A DNA stretch of 64,000 nt from a virus (Duplodnaviria > Caudoviricetes), in the IMG/VR virus record IMGVR_UViG_2854208954_000001, positions 15,498 through 79,497 of that record, one strand, 5' to 3'. Positions within the stretch are counted from its first letter, which is position 1. Every line of letters starts with the position of its first letter. The position numbers and the translations under genes were made by a program. The notes under the pieces are model-generated. The model worked only from the letters and a program-made list of their open reading frames with translations. It was not told the origin of the DNA and did not search any database. Shown one piece after another: positions 1-64,000 of this stretch.

Positions 1-7409: not shown

Positions 7410-8759
7410 ATGGGTATATTTTCAGGGCTTTTTCACTCAAGAGATAAGCCTAAAAACAGAACAGCAGGCAGTGCCTACACATTCTACACAGGCAGAACAA
7501 CAGCCGGAAAAGCTGTGACACAGCGTTCTGCTATGCAAATGACAGCGGTGTATTCCTGTGTGCGTATTCTGTCGGAGGCGATTGCCAGTCTGCCCTTACA
7601 CCTTTACAGATACACAGAATGCGGCGGCAAGGAAAAAGCTACGGACAGTCCTCTGTACTTTTTGCTCCACGATGAGCCGAACCTGGAAATGACATCATTT
7701 GTTTTTAGAGAAACTCTGATGACTCATCTGCTTTTGTGGGGTAATGCTTATGCACAAATCATAAGAAACGGCAAGGGTGAAGTAACAGCCTTGTACCCTC
7801 TTATGCCGGACAGAATGACAGTTGACAGAGATGAAAACGGCAGACTGTATTATGAGTACATGGTAAGCACAGACGATGCGCCAATCAACAAAAAGTCAAC
7901 CGTAAGACTGCTCCCCTTTGATGTTCTGCATATTCCCGGACTTGGCTTTGACGGGCTTGTTGGTTACTCACCTATCGCTATGGCAAAGAACTCAATCGGT
8001 ATGGCTATTGCCTGCGAGGAATACGGTGCAAAGTTCTTTGCAAACGGTGCCGCACCAAGCGGTGTGCTTGAACACCCCGGCACAATAAAAGACCCGTCAA
8101 GGGTAAGAGAAAGCTGGACTCAGACCTTTGGCGGCAGTTCAAACGCACACAAGGTTGCAGTGCTTGAAGAGGGAATGAAATATACACCTATTTCAATCTC
8201 ACCAGAGCAGGCACAATTCCTTGAAACAAGAAAATTTCAGATAGATGAAATAGCTCGAATTTTCCGAGTACCGCCACATATGGTCGGTGATTTGGAAAAG
8301 TCGAGCTTTTCTAATATTGAGCAACAGTCACTTGAATTTGTGAAATACACACTTGACCCTTGGGTGTCAAGATGGGAGCAAAATTTGGTGCGTTCCCTTC
8401 TGACAACCGATGAAAAGAAAAAGTATTTTATCAAATTCAATGTTGACGGACTGCTCCGAGGTGACTATCAAAGCCGAATGAACGGATATGCAACAGCAAG
8501 GCAGAACGGCTGGATGTCGGCAAACGATATCAGAGAGCTTGAAAACCTTGACCGCATATCATCAGAAGAAGGCGGAGATTTGTACCTCATAAACGGTAAT
8601 ATGCTGCCGCTCAAAAATGCAGGTGCATTTGCCAACACAGACGAAACGAAGGAGGAAGAAAATGAAGAAGTTCTGGAAGTGGAAGAATCAGACGGAGAAC
8701 AATCCGACCGAGAGAGTTCTGACTCTCAACGGCACAATCACCGAGGAAAGCTGGTTTGA
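7410..8759 (+). CDS. Portal protein, HK97 family
   Basis: VYSCVRILSEAIASLPL, LLWGNAYAQI, IARIFRVPP motifs. Confidence 0.95.
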   Translation: MGIFSGLFHSRDKPKNRTAGSAYTFYTGRTTAGKAVTQRSAMQMTAVYSCVRILSEAIASLPLHLYRYTECGGKEKATDSPLYFLLHDEPNLEMTSFVFRETLMTHLLLWGNAYAQIIRNGKGEVTALYPLMPDRMTVDRDENGRLYYEYMVSTDDAPINKKSTVRLLPFDVLHIPGLGFDGLVGYSPIAMAKNSIGMAIACEEYGAKFFANGAAPSGVLEHPGTIKDPSRVRESWTQTFGGSSNAHKVAVLEEGMKYTPISISPEQAQFLETRKFQIDEIARIFRVPPHMVGDLEKSSFSNIEQQSLEFVKYTLDPWVSRWEQNLVRSLLTTDEKKKYFIKFNVDGLLRGDYQSRMNGYATARQNGWMSANDIRELENLDRISSEEGGDLYLINGNMLPLKNAGAFANTDETKEEENEEVLEVEESDGEQSDRESSDSQRHNHRGKLV

Positions 8760-9414
8760 CGATGATGTCACTCCACAGCTTTTCAAAGACGAGTTGAACA
8801 GTGGAACAGGAAACATCACTGTATGGATAAACTCTCCCGGTGGTGACTGCGTTGCCGCCGCACAGATTTACAATATGCTGATGGACTACAAGGGTAATGT
8901 CACAGTCAAGATTGACGGTATTGCAGCATCTGCAGCATCAATAATTGCAATGGCAGGAAACACAGTGCTGATGTCACCTGTTTCAACAATGATGATACAC
9001 AATCCTGCAACCGTTGCTATGGGTGACCACAACGAAATGCAGAAAGCTATTGAAATGCTTAACGAAGTCAAGGAAAGTATCATAAATGCGTATGAAATCA
9101 AGACCGGATTAAGCAGAGCAAAGCTGTCGCACTTAATGGACTTTGAAACCTGGATGAACGCAAACAAGGCCGTTGAACTCGGCTTTGCAGACGGTATTAT
9201 CGCAAGAGAAAATCCTAATACAGAGCCTGATGAAGATGAAGAGGACGAAGATGAAAAGGAGAAAAAGAAATCTCCGTGTGATTCAGTCCTGTTTTCAAGA
9301 AAGGCTGTAAATACGGCACTGATAAACAAAATTGAAAAGCATTACTCAAATGACAAAGGCACTCCTGTTTCTGACATAAGGGAGCGCCTTAATTTTATCA
9401 AAAAATTTATTTAG
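8662..9414 (+). CDS. ClpP-like head maturation protease
   Basis: INSPGGD, DGIAASAASII, MMIHNP, ETWMNA motifs. Confidence 0.95.
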   Translation: MKKFWKWKNQTENNPTERVLTLNGTITEESWFDDDVTPQLFKDELNSGTGNITVWINSPGGDCVAAAQIYNMLMDYKGNVTVKIDGIAASAASIIAMAGNTVLMSPVSTMMIHNPATVAMGDHNEMQKAIEMLNEVKESIINAYEIKTGLSRAKLSHLMDFETWMNANKAVELGFADGIIARENPNTEPDEDEEDEDEKEKKKSPCDSVLFSRKAVNTALINKIEKHYSNDKGTPVSDIRERLNFIKKFI

Positions 9415-9426
9415 GAGGTCACAGAT

Positions 9427-10611
9427 ATGACTATTAAGGAATTAATTGAAAAAAGAGCAAAGGTGTGGGAAACTGCAAAAAGCTTTGTTGATACCCACGA
9501 GGATAAAAATGGTCTGCTTTCTGCAGAGGACACTGCAACCTACAACAAGATGGAAAAGGAAATTGAGGATTTAACTGCGGCTATTGACCGTCAGCAGAGA
9601 GCCGCACAGCGTGAGGCTGAACTGAACAAACCGATTAATTCTCCCCTTACAAACAGACCGTACAAGGGTGAGCAGTCGGAGAAAAAGAGCGGAAGAGCAA
9701 CTGACGAGTACAAAAATGCGATGCTTTCTGCTATGCGTTCCAACTTCAGAAATATAAGTAATGTTCTGCAGGAAGGTGTTGACTCCGATGGCGGTTACCT
9801 TGTTCCCGAGGAGTATGACAGCAAACTGATTGATGTGCTTGAAGAGGAGAACATTATGCGTTCTCTCGCAACCACAATCACAACAAGCGGTCAGCACAAG
9901 ATTAATATTGCCGCCACAAAGCCTGCGGCTGCGTGGATTGAAGAGGGCGGCGCACTCAGCTTTGGTGATGCAACCTTTGACCAGATTTATCTTGATGCAT
10001 ACAAGCTCCATGTTGCAATCAAGGTGACAGAGGAACTTCTCTACGACAACGCATTCAACCTTGAAAACTACATTATTACACAGTTTGGCAAGGCTCTGGG
10101 AAATGCCGAGGAGGACGCTTTCCTAAACGGTGACGGCAAAGGCAAGCCTATCGGTATTTTTGACGCTAAAGGCGGTGGTAATGTTATAGGCACACTGACA
10201 GCTGCCGTCAAATCAGATGATATGCTTGACCTTGTGTACGGCTTAAAGCGCCCGTACAGAAAAAGTTCCTCTTTCATTATGAACGACTCAACCCTTGCAC
10301 TGCTTAGAAAGCTGAAGGATAACAACGGAGCATATATCTGGCAGCCGTCATACAAAGAGGGCGAGCCTGACAGAGTGCTTGGATATGCAGTTAACACTTC
10401 TTCGTATGCTCCCACAAATGCTATTGCATTCGGTGATTACAGCTACTATAACATTGGTGACAGAGGAAGTCGTTCCTTTGCAGAACTGCGTGAGCTTTTT
10501 GCAGGCAATGGTATGGTAGGCTTTGTTGCAAAAGAGCGTGTTGACGGCAAGCTGATTCTGCCGGAGGCAGTGCAGATTCTCAAGCTTAAGGAAACCACAA
10601 GTGCCGGCTGA
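9427..10611 (+). CDS. Major capsid protein, HK97 family
   Basis: N-terminal coiled-coil delta domain, DGGYLVPEEY, GDGKGKPIGI. Confidence 0.95.
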   Translation: MTIKELIEKRAKVWETAKSFVDTHEDKNGLLSAEDTATYNKMEKEIEDLTAAIDRQQRAAQREAELNKPINSPLTNRPYKGEQSEKKSGRATDEYKNAMLSAMRSNFRNISNVLQEGVDSDGGYLVPEEYDSKLIDVLEEENIMRSLATTITTSGQHKINIAATKPAAAWIEEGGALSFGDATFDQIYLDAYKLHVAIKVTEELLYDNAFNLENYIITQFGKALGNAEEDAFLNGDGKGKPIGIFDAKGGGNVIGTLTAAVKSDDMLDLVYGLKRPYRKSSSFIMNDSTLALLRKLKDNNGAYIWQPSYKEGEPDRVLGYAVNTSSYAPTNAIAFGDYSYYNIGDRGSRSFAELRELFAGNGMVGFVAKERVDGKLILPEAVQILKLKETTSAG

Positions 10612-10625
10612 TAGGAGTGCTTTAA

Positions 10626-10940
10626 ATGACTGATGAGCTTTTACAAAAGGTAAAACAGAACCTGATTCTTGAACACAACGAAGATGATGAACTTCTGAAA
10701 ATGTACATAACTGCCGCAGTATCCTATGCCGAAAGCTATCAACACATTGATGAGGGTTACTACTCCACACACGCAATGCCTGCAACTACCGAGCAGGCAG
10801 TTATTATGCTTGCGAGCCATTTCTACGAAAGCAGAGATGGCTCAACGGGCGGATTCTTTGCTGACAGCACAAACGCATCGGCTCAGGTGTGGAACACGGT
10901 CAATTTACTTTTAAGGCTTGACAGAAACTGGAAGGTGTAG
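10626..10940 (+). CDS. Head-tail connector (gp6-like)
   Basis: VKQNLILEH..DDELL, QAVIMLASHFYESR; position. Confidence 0.85.
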   Translation: MTDELLQKVKQNLILEHNEDDELLKMYITAAVSYAESYQHIDEGYYSTHAMPATTEQAVIMLASHFYESRDGSTGGFFADSTNASAQVWNTVNLLLRLDRNWKV

Positions 10941-10942
10941 CT

Positions 10943-11275
10943 ATGAGTTTTGGAAACATGAACACACCTGTTGAAATTATGAAAAAGGTGATTGAAACCG
11001 ATGATGAGGGGTTTAAGAATGAAAGACTGAAAACAGTAGCAAGCGTGAGAGCATATCGTGAGGGCAGACACGGCAGTGAACGGTGGGCGAATATGGCGAC
11101 ATTTTCCGTTGCGACTGACTTGTTTCGCCTAAGGTGTATTCCGCATATTGAAGTTACCGCAGATATGCTTATTCTTTGTGACGGGAAAAGGTTCGAAATC
11201 ACCTCTGTTGAGAATGTAAAAGGCAGAGGAATGTATCTTGAAATTCTTGCAAAGGAGGTTGAAGCAAGTGGCTAG
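10943..11275 (+). CDS. Head closure / head-tail adaptor
   Basis: Position and motif FEITSVENVKGRGMYLEILA. Confidence 0.8.
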   Translation: MSFGNMNTPVEIMKKVIETDDEGFKNERLKTVASVRAYREGRHGSERWANMATFSVATDLFRLRCIPHIEVTADMLILCDGKRFEITSVENVKGRGMYLEILAKEVEASG

Positions 11276-11699
11276 ATGCACAATGAAAATGTCGGAGGAG
11301 TTTTTACTCAAAATTTCAAGACTTGGGAACAAAACCGATGAAGTGTGTGAAAGGGTACTCAATGCCGGTGCTGAGGTTGTTCTTAAAAAGGTGAAAACAA
11401 ATCTCAGAAATGTCATCAGCAAGGACACAAAAACGCAGTCACGCTCAACGGGTGAGCTTGAACACTCGCTCGGCGTGTCCCCTGTTTTATCAGACAAGAA
11501 CGGCAATATGAATATCAAGATAGGCTTTTCAGAGCCGAGAACAAATGGTGAAAGCAATGCAAAAATTGCGAGTGTAATTGAATACGGCAAAAGCGGTCAG
11601 CCACCAAAACCGTTTATGAAGCCTGCAAAATCAGCGTCACGCAAGGAGTGTATGACGGTTATGATTAACACGCTTGATGAGGAGGTAAAGAGCATATGA
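11268..11699 (+). CDS. HK97 gp10 family neck protein
   Basis: STGELEHSL, IEYGKSGQPPKPFMKPA; GTG start. Confidence 0.85.
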   Translation: MARCTMKMSEEFLLKISRLGNKTDEVCERVLNAGAEVVLKKVKTNLRNVISKDTKTQSRSTGELEHSLGVSPVLSDKNGNMNIKIGFSEPRTNGESNAKIASVIEYGKSGQPPKPFMKPAKSASRKECMTVMINTLDEEVKSI

Positions 11700-12061
11700 G
11701 TTTGCTTGCTGAAATCAAGAGCATTGCAGAAGGTTTAAATATCAGAGTTGAAACAGGTGCTTTTTCAGACAAAGCACCTGACGAATACATTGTTCTCACA
11801 CCGCTTTCGGACGGCTTTGATATGCACTGCGACAATATGCCGACCTTTGACAGACAGGAAGTGAGAATTTCTATATTTTCAAAGGGTAATTATTCTGCAC
11901 TTAAATACAAGCTTGTGACCGCTCTTTTTCAAAGTGATATTTCAATAACCGACAGGCTGTATATCGGTTACGAGAGCGACACGGGCTATCATCACTATGC
12001 TATTGACGCATTAAAAACTTATGAACTGGAGGAGATAGATTATGGCAACAATCGGACTTGA
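11696..12061 (+). CDS. Tail completion/terminator protein
   Basis: Position between gp10-like and major tail genes; GYESDTGYHHY. Confidence 0.7.
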   Translation: MSLLAEIKSIAEGLNIRVETGAFSDKAPDEYIVLTPLSDGFDMHCDNMPTFDRQEVRISIFSKGNYSALKYKLVTALFQSDISITDRLYIGYESDTGYHHYAIDALKTYELEEIDYGNNRT

Positions 12062-12626
12062 TAAGCTGTATTACGCAAAAATCACGGAGGACTCTGACGG
12101 AAACGAAACCTATGACACACCTATTCCGCTTGCAAAGGCGATGAGTGCGGAACTTTCGGTAGAGCTTGCCGAGGCAACACTTTATGCCGATGACGGTGCA
12201 TCTGAGGTTGTAAAGGAATTTCAGAGCGGTACGCTCACACTCGGTATTGACAACATCGGAACAGCCGTTGCAGAGGATTTGACCGGTGCGACAATCGACA
12301 AAAACAAGGTGTTGGTTTCCGCATCTGAGGACGGAGCACCGCCCGTTGCAATCGGTTTTCGTGCAAAGAAAGCGAACGGCAAGTATCGTTACTTTTGGCT
12401 TTACAGAGTGAAGTTTGGCATTCCTGCAACTAATCTTACCACAAAGGGCGAAAGCATCGAGTTTTCCACTCCGTCGATTGAGGGTACGGTTATCCGCAGA
12501 AACAAGGCTGACAAGCTCGGCAAGCACCCGTGGAAGGCTGAAATTTCAGAGGACGATACAGGTGTTGCAATCGACACAATCAGCGGTTGGTACACTCAAG
12601 TGTATGAGCCGACCTATGCTGAATAA
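12042..12626 (+). CDS. Major tail protein, phi13 family
   Basis: IGLDKLYYA, LYADDG, AIGFRAKKANGKYRYFWLYRVKF. Confidence 0.9.
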   Translation: MATIGLDKLYYAKITEDSDGNETYDTPIPLAKAMSAELSVELAEATLYADDGASEVVKEFQSGTLTLGIDNIGTAVAEDLTGATIDKNKVLVSASEDGAPPVAIGFRAKKANGKYRYFWLYRVKFGIPATNLTTKGESIEFSTPSIEGTVIRRNKADKLGKHPWKAEISEDDTGVAIDTISGWYTQVYEPTYAE

Positions 12627-12641
12627 ATACGGAGGTGCGTT

Positions 12642-13022
12642 ATGACTGACAGAGGAAGTATTATTAAAATTGGTGAAAACGATTATGAGCTTATTCTCAC
12701 AACAAGGGCAACAAAGGAAATTGCCAAAAGATACGGCGGACTTGAAAACCTCGGTGACAGGCTTATGAAAAGTGAAAATTTTGAAATGGCACTTGATGAA
12801 ATCATCTGGCTTATCACACTGCTTGCAAACCAGAGCGTTATGATTTACAATCTGAAAAATCCGAACAGCAAAAAGCTTTTGCTTTGTGAGGACGAGGTTG
12901 AGCTTTTAACCTCACCGTTTGACCTTGCAGAATACAAGAATGCAATTATGGACTCAATGAACAAAGGTACAAAAAGGAATATTGAAAGTGCGTCTGACTC
13001 AAAAAACACGAAAGTCGGGTAA
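12642..13022 (+). CDS. Tail assembly chaperone (G)
   Basis: Between major tail and tape measure; ends at an A AAA AAC slippery site. Confidence 0.8.
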   Translation: MTDRGSIIKIGENDYELILTTRATKEIAKRYGGLENLGDRLMKSENFEMALDEIIWLITLLANQSVMIYNLKNPNSKKLLLCEDEVELLTSPFDLAEYKNAIMDSMNKGTKRNIESASDSKNTKVG

Positions 13023-13210
13023 CGGACGATGAGCTGTTCACCCGACTTCTTTATTACGGACTTGCACATTTGAACCTTTCGCAAGATGAGGTGTGGCTGA
13101 TGCCGTTCGGACTTTTGCTCGACCTGTGGGAATGTCATAGACAATACAACGGCATTGCAAAGCCAAAACGAGTTGCTTGCATTGATGATGTTATTCCTTA
13201 TGGGGTTTGA
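13001..13210 (+). CDS. -1 frameshift extension of tail chaperone (GT)
   Basis: Heptamer A AAA AAC at 13001-13007; -1 frame reads TDDELFTRLLYYGLAHLNLSQDEVWLMPFGLLLDLWECHRQYNG... to TGA 13210. Confidence 0.75.
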   Translation, partial: KKHESRVTDDELFTRLLYYGLAHLNLSQDEVWLMPFGLLLDLWECHRQYNGIAKPKRVACIDDVIPYGV

Positions 13211-13321
13211 ATATATTTCCATTGATTCTTAATAATCAATATGGTATGATTCAATTATAACAAATATGCTTAAATTTTGGCAGTTGATTTGTTGTAATAT
13301 ACTTGAAAGGTAGATGATAAA

Positions 13322-14077
13322 GTGACAAGAGAAAATCAAATTAAATCATTAATTGAATGTTACGAAAAAGAGTATAAGGAATTTATGGGAATTGAAAAAT
13401 TTCCTGAATACGAGTTAGAGTTGTATAAAGAACAAATTGGTAAAGTATGTAGCTATGGATTCGGAACTTTAGCTGAAGCTAAATATAATCCAAAAACCGA
13501 TAAACATTTATTACGCATTTGTATAAGTTATGAGATAAATAAGTATGTTATATTTCATGAGTTCACCCATATTTTAGATGCAGAAATGTATGCAAAAAAA
13601 GATTCAAACAAATATCTTTATGTTACTGGATATACAGAATATCACGCTTCACAGGTGGAATTGATGGCTTTATTAGGGGTAAAAAAAGTCTTTCCAAATG
13701 AATTTACTTTTTCAATCAATTCTGTCATTGATGTATATCCCAATGCTTGCACTATAAAAAATTATTTATTATCCAAGCATCAGTTTGTTGTGGATATGAT
13801 GAGTAGGATGGATTATTCAGCAAATATTGAAATACTAAAACCAACAATAAGCTTACTATACAATTATTTTGGATTGCGTTCAATCTGTAAAATGTATGCG
13901 AAAGATTATGAAGAATGCGTAGATAATACTGCTATTATCAAAATACTTTCCTTACAATTATTCTCGGAACTAAATATATTTATGAACGGACAATTCGATG
14001 AGAAAAAAATTGAACTGAGTTTTGTTCCTTATTCAAATGTAATATTCTCATTAGTGGAAAAGTACAATCTTTCGTAA
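13322..14077 (+). CDS. HEXXH zinc metallopeptidase-like moron (ImmA/IrrE-like)
   Basis: HEFTH plus downstream YTEYHA; AT-rich; own promoter-like and SD sequences. Confidence 0.65.
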   Translation: MTRENQIKSLIECYEKEYKEFMGIEKFPEYELELYKEQIGKVCSYGFGTLAEAKYNPKTDKHLLRICISYEINKYVIFHEFTHILDAEMYAKKDSNKYLYVTGYTEYHASQVELMALLGVKKVFPNEFTFSINSVIDVYPNACTIKNYLLSKHQFVVDMMSRMDYSANIEILKPTISLLYNYFGLRSICKMYAKDYEECVDNTAIIKILSLQLFSELNIFMNGQFDEKKIELSFVPYSNVIFSLVEKYNLS

Positions 14078-14164
14078 CAATTAATTGAGTAAACAAATAA
14101 CAACATCATCAAGGGGAGTAACCACACGGTTGCTCCTCTTTCATATATGCACATATAACACTAC

Positions 14165-14185
14165 GAGCCGAAAGGCTCTTTTTTT
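14165..14185 (+). terminator. Terminator after moron
   Basis: GAGCC-GAAA-GGCTC + T7. Confidence 0.6.
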
Positions 14186-14206
14186 ATGTCTTGAGGAGGT
14201 GAGAAT

Positions 14207-16812
14207 ATGGCGGACAGTTTTGGACTTAAGCTTGGCATTGAGGGCGAAAAGGAATTTAAAAAGTCGCTTGCCGAAATCAATCAGAGCTTTAAGGTGCTTG
14301 GCTCTGAGATGAAGCTTGTGTCCTCGCAGTTTGATAAGAATGACAATTCCGTTCAGGCTTTGTCTGCAAGAAATACGGTTCTTAACAAGGAGATTGATGC
14401 ACAAAAGCAGAAGATGAAACCTTGCGACAGGCACTTGCAAATGCATCAGAGTCATTTGGTGAAACTGACAGGAGAACACAAAGCTGGCAAATTCAGCTTA
14501 ACAATGCCGAGGCATCACTCAACAGTATGGAGCGTGAACTGAACAGTAATAATTCTGCACTTGAACAGGCAAAGACGGATATTGAGGGGACAGAAAAATC
14601 TCTTGAAAAGGTTGACGGTCGGCTTGATGATACTGCCGAAAGTGCCGATGATATGGGCGATGAAATCAAGGACGCAGGCGACAAGGCGGATAAGTCAAAG
14701 GAGAGGTTTTCAAAGCTTGGTTCGATACTCAAGGGTGTGGGCATTGCGATGGGTGCGGTTGTTACTGCGGCTGCCGCAACTGCCGTTAAGCTCGGCAAGG
14801 AGGTAGTTAATGCCTATGCCGACTATGAACAGCTTGTCGGCGGTGTTGATACGCTTTTCAAGGGTTCATCACAGAAGCTGCAAAGCTACGCATCTAATGT
14901 CTATAAAACGGCAGGCCTTTCTGCAAATGACTATATGGAAACTGTTACAGGCTTTTCCGCAAGCCTTATTCAGTCGCTTGGCGGTGATACGGACAAGTCG
15001 GTAAAGTATGCCGATATGGCAATCACGGATATGGCGGATAACGCAAACAAGATGGGTACAGATATGTCACTCATTCAGAATGCGTATCAGGGCTTTGCCA
15101 AGCAAAACTACACCATGCTCGATAACCTTAAACTTGGCTACGGCGGTACTAAAGAGGAAATGCAAAGACTTCTCTCTGACGCAGAAAAAATATCTGGCGT
15201 GAAATATGATATTTCGTCATATGCCAATGTGGTCGATGCAATCCATGTTATGCAGGAGAGTATGGATATTGCCGGCACTACCGCAAAGGAGGTGGAGGGT
15301 ACAATTTCGGGTTCGGTTAATGCGTTGAAATCCTCGGTTACTAACCTTGTGGTAGGATTTGGTGACGCAAATGCTGACCTCGGTGTGTTGTGTGAAAATG
15401 TTGTAACAGCATTTCAGACCGTGCTTGAGAATATCTCGCCTATTGTGAAAAATCTCATCTCAGCCTTGCCGACAGTCATTACCACACTGCTTGAATCGGC
15501 AGGTGAAATGCTTCCCACTGTTCTGGAAACTCTTGCAGAATTGTTTGCACAGGTGCTTGAGGGATTGCTTCAGCTTTTGCCACAGCTGATTCCCGTTGCG
15601 GTATCGGCTTTATTAACAATTACGAATGCAATTGTTGAAAATCTGCCCTTGCTGATTGAGTCGGCAACCTTACTCGTAGCAACTCTCGTACAGGGCCTTG
15701 CAGATGCACTGCCTACACTAATTCCTACTACGGTCAATGCGGTTATGACGATTGTACAGGGACTTCTGGACAGCTTGCCGTCAATTCTTGACGCAGGACT
15801 TGAACTTGTGTCAGCACTTGCACAGGGTATTCTTGATGCACTTCCCGACCTCATATCTAAACTGCCTCAGATTATTATGGGCATAGTTACATTTCTTTTA
15901 AATTCAATACCGCAAATCATACAGACAGGCATTAAGCTGCTGACCTCTCTTGTTAGTGCCTTACCCGATATTATCACAGCAATAGTTAAGGCTATTCCGC
16001 AGATTATCAACGGGATTATAAATGCGGTAATAAATTCAATTCCGCAGATTATTCAGGCAGGCATTGACTTGCTCATTTCACTTGTCAAGGCTCTGCCCAC
16101 CATTATAGTCACAATCGTGAATGCAATACCCGACATCATTTCAGGCATTGTTAATGCTCTTATTGACAATATTCCGGCAATAATTCAGGCGGGTATTGAT
16201 TTGTTGATTTCGCTTGTTAAGAATCTGCCGACTATCATTAAGGGAATTGTAAAGGCAGTACCTAAGATTATTGAAGGCATTGTAAAGGCCTTTGGTTCAC
16301 TTATGTACAAGATTGTTGAAATTGGCGGTAACATTGTAAAAGGCTTGTGGGACGGTATCTGCGGTCTTGCATCGTGGCTCTGGGATTCAGTCAGCGGTTG
16401 GATTTCGGGTATCTGGGACGGCATCTGCGACTTTTTTGGCATTCACTCACCGTCAAAGGAAATGGCATGGGTTGGAGAAATGCTCGTCAAGGGCCTTGCC
16501 GGCTCTATTGACAAGAACGGTGATATGGCTGTTCGTGCCGCCGAGGGTATGAGCAGTGATGTTTCAAGTGTTATGAACTCACTTGCTGATGATATGAAAA
16601 CTGCCTTGCCGACTGATTTCAGCATTGACGGAAATGTTAAAGGATTGGTTGATAATTCAAATTCTGTTGCTTTCGGCAAGAGCGGTCTTTCGCTTGTGCT
16701 GAATATTGCAAATTTTAACAACTACTCAAATGACGATATTTCTCAGCTTACAAACGAGATTATGGAAACTGCAGGTCAGTTTGCCAAAAGGAAAGGAATG
16801 GTATTTGCGTGA
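14207..16812 (+). CDS. Tape measure protein, split by a 1-nt deletion near 14415
   Basis: ORFs 14207-14542 and 14422-16812 join as QKQK(I)ETLRQALAN; amphipathic repeats LPQIIQAGIDLLISLV. Confidence 0.85.
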
Positions 16813-17864
16813 ACTATTTTGAATACAACGGCATGAGGTCATCTGATATGGGGCTTCATATACAGAGAAAGAATGTGTACTCCTCGCCAAAGTATGACTC
16901 TTCCTTTGTATCAATCCCCGGTCGCAACGGTGACCTGATTGTACCGAATCGCAGATATGAAAACACACAGGTGAGCTATTCTGTATATCTGTCTGCAAAG
17001 AACAGTCAACAGCTTGCTGACAGCATTACAAAAATCAAGGCTTGGCTGTATGCACAGCCCGACAGGTATCACATACTAAAGGACAGCTACGATAAAAGAT
17101 TTTTCAGATATGCTCTTTTTAACTCATCGCTTGATATTGAAGATGAGCTCAACAAAATCGGTGTGTTTACCGTAAGCTTTAACTGCAAGCCATTTAGATA
17201 TGACATTGACGGTGAGTTACCGCACAGCATTGATGTGGTGCTGAATTTTCCGTATATGATTTTTTGCAGAATGGACGGTTCAAAGCCGGAAAACGACTGG
17301 AGCAACCGTTGGAATCAGACGGCAGACCTTGTTGTGCCGAGTGGAAAGAATATGTTTGTACTGAATACAAATTCGTGGACAGACGGCTACTGGGACTACT
17401 ATTCAGATGCTGACAAGAGCAGAATATATCTTAAGGTGAACGAAAACTGGAAGAAGGAGAATGCAAGGTTTGCCCTCTACACATTTCTCGGTGACGAAAC
17501 CGCATGGTATTCTCTCGAGAAGGTCAGCGAGGATATTTACAGAGTGACCTTGCCGTCAAAGGGTGAAACCGTACTTGTGAATCCGTACAGCTTTGAGAGC
17601 AGACCACTTATTCATCTTAACGGCAACGGTACGGGTACGCTTACCATTGATAACGAAAACGGCAGACACGAATGGACATTCAGCAATATTGACGAGTTCA
17701 TTGAGATTGACAGCGAAAAAATGTGCTTTTACAAGGACAACACGCTGAAAAATGATACGGTTACAGGCACGGGTTTTCCTTTGCTTGTAAGGGGTGAAAA
17801 CAGGTTTATTCTCGGCGGTGGCATAACAGACGGTTCAGTATTTCCAAGGTGGTGTTCGTTATGA
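16809..17864 (+). CDS. Distal tail protein (Dit) with inserted carbohydrate-binding-like module
   Basis: SIPGRNGDL, FNCKPFRY, FPLLVRGEN Dit motifs; Trp-rich insert at 17235-17560. Confidence 0.8.
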   Translation: MNYFEYNGMRSSDMGLHIQRKNVYSSPKYDSSFVSIPGRNGDLIVPNRRYENTQVSYSVYLSAKNSQQLADSITKIKAWLYAQPDRYHILKDSYDKRFFRYALFNSSLDIEDELNKIGVFTVSFNCKPFRYDIDGELPHSIDVVLNFPYMIFCRMDGSKPENDWSNRWNQTADLVVPSGKNMFVLNTNSWTDGYWDYYSDADKSRIYLKVNENWKKENARFALYTFLGDETAWYSLEKVSEDIYRVTLPSKGETVLVNPYSFESRPLIHLNGNGTGTLTIDNENGRHEWTFSNIDEFIEIDSEKMCFYKDNTLKNDTVTGTGFPLLVRGENRFILGGGITDGSVFPRWCSL

Positions 17865-20146
17865 TGCCGATTTTATACAGAGCAGATGAAACCGAGTTTG
17901 ACACCTACGGAATCGGTATGCTGTCGGACTGCACCTTTTGCGAAGTTACAGAGGAGCGAAACGGTGCGTTTGAATGTGTGATGAAATATCCTCTGCACGG
18001 TGCATTGTTTGATGAGATTAAAAACGACAGGGTTATACTCGTTAAGCCGAATGACACATCAAGGTCACAGCCGTTTCGTATATACAGAATTACAACACCG
18101 ATGAACGGCATCATCACAGTGTATGCACAGCATATGTCATATGATTTGTCGGGCATTGGTGTGCTATGCTTTGAGAGCAAATCGGTTTCGCCACAGCTTG
18201 CACTTGAAAGAATTTTTGCGAATACTTCATCAAAGCACGGCTTTAAATGCAGGACAGACCTTTCAGCACCGAGGGCATTTTCAGTCAGTAAACCTATGAG
18301 TATCAGAGCCTGTCTTGGCGGTACGGAGGGTTCTGTACTTGATGTATGGGGCGGTGAGTATGAATGGGATATGTTCGATGTCATTCTTCACTCAAAGCGT
18401 GGTAAGGATAACGGTGTGGTAATTGAATACGGTAAGAACCTCACCTCACTTGAGCAGGACAATGATTTTTCATCGGTATATACACACCTTTTGCCCTATG
18501 CCGTAATTAAAAACGGAGATACCGAAAGTGTGGTTACTCTGTCGGAAATCACAATTCCTATTGTGGAAACATATGCAAGGGAGAAAACACTCATCAAGGA
18601 TTTTTCGTCCTTCTTTAAGGACGGAGAAACCGTTACCGAGGACACACTTCGAGCAAAGGCGAAGTCATACATCAAACAGAATCCGTTCGGTGACGAAACT
18701 CCCACGGTGAAGGTGTCGTTTGAACCGCTATGGCAACAGCCCGAATATTCGCAGTTTCTCGAAAAGGTGAACCTCTGCGACACAGTGATCGTCAGACACC
18801 CAGATATGAATATTGAGGTAAAGACGAAGGTTATTGAAACCGTATATGACGCACTGGCCGAGAAATATTCATCAATCACACTCGGAACGGCAAAATCAAA
18901 CTTTGTGAATACGGTTGCAGAAATCAAAAGTACAACCGATGAAATCAAAAAGGAAACCGACAGCTTTCCGTTACTTATGAATACTGCTATTAAAAATGCC
19001 ACTTCGCTGATTTCAGGTCAGCAAGGTGGCTTTGTTGTTATGCACACGGATTCTGTTACAGGCAAGCCGTATGAACTTTTGATTCTTGACAACGAAAATC
19101 TGTACGATGCAAGGAATGTGTGGCGGTGGAATGTCAGTGGCTTAGGTTTTTCAAAGAGTGGATACAACGGCCCGTATGAAACTGCGATTACGGCTGACGG
19201 AAAAATCGTGGCTGACTTTATCACAAGCGGAACGCTTATGGCAAATATCATCAAGGCGGGAGTAATCAGTTCGGCTGATAATTCTTCATGGTGGGATTTG
19301 GAAAGCGGAGAGGTACACCTAAGTGCATATACAAAAACAGAGGATACCGACAAACTCAGCGACAGTATTGCTGAAATTACAGAAAGGACATCAACACTTG
19401 AACAGACCGCAGAGGACATTTCATTTAAAATCAATGAGCAGTCCACTGGCGGAAAGAACTATCTTCTTAATTCATCGGCTCTCAACGGACTTTCGGATGA
19501 TTGGGAGTATTCGGGATTGGTCACTGTACTTTCCGATACAGATGTAATCAGTCATACCTCTTCGGGTTCTGCTTTTGTACTCGGTGCGGAAAGCACCTTG
19601 TCGCAAAGTGTGTATAACTCGGTTGCCGACAGATCCTTTGTGCTGTCACTCAGAGCAAAGAAAAGCTATTCACAGCTTAGTGCATATATGTATGTTCAGT
19701 ACAACGGAGTTAAAAGAGAATATCTTTTTAATACAAAGGAGAGCTTTGATTGGACAGATTTTTCCGTTGTACTCCCCGATGTTTCGGACGGTGAAATCAC
19801 GGTATTCATTTACAGCCGTGACACCTCTCTTACGGTAAGTGACCTTATGCTTACTGACGGAAGTATTATCCAACACTGGTCGCCTGCACCGAACGAGATA
19901 TACACAAACGAGGTAAAGATTGACCGCAAAGGCATTGAGGTTTCAAACAGCAAGTCCTCGCAGAAAACAGTAATTACAAACACTGAATTTTCCGGCTACT
20001 ACAACGGTGAAAAGATATTCACCCTAAACAAGGACGAAACTCAGACGAAGAAAACCACAGTTGACGGTGAGCTTACAATCGGCAGAACAAAGCTGATTCC
20101 GATGTCAAACAGTTCACCGGGACTCAACATTGTAATTCTTGATTAG
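17861..20146 (+). CDS. Tail-associated (Tal-like) minor structural protein
   Basis: VTEERNGAFE, QPFRIYRI, GVVIEYGKNL N-terminal domain; C-terminal GGKNYLLNS carbohydrate-binding-like domain. Confidence 0.85.
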   Translation: MMPILYRADETEFDTYGIGMLSDCTFCEVTEERNGAFECVMKYPLHGALFDEIKNDRVILVKPNDTSRSQPFRIYRITTPMNGIITVYAQHMSYDLSGIGVLCFESKSVSPQLALERIFANTSSKHGFKCRTDLSAPRAFSVSKPMSIRACLGGTEGSVLDVWGGEYEWDMFDVILHSKRGKDNGVVIEYGKNLTSLEQDNDFSSVYTHLLPYAVIKNGDTESVVTLSEITIPIVETYAREKTLIKDFSSFFKDGETVTEDTLRAKAKSYIKQNPFGDETPTVKVSFEPLWQQPEYSQFLEKVNLCDTVIVRHPDMNIEVKTKVIETVYDALAEKYSSITLGTAKSNFVNTVAEIKSTTDEIKKETDSFPLLMNTAIKNATSLISGQQGGFVVMHTDSVTGKPYELLILDNENLYDARNVWRWNVSGLGFSKSGYNGPYETAITADGKIVADFITSGTLMANIIKAGVISSADNSSWWDLESGEVHLSAYTKTEDTDKLSDSIAEITERTSTLEQTAEDISFKINEQSTGGKNYLLNSSALNGLSDDWEYSGLVTVLSDTDVISHTSSGSAFVLGAESTLSQSVYNSVADRSFVLSLRAKKSYSQLSAYMYVQYNGVKREYLFNTKESFDWTDFSVVLPDVSDGEITVFIYSRDTSLTVSDLMLTDGSIIQHWSPAPNEIYTNEVKIDRKGIEVSNSKSSQKTVITNTEFSGYYNGEKIFTLNKDETQTKKTTVDGELTIGRTKLIPMSNSSPGLNIVILD

Positions 20147-20154
20147 GAGGCAAT

Positions 20155-21504
20155 ATGGCAAAGACAACGGTTGTCAATAGAATTGACACGATTTACATAG
20201 ATACGGAAAATCCGACCGTATCAGTGAACACAACGGTAAATGACGCAGGTCTTAAACACAGCATTACGATTACCATACGAGGTATTCCGATAACTGGCAT
20301 ATCGGGACTTGCGTGGAACAAGGGGACGGCAAACAGGATTATTCCCATTCCTACGGACAGCAGAACGGGTATTCTCAAGGCAATGTATGAGGACAAAAGC
20401 ATTACGGCAAAGCTAACGGTCACCACATACAAGGGTTCAACCTATGTAGGCATTTCTGAAAGGAATTGTCAGATTACCACCACATCGCACAGCTCAAGGC
20501 CTGTAATTAACGGATTTATCTATCTTGACACCAATTTAAAGACCACTGCCGTTACGGGCAACTCAAAGCTGTTTATTCAGAACTATTCAAATCTCAAGGT
20601 TACTCCGCTTACGGCAAAACCGAGAAATGAATCGAAGATTACAGGCTACACGGTAAGCTGTAACGGTGTGAGCAAATCAAGTACAACTGCAAAGGAATTG
20701 AATCTTGGTACAATCACCAAAAGCGGTGATGTGGTGGTTATGGTCACGGTCACGGACTCAAGAGGTTACACAACGAGCATTAAAAAGACGATTACAGTTA
20801 TTCCGTACAGCAGTCCGAATCTCAGTAAGATTACACTAAGACGAACAAATGAGATTGAGTCGGAAATTCAGCTTATTTTCAACGGCTCATACTCACCAAT
20901 TACAATTGACGGGGTAAATCACAATCAGCTTTTATCCTTTCGCTACCAATACAAGAGGACAAGTGATGCAAACTACGGAAATTTTGTTGACATTTTAAGC
21001 AACCTTAAAATGAACGACACAAGCTATTCGTACTCAAATCTTCAGCTTATGAATCTTGATGTGAATATGTCATATGACTTTCATATTGAAATCCGTGATA
21101 CTATGGAAAAGTCGGTTATTACAGACCTGTACTATTTAATTCCGCAGGGCACTCCGCTTGTTGCATTACGCAAGCAGAAGGTAGACATTAACAATCCAAA
21201 CCCACAATCCGCACTTGATGTGACGGGTGAAATACATATGAACGGCTTTCCTGTTATGGGCATTATACAGACCTCTGTTGAGGACGATGTCAGCCTTAAC
21301 AGTCTTACAACGCAGGGTATTTATTTCAGACGAAGAGTACCGCAGGAGAATATGAACTATCCGGCACTTGTATTCGGTATGCTTGAAGTATTTTCTTGCA
21401 GTACAAATCTTGTGACACAGAGATATACGGCAAGGGACACTCCGTTTGATGTATATATCCGTTCAAAGGTGAATTCAAGCTGGAGCAAGTGGGTTAAAAA
21501 ATAG
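20155..21504 (+). CDS. Minor tail / receptor-binding protein (DUF859-like with C-terminal knob)
   Basis: Ser/Thr-rich beta repeats; C-terminal LNSLTTQGIY..GMLEV..TQRY..YIRS..WSKW. Confidence 0.65.
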   Translation: MAKTTVVNRIDTIYIDTENPTVSVNTTVNDAGLKHSITITIRGIPITGISGLAWNKGTANRIIPIPTDSRTGILKAMYEDKSITAKLTVTTYKGSTYVGISERNCQITTTSHSSRPVINGFIYLDTNLKTTAVTGNSKLFIQNYSNLKVTPLTAKPRNESKITGYTVSCNGVSKSSTTAKELNLGTITKSGDVVVMVTVTDSRGYTTSIKKTITVIPYSSPNLSKITLRRTNEIESEIQLIFNGSYSPITIDGVNHNQLLSFRYQYKRTSDANYGNFVDILSNLKMNDTSYSYSNLQLMNLDVNMSYDFHIEIRDTMEKSVITDLYYLIPQGTPLVALRKQKVDINNPNPQSALDVTGEIHMNGFPVMGIIQTSVEDDVSLNSLTTQGIYFRRRVPQENMNYPALVFGMLEVFSCSTNLVTQRYTARDTPFDVYIRSKVNSSWSKWVKK

Positions 21505-21519
21505 ACACAGGAGGTATTT

Positions 21520-21933
21520 ATGAAACAGATTTGGAACAGCATTCAGACTGCATTCATCGCACTTGGAGGAACACTCGGATGGTTTCTCGGAGGTGCAGAC
21601 GGCTTTCTGTATGCACTCATTGCATTTGTAGTTATCGACTACATTACAGGAATGATGTGTGCCGTTGCCGACAAAAAGCTTTCGAGCAAGGTCGGTTTCA
21701 AGGGCATTTGCAGAAAGGTGATTATCTTTCTGCTTGTGGGAGTGGCGAATCTCCTTGATGTGTACATTATCGGCACGGGCAGTGTGCTGAGAACGGCAGT
21801 GATTTTCTTCTATCTCTCAAATGAGGGCTTGTCACTGCTTGAAAACGGAGCGCATCTGGGACTTCCCATTCCCGAAAAGATTAAAAATGTGCTTGCACAA
21901 TTACACCACAGAAGTGAAAAGGAGGACGACTGA
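21520..21933 (+). CDS. Holin (phage_holin_4_1-like)
   Basis: Three TM segments, DYITG, FYLSNEGLSLLEN. Confidence 0.9.
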   Translation: MKQIWNSIQTAFIALGGTLGWFLGGADGFLYALIAFVVIDYITGMMCAVADKKLSSKVGFKGICRKVIIFLLVGVANLLDVYIIGTGSVLRTAVIFFYLSNEGLSLLENGAHLGLPIPEKIKNVLAQLHHRSEKEDD

Positions 21934-22791
21934 ATGTCATACACAAACAGCAAATTAGTTAGCTACACAAAAATCTCACCAAACAAAAACATCAATCGCA
22001 ATCACAAGATTGATACAATTTCAATCCACTGCGTAGTCGGACAGTGCTCTGTTGAAACACTCGGCTCAATTTTTGCATCTGCAAGCAAAGAGGCAAGCTC
22101 AAACTACGGTATCGGTTATGACGGCAGAATTGGAATGTATGTTGAGGAAAAGGATCGTAGCTGGTGCACCTCATCTGCGTCAAATGACAACAGGGCGATT
22201 ACCATTGAGGTTGCGTCAGATACCTACCACCCATACAGAGTAAATGATGCTGCGTACAAGTCTTTGATTAAACTGCTTGTTGACATCTGCAAGAGAAACG
22301 GCATCAAAAGGCTTGTGTGGTCAACAAACAAGTCAGAGAGAATGAATCACCTTAACGGCTGCAATATGACGGTTCACAGGGATTATGCGAACAAGTCCTG
22401 CCCCGGTGATTATCTCTACAATCTTCACGGACAGATTGCAAAGGAGGTGAACGCTCAGCTTGGCTTAGGCAGTTCAAAACCTGCGACTTCAAAGAAAACT
22501 CTCTATCGTGTACGCAAAAGTTGGAAGGACGCAAAGTCGCAAAAGGGTGCTTTCTATGACCTTTCAAATGCCAAGAAATGTGCCGACAAAAACAGCGGTT
22601 ACTCTGTTTTTAATGAAAGCGGAAAAGTTGTGTACACACTAAAGTCATCGGGCAAAAAGTCAGTTGATGCCATTGCAAGAGAAGTAATTCAGGGCAAATG
22701 GGGCAACGGTGCCGACCGCAAAAACCGCCTCACCAAAGCCGGCTATGACTACAACGCCATTCAGAAAAGAGTAAACGAGATTTTATCTTAA
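21934..22791 (+). CDS. Endolysin: Amidase_2 with C-terminal Cpl-7 (CW_7) repeat
   Basis: ISIHCVVG, ASSNYGIG, HRDYANKSCPG; VDAIAREVIQGKWGNGADR. Confidence 0.9.
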   Translation: MSYTNSKLVSYTKISPNKNINRNHKIDTISIHCVVGQCSVETLGSIFASASKEASSNYGIGYDGRIGMYVEEKDRSWCTSSASNDNRAITIEVASDTYHPYRVNDAAYKSLIKLLVDICKRNGIKRLVWSTNKSERMNHLNGCNMTVHRDYANKSCPGDYLYNLHGQIAKEVNAQLGLGSSKPATSKKTLYRVRKSWKDAKSQKGAFYDLSNAKKCADKNSGYSVFNESGKVVYTLKSSGKKSVDAIAREVIQGKWGNGADRKNRLTKAGYDYNAIQKRVNEILS

Positions 22792-22821
22792 CAGACAATA
22801 GAACAGTATTCTAACAAAGCC

Positions 22822-22864
22822 AAATCCCCATCGAGGAAGTTTTATTCCTTGATGGGGATTTTTT
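22822..22864 (+). terminator. Terminator after lysis genes
   Basis: 17-bp stem AAATCCCCATCGAGGAA/TTCCTTGATGGGGATTT + T run. Confidence 0.85.
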
Positions 22865-22898
22865 GCTTACGAATAAATAATAAAAATAAAAATTTTTC

Positions 22899-22913
22899 AA
22901 AAAGCGTCCTTTT
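22899..22913 (+). repeat. 15-bp direct repeat, copy 1 (AAAAAGCGTCCTTTT)
   Basis: Identical copy at 27397-27411. Confidence 0.8.
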
Positions 22914-22976
22914 AAGCACTCTCCCGTGGCTAACAGACAGAGGGCAACAATGCTCTCGGAAACGGAGGTACAATAT

Positions 22977-23192
22977 ATGAAACACAATCTTCAAATCAGT
23001 GTTTCGGACAAACCACAAAGAAACAGTATGGTATCCTGCAAAAACATCACCTTGCGAGAACGATTTTTGCGAATGCTGTTCGGCAGAAAACAGAAAATCA
23101 CAATCCTTGTTCCAAGTGATTCTATTGAGGAACTCGCCATTACCAAGGTTAAAAAAGGAGGCAGTTATGAACAAAATAACAGCATTACTTGA
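22977..23192 (+). CDS. Hypothetical phage protein
   Basis: GGAGGT SD; MKHNLQISVS...LRERFLRMLFG. Confidence 0.7.
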   Translation: MKHNLQISVSDKPQRNSMVSCKNITLRERFLRMLFGRKQKITILVPSDSIEELAITKVKKGGSYEQNNSIT

Positions 23193-23505
23193 TGCGATTA
23201 CCGAGGTAATCAAAAACATTGGCACACTTACAGAAAGTCTGCAGACTGTTTCAAATCTCTTGAATGAGATAAAGATTACTGAAATTTCGAAGAAGTCAAC
23301 CGTACATACTTCTGAAAGTACAGGAAATTCAAAGGTGTATTCACTTGAAGATGTAAGGGGTGTTCTTGCTAAAAAAAGTCAAAGCGGACTCACTTCTGAG
23401 GTTAGAGAAATCATTGTAAAGTATGGTGGAAACAAACTGTCAGAAATTGACCCCTGTCATTACGAAGAAATCATCAAAGATGCGGAGGCACTTAAGAATG
23501 AGTAA
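23167..23505 (+). CDS. Hypothetical phage protein (often annotated rrp5-like)
   Basis: SLEDVRGVLAKKS...KYGGNKLSEIDP motif; precedes DUF2800. Confidence 0.7.
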   Translation: MNKITALLDAITEVIKNIGTLTESLQTVSNLLNEIKITEISKKSTVHTSESTGNSKVYSLEDVRGVLAKKSQSGLTSEVREIIVKYGGNKLSEIDPCHYEEIIKDAEALKNE

Positions 23506-24628
23506 TCACGCTTTCCTCTCCCCTTCAAGTTCTCACAGATGGCTCAATTGTACACCAAGTGCCGTGCTTGAATCAAAGTTTGAGAACAAATCAACCAAAG
23601 CATCTGAAGAAGGCACAGTCGCCCATGCGTGGTGTGAGCATAAACTGAAAAACATATTATGCAGAAAAAGTGACGAGCCTGTCTCCCCTTACACAAACGA
23701 TGAAATGCAGGAATACACCGACTTATATGTTGATTTTGTACTTGAACAATTCAATCTTGCAAAACAGAAATGTAAAGATCCTTTGATTCTTATTGAACAA
23801 AAGGTTGATTTTTCAGAATATGTACCAAATGGTTTTGGAACAGCCGACTGCATTATTGTTTCTGAAAGCAAAATACATATCATTGATTTCAAATATGGAA
23901 TGGGAGTATTGGTTGATGCCTTTGATAACCCGCAGATGAAATGTTATGCTCTCGGTGCTTTAAAAATCTTTGACCGCCTATATGACATTAAAGATGTGTC
24001 AATGTCAATTTTTCAGCCACGCAGAGATAATGTCAGCACTTGGACTGTTTCTGCTGATGAGCTCAAAGGCTGGGCAGAAAATGTACTAAAGCCAAAAGCA
24101 GAATTAGCTGTTAAAGGTGAAGGTGATTACTGTGTCGGTGATTGGTGTACATTCTGCAAAGCATCAGTAAGATGCAGAGCAAGAGCCGAAAACAATCTGA
24201 AACTTGCACAGGAAGAATTCAGACTTCCCCCACTTCTTACTGATTCTGAAATTGAAAAGATTTTATCTGTTATCCCCAATCTCACGAAGTGGGCAAATGA
24301 AATAATGGCATATGCTACCGAATCAGCTGTCAATCACGGCAAGCATTGGAACGGTTTTAAAATTGTTGAAGGACGGTCTGTACGAAAGTATAAAGATGAA
24401 ACCGCAGTGGCTAAAGCATTGGAAGATGCCGGCTACAAAGACATTTATCGCAAGAGTCTTATCACACTTACAGAAATGCAAAAGCTTTTAGGTAAGCAAA
24501 ATTTCAACGAGATACTTGGAAATCTCATCATTAAACCAAAAGGCAAGCCTGCTCTTGTTCCCGAAACGGACAAAAGAGATGCTATGACAATCACAGATGT
24601 TAAAAACGAATTTAAAACGGAGGACTAA
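23498..24628 (+). CDS. DUF2800 PD-(D/E)XK (Cas4-like) nuclease
   Basis: HAFLSPSSSHRWLNC, FGTADCII, IIDFKYG, WCTFC..CRAR. Confidence 0.9.
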   Translation: MSNHAFLSPSSSHRWLNCTPSAVLESKFENKSTKASEEGTVAHAWCEHKLKNILCRKSDEPVSPYTNDEMQEYTDLYVDFVLEQFNLAKQKCKDPLILIEQKVDFSEYVPNGFGTADCIIVSESKIHIIDFKYGMGVLVDAFDNPQMKCYALGALKIFDRLYDIKDVSMSIFQPRRDNVSTWTVSADELKGWAENVLKPKAELAVKGEGDYCVGDWCTFCKASVRCRARAENNLKLAQEEFRLPPLLTDSEIEKILSVIPNLTKWANEIMAYATESAVNHGKHWNGFKIVEGRSVRKYKDETAVAKALEDAGYKDIYRKSLITLTEMQKLLGKQNFNEILGNLIIKPKGKPALVPETDKRDAMTITDVKNEFKTED

Positions 24629-24633
24629 TTATT

Positions 24634-25182
24634 ATGGCTAATTCAAACAAAACAAAAGTTATCACAGGCAAAAACACAAGACTTTCATATTTTCACGGTT
24701 GGGAACCTGTTTCAATCAACGGCAGTCCTGAAAGATACAGCGTATCCGTACTTATTCCAAAAGATGATACTGAAACCGTTAATGCGATTAACAACGCTGT
24801 AAATACTGCAATTGAAGAAGGTATCGGTAAATTTGGTGGTAAAAAGCCAAACAAAGCATCACTTAAACTTCCTCTTCGTGACGGTGATACCGAGCGTAAT
24901 GATGAGGCTTATGCAGGTCACTGGTTTATCAATGCAAACAGCAGAACCGCTCCACAGATTGTTGATAAGGCTGTAAAACCTATTCTTGACAGAGATGAGG
25001 TGTACAGCGGTTGTTATGCAAGAGTGTCTCTGAATTTTTACGCATTCAATTCAAATGGCAACAAAGGTATTGCCTGTGGTCTTGGCAACATTCAGAAAAT
25101 AAAGGACGGCGAACCGCTTGGTGGCAGAAGTTCGGCTGCTGATGATTTCAGAACAGAAACAGATGATGATTTCTTATCCTAA
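24634..25182 (+). CDS. DUF2815 ssDNA-binding-like protein
   Basis: RLSYFH, PLRDGD, YSGCYARVS, GLGNIQK, acidic tail. Confidence 0.9.
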   Translation: MANSNKTKVITGKNTRLSYFHGWEPVSINGSPERYSVSVLIPKDDTETVNAINNAVNTAIEEGIGKFGGKKPNKASLKLPLRDGDTERNDEAYAGHWFINANSRTAPQIVDKAVKPILDRDEVYSGCYARVSLNFYAFNSNGNKGIACGLGNIQKIKDGEPLGGRSSAADDFRTETDDDFLS

Positions 25183-25202
25183 CATAATATGAGGTAAACG
25201 AT

Positions 25203-25382
25203 ATGAACGAATTTTATGAACTTGCAAAATTGTTTGATGTAGTTGTTATCTTCTGTTTCTTCTTAGGAATAGGTATGTACGGCATCATAAGCACCGTAAC
25301 GGATTTAATTTTCCTTATTCACAAGACTTTTAGAAAGCACAGAATAGCGAGAAGGGCTAAGAAAAACAACTTAGATAATTAA
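25203..25382 (+). CDS. Small single-pass membrane protein, 59 aa (absent from ORF track)
   Basis: GAGGT SD; MNEFYELAKLFDVVVIFCFFLGIGMYGIISTVTDLIFLIHKTFRKHRIARRAKKNNLDN. Confidence 0.6.
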   Translation: MNEFYELAKLFDVVVIFCFFLGIGMYGIISTVTDLIFLIHKTFRKHRIARRAKKNNLDN

Positions 25383-25389
25383 CAATTTT

Positions 25390-25425
25390 GGACGGTGGAG
25401 AGATACTCTCTGCCGTCCGTTTTTT
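25390..25425 (+). terminator. Terminator-like hairpin before polA
   Basis: 13-bp stem GGACGGTGGAGAG/CTCTCTGCCGTCC + T run. Confidence 0.65.
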
Positions 25426-25445
25426 ATATATAAGGAAGTGAAAAC

Positions 25446-27398
25446 ATGAAATCAATCAGTATTGACATAGAAACATATTCAAGTGCTAATCTTCAGAAAT
25501 CCGGTGTTTACCGTTATGCGGAAAGTGATGATTTTGAAATTCTGCTGTTTGGCTATTCTGTTGACGGCAGTGATGTCAAAGTCATTGACTTGTGTATGGG
25601 AGAAAAGATACCCGAGGATATTCTTGATGCACTGACCGATACTTCGGTTATCAAATGGGCATTCAACGCACAATTTGAGAGGGTATGCTTATCAAGGTAT
25701 CTTAAAGATTTAGGTATAGATTTTGACGGCAAATATCTTAACCCGTCATCTTGGCATTGTACTCTTGTCTGGTCGGCAACACTTGGTCTTCCCCTTTCTC
25801 TTGAGGGTGTGGGTGCTGTATTAGGCCTTGAAAATCAAAAGCTGTCAGAGGGTAAAAATCTCATACGATATTTTTGTATTCCCTGTTCCCCTACAAAAAT
25901 CAATAATGGCAGAACAAGAAATATGCCATATCACAATATAGAAAAGTGGAATAATTTCAAAGCATACAATATTCGTGATGTTGAAACTGAGATGAGAATT
26001 CAAAAGAAATTATCAAGATTTCCTGTAAGTGATTCAATATGGAACGAATACCACCTTGACCAAAATATAAATGACCGTGGCATTGGTGTAGATATGTTTT
26101 TAGTTGAAAACGCAATAGTTATTGATGAAATGGTTAAAAAGTCGCTTGTCAATGATATACAATCCCTTACCAATCTTGATAATCCAAATTCCGTTCAGCA
26201 AATGAAAAACTGGCTCTCCGAAAGCGGATTTGAAACCGAAAGTCTTAACAAAACATCAGTTTCAGAAATGCTGAAAACTGCACCGTATCATGTACACAAA
26301 GTGTTATCCCTCAGACAGCAACTAACAAAAAGCAGTGTTAAGAAATACACAGCAATGAAAAATGCCGTTTGTAAAGACAGCCGTGCAAGGGGAATGTTTC
26401 AGTTTTACGGTGCAAACAGAACAGGTCGATTTTCAGGCAGACTTGTGCAATTACAGAATTTACCGCAAAACCATATGAGTGATTTGGCAGATGCACGAAG
26501 TCTTGTAAAATGCGGAAATTATGATGCACTCAGTATTCTTTATGATGATATTCCGGACACACTTTCACAACTTATCCGCACCGCTTTTATTCCACAGCAC
26601 AGTTGCAAATTCATAGTAGCCGATTTTTCTGCTATTGAGGCAAGGGTTCTTGCGTGGCTTGCAGGTGAGAAATGGAGAAACAAAGTTTTTAGTGAGGGCA
26701 AAGATATTTATTGCAGTAGTGCATCACAGATGTTTGGTGTTCCTGTTGAAAAGCATGGAATAAACGGGCATCTGCGACAAAAAGGCAAAATCGCCGAGCT
26801 TGCACTCGGATACGGCGGTTCTGTCGGGGCATTGAAAGCTATGGGTGCTATTCAGATGGGACTTTCAGAGGATGAACTTCAACCTCTAGTGTGTGCGTGG
26901 AGAAACTCTAATCCGTCAATTACTAAACTCTGGTGGGACATTGATAAATGTGTTAAAGAAACTGTTACCAAAAGGATACCGACTGAAACCAACGGCATAT
27001 CTTTTACCTACGAAAGCGGATTTCTGTTCATCACTCTCCCCTCCGGCAGAAGACTTGCATATGTTAAGCCGAGAATCGGAATAAATAAATTTGGCGGTGA
27101 ATCAGTTACCTATGAGGGCATTGGCAGTACGAAGAAATGGGAACGGCTTGAAAGCTACGGCCCTAAGTTCTGTGAAAATATCATTCAAGCCATTGCAAGA
27201 GATATATTATTATACGCAATGCAAACACTAAAAAATTACCGCATAATCGCTCATGTTCATGACGAGGTTATTATTGAATGCCAAAAAGATGTTTCCGTAA
27301 ACACTATCTGCGAACAAATGAGCAGAACTCCGCCTTGGGCAAAAGGTCTTTTACTCCGTGCGGACGGTTATGAATGTCAATTTTATATGAAAGATTAA
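25446..27398 (+). CDS. Phage family A DNA polymerase
   Basis: SIDIETYS exonuclease, ADFSAIEARVLAW (motif A), KIAELALGYGG (B), HVHDEV (C). Confidence 0.95.
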   Translation: MKSISIDIETYSSANLQKSGVYRYAESDDFEILLFGYSVDGSDVKVIDLCMGEKIPEDILDALTDTSVIKWAFNAQFERVCLSRYLKDLGIDFDGKYLNPSSWHCTLVWSATLGLPLSLEGVGAVLGLENQKLSEGKNLIRYFCIPCSPTKINNGRTRNMPYHNIEKWNNFKAYNIRDVETEMRIQKKLSRFPVSDSIWNEYHLDQNINDRGIGVDMFLVENAIVIDEMVKKSLVNDIQSLTNLDNPNSVQQMKNWLSESGFETESLNKTSVSEMLKTAPYHVHKVLSLRQQLTKSSVKKYTAMKNAVCKDSRARGMFQFYGANRTGRFSGRLVQLQNLPQNHMSDLADARSLVKCGNYDALSILYDDIPDTLSQLIRTAFIPQHSCKFIVADFSAIEARVLAWLAGEKWRNKVFSEGKDIYCSSASQMFGVPVEKHGINGHLRQKGKIAELALGYGGSVGALKAMGAIQMGLSEDELQPLVCAWRNSNPSITKLWWDIDKCVKETVTKRIPTETNGISFTYESGFLFITLPSGRRLAYVKPRIGINKFGGESVTYEGIGSTKKWERLESYGPKFCENIIQAIARDILLYAMQTLKNYRIIAHVHDEVIIECQKDVSVNTICEQMSRTPPWAKGLLLRADGYECQFYMKD

Positions 27399-27411
27399 AA
27401 AGCGTCCTTTT
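27397..27411 (+). repeat. 15-bp direct repeat, copy 2
   Basis: Identical to 22899-22913. Confidence 0.8.
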
Positions 27412-27450
27412 TCACCTTCTGCTATGGCTATATGGTAGGAGGTGCTTTTT

Positions 27451-27861
27451 ATGACAGACAATGAGAAAAAGCAAATTGAAAGCTACCGAAAGAACGGTTA
27501 CGGATACAAACAGATTTCAAATCTCACAAACCTATCCGTTAATACAATAAAATCATACTGTAAAAGGAACAAACTGATGAGTGCCGATTTGCAAAGCAAT
27601 GATAACCACACTCTTTGTTGTGAACAATGTGGAAAACCGGTTGAGCAAAACGAGCACCGCAAACGCAAGAGATTTTGTTCAGACGCTTGCAGAAACAAGT
27701 GGTGGAACAATCATCTTGATTTAGTCAAAAGGAAAGCCATTTATGAGCTGACTTGTCATTATTGCAGAAAAACTTTTACAGTTTACGGCAATGCAAAAAG
27801 AAAATTTTGCAATCATAGTTGTTATGTCAAATACAGATACGGAGGAAAACAAAATGGATAA
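27451..27861 (+). CDS. HTH plus Cys-rich zinc-binding protein (sigma70-r4-like annotation)
   Basis: GYGYKQISNLTNLSVNTIKSYCKR; CEQCG, FCSDACR, CHYC, FCNHSCY. Confidence 0.75.
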   Translation: MTDNEKKQIESYRKNGYGYKQISNLTNLSVNTIKSYCKRNKLMSADLQSNDNHTLCCEQCGKPVEQNEHRKRKRFCSDACRNKWWNNHLDLVKRKAIYELTCHYCRKTFTVYGNAKRKFCNHSCYVKYRYGGKQNG

Positions 27862-28048
27862 GCCTACATACGCAGAGCGTTACACCCTAACTGTCAAAGA
27901 AGCGGGATTATATTTTAACATTGGCATTAAAAAAATGAGAAAACTTGCCAAGGATAATCTCGGAATTTTTTCAGTTTTGAGCGGTAATCGCTATTTGATT
28001 ATACGAACAAAATTTGAGGAATATCTGTGCAATAATTCTACGATATAG
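27854..28048 (+). CDS. xis: Excisionase, Tn916 family
   Basis: YTLTVKEAGLYFNIGIKKMR...GNRYLIIRTKFEEYL. Confidence 0.85.
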   Translation: MDKPTYAERYTLTVKEAGLYFNIGIKKMRKLAKDNLGIFSVLSGNRYLIIRTKFEEYLCNNSTI

Positions 28049-28129
28049 TTTCCTTTTATCTGCTGAAAGTAGTTGCTATTCTGAGAGTTTTACGGCAATA
28101 TATGAGTACCAAACGAGGAGGTAAAAAAT

Positions 28130-28372
28130 ATGAATAAACCATCACTGCATGACAAAGATTTTTTGACGGTAATTGAAACAGCCGAATTATTTGGACTCAG
28201 CAGAAGAAAAATGTTCCGTCTTACAAGCCAAAGCGGTCTTCCCTTTATGGCTAAATACGGAACACGAAAGTTAATCATCAAAGATGAATTTATAAAATAT
28301 CTTAATAACTCAGGAATGAAGGGAAAACTCAAAAATGGCGAGCCGAGGACAAAGACGAGATTCAAAGCATAG
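28130..28372 (+). CDS. Second excisionase-like HTH protein
   Basis: FLTVIETAELFGLSRRK...RKLIIKDEFIKYL. Confidence 0.7.
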   Translation: MNKPSLHDKDFLTVIETAELFGLSRRKMFRLTSQSGLPFMAKYGTRKLIIKDEFIKYLNNSGMKGKLKNGEPRTKTRFKA

Positions 28373-29606
28373 ACTTTTGCACAACGGAGAATCAATAAGA
28401 GCAAACGGAAAATATCAATTCAAGTATTTAGTTGACGGCAAGCCAAAATTTGTATACAGCTGGCGACTTGTTCCGACAGATCCACAACCAATAGGCAAAC
28501 AGCCTTGCCTGTCACTAAGAGAATTAGAAAAGTTGGTCGGTAAAGACGTTGACTCAAGACTTGACATAACCGGCAGAAATATCACCGTCAACGAGTTAAT
28601 CTCCCGTTATCTCAAAACAAGGACAGGTGTAAGACACAACACACTTTCAAATTACAACTTTGTGCAAAACATTATGAGCAAAGAGGAATTTGGCAGTCGC
28701 AAAATCGGTGAAATCAAAACTTCCGATGCAAAGCTGTTTCTCATTAAATTACAGGAAGACGGAAGAGGCTCGAGTACAATAAAAACAGTGCGAGGTGTTT
28801 TAAGACCGGCATTTCAAATGGCAGTTGATGATGATATTCTAATGAAGAACCCTTTCGGTTTCCAATTACTCGGCATTATCATAAACACTGAACACACCCG
28901 ACAGGCTCTGACAAAAGAGCAAATGAACAAGTTTTTGAAATTTGTTCGTTACGATAATGTTTACTACAAATACTATGATGTCTTCTACATTCTCTTTCAC
29001 ACTGGTTTGAGAATTTCAGAATTTTGTGGGTTGACGATAAATGACCTTGATATGAACAACAGAATCATCAATATTGACCACCAGTTGCAGAGAACCTCAA
29101 AAATGGAGTATGTGATTGAATCAACAAAAACAAATGCCGGCACAAGAAAACTACCTATGACGGAAGATGTTTATCAGGCCTTCAAAAGAATACTTGAAAA
29201 CAGACCCACAAATCTTCCTGAAATTATGGTTGCAGGACATTGCGGTTTTCTGTTCAGAGATTCGAAAGGAATGCCAGAAGTAGCAATGCACTGGGAGCAT
29301 AGGTTTAATCACTCGGTCAAGAGATACAATGATATTTTCAGAGAGCAACTGCCTAATATCACCCCTCACATTTGCAGACATACCTATTGTTCAAATATGG
29401 CAAAGGCAAGAATGAATCCGAAAACATTGCAATACCTTATGGGACATTCCGATATAGGTGTCACGATGAACACCTATACCCATCTTGGTTTGGATGATGC
29501 CAAGGATGAAATGATAAGGCTCGAAGAACTGGAACAAGCAAGAAAAGAAGTTGAGAAAACATTAGGCACAAAACCGATACAACAAAATATGTTTAAGACG
29601 GTGTAA
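28335..29606 (+). CDS. int: Tyrosine integrase, Tn916 family
   Basis: N-terminal arm-binding RRDSKHRLL..GES; TGLRISE, TPHICRHT, MGHSDI..T..Y. Confidence 0.95.
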   Translation: MASRGQRRDSKHRLLHNGESIRANGKYQFKYLVDGKPKFVYSWRLVPTDPQPIGKQPCLSLRELEKLVGKDVDSRLDITGRNITVNELISRYLKTRTGVRHNTLSNYNFVQNIMSKEEFGSRKIGEIKTSDAKLFLIKLQEDGRGSSTIKTVRGVLRPAFQMAVDDDILMKNPFGFQLLGIIINTEHTRQALTKEQMNKFLKFVRYDNVYYKYYDVFYILFHTGLRISEFCGLTINDLDMNNRIINIDHQLQRTSKMEYVIESTKTNAGTRKLPMTEDVYQAFKRILENRPTNLPEIMVAGHCGFLFRDSKGMPEVAMHWEHRFNHSVKRYNDIFREQLPNITPHICRHTYCSNMAKARMNPKTLQYLMGHSDIGVTMNTYTHLGLDDAKDEMIRLEELEQARKEVEKTLGTKPIQQNMFKTV

Positions 29607-29652
29607 AAAACAACACTCTCATCATTGAACAAGTCCAGTAAAAACGAGCAAT

Positions 29653-29697
29653 AAAAACCTCCTATGGTATGATAAAAATGACCATAGGAGGTTTTTT
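29653..29697 (+). terminator. Perfect 16-bp inverted repeat, likely bidirectional terminator or IS-end remnant
   Basis: AAAAACCTCCTATGGT / ACCATAGGAGGTTTTT, 12-nt loop. Confidence 0.55.
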
Positions 29698-29769
29698 ATG
29701 CCTTGAAGATACAGACACATATAAAAGAGTATTTAGCGTTATCACAAAAAGCAGAGAAGGTCACTGCAG

Positions 29770-30118
29770 AGTTACAGTTTCACAGTGGCCAAGAGTTCGC
29801 AATATGTATCTCATGAATACCATTTGCTAACTAAGTCATGCGACATTACGCTGTCAATGTCAAGGCGTGGTAATCCATATGACAATGCTCCTATGGAAAG
29901 ATATTTCAATGCATTGAAAAATGATCTTATTTACCAGCATTATTATCATACAGAAGTTGAACTCTACGCAGCCATCGAAGAATTTGCGTATGTACAATAT
30001 AATCATGTACGTCCGCATTCTTATAATAATTACAAAACGCCTTATGAGGCACGCTATGGGGTTGCATAAACCCTGTGGCAGAAATTAGGTCGTAGTGTTA
30101 CAAAAAACTTGACCACAA
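29770..30118 (+). pseudogene. IS3-family transposase C-terminal remnant with right end
   Basis: SMSRRGNPYDNAPMERYFNALK..YNHVRPHS..TP; degenerate FHS-GQEF; no N-terminus. Confidence 0.8.
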
Positions 30119-31622
30119 GAGACCGCCGAAAAGTTTGTGTAAAAGTGAATAATAGACTTCCTTTCAAGCAATAATGGAAATAGAAAAAGTTAAAGCTTGA
30201 AAGAAAGTTTTTTAATGGAAAAAGCACCGGCAGAAATGATGAGAGAATTTGTAAGAAGCCAAAATTTCACATCAACAGATGAAGTGATGACAGCGATGAA
30301 AGATATGTTCAAGGACATTCTTCAGGAGATTATGGAATGTGAGCTTGCAGATGAGCTTGGCTACGAGAAAAGCGAAAGAGTGTCGAATGATGAATGTAGC
30401 AATAAGTCGAAAAATTACAGAAACGGCTACTCAAAAAAGACGGTCAAAACGCAGCTTGGTGAGCTTGATATTAAGGTTCCGAGGGACAGAAACGGCGAAT
30501 ACGAGCCAAAAATAATCAGCAAATACAACCGTAATGCAGACGGTATGGAAGAGAAAATTCTCTCACTTTATGCCTGCGGAATGAGCCAGCGTGATATTTC
30601 CGAACAAATCAAAAATCTGTATGATGTAGAAATCTCTCCCGAGTTTGTCAGCAAAATCAGCGAGAAGATTATGCCCGATGTGACTGCATGGCAAAATCGA
30701 CCTCTTGAAGCTGTATATCCGTTTGTGTTTATGGATGCAATTCATTACAAGGTCAAGGAAAATCATCAGTATATCACGAAGGCTGCATATGTAGTTCTGG
30801 GCATCAATCTTGACGGTCAGAAAGATATTCTCGGCATATGGATTGGCGAAAATGAGAGCAGTAAATTTTGGCTAAATGTGTTGAACGAACTCAAAACCCG
30901 TGGAATTAAAGATGTATTTCTGTTCTGCGTGGACGGCCTGACAGGTTTCAGACAGGCTATTGAAGCGGCTTTTCCAAATGCACAAATCCAGCGTTGCATC
31001 ATTCATCAAATACGCTCAAGCACAAGGTTTGTCAGATACAAACATATCAAGGAGCTGATGGCTAACTTGAAGAAAGTATATCAAGCAATCAGCGAGGAAG
31101 AAGCTATGAACAACCTGATTTTGTTCAAGGACAAGTGGGGCAAAACTTATCCTTCCTGTGTGAAAAGTTGGGAAGAAAATTGGGATATTCTATCCACATT
31201 CTTCGCATATCCGCCCGAGGTTCGGAAGATAATATATACAACGAATATTATCGAAGGTTTGAACCGTCAGTTCAGGCAGATTACGAAGAACAAGCCGTCA
31301 TTTACGAATGATGACAGCCTGCGCAAAATGTTGTATTTAGCGTCGCAAAAGATTGTCGAACGCTGGACACAAAGATGTCGAAACTGGGATATTGTTTTAA
31401 GCCAGTTATCGATAATATTTGAGGACAGAATACCGGCTTGATTTGCCCCCGAGAATAGAATTTCCTGTACGCAAAATGTTATTCACGCAAGGCGTGCATA
31501 ACATTCCGCAGACAGGAAAGAAAAGTTGACACGGGGCAAATCAGAAAGCCTGATTACACCGCAATCCGCTGTTTTATTATTGCTTGAAGGATTATTATTT
31601 ACACAGAATTTTATGGGGTGCC
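30119..31622 (+). mobile_element. IS256-family insertion sequence
   Basis: Imperfect 25-bp terminal IRs (GAGACCGCCGAAAAGTTTGTGTAAA vs rc GGCACCCCATAAAATTCTGTGTAAA); no matching target duplication. Confidence 0.85.
30197..31441 (+). CDS. IS256 (Mutator) transposase
   Basis: YRNGY, VPRDRNG, FMDAIHYKV, VDGLTGF, QRCIIHQIR, TTNIIEGLN. Confidence 0.95.
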   Translation: MKESFLMEKAPAEMMREFVRSQNFTSTDEVMTAMKDMFKDILQEIMECELADELGYEKSERVSNDECSNKSKNYRNGYSKKTVKTQLGELDIKVPRDRNGEYEPKIISKYNRNADGMEEKILSLYACGMSQRDISEQIKNLYDVEISPEFVSKISEKIMPDVTAWQNRPLEAVYPFVFMDAIHYKVKENHQYITKAAYVVLGINLDGQKDILGIWIGENESSKFWLNVLNELKTRGIKDVFLFCVDGLTGFRQAIEAAFPNAQIQRCIIHQIRSSTRFVRYKHIKELMANLKKVYQAISEEEAMNNLILFKDKWGKTYPSCVKSWEENWDILSTFFAYPPEVRKIIYTTNIIEGLNRQFRQITKNKPSFTNDDSLRKMLYLASQKIVERWTQRCRNWDIVLSQLSIIFEDRIPA

Positions 31623-31914
31623 ATTTCAAAACCGCTTCCGCAACCGCATTCTACATATGTTCTCACTCAAATCAGTAAAAGACAATACAAAACAAGCGGC
31701 AGTTTAAACAACTACCACTTGTCAATTTCAATTATTCTGTTTTAATGCTACCCCAACTATTGACATAGAGCCTCAAAAACATCTGTTCGATAGCAACATG
31801 ATGGTAACATTAACTTTATTCAACTGTCAAGTGATTAAATCAAATACATCAAATCGCATAAAATATTTAGAACACTTGTAAAAAATTAATTTTAATATAG
31901 TACAACATGTTTTT

Positions 31915-32802
31915 TCACTTAGCTTCTGGCTCATATACATCATATGTAATTAAGGAAATAATATCTTGTAACATTTTTTCCTTTTCATATATATGATTGT
32001 CACAATAATCATCATAATATAGAGTTCTATCTTTAGTAGGACCATAAAACACCTCTATACGATTATCATTTTGCTCCAAATTGCTTAACTTGATAGTGTA
32101 ATCATGTTCAGATATTTCAACCCACTCACCCGAAATATACTCGTAGTATGTGTATATATTATCAGAGTCACTTCGATTATCTGGTGAATATGTAGTTTTG
32201 TTTAATAAAGGCTTGATTGTTATCTGTGTTCCATCGAAAACAAGTTCAAACTTAATACTTTTATAATGATATTCGTCAATTTTTGCGAATTTCTCTCCTA
32301 TGACTACATACTCCCCTCTTTCTTTATCAAAATAAGCCGTATAATTGTTATCATAACCATCCTCATCATCCAATTCGTTTACCACTGTTGCTTTCACTAA
32401 TCGCCCATTCTCAAGATAATATGCATTAGCATGAAAATAAAAATCATCTGGATAAAGATTATCAGTAACAATAAACTCTAATTGTCCATCAAAGTTCAAA
32501 TCTGCAAACTCTACAAAATAAATATCTTTCTCAGATTCAAACTCTCCTGTCCAAATTTCTTCGTCTTCAACTACAGCAGTTATCATCTCCTCACTTTGAA
32601 AAAGTGTAGGAGAAAAAAAACCATTTTTCACATATTTTGTCATCTCTTTTGTAGGTTCTTCTATTTGAATTTGAGTTTCAGCATTATCAGCTATATTTGA
32701 ATAATCAATCTCATTTTTATCATCTTGACTTGAACAACCACACATAAAAGCGAAGCACAAAATTACAGACAAAATCAAACATAAGTATTTTTTTATTTGC
32801 AT
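31915..32802 (-). CDS. Lipoprotein of unknown function (host or accessory)
   Basis: Signal peptide and lipobox MCGC; GGAGG SD; acidic, Tyr-rich. Confidence 0.75.
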   Translation of the reverse strand: MQIKKYLCLILSVILCFAFMCGCSSQDDKNEIDYSNIADNAETQIQIEEPTKEMTKYVKNGFFSPTLFQSEEMITAVVEDEEIWTGEFESEKDIYFVEFADLNFDGQLEFIVTDNLYPDDFYFHANAYYLENGRLVKATVVNELDDEDGYDNNYTAYFDKERGEYVVIGEKFAKIDEYHYKSIKFELVFDGTQITIKPLLNKTTYSPDNRSDSDNIYTYYEYISGEWVEISEHDYTIKLSNLEQNDNRIEVFYGPTKDRTLYYDDYCDNHIYEKEKMLQDIISLITYDVYEPEAK

Positions 32803-32814
32803 ATCTTTACCTCC

Positions 32815-33345
32815 TTATGCACCATAACCAACTAAACTTTCCGCTTCACGATTAAAATAATATCTAATCACATAAGTAAAACCTTCATCAGTTTGTTTCA
32901 ACATATAAACACCATCACCACAAACATTAAGGAATCTGTAACCCTTGTAGTACGCATTAAATGGTACTGCACTACTATCATTATCATTAACTTGATAGAA
33001 ATAAACTGTGTCCCAGCCAGAATAATATAAAGCATAATTGTCAAATTTCAGAACACTATAAATACTTTCATCAGACATTCTAAAAGAGCCTGAATCTCTA
33101 GCCTTATATTTTATGCAGTTTTTTTCCTTCGTACTTAAATTCATCCTATAATTAGTATATCCCGCACCACCTATATAATAATATAGATAATTTTCATCTA
33201 CATACTGAATAGCAACTACATCGGCATTTTCTTTTAATTTTAAAACATTTTCAACTGATCCATCCAAAAGATTATATTTAAAAACTTCACAATCAACTTT
33301 TGTATGATACTCCTTATCACTACCTAGTTCAGAATTATATTGGTT
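32815..33345 (-). pseudogene. 5'-truncated gene (beta-propeller/DUF5050-like), interrupted by prophage 2
   Basis: Frame open upstream of 33267 (NQYNSELGSDKEYHTKVDCEVFKYNLL) to the TG junction with no SD/start. Confidence 0.6.
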
Positions 33346-33500
33346 TGTTGTAAGTTTTCGGAGAGAATAGGAAAAACCGTAAAAAGCCGTTAAAAAAAGT
33401 TAAAAATATGAAAATGTAGAAAACAAGCCGTTTTTTAGGTGTAAAAAGAAATTACACTTTGAAAAAACAGCTTGTTTTTTTATTTAGTGCGAAAACGAAA

Positions 33501-33550
33501 AAGCCGAGCAAATCACGAAAAATTTGTGAACCTGCTCGGCTTTAATTTTT
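33501..33550. terminator. Hairpin downstream of the repressor gene
   Basis: AAGCCGAGCA...TGCTCGGCTT stem with A/T runs on both sides. Confidence 0.55.
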
Positions 33551-33782
33551 TAAAAATAACCTTTTAAAAGCGTTTAAAATGGCTTTAAATCGGCATAAAT
33601 TGGATTTTAATATACTTTTATCTATACGATTAAAACATTTAAACAATAGGAACTATTTTAATTTTAAAGGGAAGTAACTTCCTATTCCGATGAAATCTAT
33701 ACTTTTTAACATATTGACCTTTTTAATGTTAAAAAATCCGATAATTCAAATTATGTAAAAAAATACAATTAAATGAATGTTT

Positions 33783-34715
33783 TTACATATTAAGTGTACC
33801 AAGCACCTTACCTACACAACGAACATCATCAAATCCGTGTAAAGGTATAGGCTTATAGGCTGGATTAAGTGAAACAAGCTCCTTTTTTCCTAATTTTTTA
33901 ATATACGATTCACCGTTAAGTACAAAAACCCCGATTTCGCCTTCAAAGACACTTGATGTTTGCTTAACAAGCACGGTTTCGCCGTTTGAAAATTTAGGTT
34001 GCATACTATCACCTGATATTTTTAACGCAAAATCAGCTGAAGTAGTCATATCATTTCGTGGAACAGTAAGCCATTCAGCTAAAATATCATCGCCAAGCCA
34101 TGAGCCAGTACCTGCTGAAACCGGTGTTTCATAGAACGGAATTACAATAGTGCTTTCAGCAACAGGCTTCTGCTCAGGAGTTATAAGATTAGTAATTCTT
34201 TTTAATACGGCAACTTCACCGTTGATAAATCTTTTATTGTGAAAACTATAATCGAACACTTTCCCGAAATCCGTTGCTGTTCGAAAATCATCAACATATC
34301 GTTCAATTCTACCTATCAATTCAGTTATTGCAGAAAACAAGTACTGTTTATCTTTGGCAAATAAAGCATCATTATATTGAATTCTTCTTAAAGAATATAA
34401 AACAGAATGAATTCTATCCAAACTATGTTCATCAAGCTCGTCACACATCTTCTCAAAATTAAACATAGATAAGCTATGGTCATCACGAATTTCTTCCTTA
34501 TTTGTTTCATCTCTGCCAAGTAAAATATCAACACTTACATCAAAATAATCAGCCATTTTTATAAGTGTTTTTATATCTGGTTCTCTTTTTCCTGCCTCAT
34601 AAAGAGAAATGGTACTTTCAGAAAGACCGAGAATTTTTCCTAATTCTTTCATTGATAATTTGTGTTCTTTTCGTAATTCTTTTAGTTTAGTCATAAGCTC
34701 AGCCCCTATTGTCAT
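33783..34715 (-). CDS. CI/LexA-like repressor (XRE HTH + S24 peptidase)
   Basis: LKELRKEHKLSMKELG..YEAGKREPD; VSAGTG; GDSMQP; YIKKL. Confidence 0.92.
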   Translation of the reverse strand: MTIGAELMTKLKELRKEHKLSMKELGKILGLSESTISLYEAGKREPDIKTLIKMADYFDVSVDILLGRDETNKEEIRDDHSLSMFNFEKMCDELDEHSLDRIHSVLYSLRRIQYNDALFAKDKQYLFSAITELIGRIERYVDDFRTATDFGKVFDYSFHNKRFINGEVAVLKRITNLITPEQKPVAESTIVIPFYETPVSAGTGSWLGDDILAEWLTVPRNDMTTSADFALKISGDSMQPKFSNGETVLVKQTSSVFEGEIGVFVLNGESYIKKLGKKELVSLNPAYKPIPLHGFDDVRCVGKVLGTLNM

Positions 34716-34723
34716 TATTATAA

Positions 34724-34831
34724 ACTTTACTATTAGTAAAGTAAATTAAACTTTGCAAAATGTCAAGAAAAAACTTGACAAATAGTAAATAAAGGCGTAT
34801 TATATACTTGAAACTTGACAATATGCAAAGT
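34724..34831. promoter_or_regulatory. Lysis-lysogeny switch: four 19-bp operators and rightward promoter
   Basis: ACTTTACTATTAGTAAAGT, ACTTTGCAAAATGTCAAGA, ACTTGACAAATAGTAAATA, ACTTGACAATATGCAAAGT; TTGACA(34775)-17-TATTAT. Confidence 0.75.
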
Positions 34832-34847
34832 TGAGGACGGTGATTAA

Positions 34848-35075
34848 ATGAAAAAGCGTGTTTATCTCATTGATTTGAGAAATAAAAAGGGGCTAACTCA
34901 ATTAGATATATCTAAAAGTATGGGAATATCTGAGAGTTACTACAATCTTATTGAACAGGGACAAAGACAAAAGAATATGAACATCGCTATTTTATATGGT
35001 CTTTCTAAAGCATTGAAGGTATCAGTAAACACACTGGTAGATAAGGAAATAAATTTTGCAAGAAAAGGAGATTGA
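34848..35075 (+). CDS. Cro-like XRE HTH protein
   Basis: LRNKKGLTQLDISKSMGISESYYNLIEQG; divergent from cI. Confidence 0.9.
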   Translation: MKKRVYLIDLRNKKGLTQLDISKSMGISESYYNLIEQGQRQKNMNIAILYGLSKALKVSVNTLVDKEINFARKGD

Positions 35076-35281
35076 TTATGATAGGTAAAACAATCAACAG
35101 ATACAAAATAATCGGCAACATAAACAATCGTGTTGTTATGGCTCACAACCCAAATGCAGTTGAACCGTGGGTTGTGTGGTGGCTGGACAGCGACGGAGAT
35201 CCTTACAGCGGCAGTTACTTTGCAAGCAGAAATGCCGCTGCCAAAGAATTTATGGAGAGAGCATTTTGTGTAATAAAGTGA
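35072..35281 (+). CDS. Hypothetical protein
   Basis: GGAG SD, coupled ORF; PWVVWWLD..GSYF. Confidence 0.65.
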   Translation: MIMIGKTINRYKIIGNINNRVVMAHNPNAVEPWVVWWLDSDGDPYSGSYFASRNAAAKEFMERAFCVIK

Positions 35282-35457
35282 ACCCTCGCTGTAAAGGGTG
35301 CGGACACCGCAGACCATTAAACCATAGTAACAACAAAGGCTATTCGATTTGTTATTACATTCTTGATACGGGACAGCCACGAGATTGCACAGTTGAAGAA
35401 TGTACGCACTACACAAATAAGGAATGTCACATCAAGGAGGACTTATGGACAGATTAG
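35278..35457 (+). CDS. Small Cys-rich hypothetical protein
   Basis: GTG overlapping upstream stop; CKGC..CYYILDTG..C..C. Confidence 0.55.
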   Translation: MNPRCKGCGHRRPLNHSNNKGYSICYYILDTGQPRDCTVEECTHYTNKECHIKEDLWTD

Positions 35458-35630
35458 ATTTATTTGAAAGGAAAAATTTAACTAAAACCGAAAAACTTGA
35501 AAAAATACTCAGAAAATACGGAATAAATTTTGACGATTTAAGACAGCTTAATGAATCTCAGATTAAAGCAGTAGAAACAGACTATTATTCAACTTATGGT
35601 GAATCAATATCAATAATGTTTGATTTTTAA
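35445..35630 (+). CDS. Hypothetical protein
   Basis: GGAGG SD before ATG 35445. Confidence 0.6.
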   Translation: MDRLDLFERKNLTKTEKLEKILRKYGINFDDLRQLNESQIKAVETDYYSTYGESISIMFDF

Positions 35631-35692
35631 GCCGAAACCGCCGCAAGGCGGTCAGCAGGAAATGACCTACCTGCTCTGATGATGGCAGGTCA
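35631..35692 (+). ncRNA. Hammerhead ribozyme, type II with loop-I pseudoknot
   Basis: GCC-GAAA, stem III CCGCC-GCAA-GGCGG, GUC cleavage triplet (35651-35653), stem I AGCAGG/CCUGCU, CUGAUGA core, (U)GGC, pseudoknot UGACCU/AGGUCA. Confidence 0.85.
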
Positions 35693-35707
35693 AAAGGATG
35701 TGATTTT

Positions 35708-37666
35708 TTGATTTATCTAACGGCAAAGGAAGTTGCTGGGATAAAAGGTTGCTCTGAACGATATGTAAAAATGCTCATAAACAATGGAAGTCTTCAGGGT
35801 GATGAAACAATAAACCAAAACAACCGCAAAAAATATTTGATACCTTTAAATGAACTATCCCACTCGGAACAGCTTAAATACTACAAATCGCACGCAATAG
35901 CAATTCCTGAGGATTTGCTCCCCGAACGCAAGACGGAGCGACCCCACAAGGAATTTGATGAATTTTCGGCGGTACAGCGTGAAGAGATTGCCGAATGGAT
36001 AAGGATACTTAATGCTTGGGATGAGTATTGTGCAACATCAAAGTTACAGAAAGTACCTGCAACAGAAAAATTTGTACAACTGCAAAAGGTCGCTAATCCC
36101 GACCTTAACATATCGAAGGGAATTTTGTACCGGAAAAAAAAGGCTTTAAAAGCCGATGATCTTGCAGGACTGCTTGACAATCGTGGAAGTTGGAAAAAAG
36201 GTACATCGTCAATTCCTGAAGAAGTGTGGCAATGCTTTTTAAGTTTTTATCTTGATGAGGCACAGCACCCTATACAGGCGTGCTATGAATACACCGAAAT
36301 GTGGATTAAGCGAGAAGCTCCACAGCTGTTACCTCTCCCTGCTTATGCATCGTTTTACAGGAAAGTACAAACGGCAATACCTAAGCCTGTTGAAATTATG
36401 GGACGGCAAGGTATGAAAGCCTTTAGGGACAGGTGTGCTCCGTACATACGCAGGACATACGAAGGAATGGCGTCAAACGAATGGTGGATTGCAGATAACC
36501 ACACATTTGATGTGCAGACAAAGGGAGAAAACGGAAGTATCCACAGGCTTTATCTTACAGCGTTTTTTGATGCTCGTTCGGGTATTTTTACAGGCTGTTA
36601 TGTGACCGATGCACCGTCATCGCAGGCTACATTGATAGCTCTACGAAAGGGCATAGTTAAGTACGGCATACCCGAAAACATATATGTAGATAACGGTCGA
36701 GAGTTTCTGACATTCGATGTCGGCGGACTTGGTCATAGATTGAAAAAGAGTCAAAAGGACAAGTTTGCACCGCCGCCTGTTTTTGAACGGCTGGGCATTA
36801 AAATGACAAATGCTATCGTACGAAATGCGAAGGCAAAGATTATTGAAAGACGATTTCGAGATGTTAAAGACCGACTTTCAAGACTGTTTCCGACTTATAC
36901 AGGCGGTAATGTAGTCGAACGACCGGAAAGACTTAAAAAGGTAATCAGGGACACCGACAACATACCCACGGATTATGAATTCACTCAGGCAGTTGAGGAC
37001 ATTTTAACCTACTATATGAATGAAAAACCATATAGCGGAGCGGTAAGCTCAGACAGCGGTAAAAGCCGAATGCAGGTTTACAGAGAACAACTTAAAGAAA
37101 AACGAGTCGCCGCAGAACTTGACCTCAACTTGATGTTAATGAGAAGCACAAGAAGTCAGAAAGTCGGCAGGCGTGGAGTACATCTTACTGTTGCAGGCGA
37201 GAAAATTGATTACTACAATGATGACCTTATTTTAAATCATTTTGGAGAATCTGTTTACTGTCGATATGACCCGGAAGATATTTCGGAAGTCAGAATTTAT
37301 GACCTTGATGATAACTACATAATGACCGCTCCAACAGACAATGAAGCAGTCCTTGCCTACGGAGCATCTAAAGATGCAGTTGCTCAGGCACTCCGTAAGG
37401 TTAAGAGCCTTGAAAAACTCACTAAACAGGAACTCAAGGCAAGTCAGATTACAGCATTTGGCAAAGAAACAGCACTCAATCTTGTGCTTGCAACCGCTGA
37501 GGAAAACAAAGCAAATGCCGAGGAAATCAATCCGAAGGTTATATCAGTACACCGTGCCGATGAAACGGCAGAGCAGTTGCCTATGGCAGTTGGTCAGTCG
37601 AATATCGTAACGATAGATAAGGCAAAAATGATAAGAAATCTTGAACAGCGACAAAAGGAGGAATAA
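35708..37666 (+). CDS. Mu-like DDE transposase (MuA-like)
   Basis: N-terminal HTH, WWIADNHTFD, IYVDNGREF, KIIERRF, Mu-transposase C-terminal region. Confidence 0.92.
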   Translation: MIYLTAKEVAGIKGCSERYVKMLINNGSLQGDETINQNNRKKYLIPLNELSHSEQLKYYKSHAIAIPEDLLPERKTERPHKEFDEFSAVQREEIAEWIRILNAWDEYCATSKLQKVPATEKFVQLQKVANPDLNISKGILYRKKKALKADDLAGLLDNRGSWKKGTSSIPEEVWQCFLSFYLDEAQHPIQACYEYTEMWIKREAPQLLPLPAYASFYRKVQTAIPKPVEIMGRQGMKAFRDRCAPYIRRTYEGMASNEWWIADNHTFDVQTKGENGSIHRLYLTAFFDARSGIFTGCYVTDAPSSQATLIALRKGIVKYGIPENIYVDNGREFLTFDVGGLGHRLKKSQKDKFAPPPVFERLGIKMTNAIVRNAKAKIIERRFRDVKDRLSRLFPTYTGGNVVERPERLKKVIRDTDNIPTDYEFTQAVEDILTYYMNEKPYSGAVSSDSGKSRMQVYREQLKEKRVAAELDLNLMLMRSTRSQKVGRRGVHLTVAGEKIDYYNDDLILNHFGESVYCRYDPEDISEVRIYDLDDNYIMTAPTDNEAVLAYGASKDAVAQALRKVKSLEKLTKQELKASQITAFGKETALNLVLATAEENKANAEEINPKVISVHRADETAEQLPMAVGQSNIVTIDKAKMIRNLEQRQKEE

Positions 37667-37669
37667 TAA

Positions 37670-38590
37670 ATGTCGGTAATGTCAGCCAATCCTGAATTAC
37701 AGGAGAAATTAAGGAACTTTATCGAAGAGTGCGGCTCACAAACCAAAGCCGCAAAAGCTCTCGGAAAGTCAGCAGCGACTTTGTCAACCTACTTGAACAA
37801 CCGTTATAACGGTAATTTAAGTGATTTTGAAAAGTTTTTAACAGAGACTTTTGAAACAAAAGCCGCTGCAGAAAATCTCAAATCAGCTCAGGTGCTTAAC
37901 AGCTACAAGCCTACAAGCATAAGCTCAGAGGTTTATGATACAATCCGCTTGTGTCATCTTAAGGGCGGTCTTGCAATTGAGTGTGGCGATGCAGGCATAG
38001 GAAAAACAATGGCTTGTAAAAAGTATGCAGAAGATTATCCGGCTACTGCGATTTATGTGTCTGTAAATCCTTGCTTGGTAACTTTGAGTGCCTTTTTAAA
38101 ACTGCTTTGCAGAACACAGAAAATCACCGCAACAGGTCGCAAAGATGAAATGTGGTTAAGACTTGCAGATAGCTTTGAAGGTGAACGCAAGGTACTCATC
38201 ATTGATGAGGCACAGCATCTGCCGATTAAAACCATTGAGGCTATCAGAGCTTTTTTTGATAGCAACCCACAGCTTGGTATTTGCCTTGTCGGAAACATTG
38301 AAACCGTTACAAATACCGGCAAAAGCAAAGAAGCGTTCGCTCAGATTCGTAACCGTACAAAACTTACCGAAGTAAGGCATACATCAGCAATTAAAAACAG
38401 CGACATTGAGCTGTTGTTTCCTGCCGTTAAGTCCGATGAACGAGCAGTAAGTTTTTTACTTGGCATTGCAAGGTCTGAACAGGGCATCAGAGGAGCAAGC
38501 AATGTTTTTGGAAATGCCGTTGACAACGGAAACATCACCTATGAAGGCTTAATCGCAATGGCAAAAGCTATGCGTATCAAGGTGTTTTAA
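37670..38590 (+). CDS. MuB-like AAA ATPase with N-terminal HTH
   Basis: GDAGIGKT Walker A, LIIDEAQHL Walker B; follows the transposase. Confidence 0.92.
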   Translation: MSVMSANPELQEKLRNFIEECGSQTKAAKALGKSAATLSTYLNNRYNGNLSDFEKFLTETFETKAAAENLKSAQVLNSYKPTSISSEVYDTIRLCHLKGGLAIECGDAGIGKTMACKKYAEDYPATAIYVSVNPCLVTLSAFLKLLCRTQKITATGRKDEMWLRLADSFEGERKVLIIDEAQHLPIKTIEAIRAFFDSNPQLGICLVGNIETVTNTGKSKEAFAQIRNRTKLTEVRHTSAIKNSDIELLFPAVKSDERAVSFLLGIARSEQGIRGASNVFGNAVDNGNITYEGLIAMAKAMRIKVF

Positions 38591-38612
38591 ATAATATTCG
38601 GAGGGATTTTAA

Positions 38613-38849
38613 ATGTCGTTAAGAAAAATCGTGTTACTGCTCGCCGCAGGGTTCAGCACGGGAGTAGTAATGACCGCCGCATTCGGTCAAATGGGTACAA
38701 GGAGCTTTACAGCAGGCGGAGAAATTTGCTTTGTGCCTATGGTGCTCCTGCTTGTATGGGTCGGTTGGATGATCCGTGGCGAAAGCCGAAAGGTAAAAAA
38801 GAGTAAAAGGAGGGGTAACAATGACCGCAGAAGAGTGGAAAAAGGTTGA
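38613..38849 (+). CDS. Small membrane hypothetical protein
   Basis: Two hydrophobic segments, basic tail, GGAGG SD. Confidence 0.6.
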   Translation: MSLRKIVLLLAAGFSTGVVMTAAFGQMGTRSFTAGGEICFVPMVLLLVWVGWMIRGESRKVKKSKRRGNNDRRRVEKG

Positions 38850-39207
38850 CGAAGCCCTTACATCTGTATGGAGTCCGTATGTACATCTCAAAATTGACGG
38901 ATATAAAGTATCTCTGAACCTCACTCAAAAATCACGATTTCAAAATGTTATTGCAGTTTATATCAACGATGAATTTCGTGGCAAGTGGCTTATGGAGGAC
39001 TGCGAAGAACGCAGGAGATTTTGTTGCTGTAAGAGACAGTCGGTAGTTACCGAAAAAGATTGCAAACTTTACGGAGCTCGTAGCAAGAAAGCTAAGCAGG
39101 AACTCAAAGAGAAGTTTGGCTATGATGTGTATTTACCATATTGGACAAACTTTGAGAAAATGAAAAAACATTTTATTGCTAATAACAAAAGCATTGAACT
39201 TTATTAA
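38821..39207 (+). CDS. Hypothetical Mu-like early protein
   Basis: GGAGG SD, coupled ORF. Confidence 0.7.
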   Translation: MTAEEWKKVDEALTSVWSPYVHLKIDGYKVSLNLTQKSRFQNVIAVYINDEFRGKWLMEDCEERRRFCCCKRQSVVTEKDCKLYGARSKKAKQELKEKFGYDVYLPYWTNFEKMKKHFIANNKSIELY

Positions 39208-39224
39208 ATTTCGGAGGGATAAAA

Positions 39225-39521
39225 ATGGAAGATTACACAGTTGAATTTGGAAATGAATTGAGTGGTGCGATAATAGATTCGTTTGCTAAAAAAGCCAAAA
39301 CCGCTGTTTGTGAAAAAAAGGTAGTAATAATTTCGGTTGAAAATTCTGACAAAACAACCGACTCTGTTGTAACAGGAAATGCTATCGATATTCTTGGAAA
39401 AATAGGGTCATTAACAATTGAAGTTATAAAAAAGCTCGAAAAAAATATGGGCAAAACTTTTGCAGATAGAACTTTAGAAGGCTTTATATGTGCAATAAAA
39501 GAGGTTAATGAGCGGAGATAA
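39225..39521 (+). CDS. Hypothetical protein
   Basis: GGAGG SD, in operon. Confidence 0.7.
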   Translation: MEDYTVEFGNELSGAIIDSFAKKAKTAVCEKKVVIISVENSDKTTDSVVTGNAIDILGKIGSLTIEVIKKLEKNMGKTFADRTLEGFICAIKEVNERR

Positions 39522-39529
39522 TCCGCTCA

Positions 39530-39588
39530 CCTTAATGCAACTTCCGCCAACGGGAACGGTCACAAGTCCGTATGAATGCAGAGTGAGG
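39530..39588 (+). ncRNA. Twister ribozyme, type P1
   Basis: P1 CCU/AGG, U^AA (cut 39533/39534), P2 UGCA/UGCA, T2 AC/GU, P3 hairpin, P4 ACGG/CCGU with L4 UCACAAGU, catalytic G39581-A39582, T1 CAC/GUG. Confidence 0.9.
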
Positions 39589-39622
39589 ACAACAATACAT
39601 ATTGAACAGGAGGTCAATTTAT

Positions 39623-39877
39623 ATGAAAACATCAAAGAAAATCTGTAAAAACGGCTCTATTACTCTGCCAAAGCAGATAAGAGGCGAAGCAGGATTGTTT
39701 CCGGGCAATGCTGTTGACATTGAAACAAGTACAGACGGCACTGTTACAATTAAACCGTCTGCTCCCTGTTGTCGCTTTTGCGGTACAGTTGAAAATGTAA
39801 TCATTGCAGATAATGTTATCATCTGCCGCAAATGTGCCGAAAAATTACTTGCAAAGGTGGATAAAACAAATGACTGA
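39623..39877 (+). CDS. AbrB/MazE/SpoVT-family regulator with C-terminal Zn ribbon
   Basis: KICKNGSITLPKQIR..G..V.I...VTIKP; CRFCG..CRKC. Confidence 0.85.
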   Translation: MKTSKKICKNGSITLPKQIRGEAGLFPGNAVDIETSTDGTVTIKPSAPCCRFCGTVENVIIADNVIICRKCAEKLLAKVDKTND

Positions 39878-40505
39878 TTTAAAAAAGCAGATTGATGAGC
39901 TTGCAGGCATTAAAGCAGATATGAGCAAACTCAAAGCACGCAAGGACAAGCTCGAAGCAGAGATTATTATGCAGTGCTCGGAAGACCTTGAAAACACCAA
40001 ATATAAAAGTGTCCATTACGCAGGCACAGAATCAGAGCTTACAGCGGTAACTTCGGAATCTCTCAAAATTACATACAACTCATTTTTGCTCTCAATTTTT
40101 GGCAAAGCATACAAAGATGCGGTTACGGAAAAGACAGAATATTCCCTCTCTGCTCCGGCAAAAAGAATGCTCATCGGTTTGTGGAAGGGCAATTTTGTAA
40201 GATGCACCGTCAAAGAAGTTATTGAACAGATGAACGGCGTGTCTGATGACGAACGCAAACAGCTTGTCAAAAAATGCAAGGGCATTAACTACGATAAGGA
40301 TGTAAACAACATTTTAAAGTTCACAAACCTTTCGGAGGACGATGCAAAAGAGTATGCCTACCTCATTTCAGAGGCGGCTGTATGGCAGGACTTCAAAAAC
40401 CTGCTGACCGTCAACTGTATGGACGAAAGTCATATTGACGATATCCTAATGAAGATACAGAGCAGTTTTGTTGTTGAGGACAGCACAAAGATATCTTTAA
40501 GCTGA
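39870..40505 (+). CDS. Hypothetical protein with N-terminal coiled coil (possibly Gam-like)
   Basis: Coiled-coil N-terminus; Mu semi-essential region position. Confidence 0.6.
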   Translation: MTDLKKQIDELAGIKADMSKLKARKDKLEAEIIMQCSEDLENTKYKSVHYAGTESELTAVTSESLKITYNSFLLSIFGKAYKDAVTEKTEYSLSAPAKRMLIGLWKGNFVRCTVKEVIEQMNGVSDDERKQLVKKCKGINYDKDVNNILKFTNLSEDDAKEYAYLISEAAVWQDFKNLLTVNCMDESHIDDILMKIQSSFVVEDSTKISLS

Positions 40506-40506
40506 G

Positions 40507-41019
40507 GTGATTGATTTGTTAAAGCCACAGCAGACACAAAGAATATACGCAATGGCGGCACGGCTCGGTGTGTTGGAATCGGGCAACAAAAACGATATGC
40601 TGCACACGATTGTTTATCGTCTTACTCAAAAGGAGAGCATACGCACTCTTGATGAAAACGAATACCGAACAGTTGTCGCAGAACTTGCCGAAAGGCTGAA
40701 ATTGCAGAGCCTCACAGAGCCGCCGAAACCGTATAAGAAGAAAAGATACGAGGACAGCGGCAGAGGAAAAATGTCAGACGGTCAGAAACGCAAAGTGTGG
40801 CAGTTGATGTACCAGCTTGAAAAATACGATACCGAGCCTACCACAGCTAAACTCGGCGACAGACTCTGCGGTATTATAAAGAAAGAGTTAAAAATTGACT
40901 GTACATCAAAGCAGCCTTTTAGGTGGCTGACATATAATCAGGGCATAACCTTGATTGAAAAACTTAAAAAGTACATTGACAGTGCTCAAAGGAGGAAGGC
41001 TGGTGAAAATAAATCTTGA
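40507..41019 (+). CDS. GemA/DUF1018 family regulatory protein
   Basis: IYAMAARLG..LH......ESIRTL..E; RLCGIIKK..FRWLT....LIEKLK. Confidence 0.8.
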   Translation: MIDLLKPQQTQRIYAMAARLGVLESGNKNDMLHTIVYRLTQKESIRTLDENEYRTVVAELAERLKLQSLTEPPKPYKKKRYEDSGRGKMSDGQKRKVWQLMYQLEKYDTEPTTAKLGDRLCGIIKKELKIDCTSKQPFRWLTYNQGITLIEKLKKYIDSAQRRKAGENKS

Positions 41020-41290
41020 TGATTTGGTAGGCACTCAAAGGGATATAGCGGAGATAATAGGAATTGAAAGCTATATTAAACTCTGTCAAACATTTGGTGG
41101 AGATACAATATATATCCAAAAATACAGCGAGTTACAAAAACTTGAACGCAATGCTGAAATCAAGGCGAAGTACAATGGATACAACAGCAGTCAGCTCGCA
41201 AGAGAGTATGATTTGTCTGAAAGGTATGTGAGAATCATATGCTCAAACGGTAATCTTGACGGTCAGTTAAGTATTTTTGATGATATATAA
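41003..41290 (+). CDS. Mor-family transcription activator
   Basis: IIG..LCQTFGGDTIYI; RNAEI..YNG.N..QLAREYDLSERYVR.I. Confidence 0.88.
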   Translation: MKINLDDLVGTQRDIAEIIGIESYIKLCQTFGGDTIYIQKYSELQKLERNAEIKAKYNGYNSSQLAREYDLSERYVRIICSNGNLDGQLSIFDDI

Positions 41291-41394
41291 CAATGAAGAA
41301 AAAATAGGATATTCTTCCTCTACGGGAGTACGGTTTTATAAGGTATTATTAAGTTACAGACTTAATGATACCTTATTTTTTTGGAGTAGTTTTT

Positions 41395-41736
41395 ATGAAC
41401 TTTGCGTCAGACACTTGGTGGCTCTTCGGTCTTATCATTTCGGGAGCTATTGCTATTATCAGTTTTTTTCTTAAAAGGACAATTAACGAAGCGGATAGAC
41501 ACGACAAGGAAATCAAAGAAATTCAGCTGTCATATGTTACGAAAGATGAATTAAAAGATATTAAAACCGATGTCAACAAATCTATCGGTAAGTTGCAAAC
41601 TGATGTTGAGCAAATAAAGGAAAACTGTTTGACCAAAAAAGATTACTACAACTCTATCAACGAAGTTAAGGACGAAATAAAGACACAAAACAAGCTCATT
41701 TTGGAGCTTTTAAGAGGAGGTAATAATAATGACTAA
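41395..41736 (+). CDS. Membrane-anchored coiled-coil protein
   Basis: N-terminal TM then coiled coil; first gene after Mor. Confidence 0.7.
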   Translation: MNFASDTWWLFGLIISGAIAIISFFLKRTINEADRHDKEIKEIQLSYVTKDELKDIKTDVNKSIGKLQTDVEQIKENCLTKKDYYNSINEVKDEIKTQNKLILELLRGGNNND

Positions 41737-42061
41737 CGATGCTGAGGCATATATGCAGAAAATCAAGGCAAGAAACTTTGTTCAGAACAACGGACAGATT
41801 TTGAGAACTATTAACATACTTCATGTGAATTATGAAAAACTGTCCGATGTTAAGTACGCAATCGGGAATGTTTCGGAGCATGACTTTTTGTCATCGGTTA
41901 ATTACCTCTTTTTGTCGGAATACATTTTGCTCCGTCATATCAAAACAAAAGAACCTGCCGACATCGCAGATGTTCCGTATGAAGAACTTGAGGCAAAACT
42001 CTCATCAAAGGGCATTAAGCTCCTCGAAGGTTCTGTTACCGATAACTCGATTGAGGTTTAG
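41729..42061 (+). CDS. Hypothetical Mu-like late protein (winged-helix-like)
   Basis: GGAGG SD; RNFVQNNGQILRTI..SVNYL..EYI..LSSKGIKLLEG. Confidence 0.65.
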   Translation: MTNDAEAYMQKIKARNFVQNNGQILRTINILHVNYEKLSDVKYAIGNVSEHDFLSSVNYLFLSEYILLRHIKTKEPADIADVPYEELEAKLSSKGIKLLEGSVTDNSIEV

Positions 42062-42063
42062 CT

Positions 42064-42618
42064 ATGGGCAGAAACAACCGCAGAGCTTGCGGAAAAATCG
42101 ACAAATTGCCTCCTGACCTCAAGGACACCGTAGATCAGATGCTTGTCAGCGGACAGACCTATCGTGAAATTGTGTCATACCTTGCTGATAACGGCGAACA
42201 GCTGTCACAGGCAGCAGTTAGCCGTTACGCATCAAGGTTTTTGGCGAACGCTCAGCAGTTACGAATCGCACAGGAAAATTTCAGAATGATACTCACCGAA
42301 ACCGAGCGTTATCCTGAAATTGACCCTGCAGAGGCTATTTTGAGAATGGCATCACAAAAGGTTTTTGATGCCATATCAAAACTTGACGAAGGACAATTCG
42401 ATAAAGTGTCTGCCGAAGACCTTTTAAGACAGGCTACTGCCCTTGCGAGAGCAGTAACATACAAGCGTAAGACCGACACGGATGTCAAGTCAGACAAGCG
42501 TCTTGCCCTCGAGGAAAATCAGAGCCTGCTTTATGACACTATCAAGAAAAGTAACCCACGGCTCTACAACGAGCTTATGGATGAAATCAACAAGCTCAAA
42601 GCAAAGGAGCAAGGATGA
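42064..42618 (+). CDS. DUF3486 / Mu gp27-like protein (small terminase candidate)
   Basis: RACGKIDKLPPDLK..L....TY.EI..L..S..AVSRY. Confidence 0.85.
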   Translation: MGRNNRRACGKIDKLPPDLKDTVDQMLVSGQTYREIVSYLADNGEQLSQAAVSRYASRFLANAQQLRIAQENFRMILTETERYPEIDPAEAILRMASQKVFDAISKLDEGQFDKVSAEDLLRQATALARAVTYKRKTDTDVKSDKRLALEENQSLLYDTIKKSNPRLYNELMDEINKLKAKEQG

Positions 42619-43124
42619 TGAACATCAAGTGGTATGTTTTGTATGTAAACACAGGACAAGAACATGCTGTTGCGGAACAGCTCCGACATCGTGGTTATGA
42701 TGCCATTGTGCCGATTGAAAACAAACTGATACGCTCAAAAGGCAAGTGGATAACCCAACCGCATATACTTTTTGACGGCTATGTTTTCGTTCGTATGGAT
42801 TACGAGTGGTCAAAATATTATGTGTTTAAGGGCATTCCGAACATTATTAGATTGCTCGGAGGTGGAACAAGCCCTATCCCTCTTACGGACACAGAATCAG
42901 AGTTTATTTTGACTTTGAGCGAACTTTTGAAAACTCCCTCGGTGCTTAAATTCACTGATGACGGTTACGAAACAGTCAGCGGATTTTTGGCTGAGAATAA
43001 AGATAAAATTGTGAAAGTACAGAAACGATACAAGAAAGCAACGGTCAAAATTACCCTTGCAAGTGAGCCGACTGAGCTTACAGTATCGTTTACCGAACAA
43101 ATGCCCGAACAGACGGCGGATTGA
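42615..43124 (+). CDS. NusG-paralogue transcription antiterminator
   Basis: NGN domain WYVLYVNTGQE, LFDGYVFV, IPNIIRLLG; KOW-like C-terminus. Confidence 0.85.
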   Translation: MMNIKWYVLYVNTGQEHAVAEQLRHRGYDAIVPIENKLIRSKGKWITQPHILFDGYVFVRMDYEWSKYYVFKGIPNIIRLLGGGTSPIPLTDTESEFILTLSELLKTPSVLKFTDDGYETVSGFLAENKDKIVKVQKRYKKATVKITLASEPTELTVSFTEQMPEQTAD

Positions 43125-43209
43125 TTCGTCTCCACCCGATGCAACGGCTGACATACGGCGAAGTCACCGATAACCTCAGGTTAGCGGATGGCGAAGCTAT
43201 ACCCAAGTT

Positions 43210-43302
43210 AAAAACAGCGGTTTGTTCGTTCATGGATAATCCCTCCGGTAATTAGTTCATATGGCTGACATTAAAATTAACACCACAAACCGCTGTTTTT
43301 TA
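43210..43302 (+). terminator. Terminator-like structure with 16-bp stem and large loop
   Basis: AAAAACAGCGGTTTGT (43210-43225) / ACAAACCGCTGTTTTT (43285-43300). Confidence 0.6.
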
Positions 43303-43320
43303 TATACATTAAAATGCTTT

Positions 43321-43350
43321 TAAACACCTTTTAACGGGTGTTTATTTTTA
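43321..43350 (+). terminator. Second terminator-like hairpin before packaging genes
   Basis: TAAACACC-TTTTAACG-GGTGTTTA + TTTTT. Confidence 0.65.
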
Positions 43351-43374
43351 TGCAAAAAAGAAAGAAGGTGCAAA

Positions 43375-43710
43375 ATGAATAAGCTGTCAAAACTTGAACA
43401 ACTGCTCAAAGAAACAAACACGAAGCAGGAATTTAATATTGTTGAAGATTTAAAGTCACTTGCTCTGTCCTATGGAGTTGTTAAGTCAAGAGAGTTCAGA
43501 AAAAAATTAAATGCTCTTATTACGAAATATGAAAACGACGAACTAACGGCAATTCGGCAGGCACTTATAAATAAATGTCGAAACGGCGACACACAGGCTA
43601 TCAAACTGTATGCCGACTATTTTAAACCGGAAACAGTAACAACCATTGATGACGGATTGATTGAGGCACTTGAAGGGGCAGGCGAGGAGGCTTTTAAGGA
43701 TGAAGTTTAA
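43375..43710 (+). CDS. Putative small terminase subunit (phBC6A51-like HTH)
   Basis: RQALINKCRNGDTQAIKLY motif; directly upstream of TerL. Confidence 0.65.
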   Translation: MNKLSKLEQLLKETNTKQEFNIVEDLKSLALSYGVVKSREFRKKLNALITKYENDELTAIRQALINKCRNGDTQAIKLYADYFKPETVTTIDDGLIEALEGAGEEAFKDEV

Positions 43711-44947
43711 GCCTTTTTCGAGAAAACAGCTAAAAGTACTTAGCTGGTGGAAAGTTGACGGGATAAAGGATAAATATGATGCGATAATTGCAGACGGATC
43801 AGTTCGTTCGGGAAAAACCGTAAGCATGAGTATATCTTTTATCTTTTGGGCAATGGCAACATTCGCTGACTGTAACTTTGCTATTTGCGGTAAAACCGTA
43901 GGCTCTTGCAGACGAAATGTTATTAAGCCTCTTATCAATATGCTCAAACATCGCTATGACATAAAGGATAAACGGTCGGAAAACTTGCTGATAATCAGCA
44001 AAGACGGCAAATCTAATACATTTTACATTTTTGGCGGTAAAGATGAAAGCTCACAGGACTTGATTCAGGGTGTTACGCTTGCAGGTGTCCTCTTCGATGA
44101 GGTTGCTCTGATGCCAAGGTCATTTGTTGAGCAGGCTCTTGCCCGTTGCTCGGTTGAGGGTGCAAGGTTTTGGTTCAATTGCAACCCCGATAACCCTAAC
44201 CATTGGTTTTATCGTGAGTGGGTTTTAAAGGCTTCTGAAAAGCACGCTTTAAGGCTCAAGTTTTTAATGGACGATAACCTATCATTATCCGATAAGGTGA
44301 AACAGCGGTATTACAGCCTTTATCAAGGCACTTTTTACCGCCGCTTTATTCTTGGTGAGTGGGTTATTGCAGAAGGTCTTGTTTATCAGGATTACAACGA
44401 CCACATCAAGGAAAAGTTGTGGGACGGCAACCCTGATGAGCTTGTCGGACTATGGTACATATCAATGGACTACGGTACTATTAACCCTTGCTCTATGGGA
44501 CTGTGGTGCGTAACTGACAACGAGGCAATCCGTGTTGATGAATACTACTACAACAGCCGAAAAGAGGGTTATCAGCGAACTGACGAAGAGCATTATGCGG
44601 AACTCGAAAAACTTGCAGGTGACCGCTATATAGAGCGTGTGATAATTGACCCGTCCGCCGCCAGTTTTAAAGCTACGATCAAAAGACACGGCAAGTTTTT
44701 TGTTAAGTCAGCGAAAAATGATGTCATAAACGGTATCCGAACTACAAGCCAAATGCTGACCGACGGCAGAATTAAAATCGGCGTTAAGTGCAAGGCATCA
44801 CAAGAGGAGTTCGGAATGTACCGCTGGGACGATAAAGCTGAGGTTGACAAAGTAGTTAAGGAAAATGACCACGCAATGGACGATATACGCTATTTTGCTT
44901 ATACAGTCCTAAAGCGTGAATTTAAATACAAGGAGGTGAGCAGTTGA
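43700..44947 (+). CDS. terL: Terminase large subunit, PBSX family
   Basis: ADGSVRSGKT, LFDEVALMP, SMDYGTINP, KENDHAMDDIRY. Confidence 0.95.
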   Translation: MKFKPFSRKQLKVLSWWKVDGIKDKYDAIIADGSVRSGKTVSMSISFIFWAMATFADCNFAICGKTVGSCRRNVIKPLINMLKHRYDIKDKRSENLLIISKDGKSNTFYIFGGKDESSQDLIQGVTLAGVLFDEVALMPRSFVEQALARCSVEGARFWFNCNPDNPNHWFYREWVLKASEKHALRLKFLMDDNLSLSDKVKQRYYSLYQGTFYRRFILGEWVIAEGLVYQDYNDHIKEKLWDGNPDELVGLWYISMDYGTINPCSMGLWCVTDNEAIRVDEYYYNSRKEGYQRTDEEHYAELEKLAGDRYIERVIIDPSAASFKATIKRHGKFFVKSAKNDVINGIRTTSQMLTDGRIKIGVKCKASQEEFGMYRWDDKAEVDKVVKENDHAMDDIRYFAYTVLKREFKYKEVSS

Positions 44948-46362
44948 AAAGGCGTGCTAAATATGTGTTTTTAAGTTGGTTAAGGAGTATTGTAAACAAA
45001 CTTGACCCCGAAAACGCTACGAGTAATTATCAATTTGATAATATGGAAGAGGCTATGGAAGTATGGCTTGAAATATATGCCGATGAGCCGTCTTGGAGCA
45101 AAGATTGCCACAACAAGACACTTAACCTCGGTGCAACGATAGCGTCCGAATTTGCACGGTTAATTATGATTGAATTTGAGAGCGAAATAACGGGTTCAGA
45201 GCGTGCGGATTATTTACAAGAACAGTATGAAAGATTGCTTGAACAGCTCAGAGTAAGGCTTGAGGCAGGTTGTGCGGTCGGCGGCATAATGTTTAAACCG
45301 TATGTTCGTAATGGTGTAATCCTCCCCGATTGCATCACGCAGGACAAGTTTATCCCTCTTAATTACAGCAACGGCATAATAACCGCTGCCGTGTTTTTTA
45401 ATCAAGAGGTCAAAGGCAAGAACTATTACACAAGAGTTGAAAAGCAGACTTACAGCTACGAAAACAAATCACACACAATCGAAAGTCACTTTTTTGTTTC
45501 ATCCAGTCCCGACAACATCGGGGCGGAAATAAATCCTGAAAGTCTTGACAGCGATATGTGGTCGAGAATTGACCCATACATAGTTATCAATGATGTTGAC
45601 CGTCCTTTATTTGCTTTTTGGTCTGTACCTTTTGCTAATAACATCGAAAGTGGCAGTCCCTTAGGTGTGTCTGTTTACAGCCGAGCAATTAAGCTGCTTA
45701 ATGAGGCTGACTTGCAGTGGGACAGATATTTGTGGGAGTTTGAAGGCGGCGAGCTTGCAGTTGATGCCGGCGAAGAAGTTCTTCGACAGCGACCGGGCGA
45801 AGATACGCTCGGAACACCGTCAACCCGTGATAGATTGTTTCGCAAATTTAACATTGATGCAGACGATAACAAAGATAAGTCTTTTTATGAAGTTTTTAAC
45901 CCGACTTTGCGTGATGATAACTACTCAAATGGACTAAACGAAATAAAAAGACAGATTGAGTTTAACTGCTCCCTTGCTTACGGCACATTGTCAAACCCAC
46001 AAAATGTAGATAAGACAGCGGAAGAAATCAAAGCATCAAAACAGCGTAGCTATACAGCTGTGTCTGATATGCAGCACTCGCTTGAGGCTGTACTTGAGGA
46101 CTACATATATGCGTGCAATGCTATGGCTGATGCCTGTAATCTTGCTCCAAGCGGAGAGTACGAAGTTAGCTTTAATTGGGGCGATGGCGTGCTTGAAGAT
46201 AAGGACAAAGAGCAGGCTATACAGCTCAATGAGGTCAACAGCGGTATCCGCAAAAAGACCGACTACCTCAAATGGCGGTATGGAGTTGATGATAAACAGG
46301 CGGCAGAAATGTTACCCGAAAGCGGTGTACAAAGTTTTTTTGATGAAGGCGGTGGCACTTAA
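44944..46362 (+). CDS. Portal protein, SPP1/A118 type
   Basis: SPLGVSVYSRA, IEFNCSLAYGTL, VSFNWGDGV; position after TerL. Confidence 0.9.
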   Translation: MKRRAKYVFLSWLRSIVNKLDPENATSNYQFDNMEEAMEVWLEIYADEPSWSKDCHNKTLNLGATIASEFARLIMIEFESEITGSERADYLQEQYERLLEQLRVRLEAGCAVGGIMFKPYVRNGVILPDCITQDKFIPLNYSNGIITAAVFFNQEVKGKNYYTRVEKQTYSYENKSHTIESHFFVSSSPDNIGAEINPESLDSDMWSRIDPYIVINDVDRPLFAFWSVPFANNIESGSPLGVSVYSRAIKLLNEADLQWDRYLWEFEGGELAVDAGEEVLRQRPGEDTLGTPSTRDRLFRKFNIDADDNKDKSFYEVFNPTLRDDNYSNGLNEIKRQIEFNCSLAYGTLSNPQNVDKTAEEIKASKQRSYTAVSDMQHSLEAVLEDYIYACNAMADACNLAPSGEYEVSFNWGDGVLEDKDKEQAIQLNEVNSGIRKKTDYLKWRYGVDDKQAAEMLPESGVQSFFDEGGGT

Positions 46363-48184
46363 TGCTCACACCCGAACAGCTTGCCCATTGTGCCGATAAT
46401 ATCATCAATCTTTACTCGCAACTTGAAGAACAAATCGTCCGTGACATTGCCCGAAGAATTGCCAAAACGGGTACAATGACCGACACGGGCATATGGCAGG
46501 CACAGCATATGCAGGAGCTCGGCATTCTTCACTCTGAAGTGCTGTCAAGTGTCGCTAAGTATAGTGACAAAACAGAATCAGAACTAAAAAAACTTTTTGA
46601 AGATGCAGGTGTGACCGCTACGGAGTATGATAACGAAATTTACCGTCAGAACGGTATGAATCCAAAGTCACTCAAGGTGTCTGATGTACAAATGCAATTA
46701 CTTGAGGCAGGTTTTAAGAAAACGCAGGGCAATCTTAGCAATCTTACTCTGACCACAGCTGTGTCATCGCAAACGAGCTTTATTAATGCCTGCAGTCTTG
46801 CTGAACTAAAAGCATCAAGCGGAGCATTTACTCCGCAACAGGCAATTGCCGATGCAATTAAACAGGTAGCTCAAGACGGAGCGTATGTAATCTATCCCTC
46901 CGGTCATCGTGACCGACTTGATGTTGCTGTACGGCGTAATGTTATGACCGGCATAGGTCAAACCACGGGTCAGATATGCCTATCAAATGCCCAAGAGCTT
47001 GGCTGTGACCTTATGGAAATTACCGCCCACGCAGGAGCTCGACCGAGCCACTCGGCTTGGCAGGGACAGATTGTAAGCCTGAGTGGTCAAAGAGGTTACT
47101 TGTCCTTATCTGATATTGGTTACGGCACAGGTGACGGATTTAAAGGCTGGAACTGCCGACACGATTGGTATCCGTTCTTTGAGGGTAGTAGTCGAATGTA
47201 CTCGGCAAAAGACCTCGAAGAACTGAATGCTAAAAACATTGAATATCCCGACGGCTCAATGCACACGCTGTATGAGGCAGAACAACAGCAAAGAGCCTAC
47301 GAACGCAAAATCAGGGTAACAAAAAGAACACTTGCCGCTTGTGATGAGGCTTTGAATAATCTTTCCGATGAACAGCTGTTACAAAAGTTAGAAAAAAATT
47401 TCAGCCACTATTCAAGCAAGTTGAAACGGCAGGAGTCAGAACTGAATAGCTTTTGTAAAAAACAGGATTACTTCCCGACCGTTCTCGTCAACAGGCTTAT
47501 GGTTTTGGCAGAAGTACTGCTCAAAAAGCGGTGTGGAAAAATAAGAAAGCTGTTGCAAATTCCGCTGAAAAGAGTATAATTAAAACTATAAGTAAATCGG
47601 TGAAAATTCCTGATAATTGTAATTATTTATTAAAATCAGAAACTAATTTTGAAAAATATAATGACAGCGAGTTATCTGCAGATATTCTTAAAGCAATTAA
47701 CGGTGCAATCGAAAAAAGATTATCCGAAAATGACGATTTCATATTTGATGAAATTAAAATTGCTAAATTTCCTATTGGGAATAAATCTGTATTCATTACT
47801 AACTATGAAACAGGTGTACACCCTAAAACTCAGTTGTATTTAAATAGAGATTATTTTTTAAATGTAACATTAGATGAGTTTAATGCTGCTTGTTTGAATT
47901 ATTACGATTCAGGTTGGTGGCAAAGTGAGAACATCGAAGATTTAGTAAATCACGAAATAATGCATGCTCGCATTAACTACTATAATTCGTTTGAAAAGAC
48001 TGAACAGTTATATCAATTTTTAAATGAAGATACTCGTGTAAAAGGTTTTTGTAAATTGGTTGATAAATATCCTGATGAGTTTCTTAATGAGGTGTATGTT
48101 GCTATAAACAAAGGAAAAAGTATAAGCAAGAAATATTTGGATGTATATTATGAATATATAGACACTTATTTAAGGAGATATTAA
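46362..48184 (+). CDS. Minor capsid (Phage_min_cap2/MuF) with C-terminal HEXXH toxin domain; split by 1-nt deletion at A6 47457-47462
   Basis: AVRRNVMTG, AHAGARPSH..WQG, NCRHDWYPF; -1 frame continues TGLLPDRSRQQAYGFGRSTAQKAVW into ORF 47531-48184 with HEIMH and EFLNE. Confidence 0.75.
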
Positions 48185-48185
48185 A

Positions 48186-48374
48186 ATGGCAAATTTACCA
48201 AGGTGTAGTAGTTGTGCTAACAGAAAAAACAAATTTGGTACTATATGTAAATATTATTTAAAAGGAATTCCAAAAGAGTTTTTAGCCGAAAAGCAATTTT
48301 GCAAGCATTATACAATAGAAACAGAAAGAGCTGAGAGTAATTATGATGATTTGCCTGTAGCAAAAGGTAGATAA
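48186..48374 (+). CDS. Small Cys-rich putative immunity protein
   Basis: CSSC..C..Y.KGIP.E....C; immediately after toxin domain; AT-rich. Confidence 0.6.
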   Translation: MANLPRCSSCANRKNKFGTICKYYLKGIPKEFLAEKQFCKHYTIETERAESNYDDLPVAKGR

Positions 48375-48477
48375 TTATTTATGCTTATTTTCAATTGTAT
48401 CGGCTTTAATTACTGAAAGGTAAAGTTACATAGTTGATTTGATTAAAACAAAATTAAACGAATTTAAACGGGTATTA

Positions 48478-48510
48478 AAGGGGGTGTTTGAAACATCCCT
48501 TTTCCTTTTA
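48478..48510 (+). terminator. Terminator-like hairpin
   Basis: AAGGGGTGTT-TGA-AACATCCCTT + TTCCTTTT. Confidence 0.6.
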
Positions 48511-48540
48511 CCCTTATTTTTATGATTAGAAGGTGTTTTA

Positions 48541-48726
48541 ATGGCTAAATACAGAAAAAAGCCCATTGTGGTAGAAGCAGAACGCACGGATAAAACAGTT
48601 GTAATACACACACTTGAAGGTGATATGACAGCAAGTCCGGGTGACTATATTATCACCGGTGTTAATGGTGAAAAATATCCTTGCAAACCCGACACATTTG
48701 CAAAAACATATGAGCCGGTAGAATAA
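48541..48726 (+). CDS. PGDYG-like small phage protein
   Basis: [36 protein letters not shown]. Confidence 0.85.
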
Positions 48727-48738
48727 AACAGTTTATAA

Positions 48739-48765
48739 GCTCCCGAATCTCGGGGGCTTTTAATA
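48739..48765 (+). terminator. Terminator-like hairpin
   Basis: AAGCTCCCGA-ATC-TCGGGGGCTT + TTAAT. Confidence 0.55.
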
Positions 48766-48819
48766 TTGCTCAAATTTTTGAGTACACACAATTGCTAATA
48801 AATTGAAAGGAGCAAACAA

Positions 48820-49359
48820 ATGGACTTAATGGAAATTTTAAAAGCCCTGTTTGGTGACGAGGCATTAACCTTTGAACAGTTTGCAGAAAAGGTAAACAAT
48901 GCGGCAGATGTTAAGCTCGGCAACCTTGCAGGCGGTCAGTATGTCGAAAAGGACAAGTATGATGATGTGTCAAAAAAGCTCGAAACTGCAAACGCTAATC
49001 TTGAAGGTTATGACCCCGATTGGCAGAACAAGGTTAAGCAGGCACAGCTTGACGGCGACAAAAAGCTCAATGACTACAAGTTTGAGCAGGCGGTTGAATC
49101 TGCCATCAATAACGCAGGTGCGGCTGACCTCGTGTCGGTCAAGGCTAACATTGATATGTCAAAGGTATCTCAGACTGAGGACGGCAGTATCACGGGACTT
49201 GACGAACAGCTTGCAGAGCTGAAACAGTCAAAACCTTTCCTCTTTAAGTCAGAGGAAGAACCCAAAAAGAAACTTGACCTCGGCGGACCCACAGGCGGAG
49301 CAAAAGCAAAGTCCGGTTCAAACCTCAAGTCTGCCGTTGAAGACTATTACAAGAAATAA
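48820..49359 (+). CDS. Capsid scaffolding protein (GP20-like)
   Basis: Coiled coil, ITGLDEQLAELKQSKPFLF; precedes capsid. Confidence 0.85.
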   Translation: MDLMEILKALFGDEALTFEQFAEKVNNAADVKLGNLAGGQYVEKDKYDDVSKKLETANANLEGYDPDWQNKVKQAQLDGDKKLNDYKFEQAVESAINNAGAADLVSVKANIDMSKVSQTEDGSITGLDEQLAELKQSKPFLFKSEEEPKKKLDLGGPTGGAKAKSGSNLKSAVEDYYKK

Positions 49360-49371
49360 GGAGGACACAAA

Positions 49372-50358
49372 ATGCCTATTACATTAGCAGAAGCAAGCGT
49401 CGGCAGAGCCGACAAGGTGACACAGGAGGTTATTGATACTCTCCGCCGTGGCTCACAGTTTATGGATGAGCTTACTTTTGATGATGCCGTATCACCGGGT
49501 GTCGGAGGCTCAACTCTCACCTACGGTTACTTACAGCTCCAGACACCGTCAACAGCGGCAGGCAGAGAAATCAACAGCGAATACACAGCCAATGAGGCGA
49601 AGAAAATTAAAAAGACCGTTGACCTTAAAATCTTCGGCGGTGCAAGTGAGGTTGACCGTGTTATTCAGGAAGCAACAACAAACGAAATTGCGTTTCAGCT
49701 CGAGCAGAAAACCCTCGCTACTCGTAACCATTTTCAAAATTGCTGTATTAACGGCTCAAAGACTAATAAGTCGGTTGACTTTGACGGTCTTACAACTCTC
49801 CTCAAGGGCACAAGCACTGAGTACAACGCAGGCTCTGACAAGACAGTAGTTGACCTCTCAACCTCTGCACTTGTTACAAGCAACTATCAGCTTATGATTG
49901 ATATGCTCAACGAGTTTATCGGCGGTATTGACGGCAAGCCTACTTTTCTGCTCGGCAACAGCAAGATTATTGCTAAGCTCAAAAGCGTTGCTCAGCGTGC
50001 AGGATACCTCACAAGAGCCGAGGACGCTTTCGGTAAAACTGCTCAGGGTTATGACGGTATCATTTTTTACGATATGGGTAACTACTTTGACGGTTCAAAG
50101 ACTGTGCCTTGCGTGCCGATTTACGAAACAGGTGCATCAAGCTCAAAGGTGACAGGTCTTACCGACCTTTATGCGGTACAGCTTGGTCTTGATGCTTTCC
50201 ACGGTGTTTCCCTCAGCGGTTCGTCAATCATCAAAACATATATGCCTGACCTTACTGCCCCCGGTGCGGTTAAAAAGGCTGAAGTTGAAATGGTTGCCGC
50301 TGTTGCTCTCAAAAACACAACAAAGTGCGGTGTTTTCCGTAACATTAAGGTATCTTAA
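49372..50358 (+). CDS. Major capsid protein
   Basis: LKIFGGASEVDRV, FDGLTTLL, KAEVEMVAAVALK. Confidence 0.9.
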   Translation: MPITLAEASVGRADKVTQEVIDTLRRGSQFMDELTFDDAVSPGVGGSTLTYGYLQLQTPSTAAGREINSEYTANEAKKIKKTVDLKIFGGASEVDRVIQEATTNEIAFQLEQKTLATRNHFQNCCINGSKTNKSVDFDGLTTLLKGTSTEYNAGSDKTVVDLSTSALVTSNYQLMIDMLNEFIGGIDGKPTFLLGNSKIIAKLKSVAQRAGYLTRAEDAFGKTAQGYDGIIFYDMGNYFDGSKTVPCVPIYETGASSSKVTGLTDLYAVQLGLDAFHGVSLSGSSIIKTYMPDLTAPGAVKKAEVEMVAAVALKNTTKCGVFRNIKVS

Positions 50359-50360
50359 AA

Positions 50361-50720
50361 ATGTATGCGGATTATGCTTATTACAAGGATTCTTTCGGCG
50401 GTGATTTAACCGCCGAAGAATTCAATCGCTATGCACGCAAGGCGGAACGCTTTTTAAACTATGTTATTATGGGAGAAATTCCCGAAGTGACGGAGCAGGT
50501 AAAGAATGCAGTCTGTGCCGCCGCTGAGGCGGTTGCCGAAATTCGTGGAGGTGTGGCAAATATCCCTCAAGGCATCAAGTCTGAATCAACGGACGGTTAC
50601 AGCGTTACATACAAGGATTACAATGCCGATGAGCTTGCAGAGCGTGAAAAAAGAGCAATGTACAAGGCTATAAAACAAGAGTTAAGCGGTACAGGTCTTT
50701 TATATCAGGGGGTGAGATAA
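50361..50720 (+). CDS. Head-tail connector
   Basis: YADYAYY..FGG, VKNAVCAAAE, SESTDGYSVTY. Confidence 0.8.
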   Translation: MYADYAYYKDSFGGDLTAEEFNRYARKAERFLNYVIMGEIPEVTEQVKNAVCAAAEAVAEIRGGVANIPQGIKSESTDGYSVTYKDYNADELAEREKRAMYKAIKQELSGTGLLYQGVR

Positions 50721-51127
50721 TGCTCACAAACAACACACGCATTACCGTGTTTTGCTCTAAAAAGCAGGGCCGTGAAACCTTTTGGTTTGCAACTGTTTTG
50801 GACGGAGTTAATTACCACGGTAGGGATCAAATTATTGTTGCTGACAAAAATGTGTCTGCATCTGATGAGTATGTTATCCGTATCCCTGACAGCGTTTTGC
50901 AGACTACTCACTATGTTGACCCGTCAACATACAAGTCTTTACCGCTTGATGAAAGTGACAATTGCTACTCCCTAAAAAAGGGAGATTATGTTGTAAAAGG
51001 CTTGGTTGACCTTGATGTAATTACTGTTAAGGATATCCTTGACGCAGGCGGTCAGCAGATTACGCAGGTCACCGAAAATCTGTCGGCAAGTGCCTTTTCA
51101 AAACACATTAAATTGGTGGTTAAATGA
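50720..51127 (+). CDS. Head closure protein
   Basis: Position and length; LKKGDYVVKG. Confidence 0.7.
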   Translation: MLTNNTRITVFCSKKQGRETFWFATVLDGVNYHGRDQIIVADKNVSASDEYVIRIPDSVLQTTHYVDPSTYKSLPLDESDNCYSLKKGDYVVKGLVDLDVITVKDILDAGGQQITQVTENLSASAFSKHIKLVVK

Positions 51128-51480
51128 TTATTAAACTGCTTTTTAATACTACTGATACTATGCTTAAAGACCGTGGTCTTGAGCCGAGTGGCAAGGTTCA
51201 AAAAATTGTGGACAGCGAAGTCCTTCGCCGTTCTACTCCATATGTACCTTTTAAAACCGGCAATCTTATCAAGAGCGGTATCCGTGGAACAAAGATAGGT
51301 AGTGGTGAGGTAATGTACGATATTGTATATGCACATACCAATTACTACCTAAACGCAGGCAAAGGTAAACAGGGTACTGCAAGCGGTGGTCTAAGGGGCA
51401 AGTTTTGGTTTGAGCGGATGAAAGCAGACCATCTTGATGACATCATCAAAACCGCCAAAGAAAAAAGCGGAGGCAAATAA
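51124..51480 (+). CDS. Minor capsid / neck protein (A118 minor_capsid_2-like)
   Basis: YVPFKTGNL, YA...YY, RGKFWFERMK. Confidence 0.8.
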   Translation: MIIKLLFNTTDTMLKDRGLEPSGKVQKIVDSEVLRRSTPYVPFKTGNLIKSGIRGTKIGSGEVMYDIVYAHTNYYLNAGKGKQGTASGGLRGKFWFERMKADHLDDIIKTAKEKSGGK

Positions 51481-51917
51481 TGGACGAATCAATAATTAAA
51501 TCATTGTTTAGGTGGTTTGCCGATTGCGATGTATTAGAGGTTGATAATGACCTTAATGTTGACTATCTCGGCGAAGACCCCGAACAGTACAGCATTGAGG
51601 TTGTGCCGTGCAAAACTGTACTAAAGCAGTACATTGACGGCTCTGCTAAATGCCAGTACCTCTTTATCTTTGCAAGCCGTGAAAATTACAGTCCCGATGA
51701 ATCAATAAACATAGCAAATTTGGAGTTTTATGAACGGCTCGAAGAGTGGATTGCCGAACAGGACTTAAACGGCAAACTGCCGAAACTGCCCGAAGGTTTA
51801 ACCCCTTTATCCGTTAAGGTGCTGTCATCGGGGTATGCAATCGACAATGACACAAAATCGGCACGATATCAAATACAGTGCCAACTTAAATATACTAAAA
51901 TTGGAGGTAAAAAATAA
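51480..51917 (+). CDS. Tail terminator protein
   Basis: Position; ARYQIQCQLKY. Confidence 0.7.
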   Translation: MDESIIKSLFRWFADCDVLEVDNDLNVDYLGEDPEQYSIEVVPCKTVLKQYIDGSAKCQYLFIFASRENYSPDESINIANLEFYERLEEWIAEQDLNGKLPKLPEGLTPLSVKVLSSGYAIDNDTKSARYQIQCQLKYTKIGGKK

Positions 51918-52426
51918 TGAGCGAAGTAATCAGACAGAGAAGAATGCAGGCAAACTACCTTGACTGCGGCGGTACAAACAAATCACCGAATTTTTCTCTC
52001 CTCGGTGTAGGTGCAAAAACTCTTGATGAGTCACCTGCGGCTCAGACTAAGAGCCGTAAGTATGTCTGCGACAAATCTGCAACAAAATCAATCAGCGGCT
52101 ATGACTGGACAACAGCGTTTGAGGTTGACCAGATCAGAGAGCAGGATGCTATCAATTACATCATCAATATCGGTGAGAAACAGCTTGTAGGAGCAGACGC
52201 CGAAACAGATTATGTTATCGTTGACCTTGACCAGCCTGTTGAAGGCGGCAGTAACAAGACCGCATATCATGCACGCAAAATCCGTGTTGCGGTTGAGGTT
52301 GCAAGTTTTACAAATGACGACGGCGAAATGGGTTGTAGTGGTAACTTTCTGGCAAAAGGAGATCCTGTTGAGGGTACTTTTGACACAGCCACAAAGACAT
52401 TTACAGCAAAAACTTCGGAGGCATAA
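51917..52426 (+). CDS. Major tail tube protein
   Basis: LDESPAAQTKSRKYV, position before chaperones. Confidence 0.8.
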   Translation: MSEVIRQRRMQANYLDCGGTNKSPNFSLLGVGAKTLDESPAAQTKSRKYVCDKSATKSISGYDWTTAFEVDQIREQDAINYIINIGEKQLVGADAETDYVIVDLDQPVEGGSNKTAYHARKIRVAVEVASFTNDDGEMGCSGNFLAKGDPVEGTFDTATKTFTAKTSEA

Positions 52427-52429
52427 AAT

Positions 52430-52831
52430 ATGGTTATTAACGGTGTAAATTTACCTGACATTGATGTTGCCGATGCACTCGTTATGGAGCGTTACGAACA
52501 CGCTCACGATAATGTGGCAAAGGCAATGAATGATTTACAGCCCGAGGGCAAACGCCAGTCAGAGCTTATCCGTGCTCAGTGTACGGCTGTTTTTAACTTT
52601 TTTGATGAGGTTTTTGGTGACGGGACAGCTAAAAAGGTTTTCGGCGAAACCGTAAACCTTACAACCTGTATCAATGCCTACGAGGATGTCATCAAGGCTG
52701 TTAATGCTCTCAGCTCAAAGCTCGGTAGTAGGTATAAAAGCAGAGCAATTGCAATGAACAACAACCACAGGGGCAAAAGGCATAAGCAGTACAATCATTA
52801 CAAAAAGACACTTAAACCGGCGACAAAGTAA
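52430..52831 (+). CDS. Tail assembly chaperone
   Basis: FFDEVFGDGTAKKVFG motif; position. Confidence 0.75.
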   Translation: MVINGVNLPDIDVADALVMERYEHAHDNVAKAMNDLQPEGKRQSELIRAQCTAVFNFFDEVFGDGTAKKVFGETVNLTTCINAYEDVIKAVNALSSKLGSRYKSRAIAMNNNHRGKRHKQYNHYKKTLKPATK

Positions 52832-53421
52832 TGAATCTGCTTTGTGACAAAACACCCGATACAATAACCGTGTCGGGTGTGGAATATAAAATAAATACTG
52901 ATTTTAGGGTATGGATTAAGTTTGAGCTTATCCTCACCGAGCAGATTGACGATACAATTTCAGCCGAAGTACTCGCAGAAATTCAGAAGCTTGTATTCAG
53001 AACACCTTGCCCGATGAACGAAGAAACAGTCGAGGCTATTTTAAACTTTTATCGCTGTGGAAAACCACCCGAAAAGCATTCAGGCGGTGGCAATGATAAA
53101 GCTGTATTTGATTACGATTTTGATGATGGCTATATCTATGCGGCATTTTTAGAGCAGTACGGCATTGACCTCAACGATGCAAATTTGCATTGGTGGAAGT
53201 TTCGTGCATTGTTTATGTCATTGCGTGCCGATTGTATGTTTACAAAAATTTTAGGTTATCGCAGTATGCCGATTACCTCTAAAATGTCAACGGCAGACCG
53301 CAATTTTTATCAGCGAATGAAAAAACTCTATGCCCTGCCTCTGCCGCAGTCGGTGCAGGAAAAGTATAATGTGATTGAAGAGGCTTTGTTATCAGGAAAA
53401 TCAGTTGACGAACTTATATAG
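52831..53421 (+). CDS. A118 Gp15-like tail chaperone
   Basis: INTDFRVW, DYDFDDGYIYAAFLEQYGIDL, LHWWKFRALF. Confidence 0.88.
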   Translation: MNLLCDKTPDTITVSGVEYKINTDFRVWIKFELILTEQIDDTISAEVLAEIQKLVFRTPCPMNEETVEAILNFYRCGKPPEKHSGGGNDKAVFDYDFDDGYIYAAFLEQYGIDLNDANLHWWKFRALFMSLRADCMFTKILGYRSMPITSKMSTADRNFYQRMKKLYALPLPQSVQEKYNVIEEALLSGKSVDELI

Positions 53422-53465
53422 ATTTTGTATAATGTGTATATAAAATTTATTGAGGTGGTACAACT

Positions 53466-53806
53466 GTGAAAAAGATTTTATCCTTTATAACTATTGCATT
53501 GTTGGCATTGACTTGCACAGCCTGTGGAAGTGACCCGTCAGGCATAAGCAAGGCTGAGTTTGACGAAATTCATACAGGACAAACCTATTCCGATGTTGTT
53601 GACATTGTCGGAGGCGAAGGCACAAAGGTGGCAGAAACAGAAGAAGAATTTGATGATTATATTGAATTTACACATACATACAAATTTAATGGTGAAAATG
53701 GCGGATATGCAGAATTTGTTTTCACCAAAAATCCTATAAAGATGTTTTGAAGATGAATTTTGACGATGCTGAATTAACAAGTAAAAATCAATATGATTTA
53801 TCGTAG
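53466..53806 (+). CDS. Lipoprotein with BLIP/SmpA-like (DUF3862-like) domain; 1-nt deletion at A5 53727-53731
   Basis: Lipobox LTCTAC; ISKAEFDEIHTGQTYSDVVDIVGGEG; -1 frame ends ..LTSKNQYDLS*. Confidence 0.65.
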
Positions 53807-53814
53807 GTGATAAA

Positions 53815-53967
53815 TTGAAAAACAAACAAAAAATTAAATGCCCTTTTTGCGGTTACGAAATGCCCATATACTTTGACAAATCGTCAAGGTGTAGGGGCAT
53901 TTTTATATTTTGCAAAGGGCGAAATTGTAAAAAGAAATTTGAAATCGTTTTAAGCGATAAAAAATAA
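53815..53967 (+). CDS. Small Cys4 zinc-ribbon protein (Com-like), 50 aa (absent from ORF track)
   Basis: TTG start after AGGTG; KIKCPFCGYEMPI..FCKGRNCKKKFEI. Confidence 0.65.
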   Translation: MKNKQKIKCPFCGYEMPIYFDKSSRCRGIFIFCKGRNCKKKFEIVLSDKK

Positions 53968-54023
53968 TCAGGTCAAGTAGAGCCATTGGATGCCGATGAC
54001 CTCACAGTAAAGGATGTGGGATA

Positions 54024-57000
54024 TTGGCGTATGACGGTTCAATTAAAATTGACACCAAAATTGATACCGGTGGTTTTAAAAAGGGCATTGATAAATTAAA
54101 AGGACTTGCCAAAACAGGTGTGTCTGCAATAACAACAACGCTTGCCGGTATAGCTACAACCCTCGGAGCAGGAGCAACAGCAGCGGCAACAGTCGGCTCG
54201 TCTTTTGAGGCGGCAATGTCTAAGGTTTCGGCTATCAGCGGTGCAAGCGGTAAAGACTTGCAGAGCCTTACTGATAAGGCTAAAGAGATGGGTGCTAAGA
54301 CAAAGTTCTCAGCCTCCGAATCTGCTGAGGCTTTACAATATATGGCTATGGCAGGCTGGAACACAACATCAATGCTCAATGGTATTGACGGTATTATGTC
54401 ACTTGCCGCCGCAGACGGTCTTGATCTTGCGACAACATCAGATATTGTTACCGATGCAATTACTGCATTTGGCTTAAAGGCATCTGACAGCACCCATTTT
54501 GCCGATGTGCTTGCTAAAGCATCAAGTTCTGCAAATACTAATGTGTCAATGCTCGGTGAGAGTTTTAAATATGTAGCACCTCTTGCAGGTGCTATGAATT
54601 ATAGTGTTGAAGATGTATCTGTTGCTCTCGGTCTTATGGCTAATGCCAGTGTTAAAGGCAGCATGGCAGGCACGAGCCTTAAAACTGCATTATCCAACCT
54701 CGCTTCCCCAACGAAGGAAATGAAAGAGGTCATGGATAAATACAAAATCAGCATGACCGATGCCAACGGCAAAGCATTACCGCTCATTGATGTTATCAAA
54801 GAGTTAAGGACAAAGTTCAGCGGTTTGTCCGAAACAGAGCAGACAGCCGCCGCAAGTACGCTCTTTGGTAAAGAGGCTATGTCGGGTATGCTTGCCATTG
54901 TTAATGCAAGTGATAAGGATTTTAATACTCTTGTAAAAAACATTGATAATGCAGACGGCTCGGCTCAAAAAATGGCTGACACAATGCAAAATAATCTGCA
55001 GGGACAGATTACGATACTAAAATCAGGGCTTGAGGGATTAGGCATCGAAATCTACGGGAGTATGTCCGAGCCGCTTACTGATGCCGCAAAAGAGGCTCAG
55101 AACTATGTAAGCAGACTTACCGAGGCATTTACCGAAGGCGGATTATCGGAGATGATTGAAGAGGCAGGCTCTATTTTTGGCGAACTTGCAACAAAAGCAG
55201 TTGAAGCCGCTCCGAAGATGATTGATGCCGCAATGTCTTTTTTGCAGGCATTTGTTAACGGGATCGCAAACAACTCCAACAAACTCGTTAAAGCGGCTAT
55301 AAACATCGTAAAAACATTGGTTAAAGGCATAAGTGACCGTGCTCCCGATCTACTGTCTGCGGCAAAAAGTATCGTAGATGCTTTAACTAAAAACTTAGTT
55401 AAGTTACTGCCAAAAGAACTGCAAGCCCCCGTTAAAGAGGCAATTAACACTATCAAAAAATCCTTTGAAAATGGCGGTCTTAAAAAAGCTATCAATACAG
55501 TTAAAACCATATTGATTAACCTCGGCAAAACTATGACTAACATTGCAAAGGTTGTTATACCACCGCTTGCAAAAGCTATTGATATTGTCGCTGACAACCT
55601 TAATATACTTTTGCCAATTGTGACAACTGCTGTCACAGCGTGGAAGGCTTGGCAAATCATATCAGCAATTACTGCTCTTGTGAAAGAGCATGCCGCATCC
55701 GTTACCGCCGAAAGTCTTGCTGAGGCGGCATCACTCGGCACTATAACTCTTAAACAAATCGCAATCGGTGCATTAACAGGTGAGATTACACTTGCCACAG
55801 CCGCTCAGTATGCTTGGAACTTGGCAATGTCACTCAATCCGGCTGTGCTTATCTTGACGGGAATAACAGCACTGACAGCCGGTATTGTTGCATTTTCTGC
55901 CGCCAACGGTGATGCAACGCAAAGCACAAATGACCTTGTAACTGCTGAAGAATCGCTAAAAACCGCAAATGACAATCTCTCGGAAACATATGAGTGTATC
56001 GGTGATAAGATTAGTGAGTTTATGGACGGAGTCAACAGTTCAAGCGGTGTGCTTGATGGGTTTAACGATTCGATTATCTTGTCAAAGGATAAACAGCAAG
56101 AGCTTGCTGATAAAATGGACAGCGTGCAGACAGAAATTACGGAAATCGCACGAACTGCCAAAGAAAAGCGTACAGAACTTACCGATGAAGAAATTCAAAG
56201 ACTTGACGATCTTTTTGCTAAGCAAAAAGAATTAGCGGATCAACAATTAGAAGTTCAACAGCAGTATCAAAATGTAACCAAAGATATGGCAAAGGATTTA
56301 GTTGCTGACCACGATATGAGCCTTGAAGAGTATGAACAATATTCGCAAGAGTATTCTGCTACGGCTCAACAAACAAGGGATAATACAATAAAAGCTGCCG
56401 AAGAACAAAGGACAAATTGGCTTGCCGAGAAACGAGCACTTATCGGCACTGATAAACAATATACCGAAGAGTGGTACAACAAGCAAAGAGAACAAGCCAA
56501 CAAGGATTACAAAGCCGCTGTCGATGAAGCTAATAAGGTTTGCGGTGATACCATTAGTATTCTTCAGAAGGGCTACTATAACCGAGCAAATGTATTACAG
56601 AATTCAACCAAAGATTTGAAAAAATTAAATCAAGATGAAGCTGACGAAAATGCAACACATAAAAATAACCTTGAAAGTATTGATGCCGAATACAACCGGG
56701 ATTTAAATGATTTTCTCGCCGAAGAAAAGGACAATAGAATTGCGGCTCAAAAATATAAAACATATCTTGATTCAAGAGACCGAGCGATAACTGATGAAAA
56801 TACTCGGCACACCAAAAGCAAGGCGAAATAAGGAATCAACAAACCAAAATCCTGAATGATGATAATTATCAAAAGCAGCTGGCTGGATTTTTAGGACTGG
56901 AAAGTTTGTATGAAACCTATACCGGTAAAACGGGTGAACACTCCAAAGAAATTGTTGATGCTTTCTTTACACCAATGAAAAATATGCCAAAGGATACTAA

Positions 57001-57505
57001 GGAAAGTTATTCTCAGTCTATGGAAGGAGCAATTAAAGGACTTGATGAAAAAAAGAACAGCTTGTATCTCAAGGCGGTTGAAATCACAGGGGGATTTATA
57101 AACACCGTTCGCAGGATGTTGGACGAACACTCTCCGTCAAAAGTATTCAAAAAAATCTTTGCCTACACCCTCGAAGGCGGTGAGAATGGACTTGATGACG
57201 AAGCTCCGAATCTGTATAAGCAGGCTGATGATGTTGCTTCTACCTTTACCGAGCGTATGCAGGCTGGTGTTTCAGCTGACGGTCTTGTGTCTAAGATGAG
57301 GTCAGCTGTTAATGCAGGACAGGCTATGCTCAGATCCAAATTCACGGCTGATGTCAACCACAATGTCGAGCTGATGAGCGAGGATAACGAGCGTAAGTAC
57401 AACCTTAAAGGCGATATTCACACCTCAATTAATATTGACGGTCGAGAAACAGCTGTGGCACTCACGCCGTATGTTTCTGAAGAACTTGCATGGGAGGACA
57501 GATAA
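54024..57505 (+). CDS. Tape measure protein (TP901-type core), split by 1-nt deletion at A4 56814-56817
   Basis: FEAAMSKVSAISGA, TKFSASESAEA; -1 frame KQGEIRNQQ.. joins 56906-57505 ending HSPSK..INIDGRE. Confidence 0.85.
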
Positions 57506-57506
57506 A

Positions 57507-58238
57507 ATGCTTAACGAAATGACAATAAACGGCGTTGATATTTCCGCATACAATGCCCGTTTACAAAGCTATTCGGTCAGCGGTACAACCGTTACCAACA
57601 ATTTATCTGCCTCTCGCAGTATCTTAACAGCTCCGTTACTGTTTTCTTCCGTTCCCGGCACAAGAACTTTGACTTTAACTTTGACTTTTTACCCTCACTA
57701 TCTTGGTGACTATGCAAAAGGTTTGACAGTTTCCGACCGCCTTGCAATAGCAACCGAAAATATAACTGTATTTGAGGGCTTGCTTGTTGGCAAAGTAGTT
57801 GAAATTGCTCTTCCTGATGGATTTATATACACGGCAATAGTCAACAGTATTGCCGCCGCAACTTTTGATAGCAGTGGTGAGCATGATGTTACATATACAT
57901 TTAATGCTGTTCGTCACGCAAAGCCTATCAGTGAGATTATAAAAGCAAACAGCTATATGATTTGCAATTCCAACACGGCTACACTACCTATAATTACGGC
58001 TGAGTATGCTAACACAAAATCTGAGGTAACTTTGCAGGGCGTTACTATCAAAAATATAGCAGTCGGCACAAAAATTGTTATTGACAGCGTGTCAGGATTA
58101 ATTACTGCAGACGGCAAAAATAAGTTTGGCGACAGTGATTTGATTGATTTCCCTGTTCTGCAACCGGGCAAAAATCAGATAACATCGTCTGCATCTGATG
58201 TCAGCATAACGGTGTCTTACACACCGATTTACATTTAG
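57507..58238 (+). CDS. Distal tail protein (Dit)
   Basis: Position after TMP; DFPVLQPGKNQI...YTPIYI. Confidence 0.8.
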   Translation: MLNEMTINGVDISAYNARLQSYSVSGTTVTNNLSASRSILTAPLLFSSVPGTRTLTLTLTFYPHYLGDYAKGLTVSDRLAIATENITVFEGLLVGKVVEIALPDGFIYTAIVNSIAAATFDSSGEHDVTYTFNAVRHAKPISEIIKANSYMICNSNTATLPIITAEYANTKSEVTLQGVTIKNIAVGTKIVIDSVSGLITADGKNKFGDSDLIDFPVLQPGKNQITSSASDVSITVSYTPIYI

Positions 58239-58255
58239 TTTAGGAGGTGTGTAAG

Positions 58256-60049
58256 ATGTTTTTAAAGGTATTTTACGGCGATGACATAAAGGTTTATCGT
58301 GACATTGACAGCACCTTTTTCCGTACTCGTTCGGAAGACGGTTTGATGTCATTACAGTTTGATATATCACCCGACCACGAATTATATAGGTATTTTGTTT
58401 TGTATGGTACGGTCGAGTATGACGGGCAGCGCTACCTTATAAACGGCATCAATGAGCGTAAAACGGTAAGCACCATAACTTGTGAGCTTGACCTCACGGG
58501 ACTCAACTATAATGTTTATCCGACCTATAATAAGAGCACCGTTAGCTTTTCAAGCGTATGCTCGGAGATTTTAAAAGGCACAGGTTGGACTGTTGTTGAT
58601 GCCGACCTCGTAGCCGCTCGCCGCACCCTTGAGCTGACTGATGTAACCACGCTTGACATCCTCGATTATTGCCAAAACTCGACGGCGTATAACACTCGCT
58701 ATCGTTTTGACACAATTAACAAGGTTATTTACTGCATCAAGCCGTACAACAACACCGAGCCGACAGGCACTTACTTTACCGATGAGCTTAATTTGAGCGA
58801 TATGACTTACAAAGGCAGTACCACAAGTTTGGTTACAAGACTTTATCCATACGGTAAAGATAATTTAAGTATAGCCAGCCTAAACAATGGCAAAAATTAC
58901 ATTGAAAATCATAGCTATACCGACAAGGTCATATCAGCTATATGGCGAGACGAACGCTATACCAATAAGCAAACCTTGCTTGATGATGCCAAAGCAAAAC
59001 TTGCCGTGCTTGCTGTGCCGGAGCAATCCTACACAGCTAAGGTTATTGACCTTGCAAAAACATTGCCCGACACATACGGTGATGTGCTTGCCTTTGATTT
59101 ATACGATGTGGTTACTCTGATTGACCGTAAACGCAAGACAAGGATTGACCACCGCATTGTAGAGATTAAAGAGTACCCTGCCGATGCAACGCTTAACACG
59201 GTTACTTTATCGACTGTACCTGCCAAAGTAACGGGCAAGTTACAGACATTGCAAAACAAAGTAACGGCTCTTGATGCACAAACTTTGCACGACCATAATA
59301 AAGTCAACGAAATTAAGCAGGATTTAGACACGACCGTTCTCCATGTATCCGATTCGTGGGCAAGTTCGCTCAACAGTTCGGTGATTACACAAACCGCCGA
59401 GGGATTATTTTTTGAAGTCAACAAGGTTGTCGGTTCAGAGCGTTGGAGCACTCTACTTCAACAGTCTGCCGATGACATCAAAATTGCTTGGAACAAAATT
59501 TCAAATTACATAAAATTTGAAAATGCACAGCTAAATGTGTACAATTCCCAGAACAGAAAGCTGATGAGCTTGTCGTCAACGGGGCATGACATTTTTGATA
59601 ATAACGGCAAAAAGCTAATGTCGTTAAATTCGGTAGGTCAAGATTTTTACTACAAAGGCACTAAGGTAGGTTACATAGGTACCGGTTGTTATGCCTCCGA
59701 TACATCAAAGCGTGACCTTTCGTTTAACCTTGAAAACGGTTCGGCATTTATGGATTGGTGTTATCGTATGAAATCAACTGATTCTTCATACACTCTTATC
59801 TTTACATATGCCGCTCAAAAAATCGGTTCGCTTGAAGCCAATCAGTTACACACAGGTTGTGACCTTAACTTGCGGAATCATTATTTACACAACGCTATTT
59901 TGAATGATTGGGGCTTTAAAGGCGGCTCTATTACAGACACTTTTTCGGGTTATTATGTAACATCATTTAACAGCAATGGTACAGCAGCAACTTGGAAAGA
60001 GTTTAAAATGACCTTCAAAAATGGCATTCTTCAATCGTTAACTGCTTAG
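58256..60049 (+). CDS. Tal-like tail protein
   Basis: LVTRLYPYGKD, YIENHSY, WRDERY, EIKEYP motifs. Confidence 0.85.
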   Translation: MFLKVFYGDDIKVYRDIDSTFFRTRSEDGLMSLQFDISPDHELYRYFVLYGTVEYDGQRYLINGINERKTVSTITCELDLTGLNYNVYPTYNKSTVSFSSVCSEILKGTGWTVVDADLVAARRTLELTDVTTLDILDYCQNSTAYNTRYRFDTINKVIYCIKPYNNTEPTGTYFTDELNLSDMTYKGSTTSLVTRLYPYGKDNLSIASLNNGKNYIENHSYTDKVISAIWRDERYTNKQTLLDDAKAKLAVLAVPEQSYTAKVIDLAKTLPDTYGDVLAFDLYDVVTLIDRKRKTRIDHRIVEIKEYPADATLNTVTLSTVPAKVTGKLQTLQNKVTALDAQTLHDHNKVNEIKQDLDTTVLHVSDSWASSLNSSVITQTAEGLFFEVNKVVGSERWSTLLQQSADDIKIAWNKISNYIKFENAQLNVYNSQNRKLMSLSSTGHDIFDNNGKKLMSLNSVGQDFYYKGTKVGYIGTGCYASDTSKRDLSFNLENGSAFMDWCYRMKSTDSSYTLIFTYAAQKIGSLEANQLHTGCDLNLRNHYLHNAILNDWGFKGGSITDTFSGYYVTSFNSNGTAATWKEFKMTFKNGILQSLTA

Positions 60050-60061
60050 GAGGTAATTAAA

Positions 60062-60172
60062 ATGGATTACATAATCAATACGAAGGAAATTGCCGAAACG
60101 GATAAATCAAGACCGGCAGAACGGTCTGAAGAAATTCACTCAAAGGAGGATAAAAATGCAGACGAAACTTAG
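60062..60172 (+). CDS. Small hypothetical protein, 36 aa
   Basis: GGAGGT SD; MDYIINTKEIAETDKSRPAERSEEIHSKEDKNADET. Confidence 0.4.
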   Translation: MDYIINTKEIAETDKSRPAERSEEIHSKEDKNADET

Positions 60173-60362
60173 TCCATTAGCATTACAATCAGCACGGTCT
60201 GAACTTATTGCCGCCGTTAATGCAATTGTAAGTAAATACGGCTTCCCGGCAAGCCTTATTGACGGCATAATGTCATCAGTGCTTGTGGATATCAAATCAC
60301 AGGTAATCGCAGAACTCACAGGCGAAGCTACAACAACGGAAAAGGAGCACGCCGATGAATGA
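60156..60362 (+). CDS. Hypothetical tail-region protein
   Basis: GGAGG SD before ATG 60156. Confidence 0.6.
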   Translation: MQTKLSPLALQSARSELIAAVNAIVSKYGFPASLIDGIMSSVLVDIKSQVIAELTGEATTTEKEHADE

Positions 60363-61419
60363 ATATGTTGCTAAAATTACGCTTGATTTAAACTGTCAGG
60401 CTACTCCCATAGTAATCTCAGCAGGGCAATATGACATTGGCAGACGGATTAAAATTAACCTTACCGCTGATGGCGAAGCTTATGATGCAACAGGTGCGAC
60501 AGCTGTGTGCAAAGGTAAAAGCGGCAGTAACTATTTTGCTGTAAATGCTACAGTAGCAAAAAATATTGTTACTGTAACTACAGATAAGGCTATGCTTTCA
60601 TCCGCCGGCAGAACGGTTGCTAAAATTGTGCTTACAGACGGTACTCGTACCTACTCTACACAGCCGTTTGTAATAAACACTCACGGCGATTATGACGGTG
60701 ATATTACTACCTCTGACTATTATCCCGAATTATTAGACATATTGTCCCGTGTCATTGCTCTGACCGAGAGTGGAGCTGTGCTTACCGATACTGCACTGGA
60801 TGCTAAGAGCGTTAATCCTGTACAGAACAAAGTTCTTACAGCTATTATAAATAGCAAGGCAAATAAGGCAACAACACTCGCAGGGTACGGAATTACGGAC
60901 GCATATACGAAGGAAAGAACAGACCAAAAACTTGCCCAAAAGCTCAATTCAATGCCGTTTGACAGTGAACCCAAAAATAATAGTCCGTGTTATCTGACAA
61001 GCGGTACGGTTTACAGTGCTCTGCTTGTTAAAGCAGATAAAACCGCCTTGGCAACTAAATACGATTCGTCAAATATCGAACTTGGTACAGCTACTCTTAC
61101 TCCGTACTCTACTCAGATTGATAAAATAAAATCTGCAACTTGCCTTTATGAAAAAATAGGCGATATCGTTATTGTCAATGTCACCGTCATTATGAACGCA
61201 ACATCTTTAGGCGGAACATCTTCAATATCTTTGCTCAATATGCCTTTCTCAAACAAATCGGATGTGATTGTTCATGATATCGGCATAAGCAAAAACGGCG
61301 GAATGTTCAGAGGAAGTGCAAGTAAATCAGCTTGGCTGCAGTTTACTCCGCTCAATAAACAGGCTTATAATTTCGTCGCTGATGAGCAGGTAAACTTTTC
61401 TTTGATTTACAAAATATAA
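60355..61419 (+). CDS. BppU-like baseplate / tail fibre protein
   Basis: QYDIGRRIKINL N-terminus; S.NPVQNKV and TTLAGYGITDAY fibre motifs. Confidence 0.75.
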   Translation: MNEYVAKITLDLNCQATPIVISAGQYDIGRRIKINLTADGEAYDATGATAVCKGKSGSNYFAVNATVAKNIVTVTTDKAMLSSAGRTVAKIVLTDGTRTYSTQPFVINTHGDYDGDITTSDYYPELLDILSRVIALTESGAVLTDTALDAKSVNPVQNKVLTAIINSKANKATTLAGYGITDAYTKERTDQKLAQKLNSMPFDSEPKNNSPCYLTSGTVYSALLVKADKTALATKYDSSNIELGTATLTPYSTQIDKIKSATCLYEKIGDIVIVNVTVIMNATSLGGTSSISLLNMPFSNKSDVIVHDIGISKNGGMFRGSASKSAWLQFTPLNKQAYNFVADEQVNFSLIYKI

Positions 61420-61439
61420 AAATAACGGAGGTATGAAAA

Positions 61440-61697
61440 ATGGAACTTAAAGAAAAAATCACACTCGATATGCTCACGAAGGACAGCGTGTCGGTACTCA
61501 GACAACAGTTTTTGACCTTTAACGGTGAAGAAATGCAGGTAGGCGGAAACATCCGCAACGCATACATGAACAGCAAATCGGGCAGAGAACAGATCAAAAC
61601 GGTGCTGTCTGATGAATACTATAACGCAGTAATGGCGGTGTGGGGTGATAACCCCACTGTAGATGATCCGATGATAGAAGAAAGCGAGGAAACATAA
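61440..61697 (+). CDS. Hypothetical protein (tail fibre chaperone position)
   Basis: GGAGG SD; between fibre and holin. Confidence 0.6.
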   Translation: MELKEKITLDMLTKDSVSVLRQQFLTFNGEEMQVGGNIRNAYMNSKSGREQIKTVLSDEYYNAVMAVWGDNPTVDDPMIEESEET

Positions 61698-61897
61698 TGA
61701 AGAAAATCAACTGGAAGCAGAAACTTACAAGCAGGAAATTTTGGGCAGCGGTAATCGGTTTTGTTACAGCACTCCTTATGGGATTTGGAGTAACAGAAAC
61801 CGAAACTGCACAGGTTACATCAATTATTATGTCCGCAGGTACGATGATAGCGTATATCATCGGCGAAGGCATGGTTGATGCCAACAGAAACGAATAA
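61697..61897 (+). CDS. Holin
   Basis: INWKQKLTSRKFWAAV; two TM segments; before amidase. Confidence 0.75.
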   Translation: MKKINWKQKLTSRKFWAAVIGFVTALLMGFGVTETETAQVTSIIMSAGTMIAYIIGEGMVDANRNE

Positions 61898-61918
61898 CAA
61901 TGAAAGCGAGGAATAGTA

Positions 61919-62848
61919 ATGGCAAAGAAAATCTATCTCAGCCCGTCAAATCAGTATGCAAATTCATACGCATACGGCAATACCACAGAAATGGAACAAT
62001 GCAATAAGATTGCAATTGCAGCAGAAACCGCCTTGAAGCGGTGCGGATTTACTGTAAAGCGTGCTCCGAAAGGTCAGAATATGTACACATCAATTTCTGA
62101 AAGTAATAACTTTGGAGCTGATGTCCATGTTTGCATCCATACAAACGCTGGTGGCGGCAAGGGTACAAATGTATTTGTTTATAACCGTTCTGCGGAAAAT
62201 CTCAAGTACGCACAGCCGGTTTACAACGAACTTGTAAAGCTCACAGAAAATGGCAGGGGAATTTCGATGAACAGCCTTGCTGAAATCAATCAGACACACG
62301 CAAAGTGCGTTTACTGTGAGTGCGAATTTCACGATAATTCAACTCTTGCTAAGTGGATTATCAATAACACTACAAAAATTGGCGAAGCTATCTGCAAAGG
62401 CTTGTGTTCAGCATTTGGAGTTACATATAAAGCAAACGCATCTGTCACTCATAATAAGATTACAACGGAGAGTAAACTCAAATCAAAAGCGTATGCCTAT
62501 GGTGATTGCAAAAATATTTGTATAATGCCTAAAAATTCAAGCATTACACATATTTATGATGATGGCTATGGTTGGAGTAAAATTAAGTACAAAAACAAAA
62601 CGGGATTTGTACAGAATACGAGAATCAATAATAATTCATCATTATCAAAATACCCAAAAATGACAGCAAACGCAACCGCTAATATTTATACACACCCCGA
62701 CAAGAAAGTTAAATTTGGCATAATCCCTAAAGGTACAAGAGTAACCGTGCGTTACATTGTAGAAAGGGGTAAAAATGCAGGGATGGCAGAAATTGCCTAT
62801 CCAAAGAGCAACAGCATTGTATTTGTTGACCGCAAGTTTTTAAAGTGA
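61919..62848 (+). CDS. Endolysin: Amidase_3 with SH3-like C-terminal domains
   Basis: IYLSPSNQ, EMEQ, VCIHTNAGG, YCECEFHD. Confidence 0.88.
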   Translation: MAKKIYLSPSNQYANSYAYGNTTEMEQCNKIAIAAETALKRCGFTVKRAPKGQNMYTSISESNNFGADVHVCIHTNAGGGKGTNVFVYNRSAENLKYAQPVYNELVKLTENGRGISMNSLAEINQTHAKCVYCECEFHDNSTLAKWIINNTTKIGEAICKGLCSAFGVTYKANASVTHNKITTESKLKSKAYAYGDCKNICIMPKNSSITHIYDDGYGWSKIKYKNKTGFVQNTRINNNSSLSKYPKMTANATANIYTHPDKKVKFGIIPKGTRVTVRYIVERGKNAGMAEIAYPKSNSIVFVDRKFLK

Positions 62849-62858
62849 TTTTTTGATC

Positions 62859-62888
62859 CATAATAACGCCCCTAAAAAGTTATTATGG
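62859..62888. repeat. Inverted-repeat site upstream of dam-like gene
   Basis: CCATAATAAC/GTTATTATGG stem; CATAATAACGCCCC is the exact reverse complement of 63723-63736. Confidence 0.7.
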
Positions 62889-62898
62889 AGGTACAAAA

Positions 62899-63663
62899 GT
62901 GCGTAGTTTTATTGGTTGGGTAGGAGGCAAAAGCCACCTTAAAAATCAGATTATTTCACTTATTCCCGGTGATTGCGAGCGATACATAGAGGTGTGTGGC
63001 GGTGCAGGCTGGGTTTTGTTTGGTAAAGGTAAAATCAAAGGTCAAATGGAGGTATTAAACGATATTGACGGTGACCTGATTAACCTTTATAAGCAAATAA
63101 AATACAACTGTTCAGCACTTCAAAAAGAGGTTGACTGGTTACAATCTCGTGAGTTGTTTTCGCAATATCGCTATGAGATTGAGAATCAGGTTGAGCTTAC
63201 TGACCTGCAAAGAGCGGCGAGGTATCTTTATTTAATCAAATGCAGTTTCGGCAGTAATCGCTATTCGTTTGCAACTGCTCCTAAAACGATTGATAACATT
63301 GTTTCTGAACTTCCAAAATACAAGGAACGATTAAAAAGTGTAATCATCGAAAACAGGGACTTTGAAGACCTTATAAAAACATACGACCGAGAATCTGCCT
63401 TATTCTACATTGACCCGCCGTATGTAGCCTCTGAACGCTATTATAACCGCAATTACAGTAAGTTTAATAAGGATGACCACGTCCGTTTAAATGCCGTTTT
63501 AAAGGGGATTAAAGGGCGTTTTATCCTATCCTATAACGATTGCGATTTCATTCGTGACTTGTATAAAGGTTACAATATAAAGTGCGTAAGTAGGCAAAAT
63601 CTACTCCCTGCAACCCCCGATAATTGTGTGGAGTTCAAAGAAGTTATCATAACCAATTACTGA
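62899..63663 (+). CDS. DNA adenine methyltransferase (Dam/D12 class)
   Basis: WVGGKS, YIEVCGGAGWV, LNDID, FYIDPPY. Confidence 0.92.
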   Translation: MRSFIGWVGGKSHLKNQIISLIPGDCERYIEVCGGAGWVLFGKGKIKGQMEVLNDIDGDLINLYKQIKYNCSALQKEVDWLQSRELFSQYRYEIENQVELTDLQRAARYLYLIKCSFGSNRYSFATAPKTIDNIVSELPKYKERLKSVIIENRDFEDLIKTYDRESALFYIDPPYVASERYYNRNYSKFNKDDHVRLNAVLKGIKGRFILSYNDCDFIRDLYKGYNIKCVSRQNLLPATPDNCVEFKEVIITNY

Positions 63664-63692
63664 TTTGGTAATAATATTACCAATTAAGCAAA

Positions 63693-63736
63693 ATAATAAC
63701 GCAGTAGTATATTATATTACTCGGGGCGTTATTATG
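63693..63736. repeat. Inverted-repeat site upstream of HTH gene
   Basis: ATAATAACGC (63693-63702) / GCGTTATTAT (63726-63735). Confidence 0.7.
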
Positions 63737-64000
63737 ATTAAAATTCATTTGTCCGATTTGCTTGGCAAATACCGCATAACGCAGGCTGAACTTGCCCGTA
63801 AAACAGGCATAAGACCTGCAACAATATGTGATATATATAATGAGATGTGTGACCGCATTAACCTTGAACACTTGGACAGAATATGCGAAGTCCTTGGTTG
63901 TGATGTTGCTGACATCCTTGAATATCAGCCAAATAAGATTAAAAAGACCGGTACAAATCTCATTTTAGAGCAAAACGGCAACCGAAAAAAGAATAATTAA
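63734..64000 (+). CDS. XRE/Cro-C1 HTH regulator (HTH_26-like)
   Basis: LSDLLGKYRITQAELARKTGIRPATI..LDRICEVLGCDVADILEY. Confidence 0.88.
   Translation: MIKIHLSDLLGKYRITQAELARKTGIRPATICDIYNEMCDRINLEHLDRICEVLGCDVADILEYQPNKIKKTGTNLILEQNGNRKKNN

Follow-up and report, generated by a model that had tools for sequence, protein, structure and literature searches.

A type II hammerhead ribozyme was found directly in front of a gene encoding a MuA-like transposase in a provirus, and comparison with related phages indicates that the hammerhead, its pseudoknot, the Shine-Dalgarno (SD) sequence and the start codon form a tightly spaced unit, which is conserved as an island across a large clade and whose upstream modules are swappable. 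The window analyzed here is a stretch of 64,000 nucleotides from an IMG/VR provirus record of 79.5 kb with one hammerhead. An Rfam cmscan of the window matched Hammerhead_II (RF02276) at 35630-35694 on the plus strand with a score of 42.5 bits (gathering threshold, 37 bits) and an E value of 2.5e-5, computed for the whole 64 kb; the match spans the full model (positions 1-66 of 66). On these sequence grounds the element is a genuine type II hammerhead, a known class of self-cutting RNA.

All parts of the fold can be read directly from the window (Table 1). The topology is that of type II: stems I and III are each capped by a loop, stem II is left open, and the order is II-III-I-II. The catalytic core required of the family (C3 U4 G5 A6 N7 G8 A9, G12 A13 A14, A15.1-U16.1 and H17; PMC3088659) is complete (35676-35682, 35634-35637, and 35652-35653). 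The pseudoknot has 6 bp, where the family definition asks for at least 4 bp joining loop I to the nucleotides that directly follow stem II. No additional domain outside the minimal hammerhead and its pseudoknot was detected at 35630-35694, either by reading the sequence or by Rfam. Hammerheads cut after C17 and leave a 2′,3′-cyclic phosphate and a 5′-OH. Since the GUC triplet occupies 35651-35653, the known chemistry of the family (Perreault et al., 2011; PMC3088659) places the predicted cut between C35653 and A35654.

The initial annotation of this DNA had already assigned the element to type II and had named an Rfam search as a check; the RF02276 match, together with all core elements and the three stems, bears this out. 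The cleavage site that it gave, after C35653, agrees with a GUC that is invariant among relatives, and the UGACCU/AGGUCA pseudoknot that it placed against the transposase SD was recovered as 6 bp, with the SD 1 nt downstream and with support from covariation. The hammerhead does fill the interval from the upstream stop codon (35628-35630) to the SD (35694). Only the extent of the annotated element (35631-35707) needed revision: the ribozyme in it is real, but the end at 35707 takes in the SD and the spacer, and the ribozyme proper stops at 35692.

Table 1. Features of the early region and of the hammerhead, in window coordinates. In the pair labels, two-digit numbers stand for positions 356xx.
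Feature	Position	Strand	Basis or remark
CI-like HTH and S24 repressor	33783-34715	-	Profile search
Sigma-70-like early promoter candidate, TTGACA-17-TATTAT	34775-34803	+	Best consensus match, between CI-like repressor and cro-like gene; consensus match only
cro/ner-like HTH gene	34848-35075	+	Behind promoter candidate
68-aa ORF upstream of hammerhead	35424-35630	+	ORF call; UAA stop at 35628-35630 adjoins ribozyme
Type II hammerhead ribozyme	35630-35694	+	RF02276 match and covariation
Stem II, GCC with GGC (G31-C86, C32-G85, C33-G84)	35631-35633 with 35684-35686	+	Direct reading
Core G12 A13 A14 and A15.1 (GAAA)	35634-35637	+	Invariant in 59 of 59 sequences
Stem III, 6 bp (A37-U52 to C42-G47)	35637-35652	+	Direct reading
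GCAA tetraloop capping stem III	35643-35646	+	Direct reading
Predicted cleavage site, G-U-C17 / A1.1	35651-35654 (G-U-C17, 35651-35653)	+	GUC invariant in alignment
Stem I, 6 bp, 10-nt loop	35654-35659 with 35670-35675	+	Direct reading and covariation
Pseudoknot 5′ strand, UGACCU, within loop I	35663-35668	+	Direct reading and covariation
Core C3 U4 G5 A6 U7 G8 A9 (CUGAUGA)	35676-35682	+	Direct reading
Extra U between A9 and G10.1	35683	+	Direct reading; conserved in clade
Pseudoknot 3′ strand, AGGUCA, immediately after stem II	35687-35692	+	Direct reading and covariation
SD region of transposase gene, AAGGAUGUGA	35694-35703	+	1 nt after pseudoknot
MuA-like DDE transposase, TTG start at 35708	35708-37666	+	Mu-transpos_C, HTH_Tnp_Mu_2, rve; phrog_310, E 3e-117
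MuB-like AAA+ transposition ATPase	37670-38590	+	AAA_22; phrog_296, E 8e-55
Twister-P1-like ribozyme candidate	39529-39589	+	Permissive Rfam scan, 52.2 bits, E 5e-9; below gathering threshold of 67.2
RAGATH-28 RNA	43115-43197	+	Default Rfam scan, 67.1 bits; gathering threshold 45.3

The genes around the hammerhead were identified by profile searches (Pfam, phrog) as an early region of the Mu type, in the order cro/ner-like gene, small ORFs, hammerhead, MuA-like transposase, and MuB-like ATPase. The 68-aa ORF that ends against the ribozyme gave no significant family in the profile search. The transcript bearing the ribozyme likely originates at the promoter candidate upstream of the cro/ner-like gene, as judged from its match to the consensus. 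Translation of the transposase is predicted to start at TTG in the window and at an ATG in the same position in relatives such as L007. The host lineage was judged to be Bacillota-like because a SAM (S-box) riboswitch is present in the flanking host DNA (1440-1563, minus strand, 61.5 bits) and because relatives of the phage occur in Clostridia.

A transposase search yielded 127 loci from gut Clostridia (Ruminococcus, Oscillospiraceae, Lachnospiraceae, Enterocloster, and Anaerotruncus), Collinsella and IMG/VR, and hammerheads were counted in the 118 loci with at least 100 nt upstream of the transposase gene. The hammerhead pattern precedes the gene in 114 of these 118 related Mu-like phage loci, and its end lies no more than 25 nt from the start codon in 104 of those loci. 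Of 18 diverse relatives scanned independently with Rfam, 15 gave a Hammerhead_II call at this site that reached the gathering score. In the leaders, spacing is tight: 38 of 41 distinct leaders have their pseudoknot end at a distance of 14-23 nt from the start codon, and a purine-rich SD begins 1-5 nt after the pseudoknot. The association between ribozyme and transposase, which had been proposed from a single sequence, is stronger than that sequence could tell, the ribozyme-SD-transposase unit being kept across a wide clade.

Across 59 distinct aligned sequences the catalytic core is invariant, save for a U4-to-C change in one subgroup (seven loci). Within the CUGAUGA box, variation is otherwise confined to N7 (U 90, C 12, A 4, G 1), where the family definition allows any nucleotide. 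Standard pairs fill 97.6% of the pair cells of the four helices in this alignment, compared with 26-50% in slid controls. Both-sided changes were seen at 14 of 21 pairs, spread over all four helices (at five of six pairs in stem I, four of six in stem III, and four of six in the pseudoknot, where 95.5% of cells are paired), and doubly changed cells numbered 265, against 101 in shuffles. Because the core columns are invariant, N7 is free and every helix is supported, including the pseudoknot, this pattern was taken as the signature of a functional ribozyme. Judged by these comparisons, the recurrence of the hammerhead before the transposase and the covariation in its four helices are more than chance. 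A role of the conserved island at the level of DNA, as an operator or enhancer, was also considered and set aside as unneeded, since the compensatory changes specifically keep RNA pairs, those of the pseudoknot included.

The extent of the island was followed in 34 close relatives. Identity to the window is 88-100% over the 78 nt of ribozyme plus leader (at least 94% in 33 of the relatives), whereas in the 150 nt upstream of the ribozyme it often drops to 0.55-0.65, as between unrelated sequences, and over the opening 150 nt of the transposase gene it is mostly only 66-77%; ribozyme and leader are better conserved than the coding DNA that they adjoin. At least four unrelated upstream modules join a near-identical ribozyme at its 5′ edge (35629 in the window; around position 2922 in L048-L091), and one variant in public contigs swaps 35457-35628 for 661 other letters and rejoins exactly at 35629. 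Many loci have, as in the window, an unrelated same-strand ORF whose stop codon abuts or overlaps the start of stem II (17 of 44 distinct upstream contexts). Elsewhere an upstream ORF is lacking on this strand; instead a divergent gene on the minus strand, equipped with a strong SD, begins at a distance of 20-50 nt. It can be speculated that the ribozyme stands at the extreme 5′ end of the transcript in these relatives. In one such locus, L051, an inserted 88-aa ORF with a strong SD (2635-2901, minus strand) separates the rightward early genes from the hammerhead-transposase unit. A Pfam search of the divergent upstream ORFs of the relatives, this one included, returned no family. In several upstream contexts that are unrelated in other respects, a TATACCACAAA-like motif recurs at a distance of 2-20 nt on the 5′ side of the hammerhead (L051, 2900-2922; L008, 2880-2903; L024, 2870-2910). 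This motif could represent a -10-like element or an operator; a simple sigma-70 consensus scan next to the ribozyme in L051 and L008, both with a divergent upstream gene, called no promoter there.

With some reserve, we consider it probable that constitutive processing insulates the message of the transposase and ATPase (A-B) from variable upstream RNA and provides it with a constant, protected leader. The early transcript would fold into stems I-III as it is made, would be locked by the pseudoknot between loop I and the 3′ tail, and would cleave itself between C35653 and A35654 during early rightward transcription. The cut would part the A-B message from the RNA of the regulatory genes and small ORFs upstream of it. 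On the upstream product the stop codon would remain, followed by a tail of 23 nt that finishes with the stem III hairpin and a 2′,3′-cyclic phosphate; such a tail would be long enough for normal termination, and its 3′ end would be capped by the hairpin. The downstream product would begin with a 5′-OH at A35654, base-paired flush in stem I, and would carry 39 nt of structured RNA (stem I, core, and pseudoknot) running into the SD, its 5′ end lying 54 nt before the TTG. Neither the translation nor the stability of the transposase message would then depend on the upstream sequence, as expected of a natural processing and insulating unit similar to RiboJ.

RiboJ comes from the hammerhead of sTRSV, to which a hairpin was added. 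It likewise stands between variable upstream RNA and a ribosome binding site (RBS) and supplies a constant leader; in E. coli both protein and transcript levels rise, and protein was 2-10-fold higher with RiboJ upstream of the RBS (PMC6206723). RiboJ is synthetic, whereas the window element is natural, of type II and pseudoknotted, and insulation by the latter is proposed by analogy. Cleavage left the predicted accessibility of the SD unchanged in the window leader (0.39 vs 0.38), as folded without the pseudoknot. Over the family, mean accessibility was 0.39 before and 0.48 after cleavage and was higher in 46 of 66 leaders, values that come from related sequences with the pseudoknot unmodeled and in a setting where any truncation raises accessibility. 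Pseudoknotted type II hammerheads are fast cleavers that cluster in prophages, and they have been proposed to process long phage transcripts (PMC3088659); the insulation reading agrees with that proposal. In D. vulgaris, in vivo cleavage has been shown for three type II hammerheads located near phage genes (PMC8782182). We infer that cleavage also occurs in vivo here and that its net effect would be standardized or raised, not lowered, expression of the transposase and ATPase.

A more far-reaching and tentative suggestion is that hammerhead, pseudoknot and SD together may act as the portable head of an expression cassette in transposable phages of gut Bacillota and Collinsella, and that the transposase message would need self-cleavage to be stable and efficiently translated. 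The 65-nt sequence might in addition serve as a homology patch for the exchange of early modules, which would explain why an 88-100% identical island is flanked by unrelated DNA upstream and by a transposase gene that has diverged. Ribozyme-dependent translation has recently been shown in some RNA viruses (PMC13725137).

Several relatives show loss or decay of the element. In L018 (20-130) the 5′ half of the hammerhead is lost, and stem I, the pseudoknot and the SD are kept; L028 and L121 (about 2900-2992) have degenerate copies, and L109 (about 2330-2411) has a U16.1-to-C change. Because these loci have lost or degraded the ribozyme and yet keep the transposase, the ribozyme is not indispensable. 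The group with the U4-to-C change (L113, 2859-2924) has 57 extra nt before the SD and other hammerheads upstream.

The opposite effect on expression, a lowering of transposase dose, appears unlikely. Decay of the 5′-OH product by RNase J, as in glmS, was one of two fates that the initial annotation had suggested. RNAs with a 5′-OH can be substrates of RNase J1 in Bacillota, as is the case for the product of glmS. The 5′-OH produced by the hammerhead might similarly mark the transposase-ATPase message for 5′-to-3′ decay by RNase J and keep transposase levels low, and the Bacillota-like host lineage (an S-box riboswitch in the flank, relatives in Clostridia) and the weak TTG start of the window fit such a scheme. 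The parallel with glmS holds in that both are self-cleaving RNAs of a 5′-UTR in Bacillota that leave a 5′-OH on the coding fragment; glmS, however, depends on a metabolite cofactor and serves as a sensor, whereas the hammerhead is without a ligand pocket and its 5′ end is buried in a helix. The new 5′ end would be flush-paired in a 6-bp stem followed by the pseudoknot that leads to the SD, which leaves no single-stranded 5′ segment. Moreover, the transposase is the replication enzyme of the phage, and a constitutive ribozyme would be an odd means of lowering expression where a weaker SD would suffice. More distant relatives have ATG starts and strong SDs behind the same ribozyme, and engineered hammerheads in this position increase expression (PMC6206723). 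Taken with the RiboJ precedent, the flush 5′ end and the structured leader would point to insulation or stabilization at least as well as to destabilization.

A conditional switch is considerably less probable. Ribosomes terminating at the abutting stop codon, or a 30S subunit at the SD, would modulate folding or cleavage, and the ratio of cut to uncut RNA would report translation status. The abutting or overlapping stop codon in 17 of the 44 upstream contexts and the distance of 1-5 nt from the pseudoknot to the SD are compatible with such coupling, and the MFE fold of the window contains an alternative hairpin (CCUGCU/GGCAGG) that competes with stem I. This hairpin is not kept, however, in groups with other stem I sequences and was therefore dropped as a regulatory competitor. 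Some loci have no upstream ORF on the same strand at all, only a divergent gene starting 20-50 nt away; the element has no aptamer-like extra domain; and hammerheads of this family are known to cleave fast and constitutively (PMC3088659).

That the element is an inactive relic or a purely structural leader, with the fold kept and self-cleavage blocked by the extra U, is very improbable. The extra nucleotide after A9 does deviate from the Rfam consensus, and L018, which retains only the 3′ half with stem I, the pseudoknot and the SD, shows that this half can persist alone. Nevertheless, the catalytic nucleotides are invariant except for U4 in one subgroup while the free N7 varies, and a role in structure only would not need this. 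The initial annotation had raised inactivation by the U at 35683 as a possible point of failure. Among 41 distinct leaders parsed, the extra nucleotide is U in 38, G in two and absent in one, and it is absent in four rows of the 59-sequence alignment. Its register as a bulge is backed by covariation: the pair C32-G85 is replaced by U-A in 24 of the 59 sequences (C-G to U-A at the middle pair of stem II, 35:24), and G10.1-C11.1 (G35684-C35633) is a C-G pair in all 59. The family calls for this Watson-Crick pair directly beside the core, but in the window U35683 stands between A9 and G10.1.

An extra residue at this very point has been documented in active natural hammerheads (PMC3705267, PMC4209133). 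According to PMC3705267, which cites De la Pena and Flores (2001), a U at that position of the hammerhead of CChMVd increases the cleavage rate 3-4-fold, A gives a moderately lower rate, and C or G are harmful; U was the most active variant tested in the CChMVd context, and an extra U there is tolerated or beneficial in tested hammerheads. The hammerheads of Penelope elements keep such an extra nucleotide as well (PMC4209133). The plus-strand hammerhead of CChMVd and those of Penelope-like elements share the insertion point with the window element, although they are of type III or type I and belong to viroids and retroelements, whereas the window element is a bacterial type II ribozyme. Since active natural hammerheads carry a residue there and the clade conserves the U, inactivation by U35683 is unlikely, and the extra U, a clade-wide feature, would by analogy not be a defect.

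A twister-like ribozyme candidate and a RAGATH-28 RNA share the early operon with the hammerhead. The twister-P1-like candidate sits between a 98-aa ORF and an AbrB/MazE-like gene, and similar sub-threshold matches were found downstream of the A-B genes in eight of eight relatives tested, some with two copies. As in the multi-ribozyme prophage operons of Perreault et al. (2011), the hammerhead and the sub-threshold twister-P1-like match lie on one strand, and relatives have up to four hammerheads and two twisters. RAGATH-28, found at the 3′ end of the ORF at 42615-43124, before the virion genes, is present in the relative L019 as well (6090-6174). This motif class was defined by its association with the gene neighborhoods of hammerheads and twisters. 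RtcB joins 5′-OH and 2′,3′-cyclic phosphate ends. It is hardly credible that the hammerhead and the downstream twister release a 3.9-kb A-B RNA which is then circularized by a ligase of the RtcB type: the two elements are on the same strand, their pairing is kept in eight of eight relatives tested and the predicted 5′-OH and 2′,3′-cyclic phosphate ends match RtcB substrates, but no back-joint was seen in contigs of the runs that contain the locus (contigs being poor evidence on this point), and, because relatives differ in the number of their ribozymes (one or two twisters, one to four hammerheads) and in the spacing, simple punctuation of the transcript fits better than one defined circle.

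The element is correctly identified and largely ordinary: pseudoknotted type II hammerheads, their abundance in prophages and their clustering around genes have been known since 2011 (PMC3088659). The RF02276 hammerheads described then (Perreault et al., 2011; PMC3088659) have the same permutation and core, the 6-bp pseudoknot after stem II and the prophage setting; the window hammerhead differs from them in a 3-bp stem II and one extra U between A9 and G10.1, two of these nucleotides being taken as an insertion by the Rfam model, and this difference is clade-wide. Clustered prophage ribozymes (Perreault et al., 2011, Figure 3; hammerhead and twister neighborhoods, PMC6765202) occur several to a strand, in gaps just before an SD, as do the hammerhead, twister-like and RAGATH-28 elements of this early operon. 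In the clade of the window the partner gene is constant, a MuA-like transposase at more than 100 loci; the 2011 paper, in contrast, emphasized the inconstancy of the flanked genes. In the literature library searched, no paper combines hammerhead ribozyme, Mu-like, and transposase.

What is added here is the ribozyme-SD-transposase unit as a conserved island over a large clade with exchangeable upstream modules. What hammerheads do for bacteria and phages is still an open question (PMC6765202), and the clade offers an unusually clean test case, with one ribozyme tied to one essential and easily assayed gene, that of the replicative transposase. Natural variants with loss or decay are at hand for testing (L018, L028, L109, and the U4-to-C group), and relatives are present in the cultured strains Anaerotruncus colihominis DSM 17241 and Enterocloster lavalensis KCTC 15153. 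If cleavage should be needed for transposase expression, a widespread ribozyme class would gain a concrete function, and Gram-positive synthetic biology a natural insulator part. The hammerhead is also an expected annotation that genome pipelines omit.

Additional hammerheads were observed in some relatives. The Collinsella-associated L008 has four of type II on one strand of the early region (441-505, 1283-1348, 1659-1724, and 2904-2972), and L047, also associated with Collinsella, has three on one strand (860-924, 1702-1767, and 2906-2972). At 1659-1724 of L008 the layout of stop codon, hammerhead, SD and ATG recurs before another early gene; the module is not unique to the transposase. The cultured Mu-like Faecalibacterium phage FP_Mushu (L129, NC_047913.1) has an unannotated hammerhead-like element in its early operon at 2237-2301, between gp06 and gp07 and not adjacent to its transposase gene (gp12). 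It scores 34.5 bits, just under gathering, and has a CUGAAGA box and the same extra U.

Follow-up and report, generated by a model that had tools for sequence, protein, structure and literature searches.

We found that a predicted type II hammerhead ribozyme and a predicted type-P1 twister ribozyme bracket the transposition genes of a Mu-like prophage within the 64,000-nt stretch of viral DNA that we analysed (the window), and that the same hammerhead-MuA-MuB-twister arrangement is present in essentially all relatives for which there is enough sequence. Because of this recurrence, the best reading of the locus is ribozyme-programmed segmentation: the two ribozymes probably punctuate the early operon, cutting a long transcript into separate hairpin-ended messages. 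The evidence favours such messages over the RNA circle that the original prediction had also put forward.

Gene calls with Pfam and PHROGs gave the order of a Mu-like early operon (a divergent repressor, then cro/ner-like, MuA, MuB, GemA and Mor genes), and the features whose positions are given below lie on the + strand. A consensus scan placed a Pe-like early promoter at 34775-34803 (TTGACA-17-TATTAT, 11/12 matches), directly 5' of the cro/ner-like HTH gene that opens the operon (34848-35075; Pfam HTH_3, E 1e-9). There follow a 91-nt gap at 35076-35166, which contradicts an earlier statement that the two ribozyme-bearing gaps are the only sizeable ones here, and two overlapping small ORFs of 96 and 68 aa with no assigned function (35167-35630). 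The first base of the hammerhead (35630-35694) is also the last base of the stop codon of the 68-aa ORF (35628-35630), and the hammerhead tail is adjoined by the AAAGGA ribosome-binding site of the MuA-like DDE transposase gene (35708-37666; Pfam Mu-transpos_C and HTH_Tnp_Mu_2; phrog_310, E 3e-117), which has a TTG start. The MuB-like AAA+ transposition ATPase gene (37670-38590; Pfam AAA_22; phrog_296, E 8e-55) is followed by three small ORFs of 78, 128 and 98 aa (38613-39521), the first of which is kept in about 28 relatives while the other two differ among relatives. A 7-bp hairpin, P0 (39510-39528; MFE fold, z -3.6 and -4.3), and the twister (39529-39589) then precede the distal early module (39623-41290), which consists of an AbrB/MazE-like gene, a 233-aa ORF, GemA and a Mor-like activator (Pfam MazE_antitoxin, GemA and Mor; PHROGs). 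The probable end of the early transcript is a terminator-like 18-bp hairpin with a T run after the Mor-like gene (41338-41386), recognized by pattern scan only; that scan found no strong + strand terminator upstream of 41338. Co-transcription across both ribozymes is plausible from the sequence, given the tightly packed same-strand genes, the Pe-like promoter and the lack of a strong terminator before the end of the Mor-like gene. A third structured RNA, RAGATH-28, is located further along the same strand, at 43115-43197.

Both ribozymes look catalytically complete as judged from their nucleotide sequences. Rfam model RF02276 gave the hammerhead 42.5 bits, more than its gathering score (37), and our lineage model R2 gave 81.1 bits. 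Its core contains CUGAUGA, GAAA (as CGAAAC), the A15.1-U16.1 pair and a GUC cleavage triplet followed by A35654; an extra U between A9 and stem II is common to most members of the lineage. Of its three stems, stem II is open, and loop I pairs with the 3' tail in a 6-bp pseudoknot (UGACCU with AGGUCA). The predicted cut falls after C35653, so that A35654 would be the 5'-OH nucleotide, the stem III hairpin would remain with the upstream product, and stem I, the core and the pseudoknot tail would form the 5' end of the MuA message. Among 55 distinct hammerheads, 96.8% of the pairings were kept and 15 pairs had changed on both sides; covariation was seen in all stems and in the pseudoknot, where both sides had changed in 4 of the 6 pairs.

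The twister matched RF03160 with 52.2 bits (E 1.3e-9), below the gathering score of 67.2, a threshold that is strict for this subgroup, being attained by just 2 of the lineage's 66 twisters; lineage model R1 gave the window copy 70.1 bits. In the twister alignment, 96.4% of cells were paired, and helices P1, P2 and P4 and pseudoknots T1 and T2 were all present. Of 67 columns in an alignment of 32 sequences, 27 are invariant, and the window copy carries all 27. It differs from the consensus at two points, one in T1 and one in T2, and both differences are compensatory. In T1, A-U is replaced by G-C in 2 sequences; in T2, the window has A-U where others have G-C. The MFE fold recovered P0, P1, P2 and both hairpins of the window copy. 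Cleavage is predicted at U39533/A39534, a U-A step in the P1-P2 internal loop (UAA at 39533-39535), and would leave P0 as the 3'-terminal hairpin of the upstream product. The P0 loop contains the stop codon of the 98-aa ORF (39519-39521), and a P0 hairpin stands ahead of each of the 56 distinct lineage twisters (median energy -12.6 kcal/mol, vs -5.6 kcal/mol for shuffles). These Rfam matches, lineage-model scores and patterns of covariation bear out the original prediction of two different self-cleaving motifs at these sites. The predicted cuts delimit the same segment that it had named, 35654-39533 (3880 nt), and the Pfam and PHROGs assignments together with the ORF list agree that this segment encodes the MuA-like, the MuB-like and three small proteins.

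We propose that an early transcript of about 6.6 kb, which would start at the Pe-like promoter (about 34.8 kb) and stop at the terminator-like hairpin (about 41.4 kb), would cut itself at 35653/35654 and 39533/39534. Three messages would result: one for cro and the small ORFs, one of 3880 nt for MuA, MuB and three small ORFs, and one for the AbrB-like to GemA-Mor genes. At the 3' end of each upstream product there would be a stable hairpin, formed by stem III of the hammerhead or P0 of the twister, then 0-6 nt and a 2',3'-cyclic phosphate; each downstream product would start with a 5'-OH within a folded ribozyme remnant, a few nucleotides ahead of the next ribosome-binding site. Of this scheme, the sequence analysis shows the motifs, that they are complete, and their conservation, covariation and constant placement, while cleavage in vivo, co-transcription and an effect on RNA stability are our inference. 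Its purpose would be to uncouple the decay and translation of adjacent modules, so that level and timing could be set separately for the transposition genes, for the variable accessory cassettes and for the Mor module, and cassettes could be exchanged without upsetting adjoining genes. The literature is in line with this. Prophage hammerhead clusters cut themselves as they were transcribed in vitro, and one did so in E. coli (PMC3088659). In Desulfovibrio vulgaris, type II hammerheads are active in vivo (PMC8782182), and it has been suggested that twisters process polycistronic mRNA into transcripts of differing stability (PMC6765202). One point against the scheme comes from a high-throughput assay in vitro, in which a smaller fraction of twister RNA was cleaved when a P0 hairpin was present (PMC11662667).

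We surveyed 47 related prophage loci (MuA 51-83% identical) together with the window and found 81 hammerheads and 66 twisters, every one of them on the MuA strand. As expected from the pairing for which the original prediction had called for a survey of Mu-like prophages, 44 of 47 sources had a hammerhead that ended 13-31 nt 5' of the MuA start, and 41 of 42 had a twister 2.9-4.2 kb downstream. Further hammerheads were present upstream in 23 sources and a second twister in 24; the bracket is not a special two-ribozyme device. Where there were two twisters, the pair flanked a variable gene cassette; the extra hammerheads flanked small variable ORFs and an anti-repressor-like (Bro-N) gene. The ribozymes filled the intergenic spacers and lay where a conserved block (MuA-MuB-orf78 or AbrB to Mor) meets highly variable ORFs, with a median distance from the upstream stop codon of 5 nt for hammerheads and 19 nt for twisters. 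The segmentation scheme does not account for the choice of class, with hammerheads on the upstream side of MuA and twisters on the downstream side.

The position of the ribozymes is kept across MuA lineages down to 40% identity. A further instance of the distal position was found in Pseudomonas phage JBD30, which has a hammerhead directly ahead of its gp19-GemA-Mor block, the site of the twister in the window (before AbrB-orf233-GemA-Mor); ribozyme class is thus interchangeable at this site. The JBD30 region has matches of 80-100% identity (mostly 95% or more) in 119 other Pseudomonas phage records. The Mu-like Bacillus phage BalMu-1 and Fusobacterium phage phiRTG5 had no ribozyme, and the device is therefore not essential to the Mu lifestyle.

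The distances to the next gene bear on a second possibility, that the hammerhead serves mainly to give the message a folded 5' end of fixed position just ahead of the ribosome-binding site of MuA, and the twister likewise for the gene that follows it; MuA translation would thereby be freed from the upstream ORF and from read-through. The narrow 13-31 nt spacing to the MuA start is in accord with this idea, as are the median distances from ribozyme end to next start codon (14 nt for hammerheads, 23 nt for twisters), the pseudoknot tail that leads directly into the AAAGGA element and the JBD30 start codon immediately 3' of its hammerhead; in addition, ribozymes ahead of ORFs are reported to serve initiation of translation in some RNA viruses (PMC13725137). 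However, ordinary ribosome-binding sites are present, so that no special initiation mechanism is needed, and the universal P0 hairpin on the upstream product is left unexplained. We consider a role confined mainly to initiation unlikely, and it overlaps with transcript processing rather than excluding it.

Alternatively, the ribozymes could act at the DNA level, as conserved 60-70-bp patches of homology for cassette recombination, with RNA cleavage secondary or vestigial. Their location at the borders of conserved blocks and variable ORFs, the twister pairs around the variable cassette and the 27 invariant columns among the 67 of the twister alignment are what such linkers would be expected to display. 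Yet selection has visibly acted on RNA structure: in every helix, and in the pseudoknots as well, both partners of a base pair have changed together; orientation is strictly strand-specific; and catalytic cores are kept in nearly all copies. We regard linkage at the DNA level as improbable, somewhat more so than the initiation role.

The circular form of the segment fares worse still. Here, a host ligase of the RtcB type would seal the 2',3'-cyclic phosphate of nucleotide 39533 to the 5'-OH of nucleotide 35654, giving an exonuclease-resistant 3.9-kb MuA/MuB mRNA. The motifs predict ribozyme-made ends on both sides, and by established chemistry both classes leave the ends that RtcB needs; of 10 genomes of hosts that carry related prophages, 6 have RtcB (PF01139), and circular products were also raised as a possibility by Perreault et al. 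2011 (PMC3088659). Against this, RtcB was not found in the other 4 of the 10 (two cultured isolates among them) nor in the provirus record, and no circle was detected by Perreault et al. when these were sought from prophage hammerhead clusters (PMC3088659). At this locus we found neither complementary ends nor a shared ribozyme class: a joined junction would restore neither ribozyme, and each end is held in its own hairpin. Matched 5' and 3' ends gave -20.2 kcal/mol, vs -19.5 kcal/mol for ends taken from different loci, and thus no locus-specific pairing. Known ribozyme-made circles (viroid-like RNAs, retrozymes, Tornado) use one class and helix-joined ends (PMC6765202), and the extra ribozymes in most relatives would give many alternative products. 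Of the original interpretation, then, transcript segmentation stands as the best reading, and ligation of the released 3-4.2-kb MuA-MuB segment into a translatable circular mRNA, even in RtcB-positive hosts, is very doubtful. If it did occur, it would provide an exonuclease-proof message for the transposition proteins and would be the first natural case, in a DNA phage, of a ribozyme-made circle that codes for protein.

It is equally hard to credit that the ribozymes are inactive relics or selfish passengers with no part in phage development, since their position is kept, with covariation, across MuA lineages to 40% identity and degenerate copies are rare (3 of 47: L018 without GAAA and stem III, L026 with CCGAUGA for CUGAUGA, and L028 with a 19-bit remnant), although those few copies and the lack of ribozymes in BalMu-1 and phiRTG5 would fit.

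Segmentation of the transcript by ribozymes has antecedents, and the claim that no described phage is regulated in this way was overstated. Perreault et al. 2011 (PMC3088659) reported several hammerheads flanking gene blocks in prophages and proposed processing of long phage transcripts, with spliced or circular products considered and not detected. As in those clusters, the ribozymes here include type II hammerheads with a loop I-tail pseudoknot, located between genes of one phage operon and flanking single genes or short blocks, and the same hypotheses of processing and possibly circles apply. In contrast to those clusters, one of the bracketing ribozymes is a twister, and the MuA-MuB block and the ribozyme positions are constant throughout the lineage, whereas the identities of the flanked genes were not constant in the earlier study (PMC3088659). 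Bacterial twisters and hammerheads share a gene neighbourhood (Roth 2014 and Weinberg 2015, as summarized in PMC6765202 and PMC4604425). The window resembles the neighbourhoods in those summaries in having the two classes within a few kilobases of each other, adjoining phage genes and a nearby RAGATH motif; the present analysis adds a map of the ribozymes position by position.

Natural and engineered circles (viroid-like RNAs, retrozymes, Tornado) resemble the predicted segment in having 5'-OH and 2',3'-cyclic phosphate ends made by flanking ribozymes, ends that an RtcB- or tRNA-ligase-type enzyme could join. They are mostly small, however, with one class at both ends and a joining helix; here the classes differ, there is no joining helix, the coding segment measures 3-4.2 kb, and not every host offers a ligase. 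RiboJ is a synthetic ribozyme insulator. Engineered ribozyme-assisted polycistronic expression is known as pRAP (PMC9872166). In both, as proposed for the present operon, ribozymes between cistrons split a polycistronic mRNA into messages with defined, structured ends, with the outcome that expression is independent of adjoining sequence; unlike these engineered devices, the window locus would be a natural counterpart. The glmS ribozyme, also bacterial and self-cleaving, alters by its cleavage the fate of the mRNA that contains it, in that case in a metabolite-dependent manner and by destabilization through the 5'-OH end. Collins et al. 2007 are said to have found that the 5'-OH product decays faster via RNase J1 in Bacillus subtilis; a 5'-OH end, then, need not stabilise an RNA. 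Unlike in glmS, no ligand-binding element is evident here, and the hairpin-capped ends suggest stabilisation.

A 2019 review (PMC6765202) left the reason for the shared gene neighbourhood of bacterial hammerhead and twister ribozymes undetermined. The window is a typical member of a published pattern and not a new kind of system. What the present analysis adds is one large lineage of Mu-like prophages from gut Firmicutes in which ribozymes are fixed before the transposase gene, around a variable cassette and before the GemA-Mor block. With these fixed positions, with JBD30 and its matches among Pseudomonas phages, and with cultured hosts such as Anaerotruncus colihominis DSM 17241, the question of ribozyme function becomes testable by ordinary phage genetics. 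The ribozymes may amount to a natural "insulator" grammar, one that would leave transposable phages free to exchange their early cassettes.

The original prediction placed a self-cleaving ribozyme on each side of the transposase-ATPase genes, such that double cleavage would release an RNA of 3880 nt, and this observation proved correct to the nucleotide. Scanning the entire window with Rfam detected a plus-strand type II hammerhead (35630-35694) that scores 42.5 bits, above the gathering score of 37, and a permissive Rfam scan of the 34.5-44 kb region detected a type-P1 twister on the same strand at 39529-39589 (52.2 bits, E 1.3e-9), which lies below the gathering score of 67.2. The hammerhead core (CUGAUGA and GAAA) could be read from the sequence, together with stems III and I of 6 bp each, stem III being capped by a GCAA loop, an open stem II of 3 bp with one extra U, and a pseudoknot in which UGACCU of loop I forms 6 bp with AGGUCA of the 3' tail. 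This tail continues into the ribosome-binding site (AAAGGA) of the transposase gene, which starts with TTG. The window twister departed from the Rfam consensus solely by paired changes, in both pseudoknots. From the GUC triplet of the hammerhead we predict a cut after C35653, and from the UAA step of the twister a cut between U39533 and A39534; these map to the two ends of the 35654-39533 segment.

Gene calls from Pfam and PHROGs identified a Mu-like early region around this segment. A LexA-type repressor gene (33783-34715, minus strand) diverges from a plus-strand series that begins with a cro-like HTH gene (34848-35075) and continues with two small ORFs, the hammerhead, a MuA-like transposase gene (35708-37666), a MuB-like ATPase gene (37670-38590), three small ORFs and the twister. 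To the 3' side of the twister are found, in order, an AbrB/MazE-like gene, a 233-aa ORF, GemA and a Mor-like activator gene, ending at 41290. The ribozymes had been said to fill the only two sizeable gaps in this part of the operon, which is nearly right, but a gap of 91 nt also separates the cro-like gene from the next ORF. Because a Pe-like promoter (34775-34803, plus strand, 11 of 12 consensus matches) lies upstream, and the first strong terminator-like hairpin on the plus strand occurs only at 41338-41376, co-transcription of the two ribozymes, on a single predicted transcript of ~6.6 kb, is plausible. A SAM-I riboswitch (RF00162, 61.5 bits) was also seen on the minus strand at 1440-1563, in the other phage-like part of the window and unrelated to the ribozyme bracket.

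Related prophages were represented by 47 loci retrieved with the MuA protein (MuA 51-83% identical) from Clostridia, Oscillospiraceae, Lachnospiraceae and Collinsella genomes. Cultured lysogens are available, among them Anaerotruncus colihominis DSM 17241 (prophage at NZ_CP102255.1, 448893-462830) and Enterocloster lavalensis KCTC 15153. Regular-expression scans for ribozymes were too noisy, and covariance models were used instead; since most twisters of the lineage scored under the Rfam threshold, we built lineage models for twister and hammerhead from curated alignments. In the window and all loci together these models found 66 twisters and 81 solid hammerheads, with a clean score gap above background, and every one was on the MuA strand. 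As the original prediction had asked of homologous prophages, the pairing was present at the expected positions: the hammerhead ended 13-31 nt before the MuA start in 44 of the 47 sources (loci plus window) with upstream DNA, and a twister followed at +2.9 to +4.2 kb from the MuA start in 41 of the 42 with enough downstream DNA. The exceptions were loci L011 (hammerhead at -147 nt), L026 (-79 nt) and L028 (a degenerate remnant), and, for the twister, L019, from which the whole region is missing. Predicted cut-to-cut distances ranged from 2995 to 4229 nt (n=38), and the same layout was found in two human-gut phage contigs with MuA identity of only 40%. The hammerhead-twister bracket is therefore a lineage-wide feature and not a coincidence.

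Additional upstream hammerheads were present in 23 sources, and a second twister, 0.4-2.4 kb beyond the first, in 24. The two classes were sharply divided, with all 81 hammerheads upstream of MuA and 65 of the 66 twisters downstream of MuB. Rfam scans of the 47 loci at gathering thresholds returned solely type II hammerhead, type-P1 twister and RAGATH-28, and no pistol, hatchet, twister-sister or HDV-like ribozyme. Three pre-MuA hammerheads appeared to be degenerate: L018:49-110, which is missing the GAAA/stem III portion; L026:5858-5922, which reads CCGAUGA; and L028:5906-5972, a remnant of only 19 bits. These loci would suit a comparison of phages that have cleavage with phages that lack it.

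Alignment of 30 distinct twister sequences showed 96.4% of cells paired, with both-side changes in 12 of 21 pairs, including one pair in each pseudoknot, while all of the slid controls fell to 22-41% paired. For 55 distinct hammerheads the corresponding values were 96.8% and 15 of 21 pairs, and 4 of the 6 pseudoknot pairs had changed on both sides. Judged from these alignments, selection acts on the RNA structure of both ribozymes, beyond DNA sequence alone.

Clustering of the ORFs revealed a conserved order: a cro-like gene; variable small ORFs with 0-3 extra hammerheads between them, often flanking a Bro-N/anti-repressor-like gene; hammerhead, MuA, MuB and a conserved small ORF; twister; in two-twister loci, a variable cassette of genes of unknown function closed by the second twister; and then the AbrB-like gene, the 233-aa ORF, GemA and Mor. 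By this order the ribozymes mark the borders between conserved and variable blocks. In L032 (4480-5416) and roughly 10 further loci, two hammerheads enclose one Bro-N/anti-repressor-like gene (phrog_130 and others, E 1e-44), and the hammerhead directly after the gene is the pre-MuA one.

A ribozyme at one of these borders was also found in Pseudomonas phage JBD30 (NC_020198.1), where a 66-bit type II hammerhead (L052:9394-9465) exactly fills the gp18-gp19 gap, just before gp19-GemA-Mor. Sequences 80-100% identical to this region (mostly 95% or more) occurred in 119 Pseudomonas phage records, and no RNA feature was annotated there among the records listed. Thus, the ribozyme at the pre-GemA-Mor site is a hammerhead in the Pseudomonas phages and a twister in the window and in most members of its lineage. 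No ribozyme was found in Bacillus phage BalMu-1 or Fusobacterium phage phiRTG5.

Further downstream, the window encodes, within 42615-43344, a phage NusG paralog (Pfam NusG E 1.6e-19; phrog_6386, 'transcription antiterminator'), with RAGATH-28 (43115-43197, 67 bits) directly after it, overlapping the 3' end of the gene, and then a terminator-like hairpin at 43321-43344. Of the 14 sources with a RAGATH-28 hit, every one had it after the NusG-paralog gene. We considered whether it replaces the twister in L019, where the NusG-paralog gene comes right after MuB, and rejected this; as it directly follows that gene there too, RAGATH-28 goes with the gene rather than with the position of the twister. 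A LoaP-like antiterminator may act through this RNA; no mention of RAGATH-28 was found in the literature searched.

The ribozymes occupy intergenic spacers, with median distances from the upstream stop codon of 5 nt (hammerhead) and 19 nt (twister), and from the ribozyme end to the next start codon of 14 and 23 nt, respectively. Directly 5' of all 56 distinct twisters is a GC-rich hairpin, the known auxiliary P0 stem (PMC11662667), with a median energy of -12.6 kcal/mol against -5.6 for shuffles, after which only 0-6 unpaired nt remain at the predicted new 3' end. In the window, this cleaved 3' end is predicted to be a blunt interrupted hairpin (-16.1 kcal/mol, z -4.3). With a hammerhead of type II topology, stem III stays with the upstream product, and the MuA message would begin with stem I, the core and the pseudoknot tail. 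Each predicted fragment would therefore be structure-capped at both ends. The stop codon of a 98-aa ORF lies inside the P0 loop of the window (39510-39528), and that of the upstream ORF is likewise placed in L001, L002, L003, L005 and L007 (TAA; TGA in L002), so that a terminating ribosome would cover P0 and the cleavage site.

The proposal that an RtcB-type ligase joins the two ribozyme-made ends into a circular 3.9-kb RNA was not borne out, and we consider such a circle unlikely. Nothing in its favor was found except the end chemistry. One end is made by a hammerhead and the other by a twister, two different classes, so that joining them would re-form neither ribozyme, and each end is held in its own hairpin. 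Duplex energies, a test blind to weak pairing common to all loci, were -20.2 kcal/mol for matched 5' and 3' ends against -19.5 for ends from different loci, and thus gave no locus-specific pairing. The provirus record contains no RtcB; among ten host genomes of related prophages, a sample outside which the window's own host falls, RtcB was found in six and not in the other four, two isolates among them. Moreover, Perreault et al. 2011 (PMC3088659) searched the products of prophage hammerhead clusters for circular or spliced RNAs and detected none.

The same authors described several prophage hammerheads that flank genes or short gene blocks and that cleaved during in vitro transcription, in one case also in E. 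coli, and proposed that operon- or gene-length mRNAs arise from long phage transcripts by processing (PMC3088659). Type II hammerheads near phage-like genes of Desulfovibrio vulgaris cleave in vivo (PMC8782182). Twister owes its recognition as a ribozyme to gene neighbors shared with hammerheads, for a reason given as unknown, and one suggestion is that polycistronic transcripts are processed into RNAs that differ in stability (PMC6765202; PMC4604425). Our literature search, which did not cover the primary twister and RAGATH papers, found no paper naming either ribozyme with a Mu-like prophage, a transposable phage or the Pseudomonas Mu-like phages. The window is a well-mapped case of a known, still unexplained pattern, and the JBD30 hammerhead offers a tractable laboratory system for the question of ribozyme role. 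Most likely, the ribozymes punctuate the early transcript into hairpin-capped messages, so that transposition genes, accessory cassettes and Mor module would be uncoupled from one another.

Follow-up and report, generated by a model that had tools for sequence, protein, structure and literature searches.

Self-cleaving ribozymes of the hammerhead and twister classes are enriched near specific bacterial genes, most strongly near Mu-like phage genes, for a reason that is unknown (PMC10085705). The association with Mu-like genes is credited there, in summary form, to Roth 2014 and Weinberg 2015. The same ribozyme classes share phage-like contexts (PMC8782182). Clustered hammerheads flanking prophage genes were described by Perreault et al. 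(2011, PMC3088659), with transcript processing as the proposed function. The type-P1 twister (RF03160; Roth et al. 2014) runs in the order P1, scissile N-A step, P2, T2 strand, P3, P4 with its loop L4, AA linker, P2', G-A, T1 strand and P1', and has conserved core bases, two pseudoknots and optional P0 and P3 stems (PMC5408937, PMC6154101). According to these two reviews, which cite Roth et al., the optional stems P0, P3 and P5 are found in 21%, 78% and 1% of twisters, respectively.

The RNA described here shares this order, the core bases, both pseudoknots and both optional stems, and differs in T1 (CAC/GUG), in T2 (AC/GU), in a P1 of 3 bp, in its Rfam score of 52.2 bits and in the frequency of P0 in its subfamily (92% vs 21% overall). 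It lies in a window of 64,000 nt (positions 15,498 to 79,497 of the IMG/VR virus record IMGVR_UViG_2854208954_000001), within the 101 nt that separate a 98-aa ORF from a gene for an AbrB-fold/zinc-ribbon protein (Table 1). The early region of the phage is ordered as a divergent repressor, a promoter-like site, small ORFs, a hammerhead, MuA, a MuB-like ATPase, three small ORFs, P0 and the twister, the 84-aa AbrB-fold gene, a 233-aa ORF and GemA. The assignment to a Mu-like early operon made in the preliminary description was thus confirmed by the S24/HTH repressor, MuA, the MuB-like ATPase and GemA. As in the published Mu-like association (PMC10085705), Mu-like genes are adjacent, a second ribozyme stands within a few kb, and the ribozymes are intergenic and on the coding strand; here the operon holds two ribozyme classes and a RAGATH motif. 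A twister in a Mu-like prophage operon is the already published, typical setting of bacterial twisters, and as such the find is solid and ordinary.

Table 1 Features of the twister, its flanking genes and the Mu-like early region (positions in the window)
Feature	Position	Strand	Basis or remark
Divergent HTH/S24 repressor	33783-34715	-	Family searches
Promoter-like site	34775-34803		11/12 match; early promoter-like
Type II hammerhead ribozyme	35630-35694	+	Rfam RF02276, 42.5 bits, above gathering score 37
MuA, TTG start	35708-37666	+	Family searches
MuB-like ATPase	37670-38590		Family searches
Upstream 98-aa ORF, no known family	39225-39521	+	ORF call, family searches
P0 hairpin, 8 bp, loop GAUAA	39509-39529	+	Sequence, minimum free energy fold
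Type-P1 twister ribozyme core	39530-39589	+	Rfam RF03160 52.2 bits, own model R1, covariation
P1, 3 bp	C39530-G39588, C39531-G39587, U39532-A39586	+	Sequence and covariance-model alignment
Scissile step (predicted)	U39533/A39534	+	Sequence and covariance-model alignment
P2	UGCA 39536-39 with UGCA 39577-80	+	Sequence and covariance-model alignment
T2 pseudoknot	AC 39540-41 with GU 39566-67	+	Read by hand
P3	UUCCG 39542-46 with CGGGA 39551-55	+	Sequence and covariance-model alignment
P4	ACGG 39556-59 with CCGU 39568-71	+	Sequence and covariance-model alignment
T1 pseudoknot	CAC 39561-63 with GUG 39583-85	+	Read by hand
Shine-Dalgarno AGGAGG of downstream gene	39608-39613	+	18 nt past twister, 9 nt before ATG 39623
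Downstream 84-aa gene, SpoVT/AbrB (MazE-fold) N-domain and four Cys	39623-39877	+	PF04014 MazE_antitoxin, phrog_4681, alignment A4
RAGATH-28 motif (ribozyme-associated motif class)	43115-43197	+	Rfam RF03052, 67.1 bits

The preliminary description had mapped the twister-P1 fold position for position and had named a search with the Rfam twister-P1 model as a check. In a sensitive scan, RF03160 matched 39529-39589 (+) over its full length (model positions 1-68), and every element lies where it had been placed. The E-value of this match was 4e-11 in a local search, 8.6e-9 over the entire window and 2.5e-12 when the 79.5-kb IMG/VR provirus record was searched, and a chance match was ruled out by these values and by the conservation described below. 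The helices P1, P2 and P4 follow in the order of type P1 with the scissile N-A step within the P1/P2 internal loop, and both pseudoknots of this type are present, T1 between L4 and the 3' strand of L1 and T2 between L2 and L4. The model alignment further showed that the conserved unpaired core is kept completely (A-A after the scissile base, G-U..A-A-G in L4, A-A before P2' and G-A before T1). These unpaired nucleotides are invariant among 23 variants of the lineage, so that the claimed conservation of the scissile step and of G39581 was upheld. In the alignment, G39581 falls on model position 60, where the invariant GAGGG block starts; we take it, partly on the basis of the 4OJI sequence, to be the general-base guanine, corresponding to G45 of O. 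sativa and G48 of env22. Its role as a putative general base agrees with the published numbering dU6-A7/G45 (PMC5408937, PMC6154101). The outermost P1 pair is an A39529/A39589 mismatch. A nested-only minimum free energy fold of 39505-39592 returned P0, P1, P2, P3 and P4 (-29.5 kcal/mol, z -3.58), and none of 200 shuffles of this segment folded as well as the native sequence. At the level of sequence and structure, 39530-39589 is a bona fide member of the type-P1 twister class, and it is predicted to be very probably active in self-cleavage.

With 52.2 bits, the match stays below the gathering score that Rfam sets for twister-P1, 67.2 bits on 68 model positions; this value is unusually high and serves as an operational cut-off rather than describing a property of the RNA. 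A scan of the window at the gathering threshold accordingly reported no twister and three other RNAs, namely a SAM riboswitch, the type II hammerhead and RAGATH-28. The first of these is a SAM-I riboswitch at 1440-1563 (-) with 61.5 bits, far from the Mu-like region. The departures of the twister from the RF03160 consensus are in the T1 and T2 segments, the J4-2 linker (AUGAA vs consensus gUAAA), the short P3 loop and the A/A at the outermost P1 pair. The differences in T1 (CAC/GUG vs consensus CCC/GGG) and T2 (AC/GU vs consensus GC/GC) are compensatory, and RF03160 scores these positions as conserved single-stranded bases; part of the shortfall lies at these pseudoknot positions. Our own covariance model R1, built from the lineage alignment, scores the same twister at 83 bits. 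In 18 genome loci (L064, L088, L123, L126, L070, L079 and others), the Rfam gathering score was passed by a single one of 34 clear twisters, and the remaining 33 were below it. Routine Rfam-based annotation thus under-counts this twister subfamily of Mu prophages.

The twister was retained at the same place in all 35 related IMG/VR proviruses, which were gathered via the downstream protein and which contain 23 distinct variants of it. The A-U pair of T2 was changed to G-C in 8 of these variants and was unpaired in none. Scanning species-representative genomes for the T1-variant core yielded 95 stretches, mostly from Oscillospiraceae, Lachnospiraceae, Ruminococcaceae and other gut Clostridia, and R1 recovered 101 twisters in the genome loci, often two or three within a few kb. 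The genome of Enterocloster lavalensis (G008, to which locus L055 belongs) carries four subfamily twisters in two loci (C9:52529-53718 and C10:25004-26112), presumably two Mu-like prophages. No phage in INPHARED matched 39200-40520 at the DNA level.

Pairs were counted on the R1 alignment of 90 distinct copies, into which both pseudoknots were written; since R1 does not contain them, they cannot have shaped the alignment. The predicted pair cells form in 95.8%, vs 31-42% in controls with the partner shifted by 1-3 columns, both-sided changes occur in 17 of the 21 pairs, and the observed covariation was matched by no shuffle. P2, P4 and P1 are paired in 98.6%, 96.1% and 86.2%, respectively, with compensatory changes in each. 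T2 is 100% paired (pair 13-70, GC:80 / AU:9). T1 is also 100% paired (middle pair 65-93, AU:81 / GC:7 / CG:1 / GU:1; outer pair 64-94, CG:88 / UA:2), and because the pattern of the genome search had fixed T1 as CAC/GUG, its covariation comes only from the extra model-found copies in the same loci, whereas the T2 and stem statistics were unconstrained by the pattern. The compensatory pairs previously claimed for P2, P4 and both pseudoknots were thus substantiated. That P1 has just 3 bp was also borne out, and a short P1 of 3-4 bp proved to be the norm of the subfamily.

The 8-bp hairpin with the upstream stop codon, noted already in the preliminary description, is the optional stem P0. The TAA of the 98-aa ORF (39519-39521) sits in its loop, and its 5' arm is formed by the last codons of this ORF. 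A hairpin of at least 5 bp abutting P1 (0-3 nt away) was found in 82 of 89 distinct subfamily copies (92%), as against 8-27% when control offsets within these loci were tested likewise. The subfamily copies have 44 distinct P0 arm sequences with a median dG of -11.2 kcal/mol, and throughout the subfamily P0 leaves a 3' overhang of 4-7 nt on the predicted upstream product. Its enrichment relative to the 21% of twisters overall suggests a specific role, that of a hairpin protecting the 3' end of the upstream cleavage product. The hairpin passes directly into P1 (CCUUAAUGC). An intrinsic (Rho-independent) terminator was considered for P0 and rejected, since there is no U-tract and no + strand terminator was called; on the reverse strand P0 is accompanied by a weak T-run only, which is not conserved in relatives.

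We estimate a probability of roughly 80% that the locus holds an active type-P1 twister with a P0 stem in a Mu-like early operon, which cuts the transcript and thereby 'cuts and caps' separate messages; for cleavage in vivo and for effects on RNA stability this is what we infer. The long early transcript would fold at the twister and cut itself between U39533 and A39534. The upstream product, containing MuA, MuB and the three small ORFs, would end in the stable P0 followed by CCUU with a 2',3'-cyclic phosphate, and a tail of 4-7 nt offers little hold to 3' exonucleases. On the downstream product, the first nucleotide would be an adenosine with a 5'-OH, enclosed in the folded twister, and the Shine-Dalgarno sequence of the downstream gene would follow about 18 nt past the twister. 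In this way the ribozyme would split the operon transcript into two messages, both with structured new ends, which could then differ in stability and translation. Lou and colleagues are said to have described, in 2012, synthetic ribozyme insulators such as RiboJ. There, too, a self-cleaving ribozyme just upstream of the ribosome-binding site strips off the RNA that precedes it and gives the message a structured 5' end, but RiboJ is an engineered part, whereas the twister described here is natural. Cutting and capping also agrees with the processing of long phage transcripts that has been proposed for clustered prophage ribozymes (PMC3088659). The points counted against this reading are the score of 52.2 bits against 67.2, the 3-bp P1, the AUGAA linker in J4-2 and the 3' product with its ribosome-binding region, which lacks special thermodynamic structure (z +0.8).

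The gene following the twister had been called AbrB-like, and it does match Pfam MazE_antitoxin with the SpoVT/AbrB fold. Alignment A4 shows four invariant cysteines in the family, C50, C53, C68 and C71 (CxxC...CxxC), which suggest that this segment is probably a C-terminal zinc ribbon. The AbrB-Zn family is widespread among Clostridial Mu-like prophages (28-74% identity). Its gene is the commonest one directly after twisters of the subfamily; 37 of 100 genome twisters directly precede a homologue. The layout shared in the subfamily is stop codon, P0, twister, short A-rich spacer, own GGAGG-type Shine-Dalgarno sequence and start codon, with a median of about 22 nt separating the start codon from the end of P1. 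The link was also seen in a sample chosen independently of the twister. An order-wide genome search with the AbrB-like alignment of 25 proteins yielded for the most part AbrB/SpoVT paralogues of the hosts (255 of 301 genomes), the phage type being represented by the six top hits only. A twister lies upstream on the same strand in five of these six phage-type homologues (adjacent in four) and in none of 24 host AbrB paralogues, which served as a negative control. Other ribozyme classes were not found before the phage-type AbrB-Zn gene in this small sample of six homologues. The GAGG of the P1 3' strand was rejected as a Shine-Dalgarno sequence, since the window and most relatives have their own GGAGG nearer to the start codon. 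The sequence ACUUCC of the T2/P3 5' strand (39540-45) is complementary to GGAGGU of the Shine-Dalgarno region (39609-14), and CCUCC-like P3 strands occur in many relatives. The two segments pair in the minimum free energy fold of the 3' product, at an ensemble frequency of 0.008 and z +0.8; such an alternative conformer could sequester the ribosome-binding site, and it is thermodynamically unfavoured here according to the folding model.

The main uncertainty of the mechanism concerns the fate of the downstream product, and down-regulation is a live alternative. Collins and co-workers reportedly found in 2007 that the 5'-OH left by the Bacillus glmS ribozyme is a signal for degradation by RNase J1; if glmS cleavage triggers decay in this way, twister cleavage could destabilise the downstream message, not protect it. 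The two systems, the twister by prediction, have in common that a 5' leader in a Firmicute cleaves itself and that the resulting 5'-OH decides what becomes of the mRNA downstream. However, glmS is activated by a metabolite and acts in a monocistronic leader, whereas the twister stands between cistrons and has no evident ligand domain. Applied to this operon, an active twister would mark the AbrB-like and later early message for RNase J-type 5'-to-3' decay and spare the transposase message. The hosts are Clostridia, which generally possess RNase J, P0 would shield the upstream product only, and the 3' product with its ribosome-binding site is not unusually structured, all of which would suit such decay. 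Against it, the 5' end of the twister 3' fragment is reported to lie inside the fold, where access to it is poor (PMC8782182), and a strong Shine-Dalgarno sequence is kept at a conserved short distance in each downstream gene, which suggests that expression is intended. Down-regulation of the downstream genes appears rather unlikely.

The position of the stop codon raises a second alternative, in which a ribosome terminating in the P0 loop would open P0 and occlude both P1 and the scissile site, making cutting dependent on ribosome traffic. An upstream ORF was detected in 31 of the 35 related proviruses, in three versions (98, 102-103 and 132 aa), and it ends at a TAA in the P0 loop in 30 of them and immediately ahead of the hairpin in L023. 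This arrangement speaks for coupling to translation, but in the whole subfamily just 22 of 82 P0 loops contain any stop triplet, counted without regard to frame, and stop-in-loop is a local feature of the lineage of the window which may merely reflect gene packing. Moreover, P1 is dispensable for cleavage in vitro (PMC5408937), and twister cleavage is fast and would probably precede the arrival of the ribosome. We therefore regard cleavage controlled by translation as improbable. That P0 is kept despite three different upstream ORFs indicates that the hairpin is passed on together with the ribozyme and independently of the upstream gene. Related proviruses swap their upstream ORFs right at the ribozyme (L002-L036, about 300 nt upstream of the twister), all three versions finishing in codons that belong to the 5' arm of P0, and in one genome locus (L085:1434-1977) two twisters flank a homologue of the 132-aa ORF. 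Possibly the conserved ribozyme also acts as a recombination junction.

This exchange of genes exactly at P0 could also mean that the conserved stretch of about 60 nt is itself a recombination site and that the twister-derived structure no longer cleaves, being a relic, a structured spacer, a protein-binding site or a recombination junction. The score below the gathering cut-off, the short P1 and the non-consensus linker would be in line with a loss of activity. The catalytic core is invariant, however, and the pseudoknots are maintained by compensatory changes in 90 distinct copies, a pattern to be expected only under selection for the active fold, and a structure that has ceased to cleave is very improbable.

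The twister is not the only RNA element of the operon. The hammerhead ends 13 nt before the TTG start of MuA, and the twister is 3.9 kb downstream of it. The hammerhead is predicted to cut after C35653, and its 5' product to end in the stem III hairpin (CCGCC-GCAA-GGCGG) and about 1-2 nt (UC), which parallels P0 of the twister. In four of five related records the hammerhead is kept about 3.9-4.0 kb upstream of the twister, and a type II hammerhead directly before MuA was also found in other genomes with Clostridial Mu-like prophages. RAGATH-28 occurs in 5 of 18 related genome loci (L126:729-813, L055:5795-5882, L064:4359-4438, L066:60-145 and L085:6444-6531); by name it is absent from the literature searched. 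It is followed in the window by a terminator-like hairpin (43321-43344). The strongest + strand terminator-like site of the region, an 18-bp hairpin followed by a T7 run at 41338-41376, overlaps the start of an ORF (41365-41736), and the early transcript may end there. MuA, MuB or GemA homologues are present in the loci (up to 8 kb) of 83 of 100 genome twisters, and the layout of hammerhead II-MuA, twister-AbrB and RAGATH-28 recurs across Clostridial Mu-like prophages. The nearest named relatives are Ruminococcus and Ruminococcaceae genomes (72-80% identity in MuA and MuB), from which it follows that the host probably belongs to that group.

The predicted cuts of the hammerhead and the twister delimit an RNA of 3,880 nt (35654-39533). 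The two ribozymes bracket the MuA-MuB cistrons and their pairing is conserved, and 5'-OH and 2',3'-cyclic phosphate ends would suit RtcB. Excision of this 3.9-kb RNA and joining of its ends by an RtcB-type ligase into a circular mRNA is nevertheless hardly to be expected, since neither complementarity between the ends nor a guide to join them was seen, Perreault et al. sought circular or spliced products of clustered prophage hammerheads and detected none (PMC3088659), and ribozyme number and placement vary among related phages, many loci having, e.g., two twisters.

The preferred reading, cleavage into separate messages with structured ends, can tentatively be extended to both ribozymes. The P0-twister, and likewise the type II hammerhead with its stem III, might each be a self-contained 'cut-and-cap' module between cistrons, whose upstream end resists 3' exonucleases and whose downstream 5'-OH is buried, giving different lifetimes along one early transcript. 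Compared with the published ribozyme operons of prophages, the locus adds the details that the twister is the immediate leader of an AbrB-fold/zinc-ribbon gene, that a type II hammerhead stands right before MuA and that P0 forms the 3' end of the upstream product. These details were not found in the citing literature, in which the content of Roth 2014 and Weinberg 2015 is available through summaries.

The incremental points are that the Rfam threshold misses the subfamily, that P0 is near-universal in it and that it is tightly linked to the AbrB-fold/zinc-ribbon gene. The conserved architecture of hammerhead II-MuA, P0-twister-AbrB/zinc-ribbon and RAGATH-28 could serve as a model system for the role of ribozymes in Mu-like phages. 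If the proposal of a cut-and-cap module is true, it would explain in concrete and testable terms why the self-cleaving ribozymes of bacteria are most concentrated in Mu-like phages.
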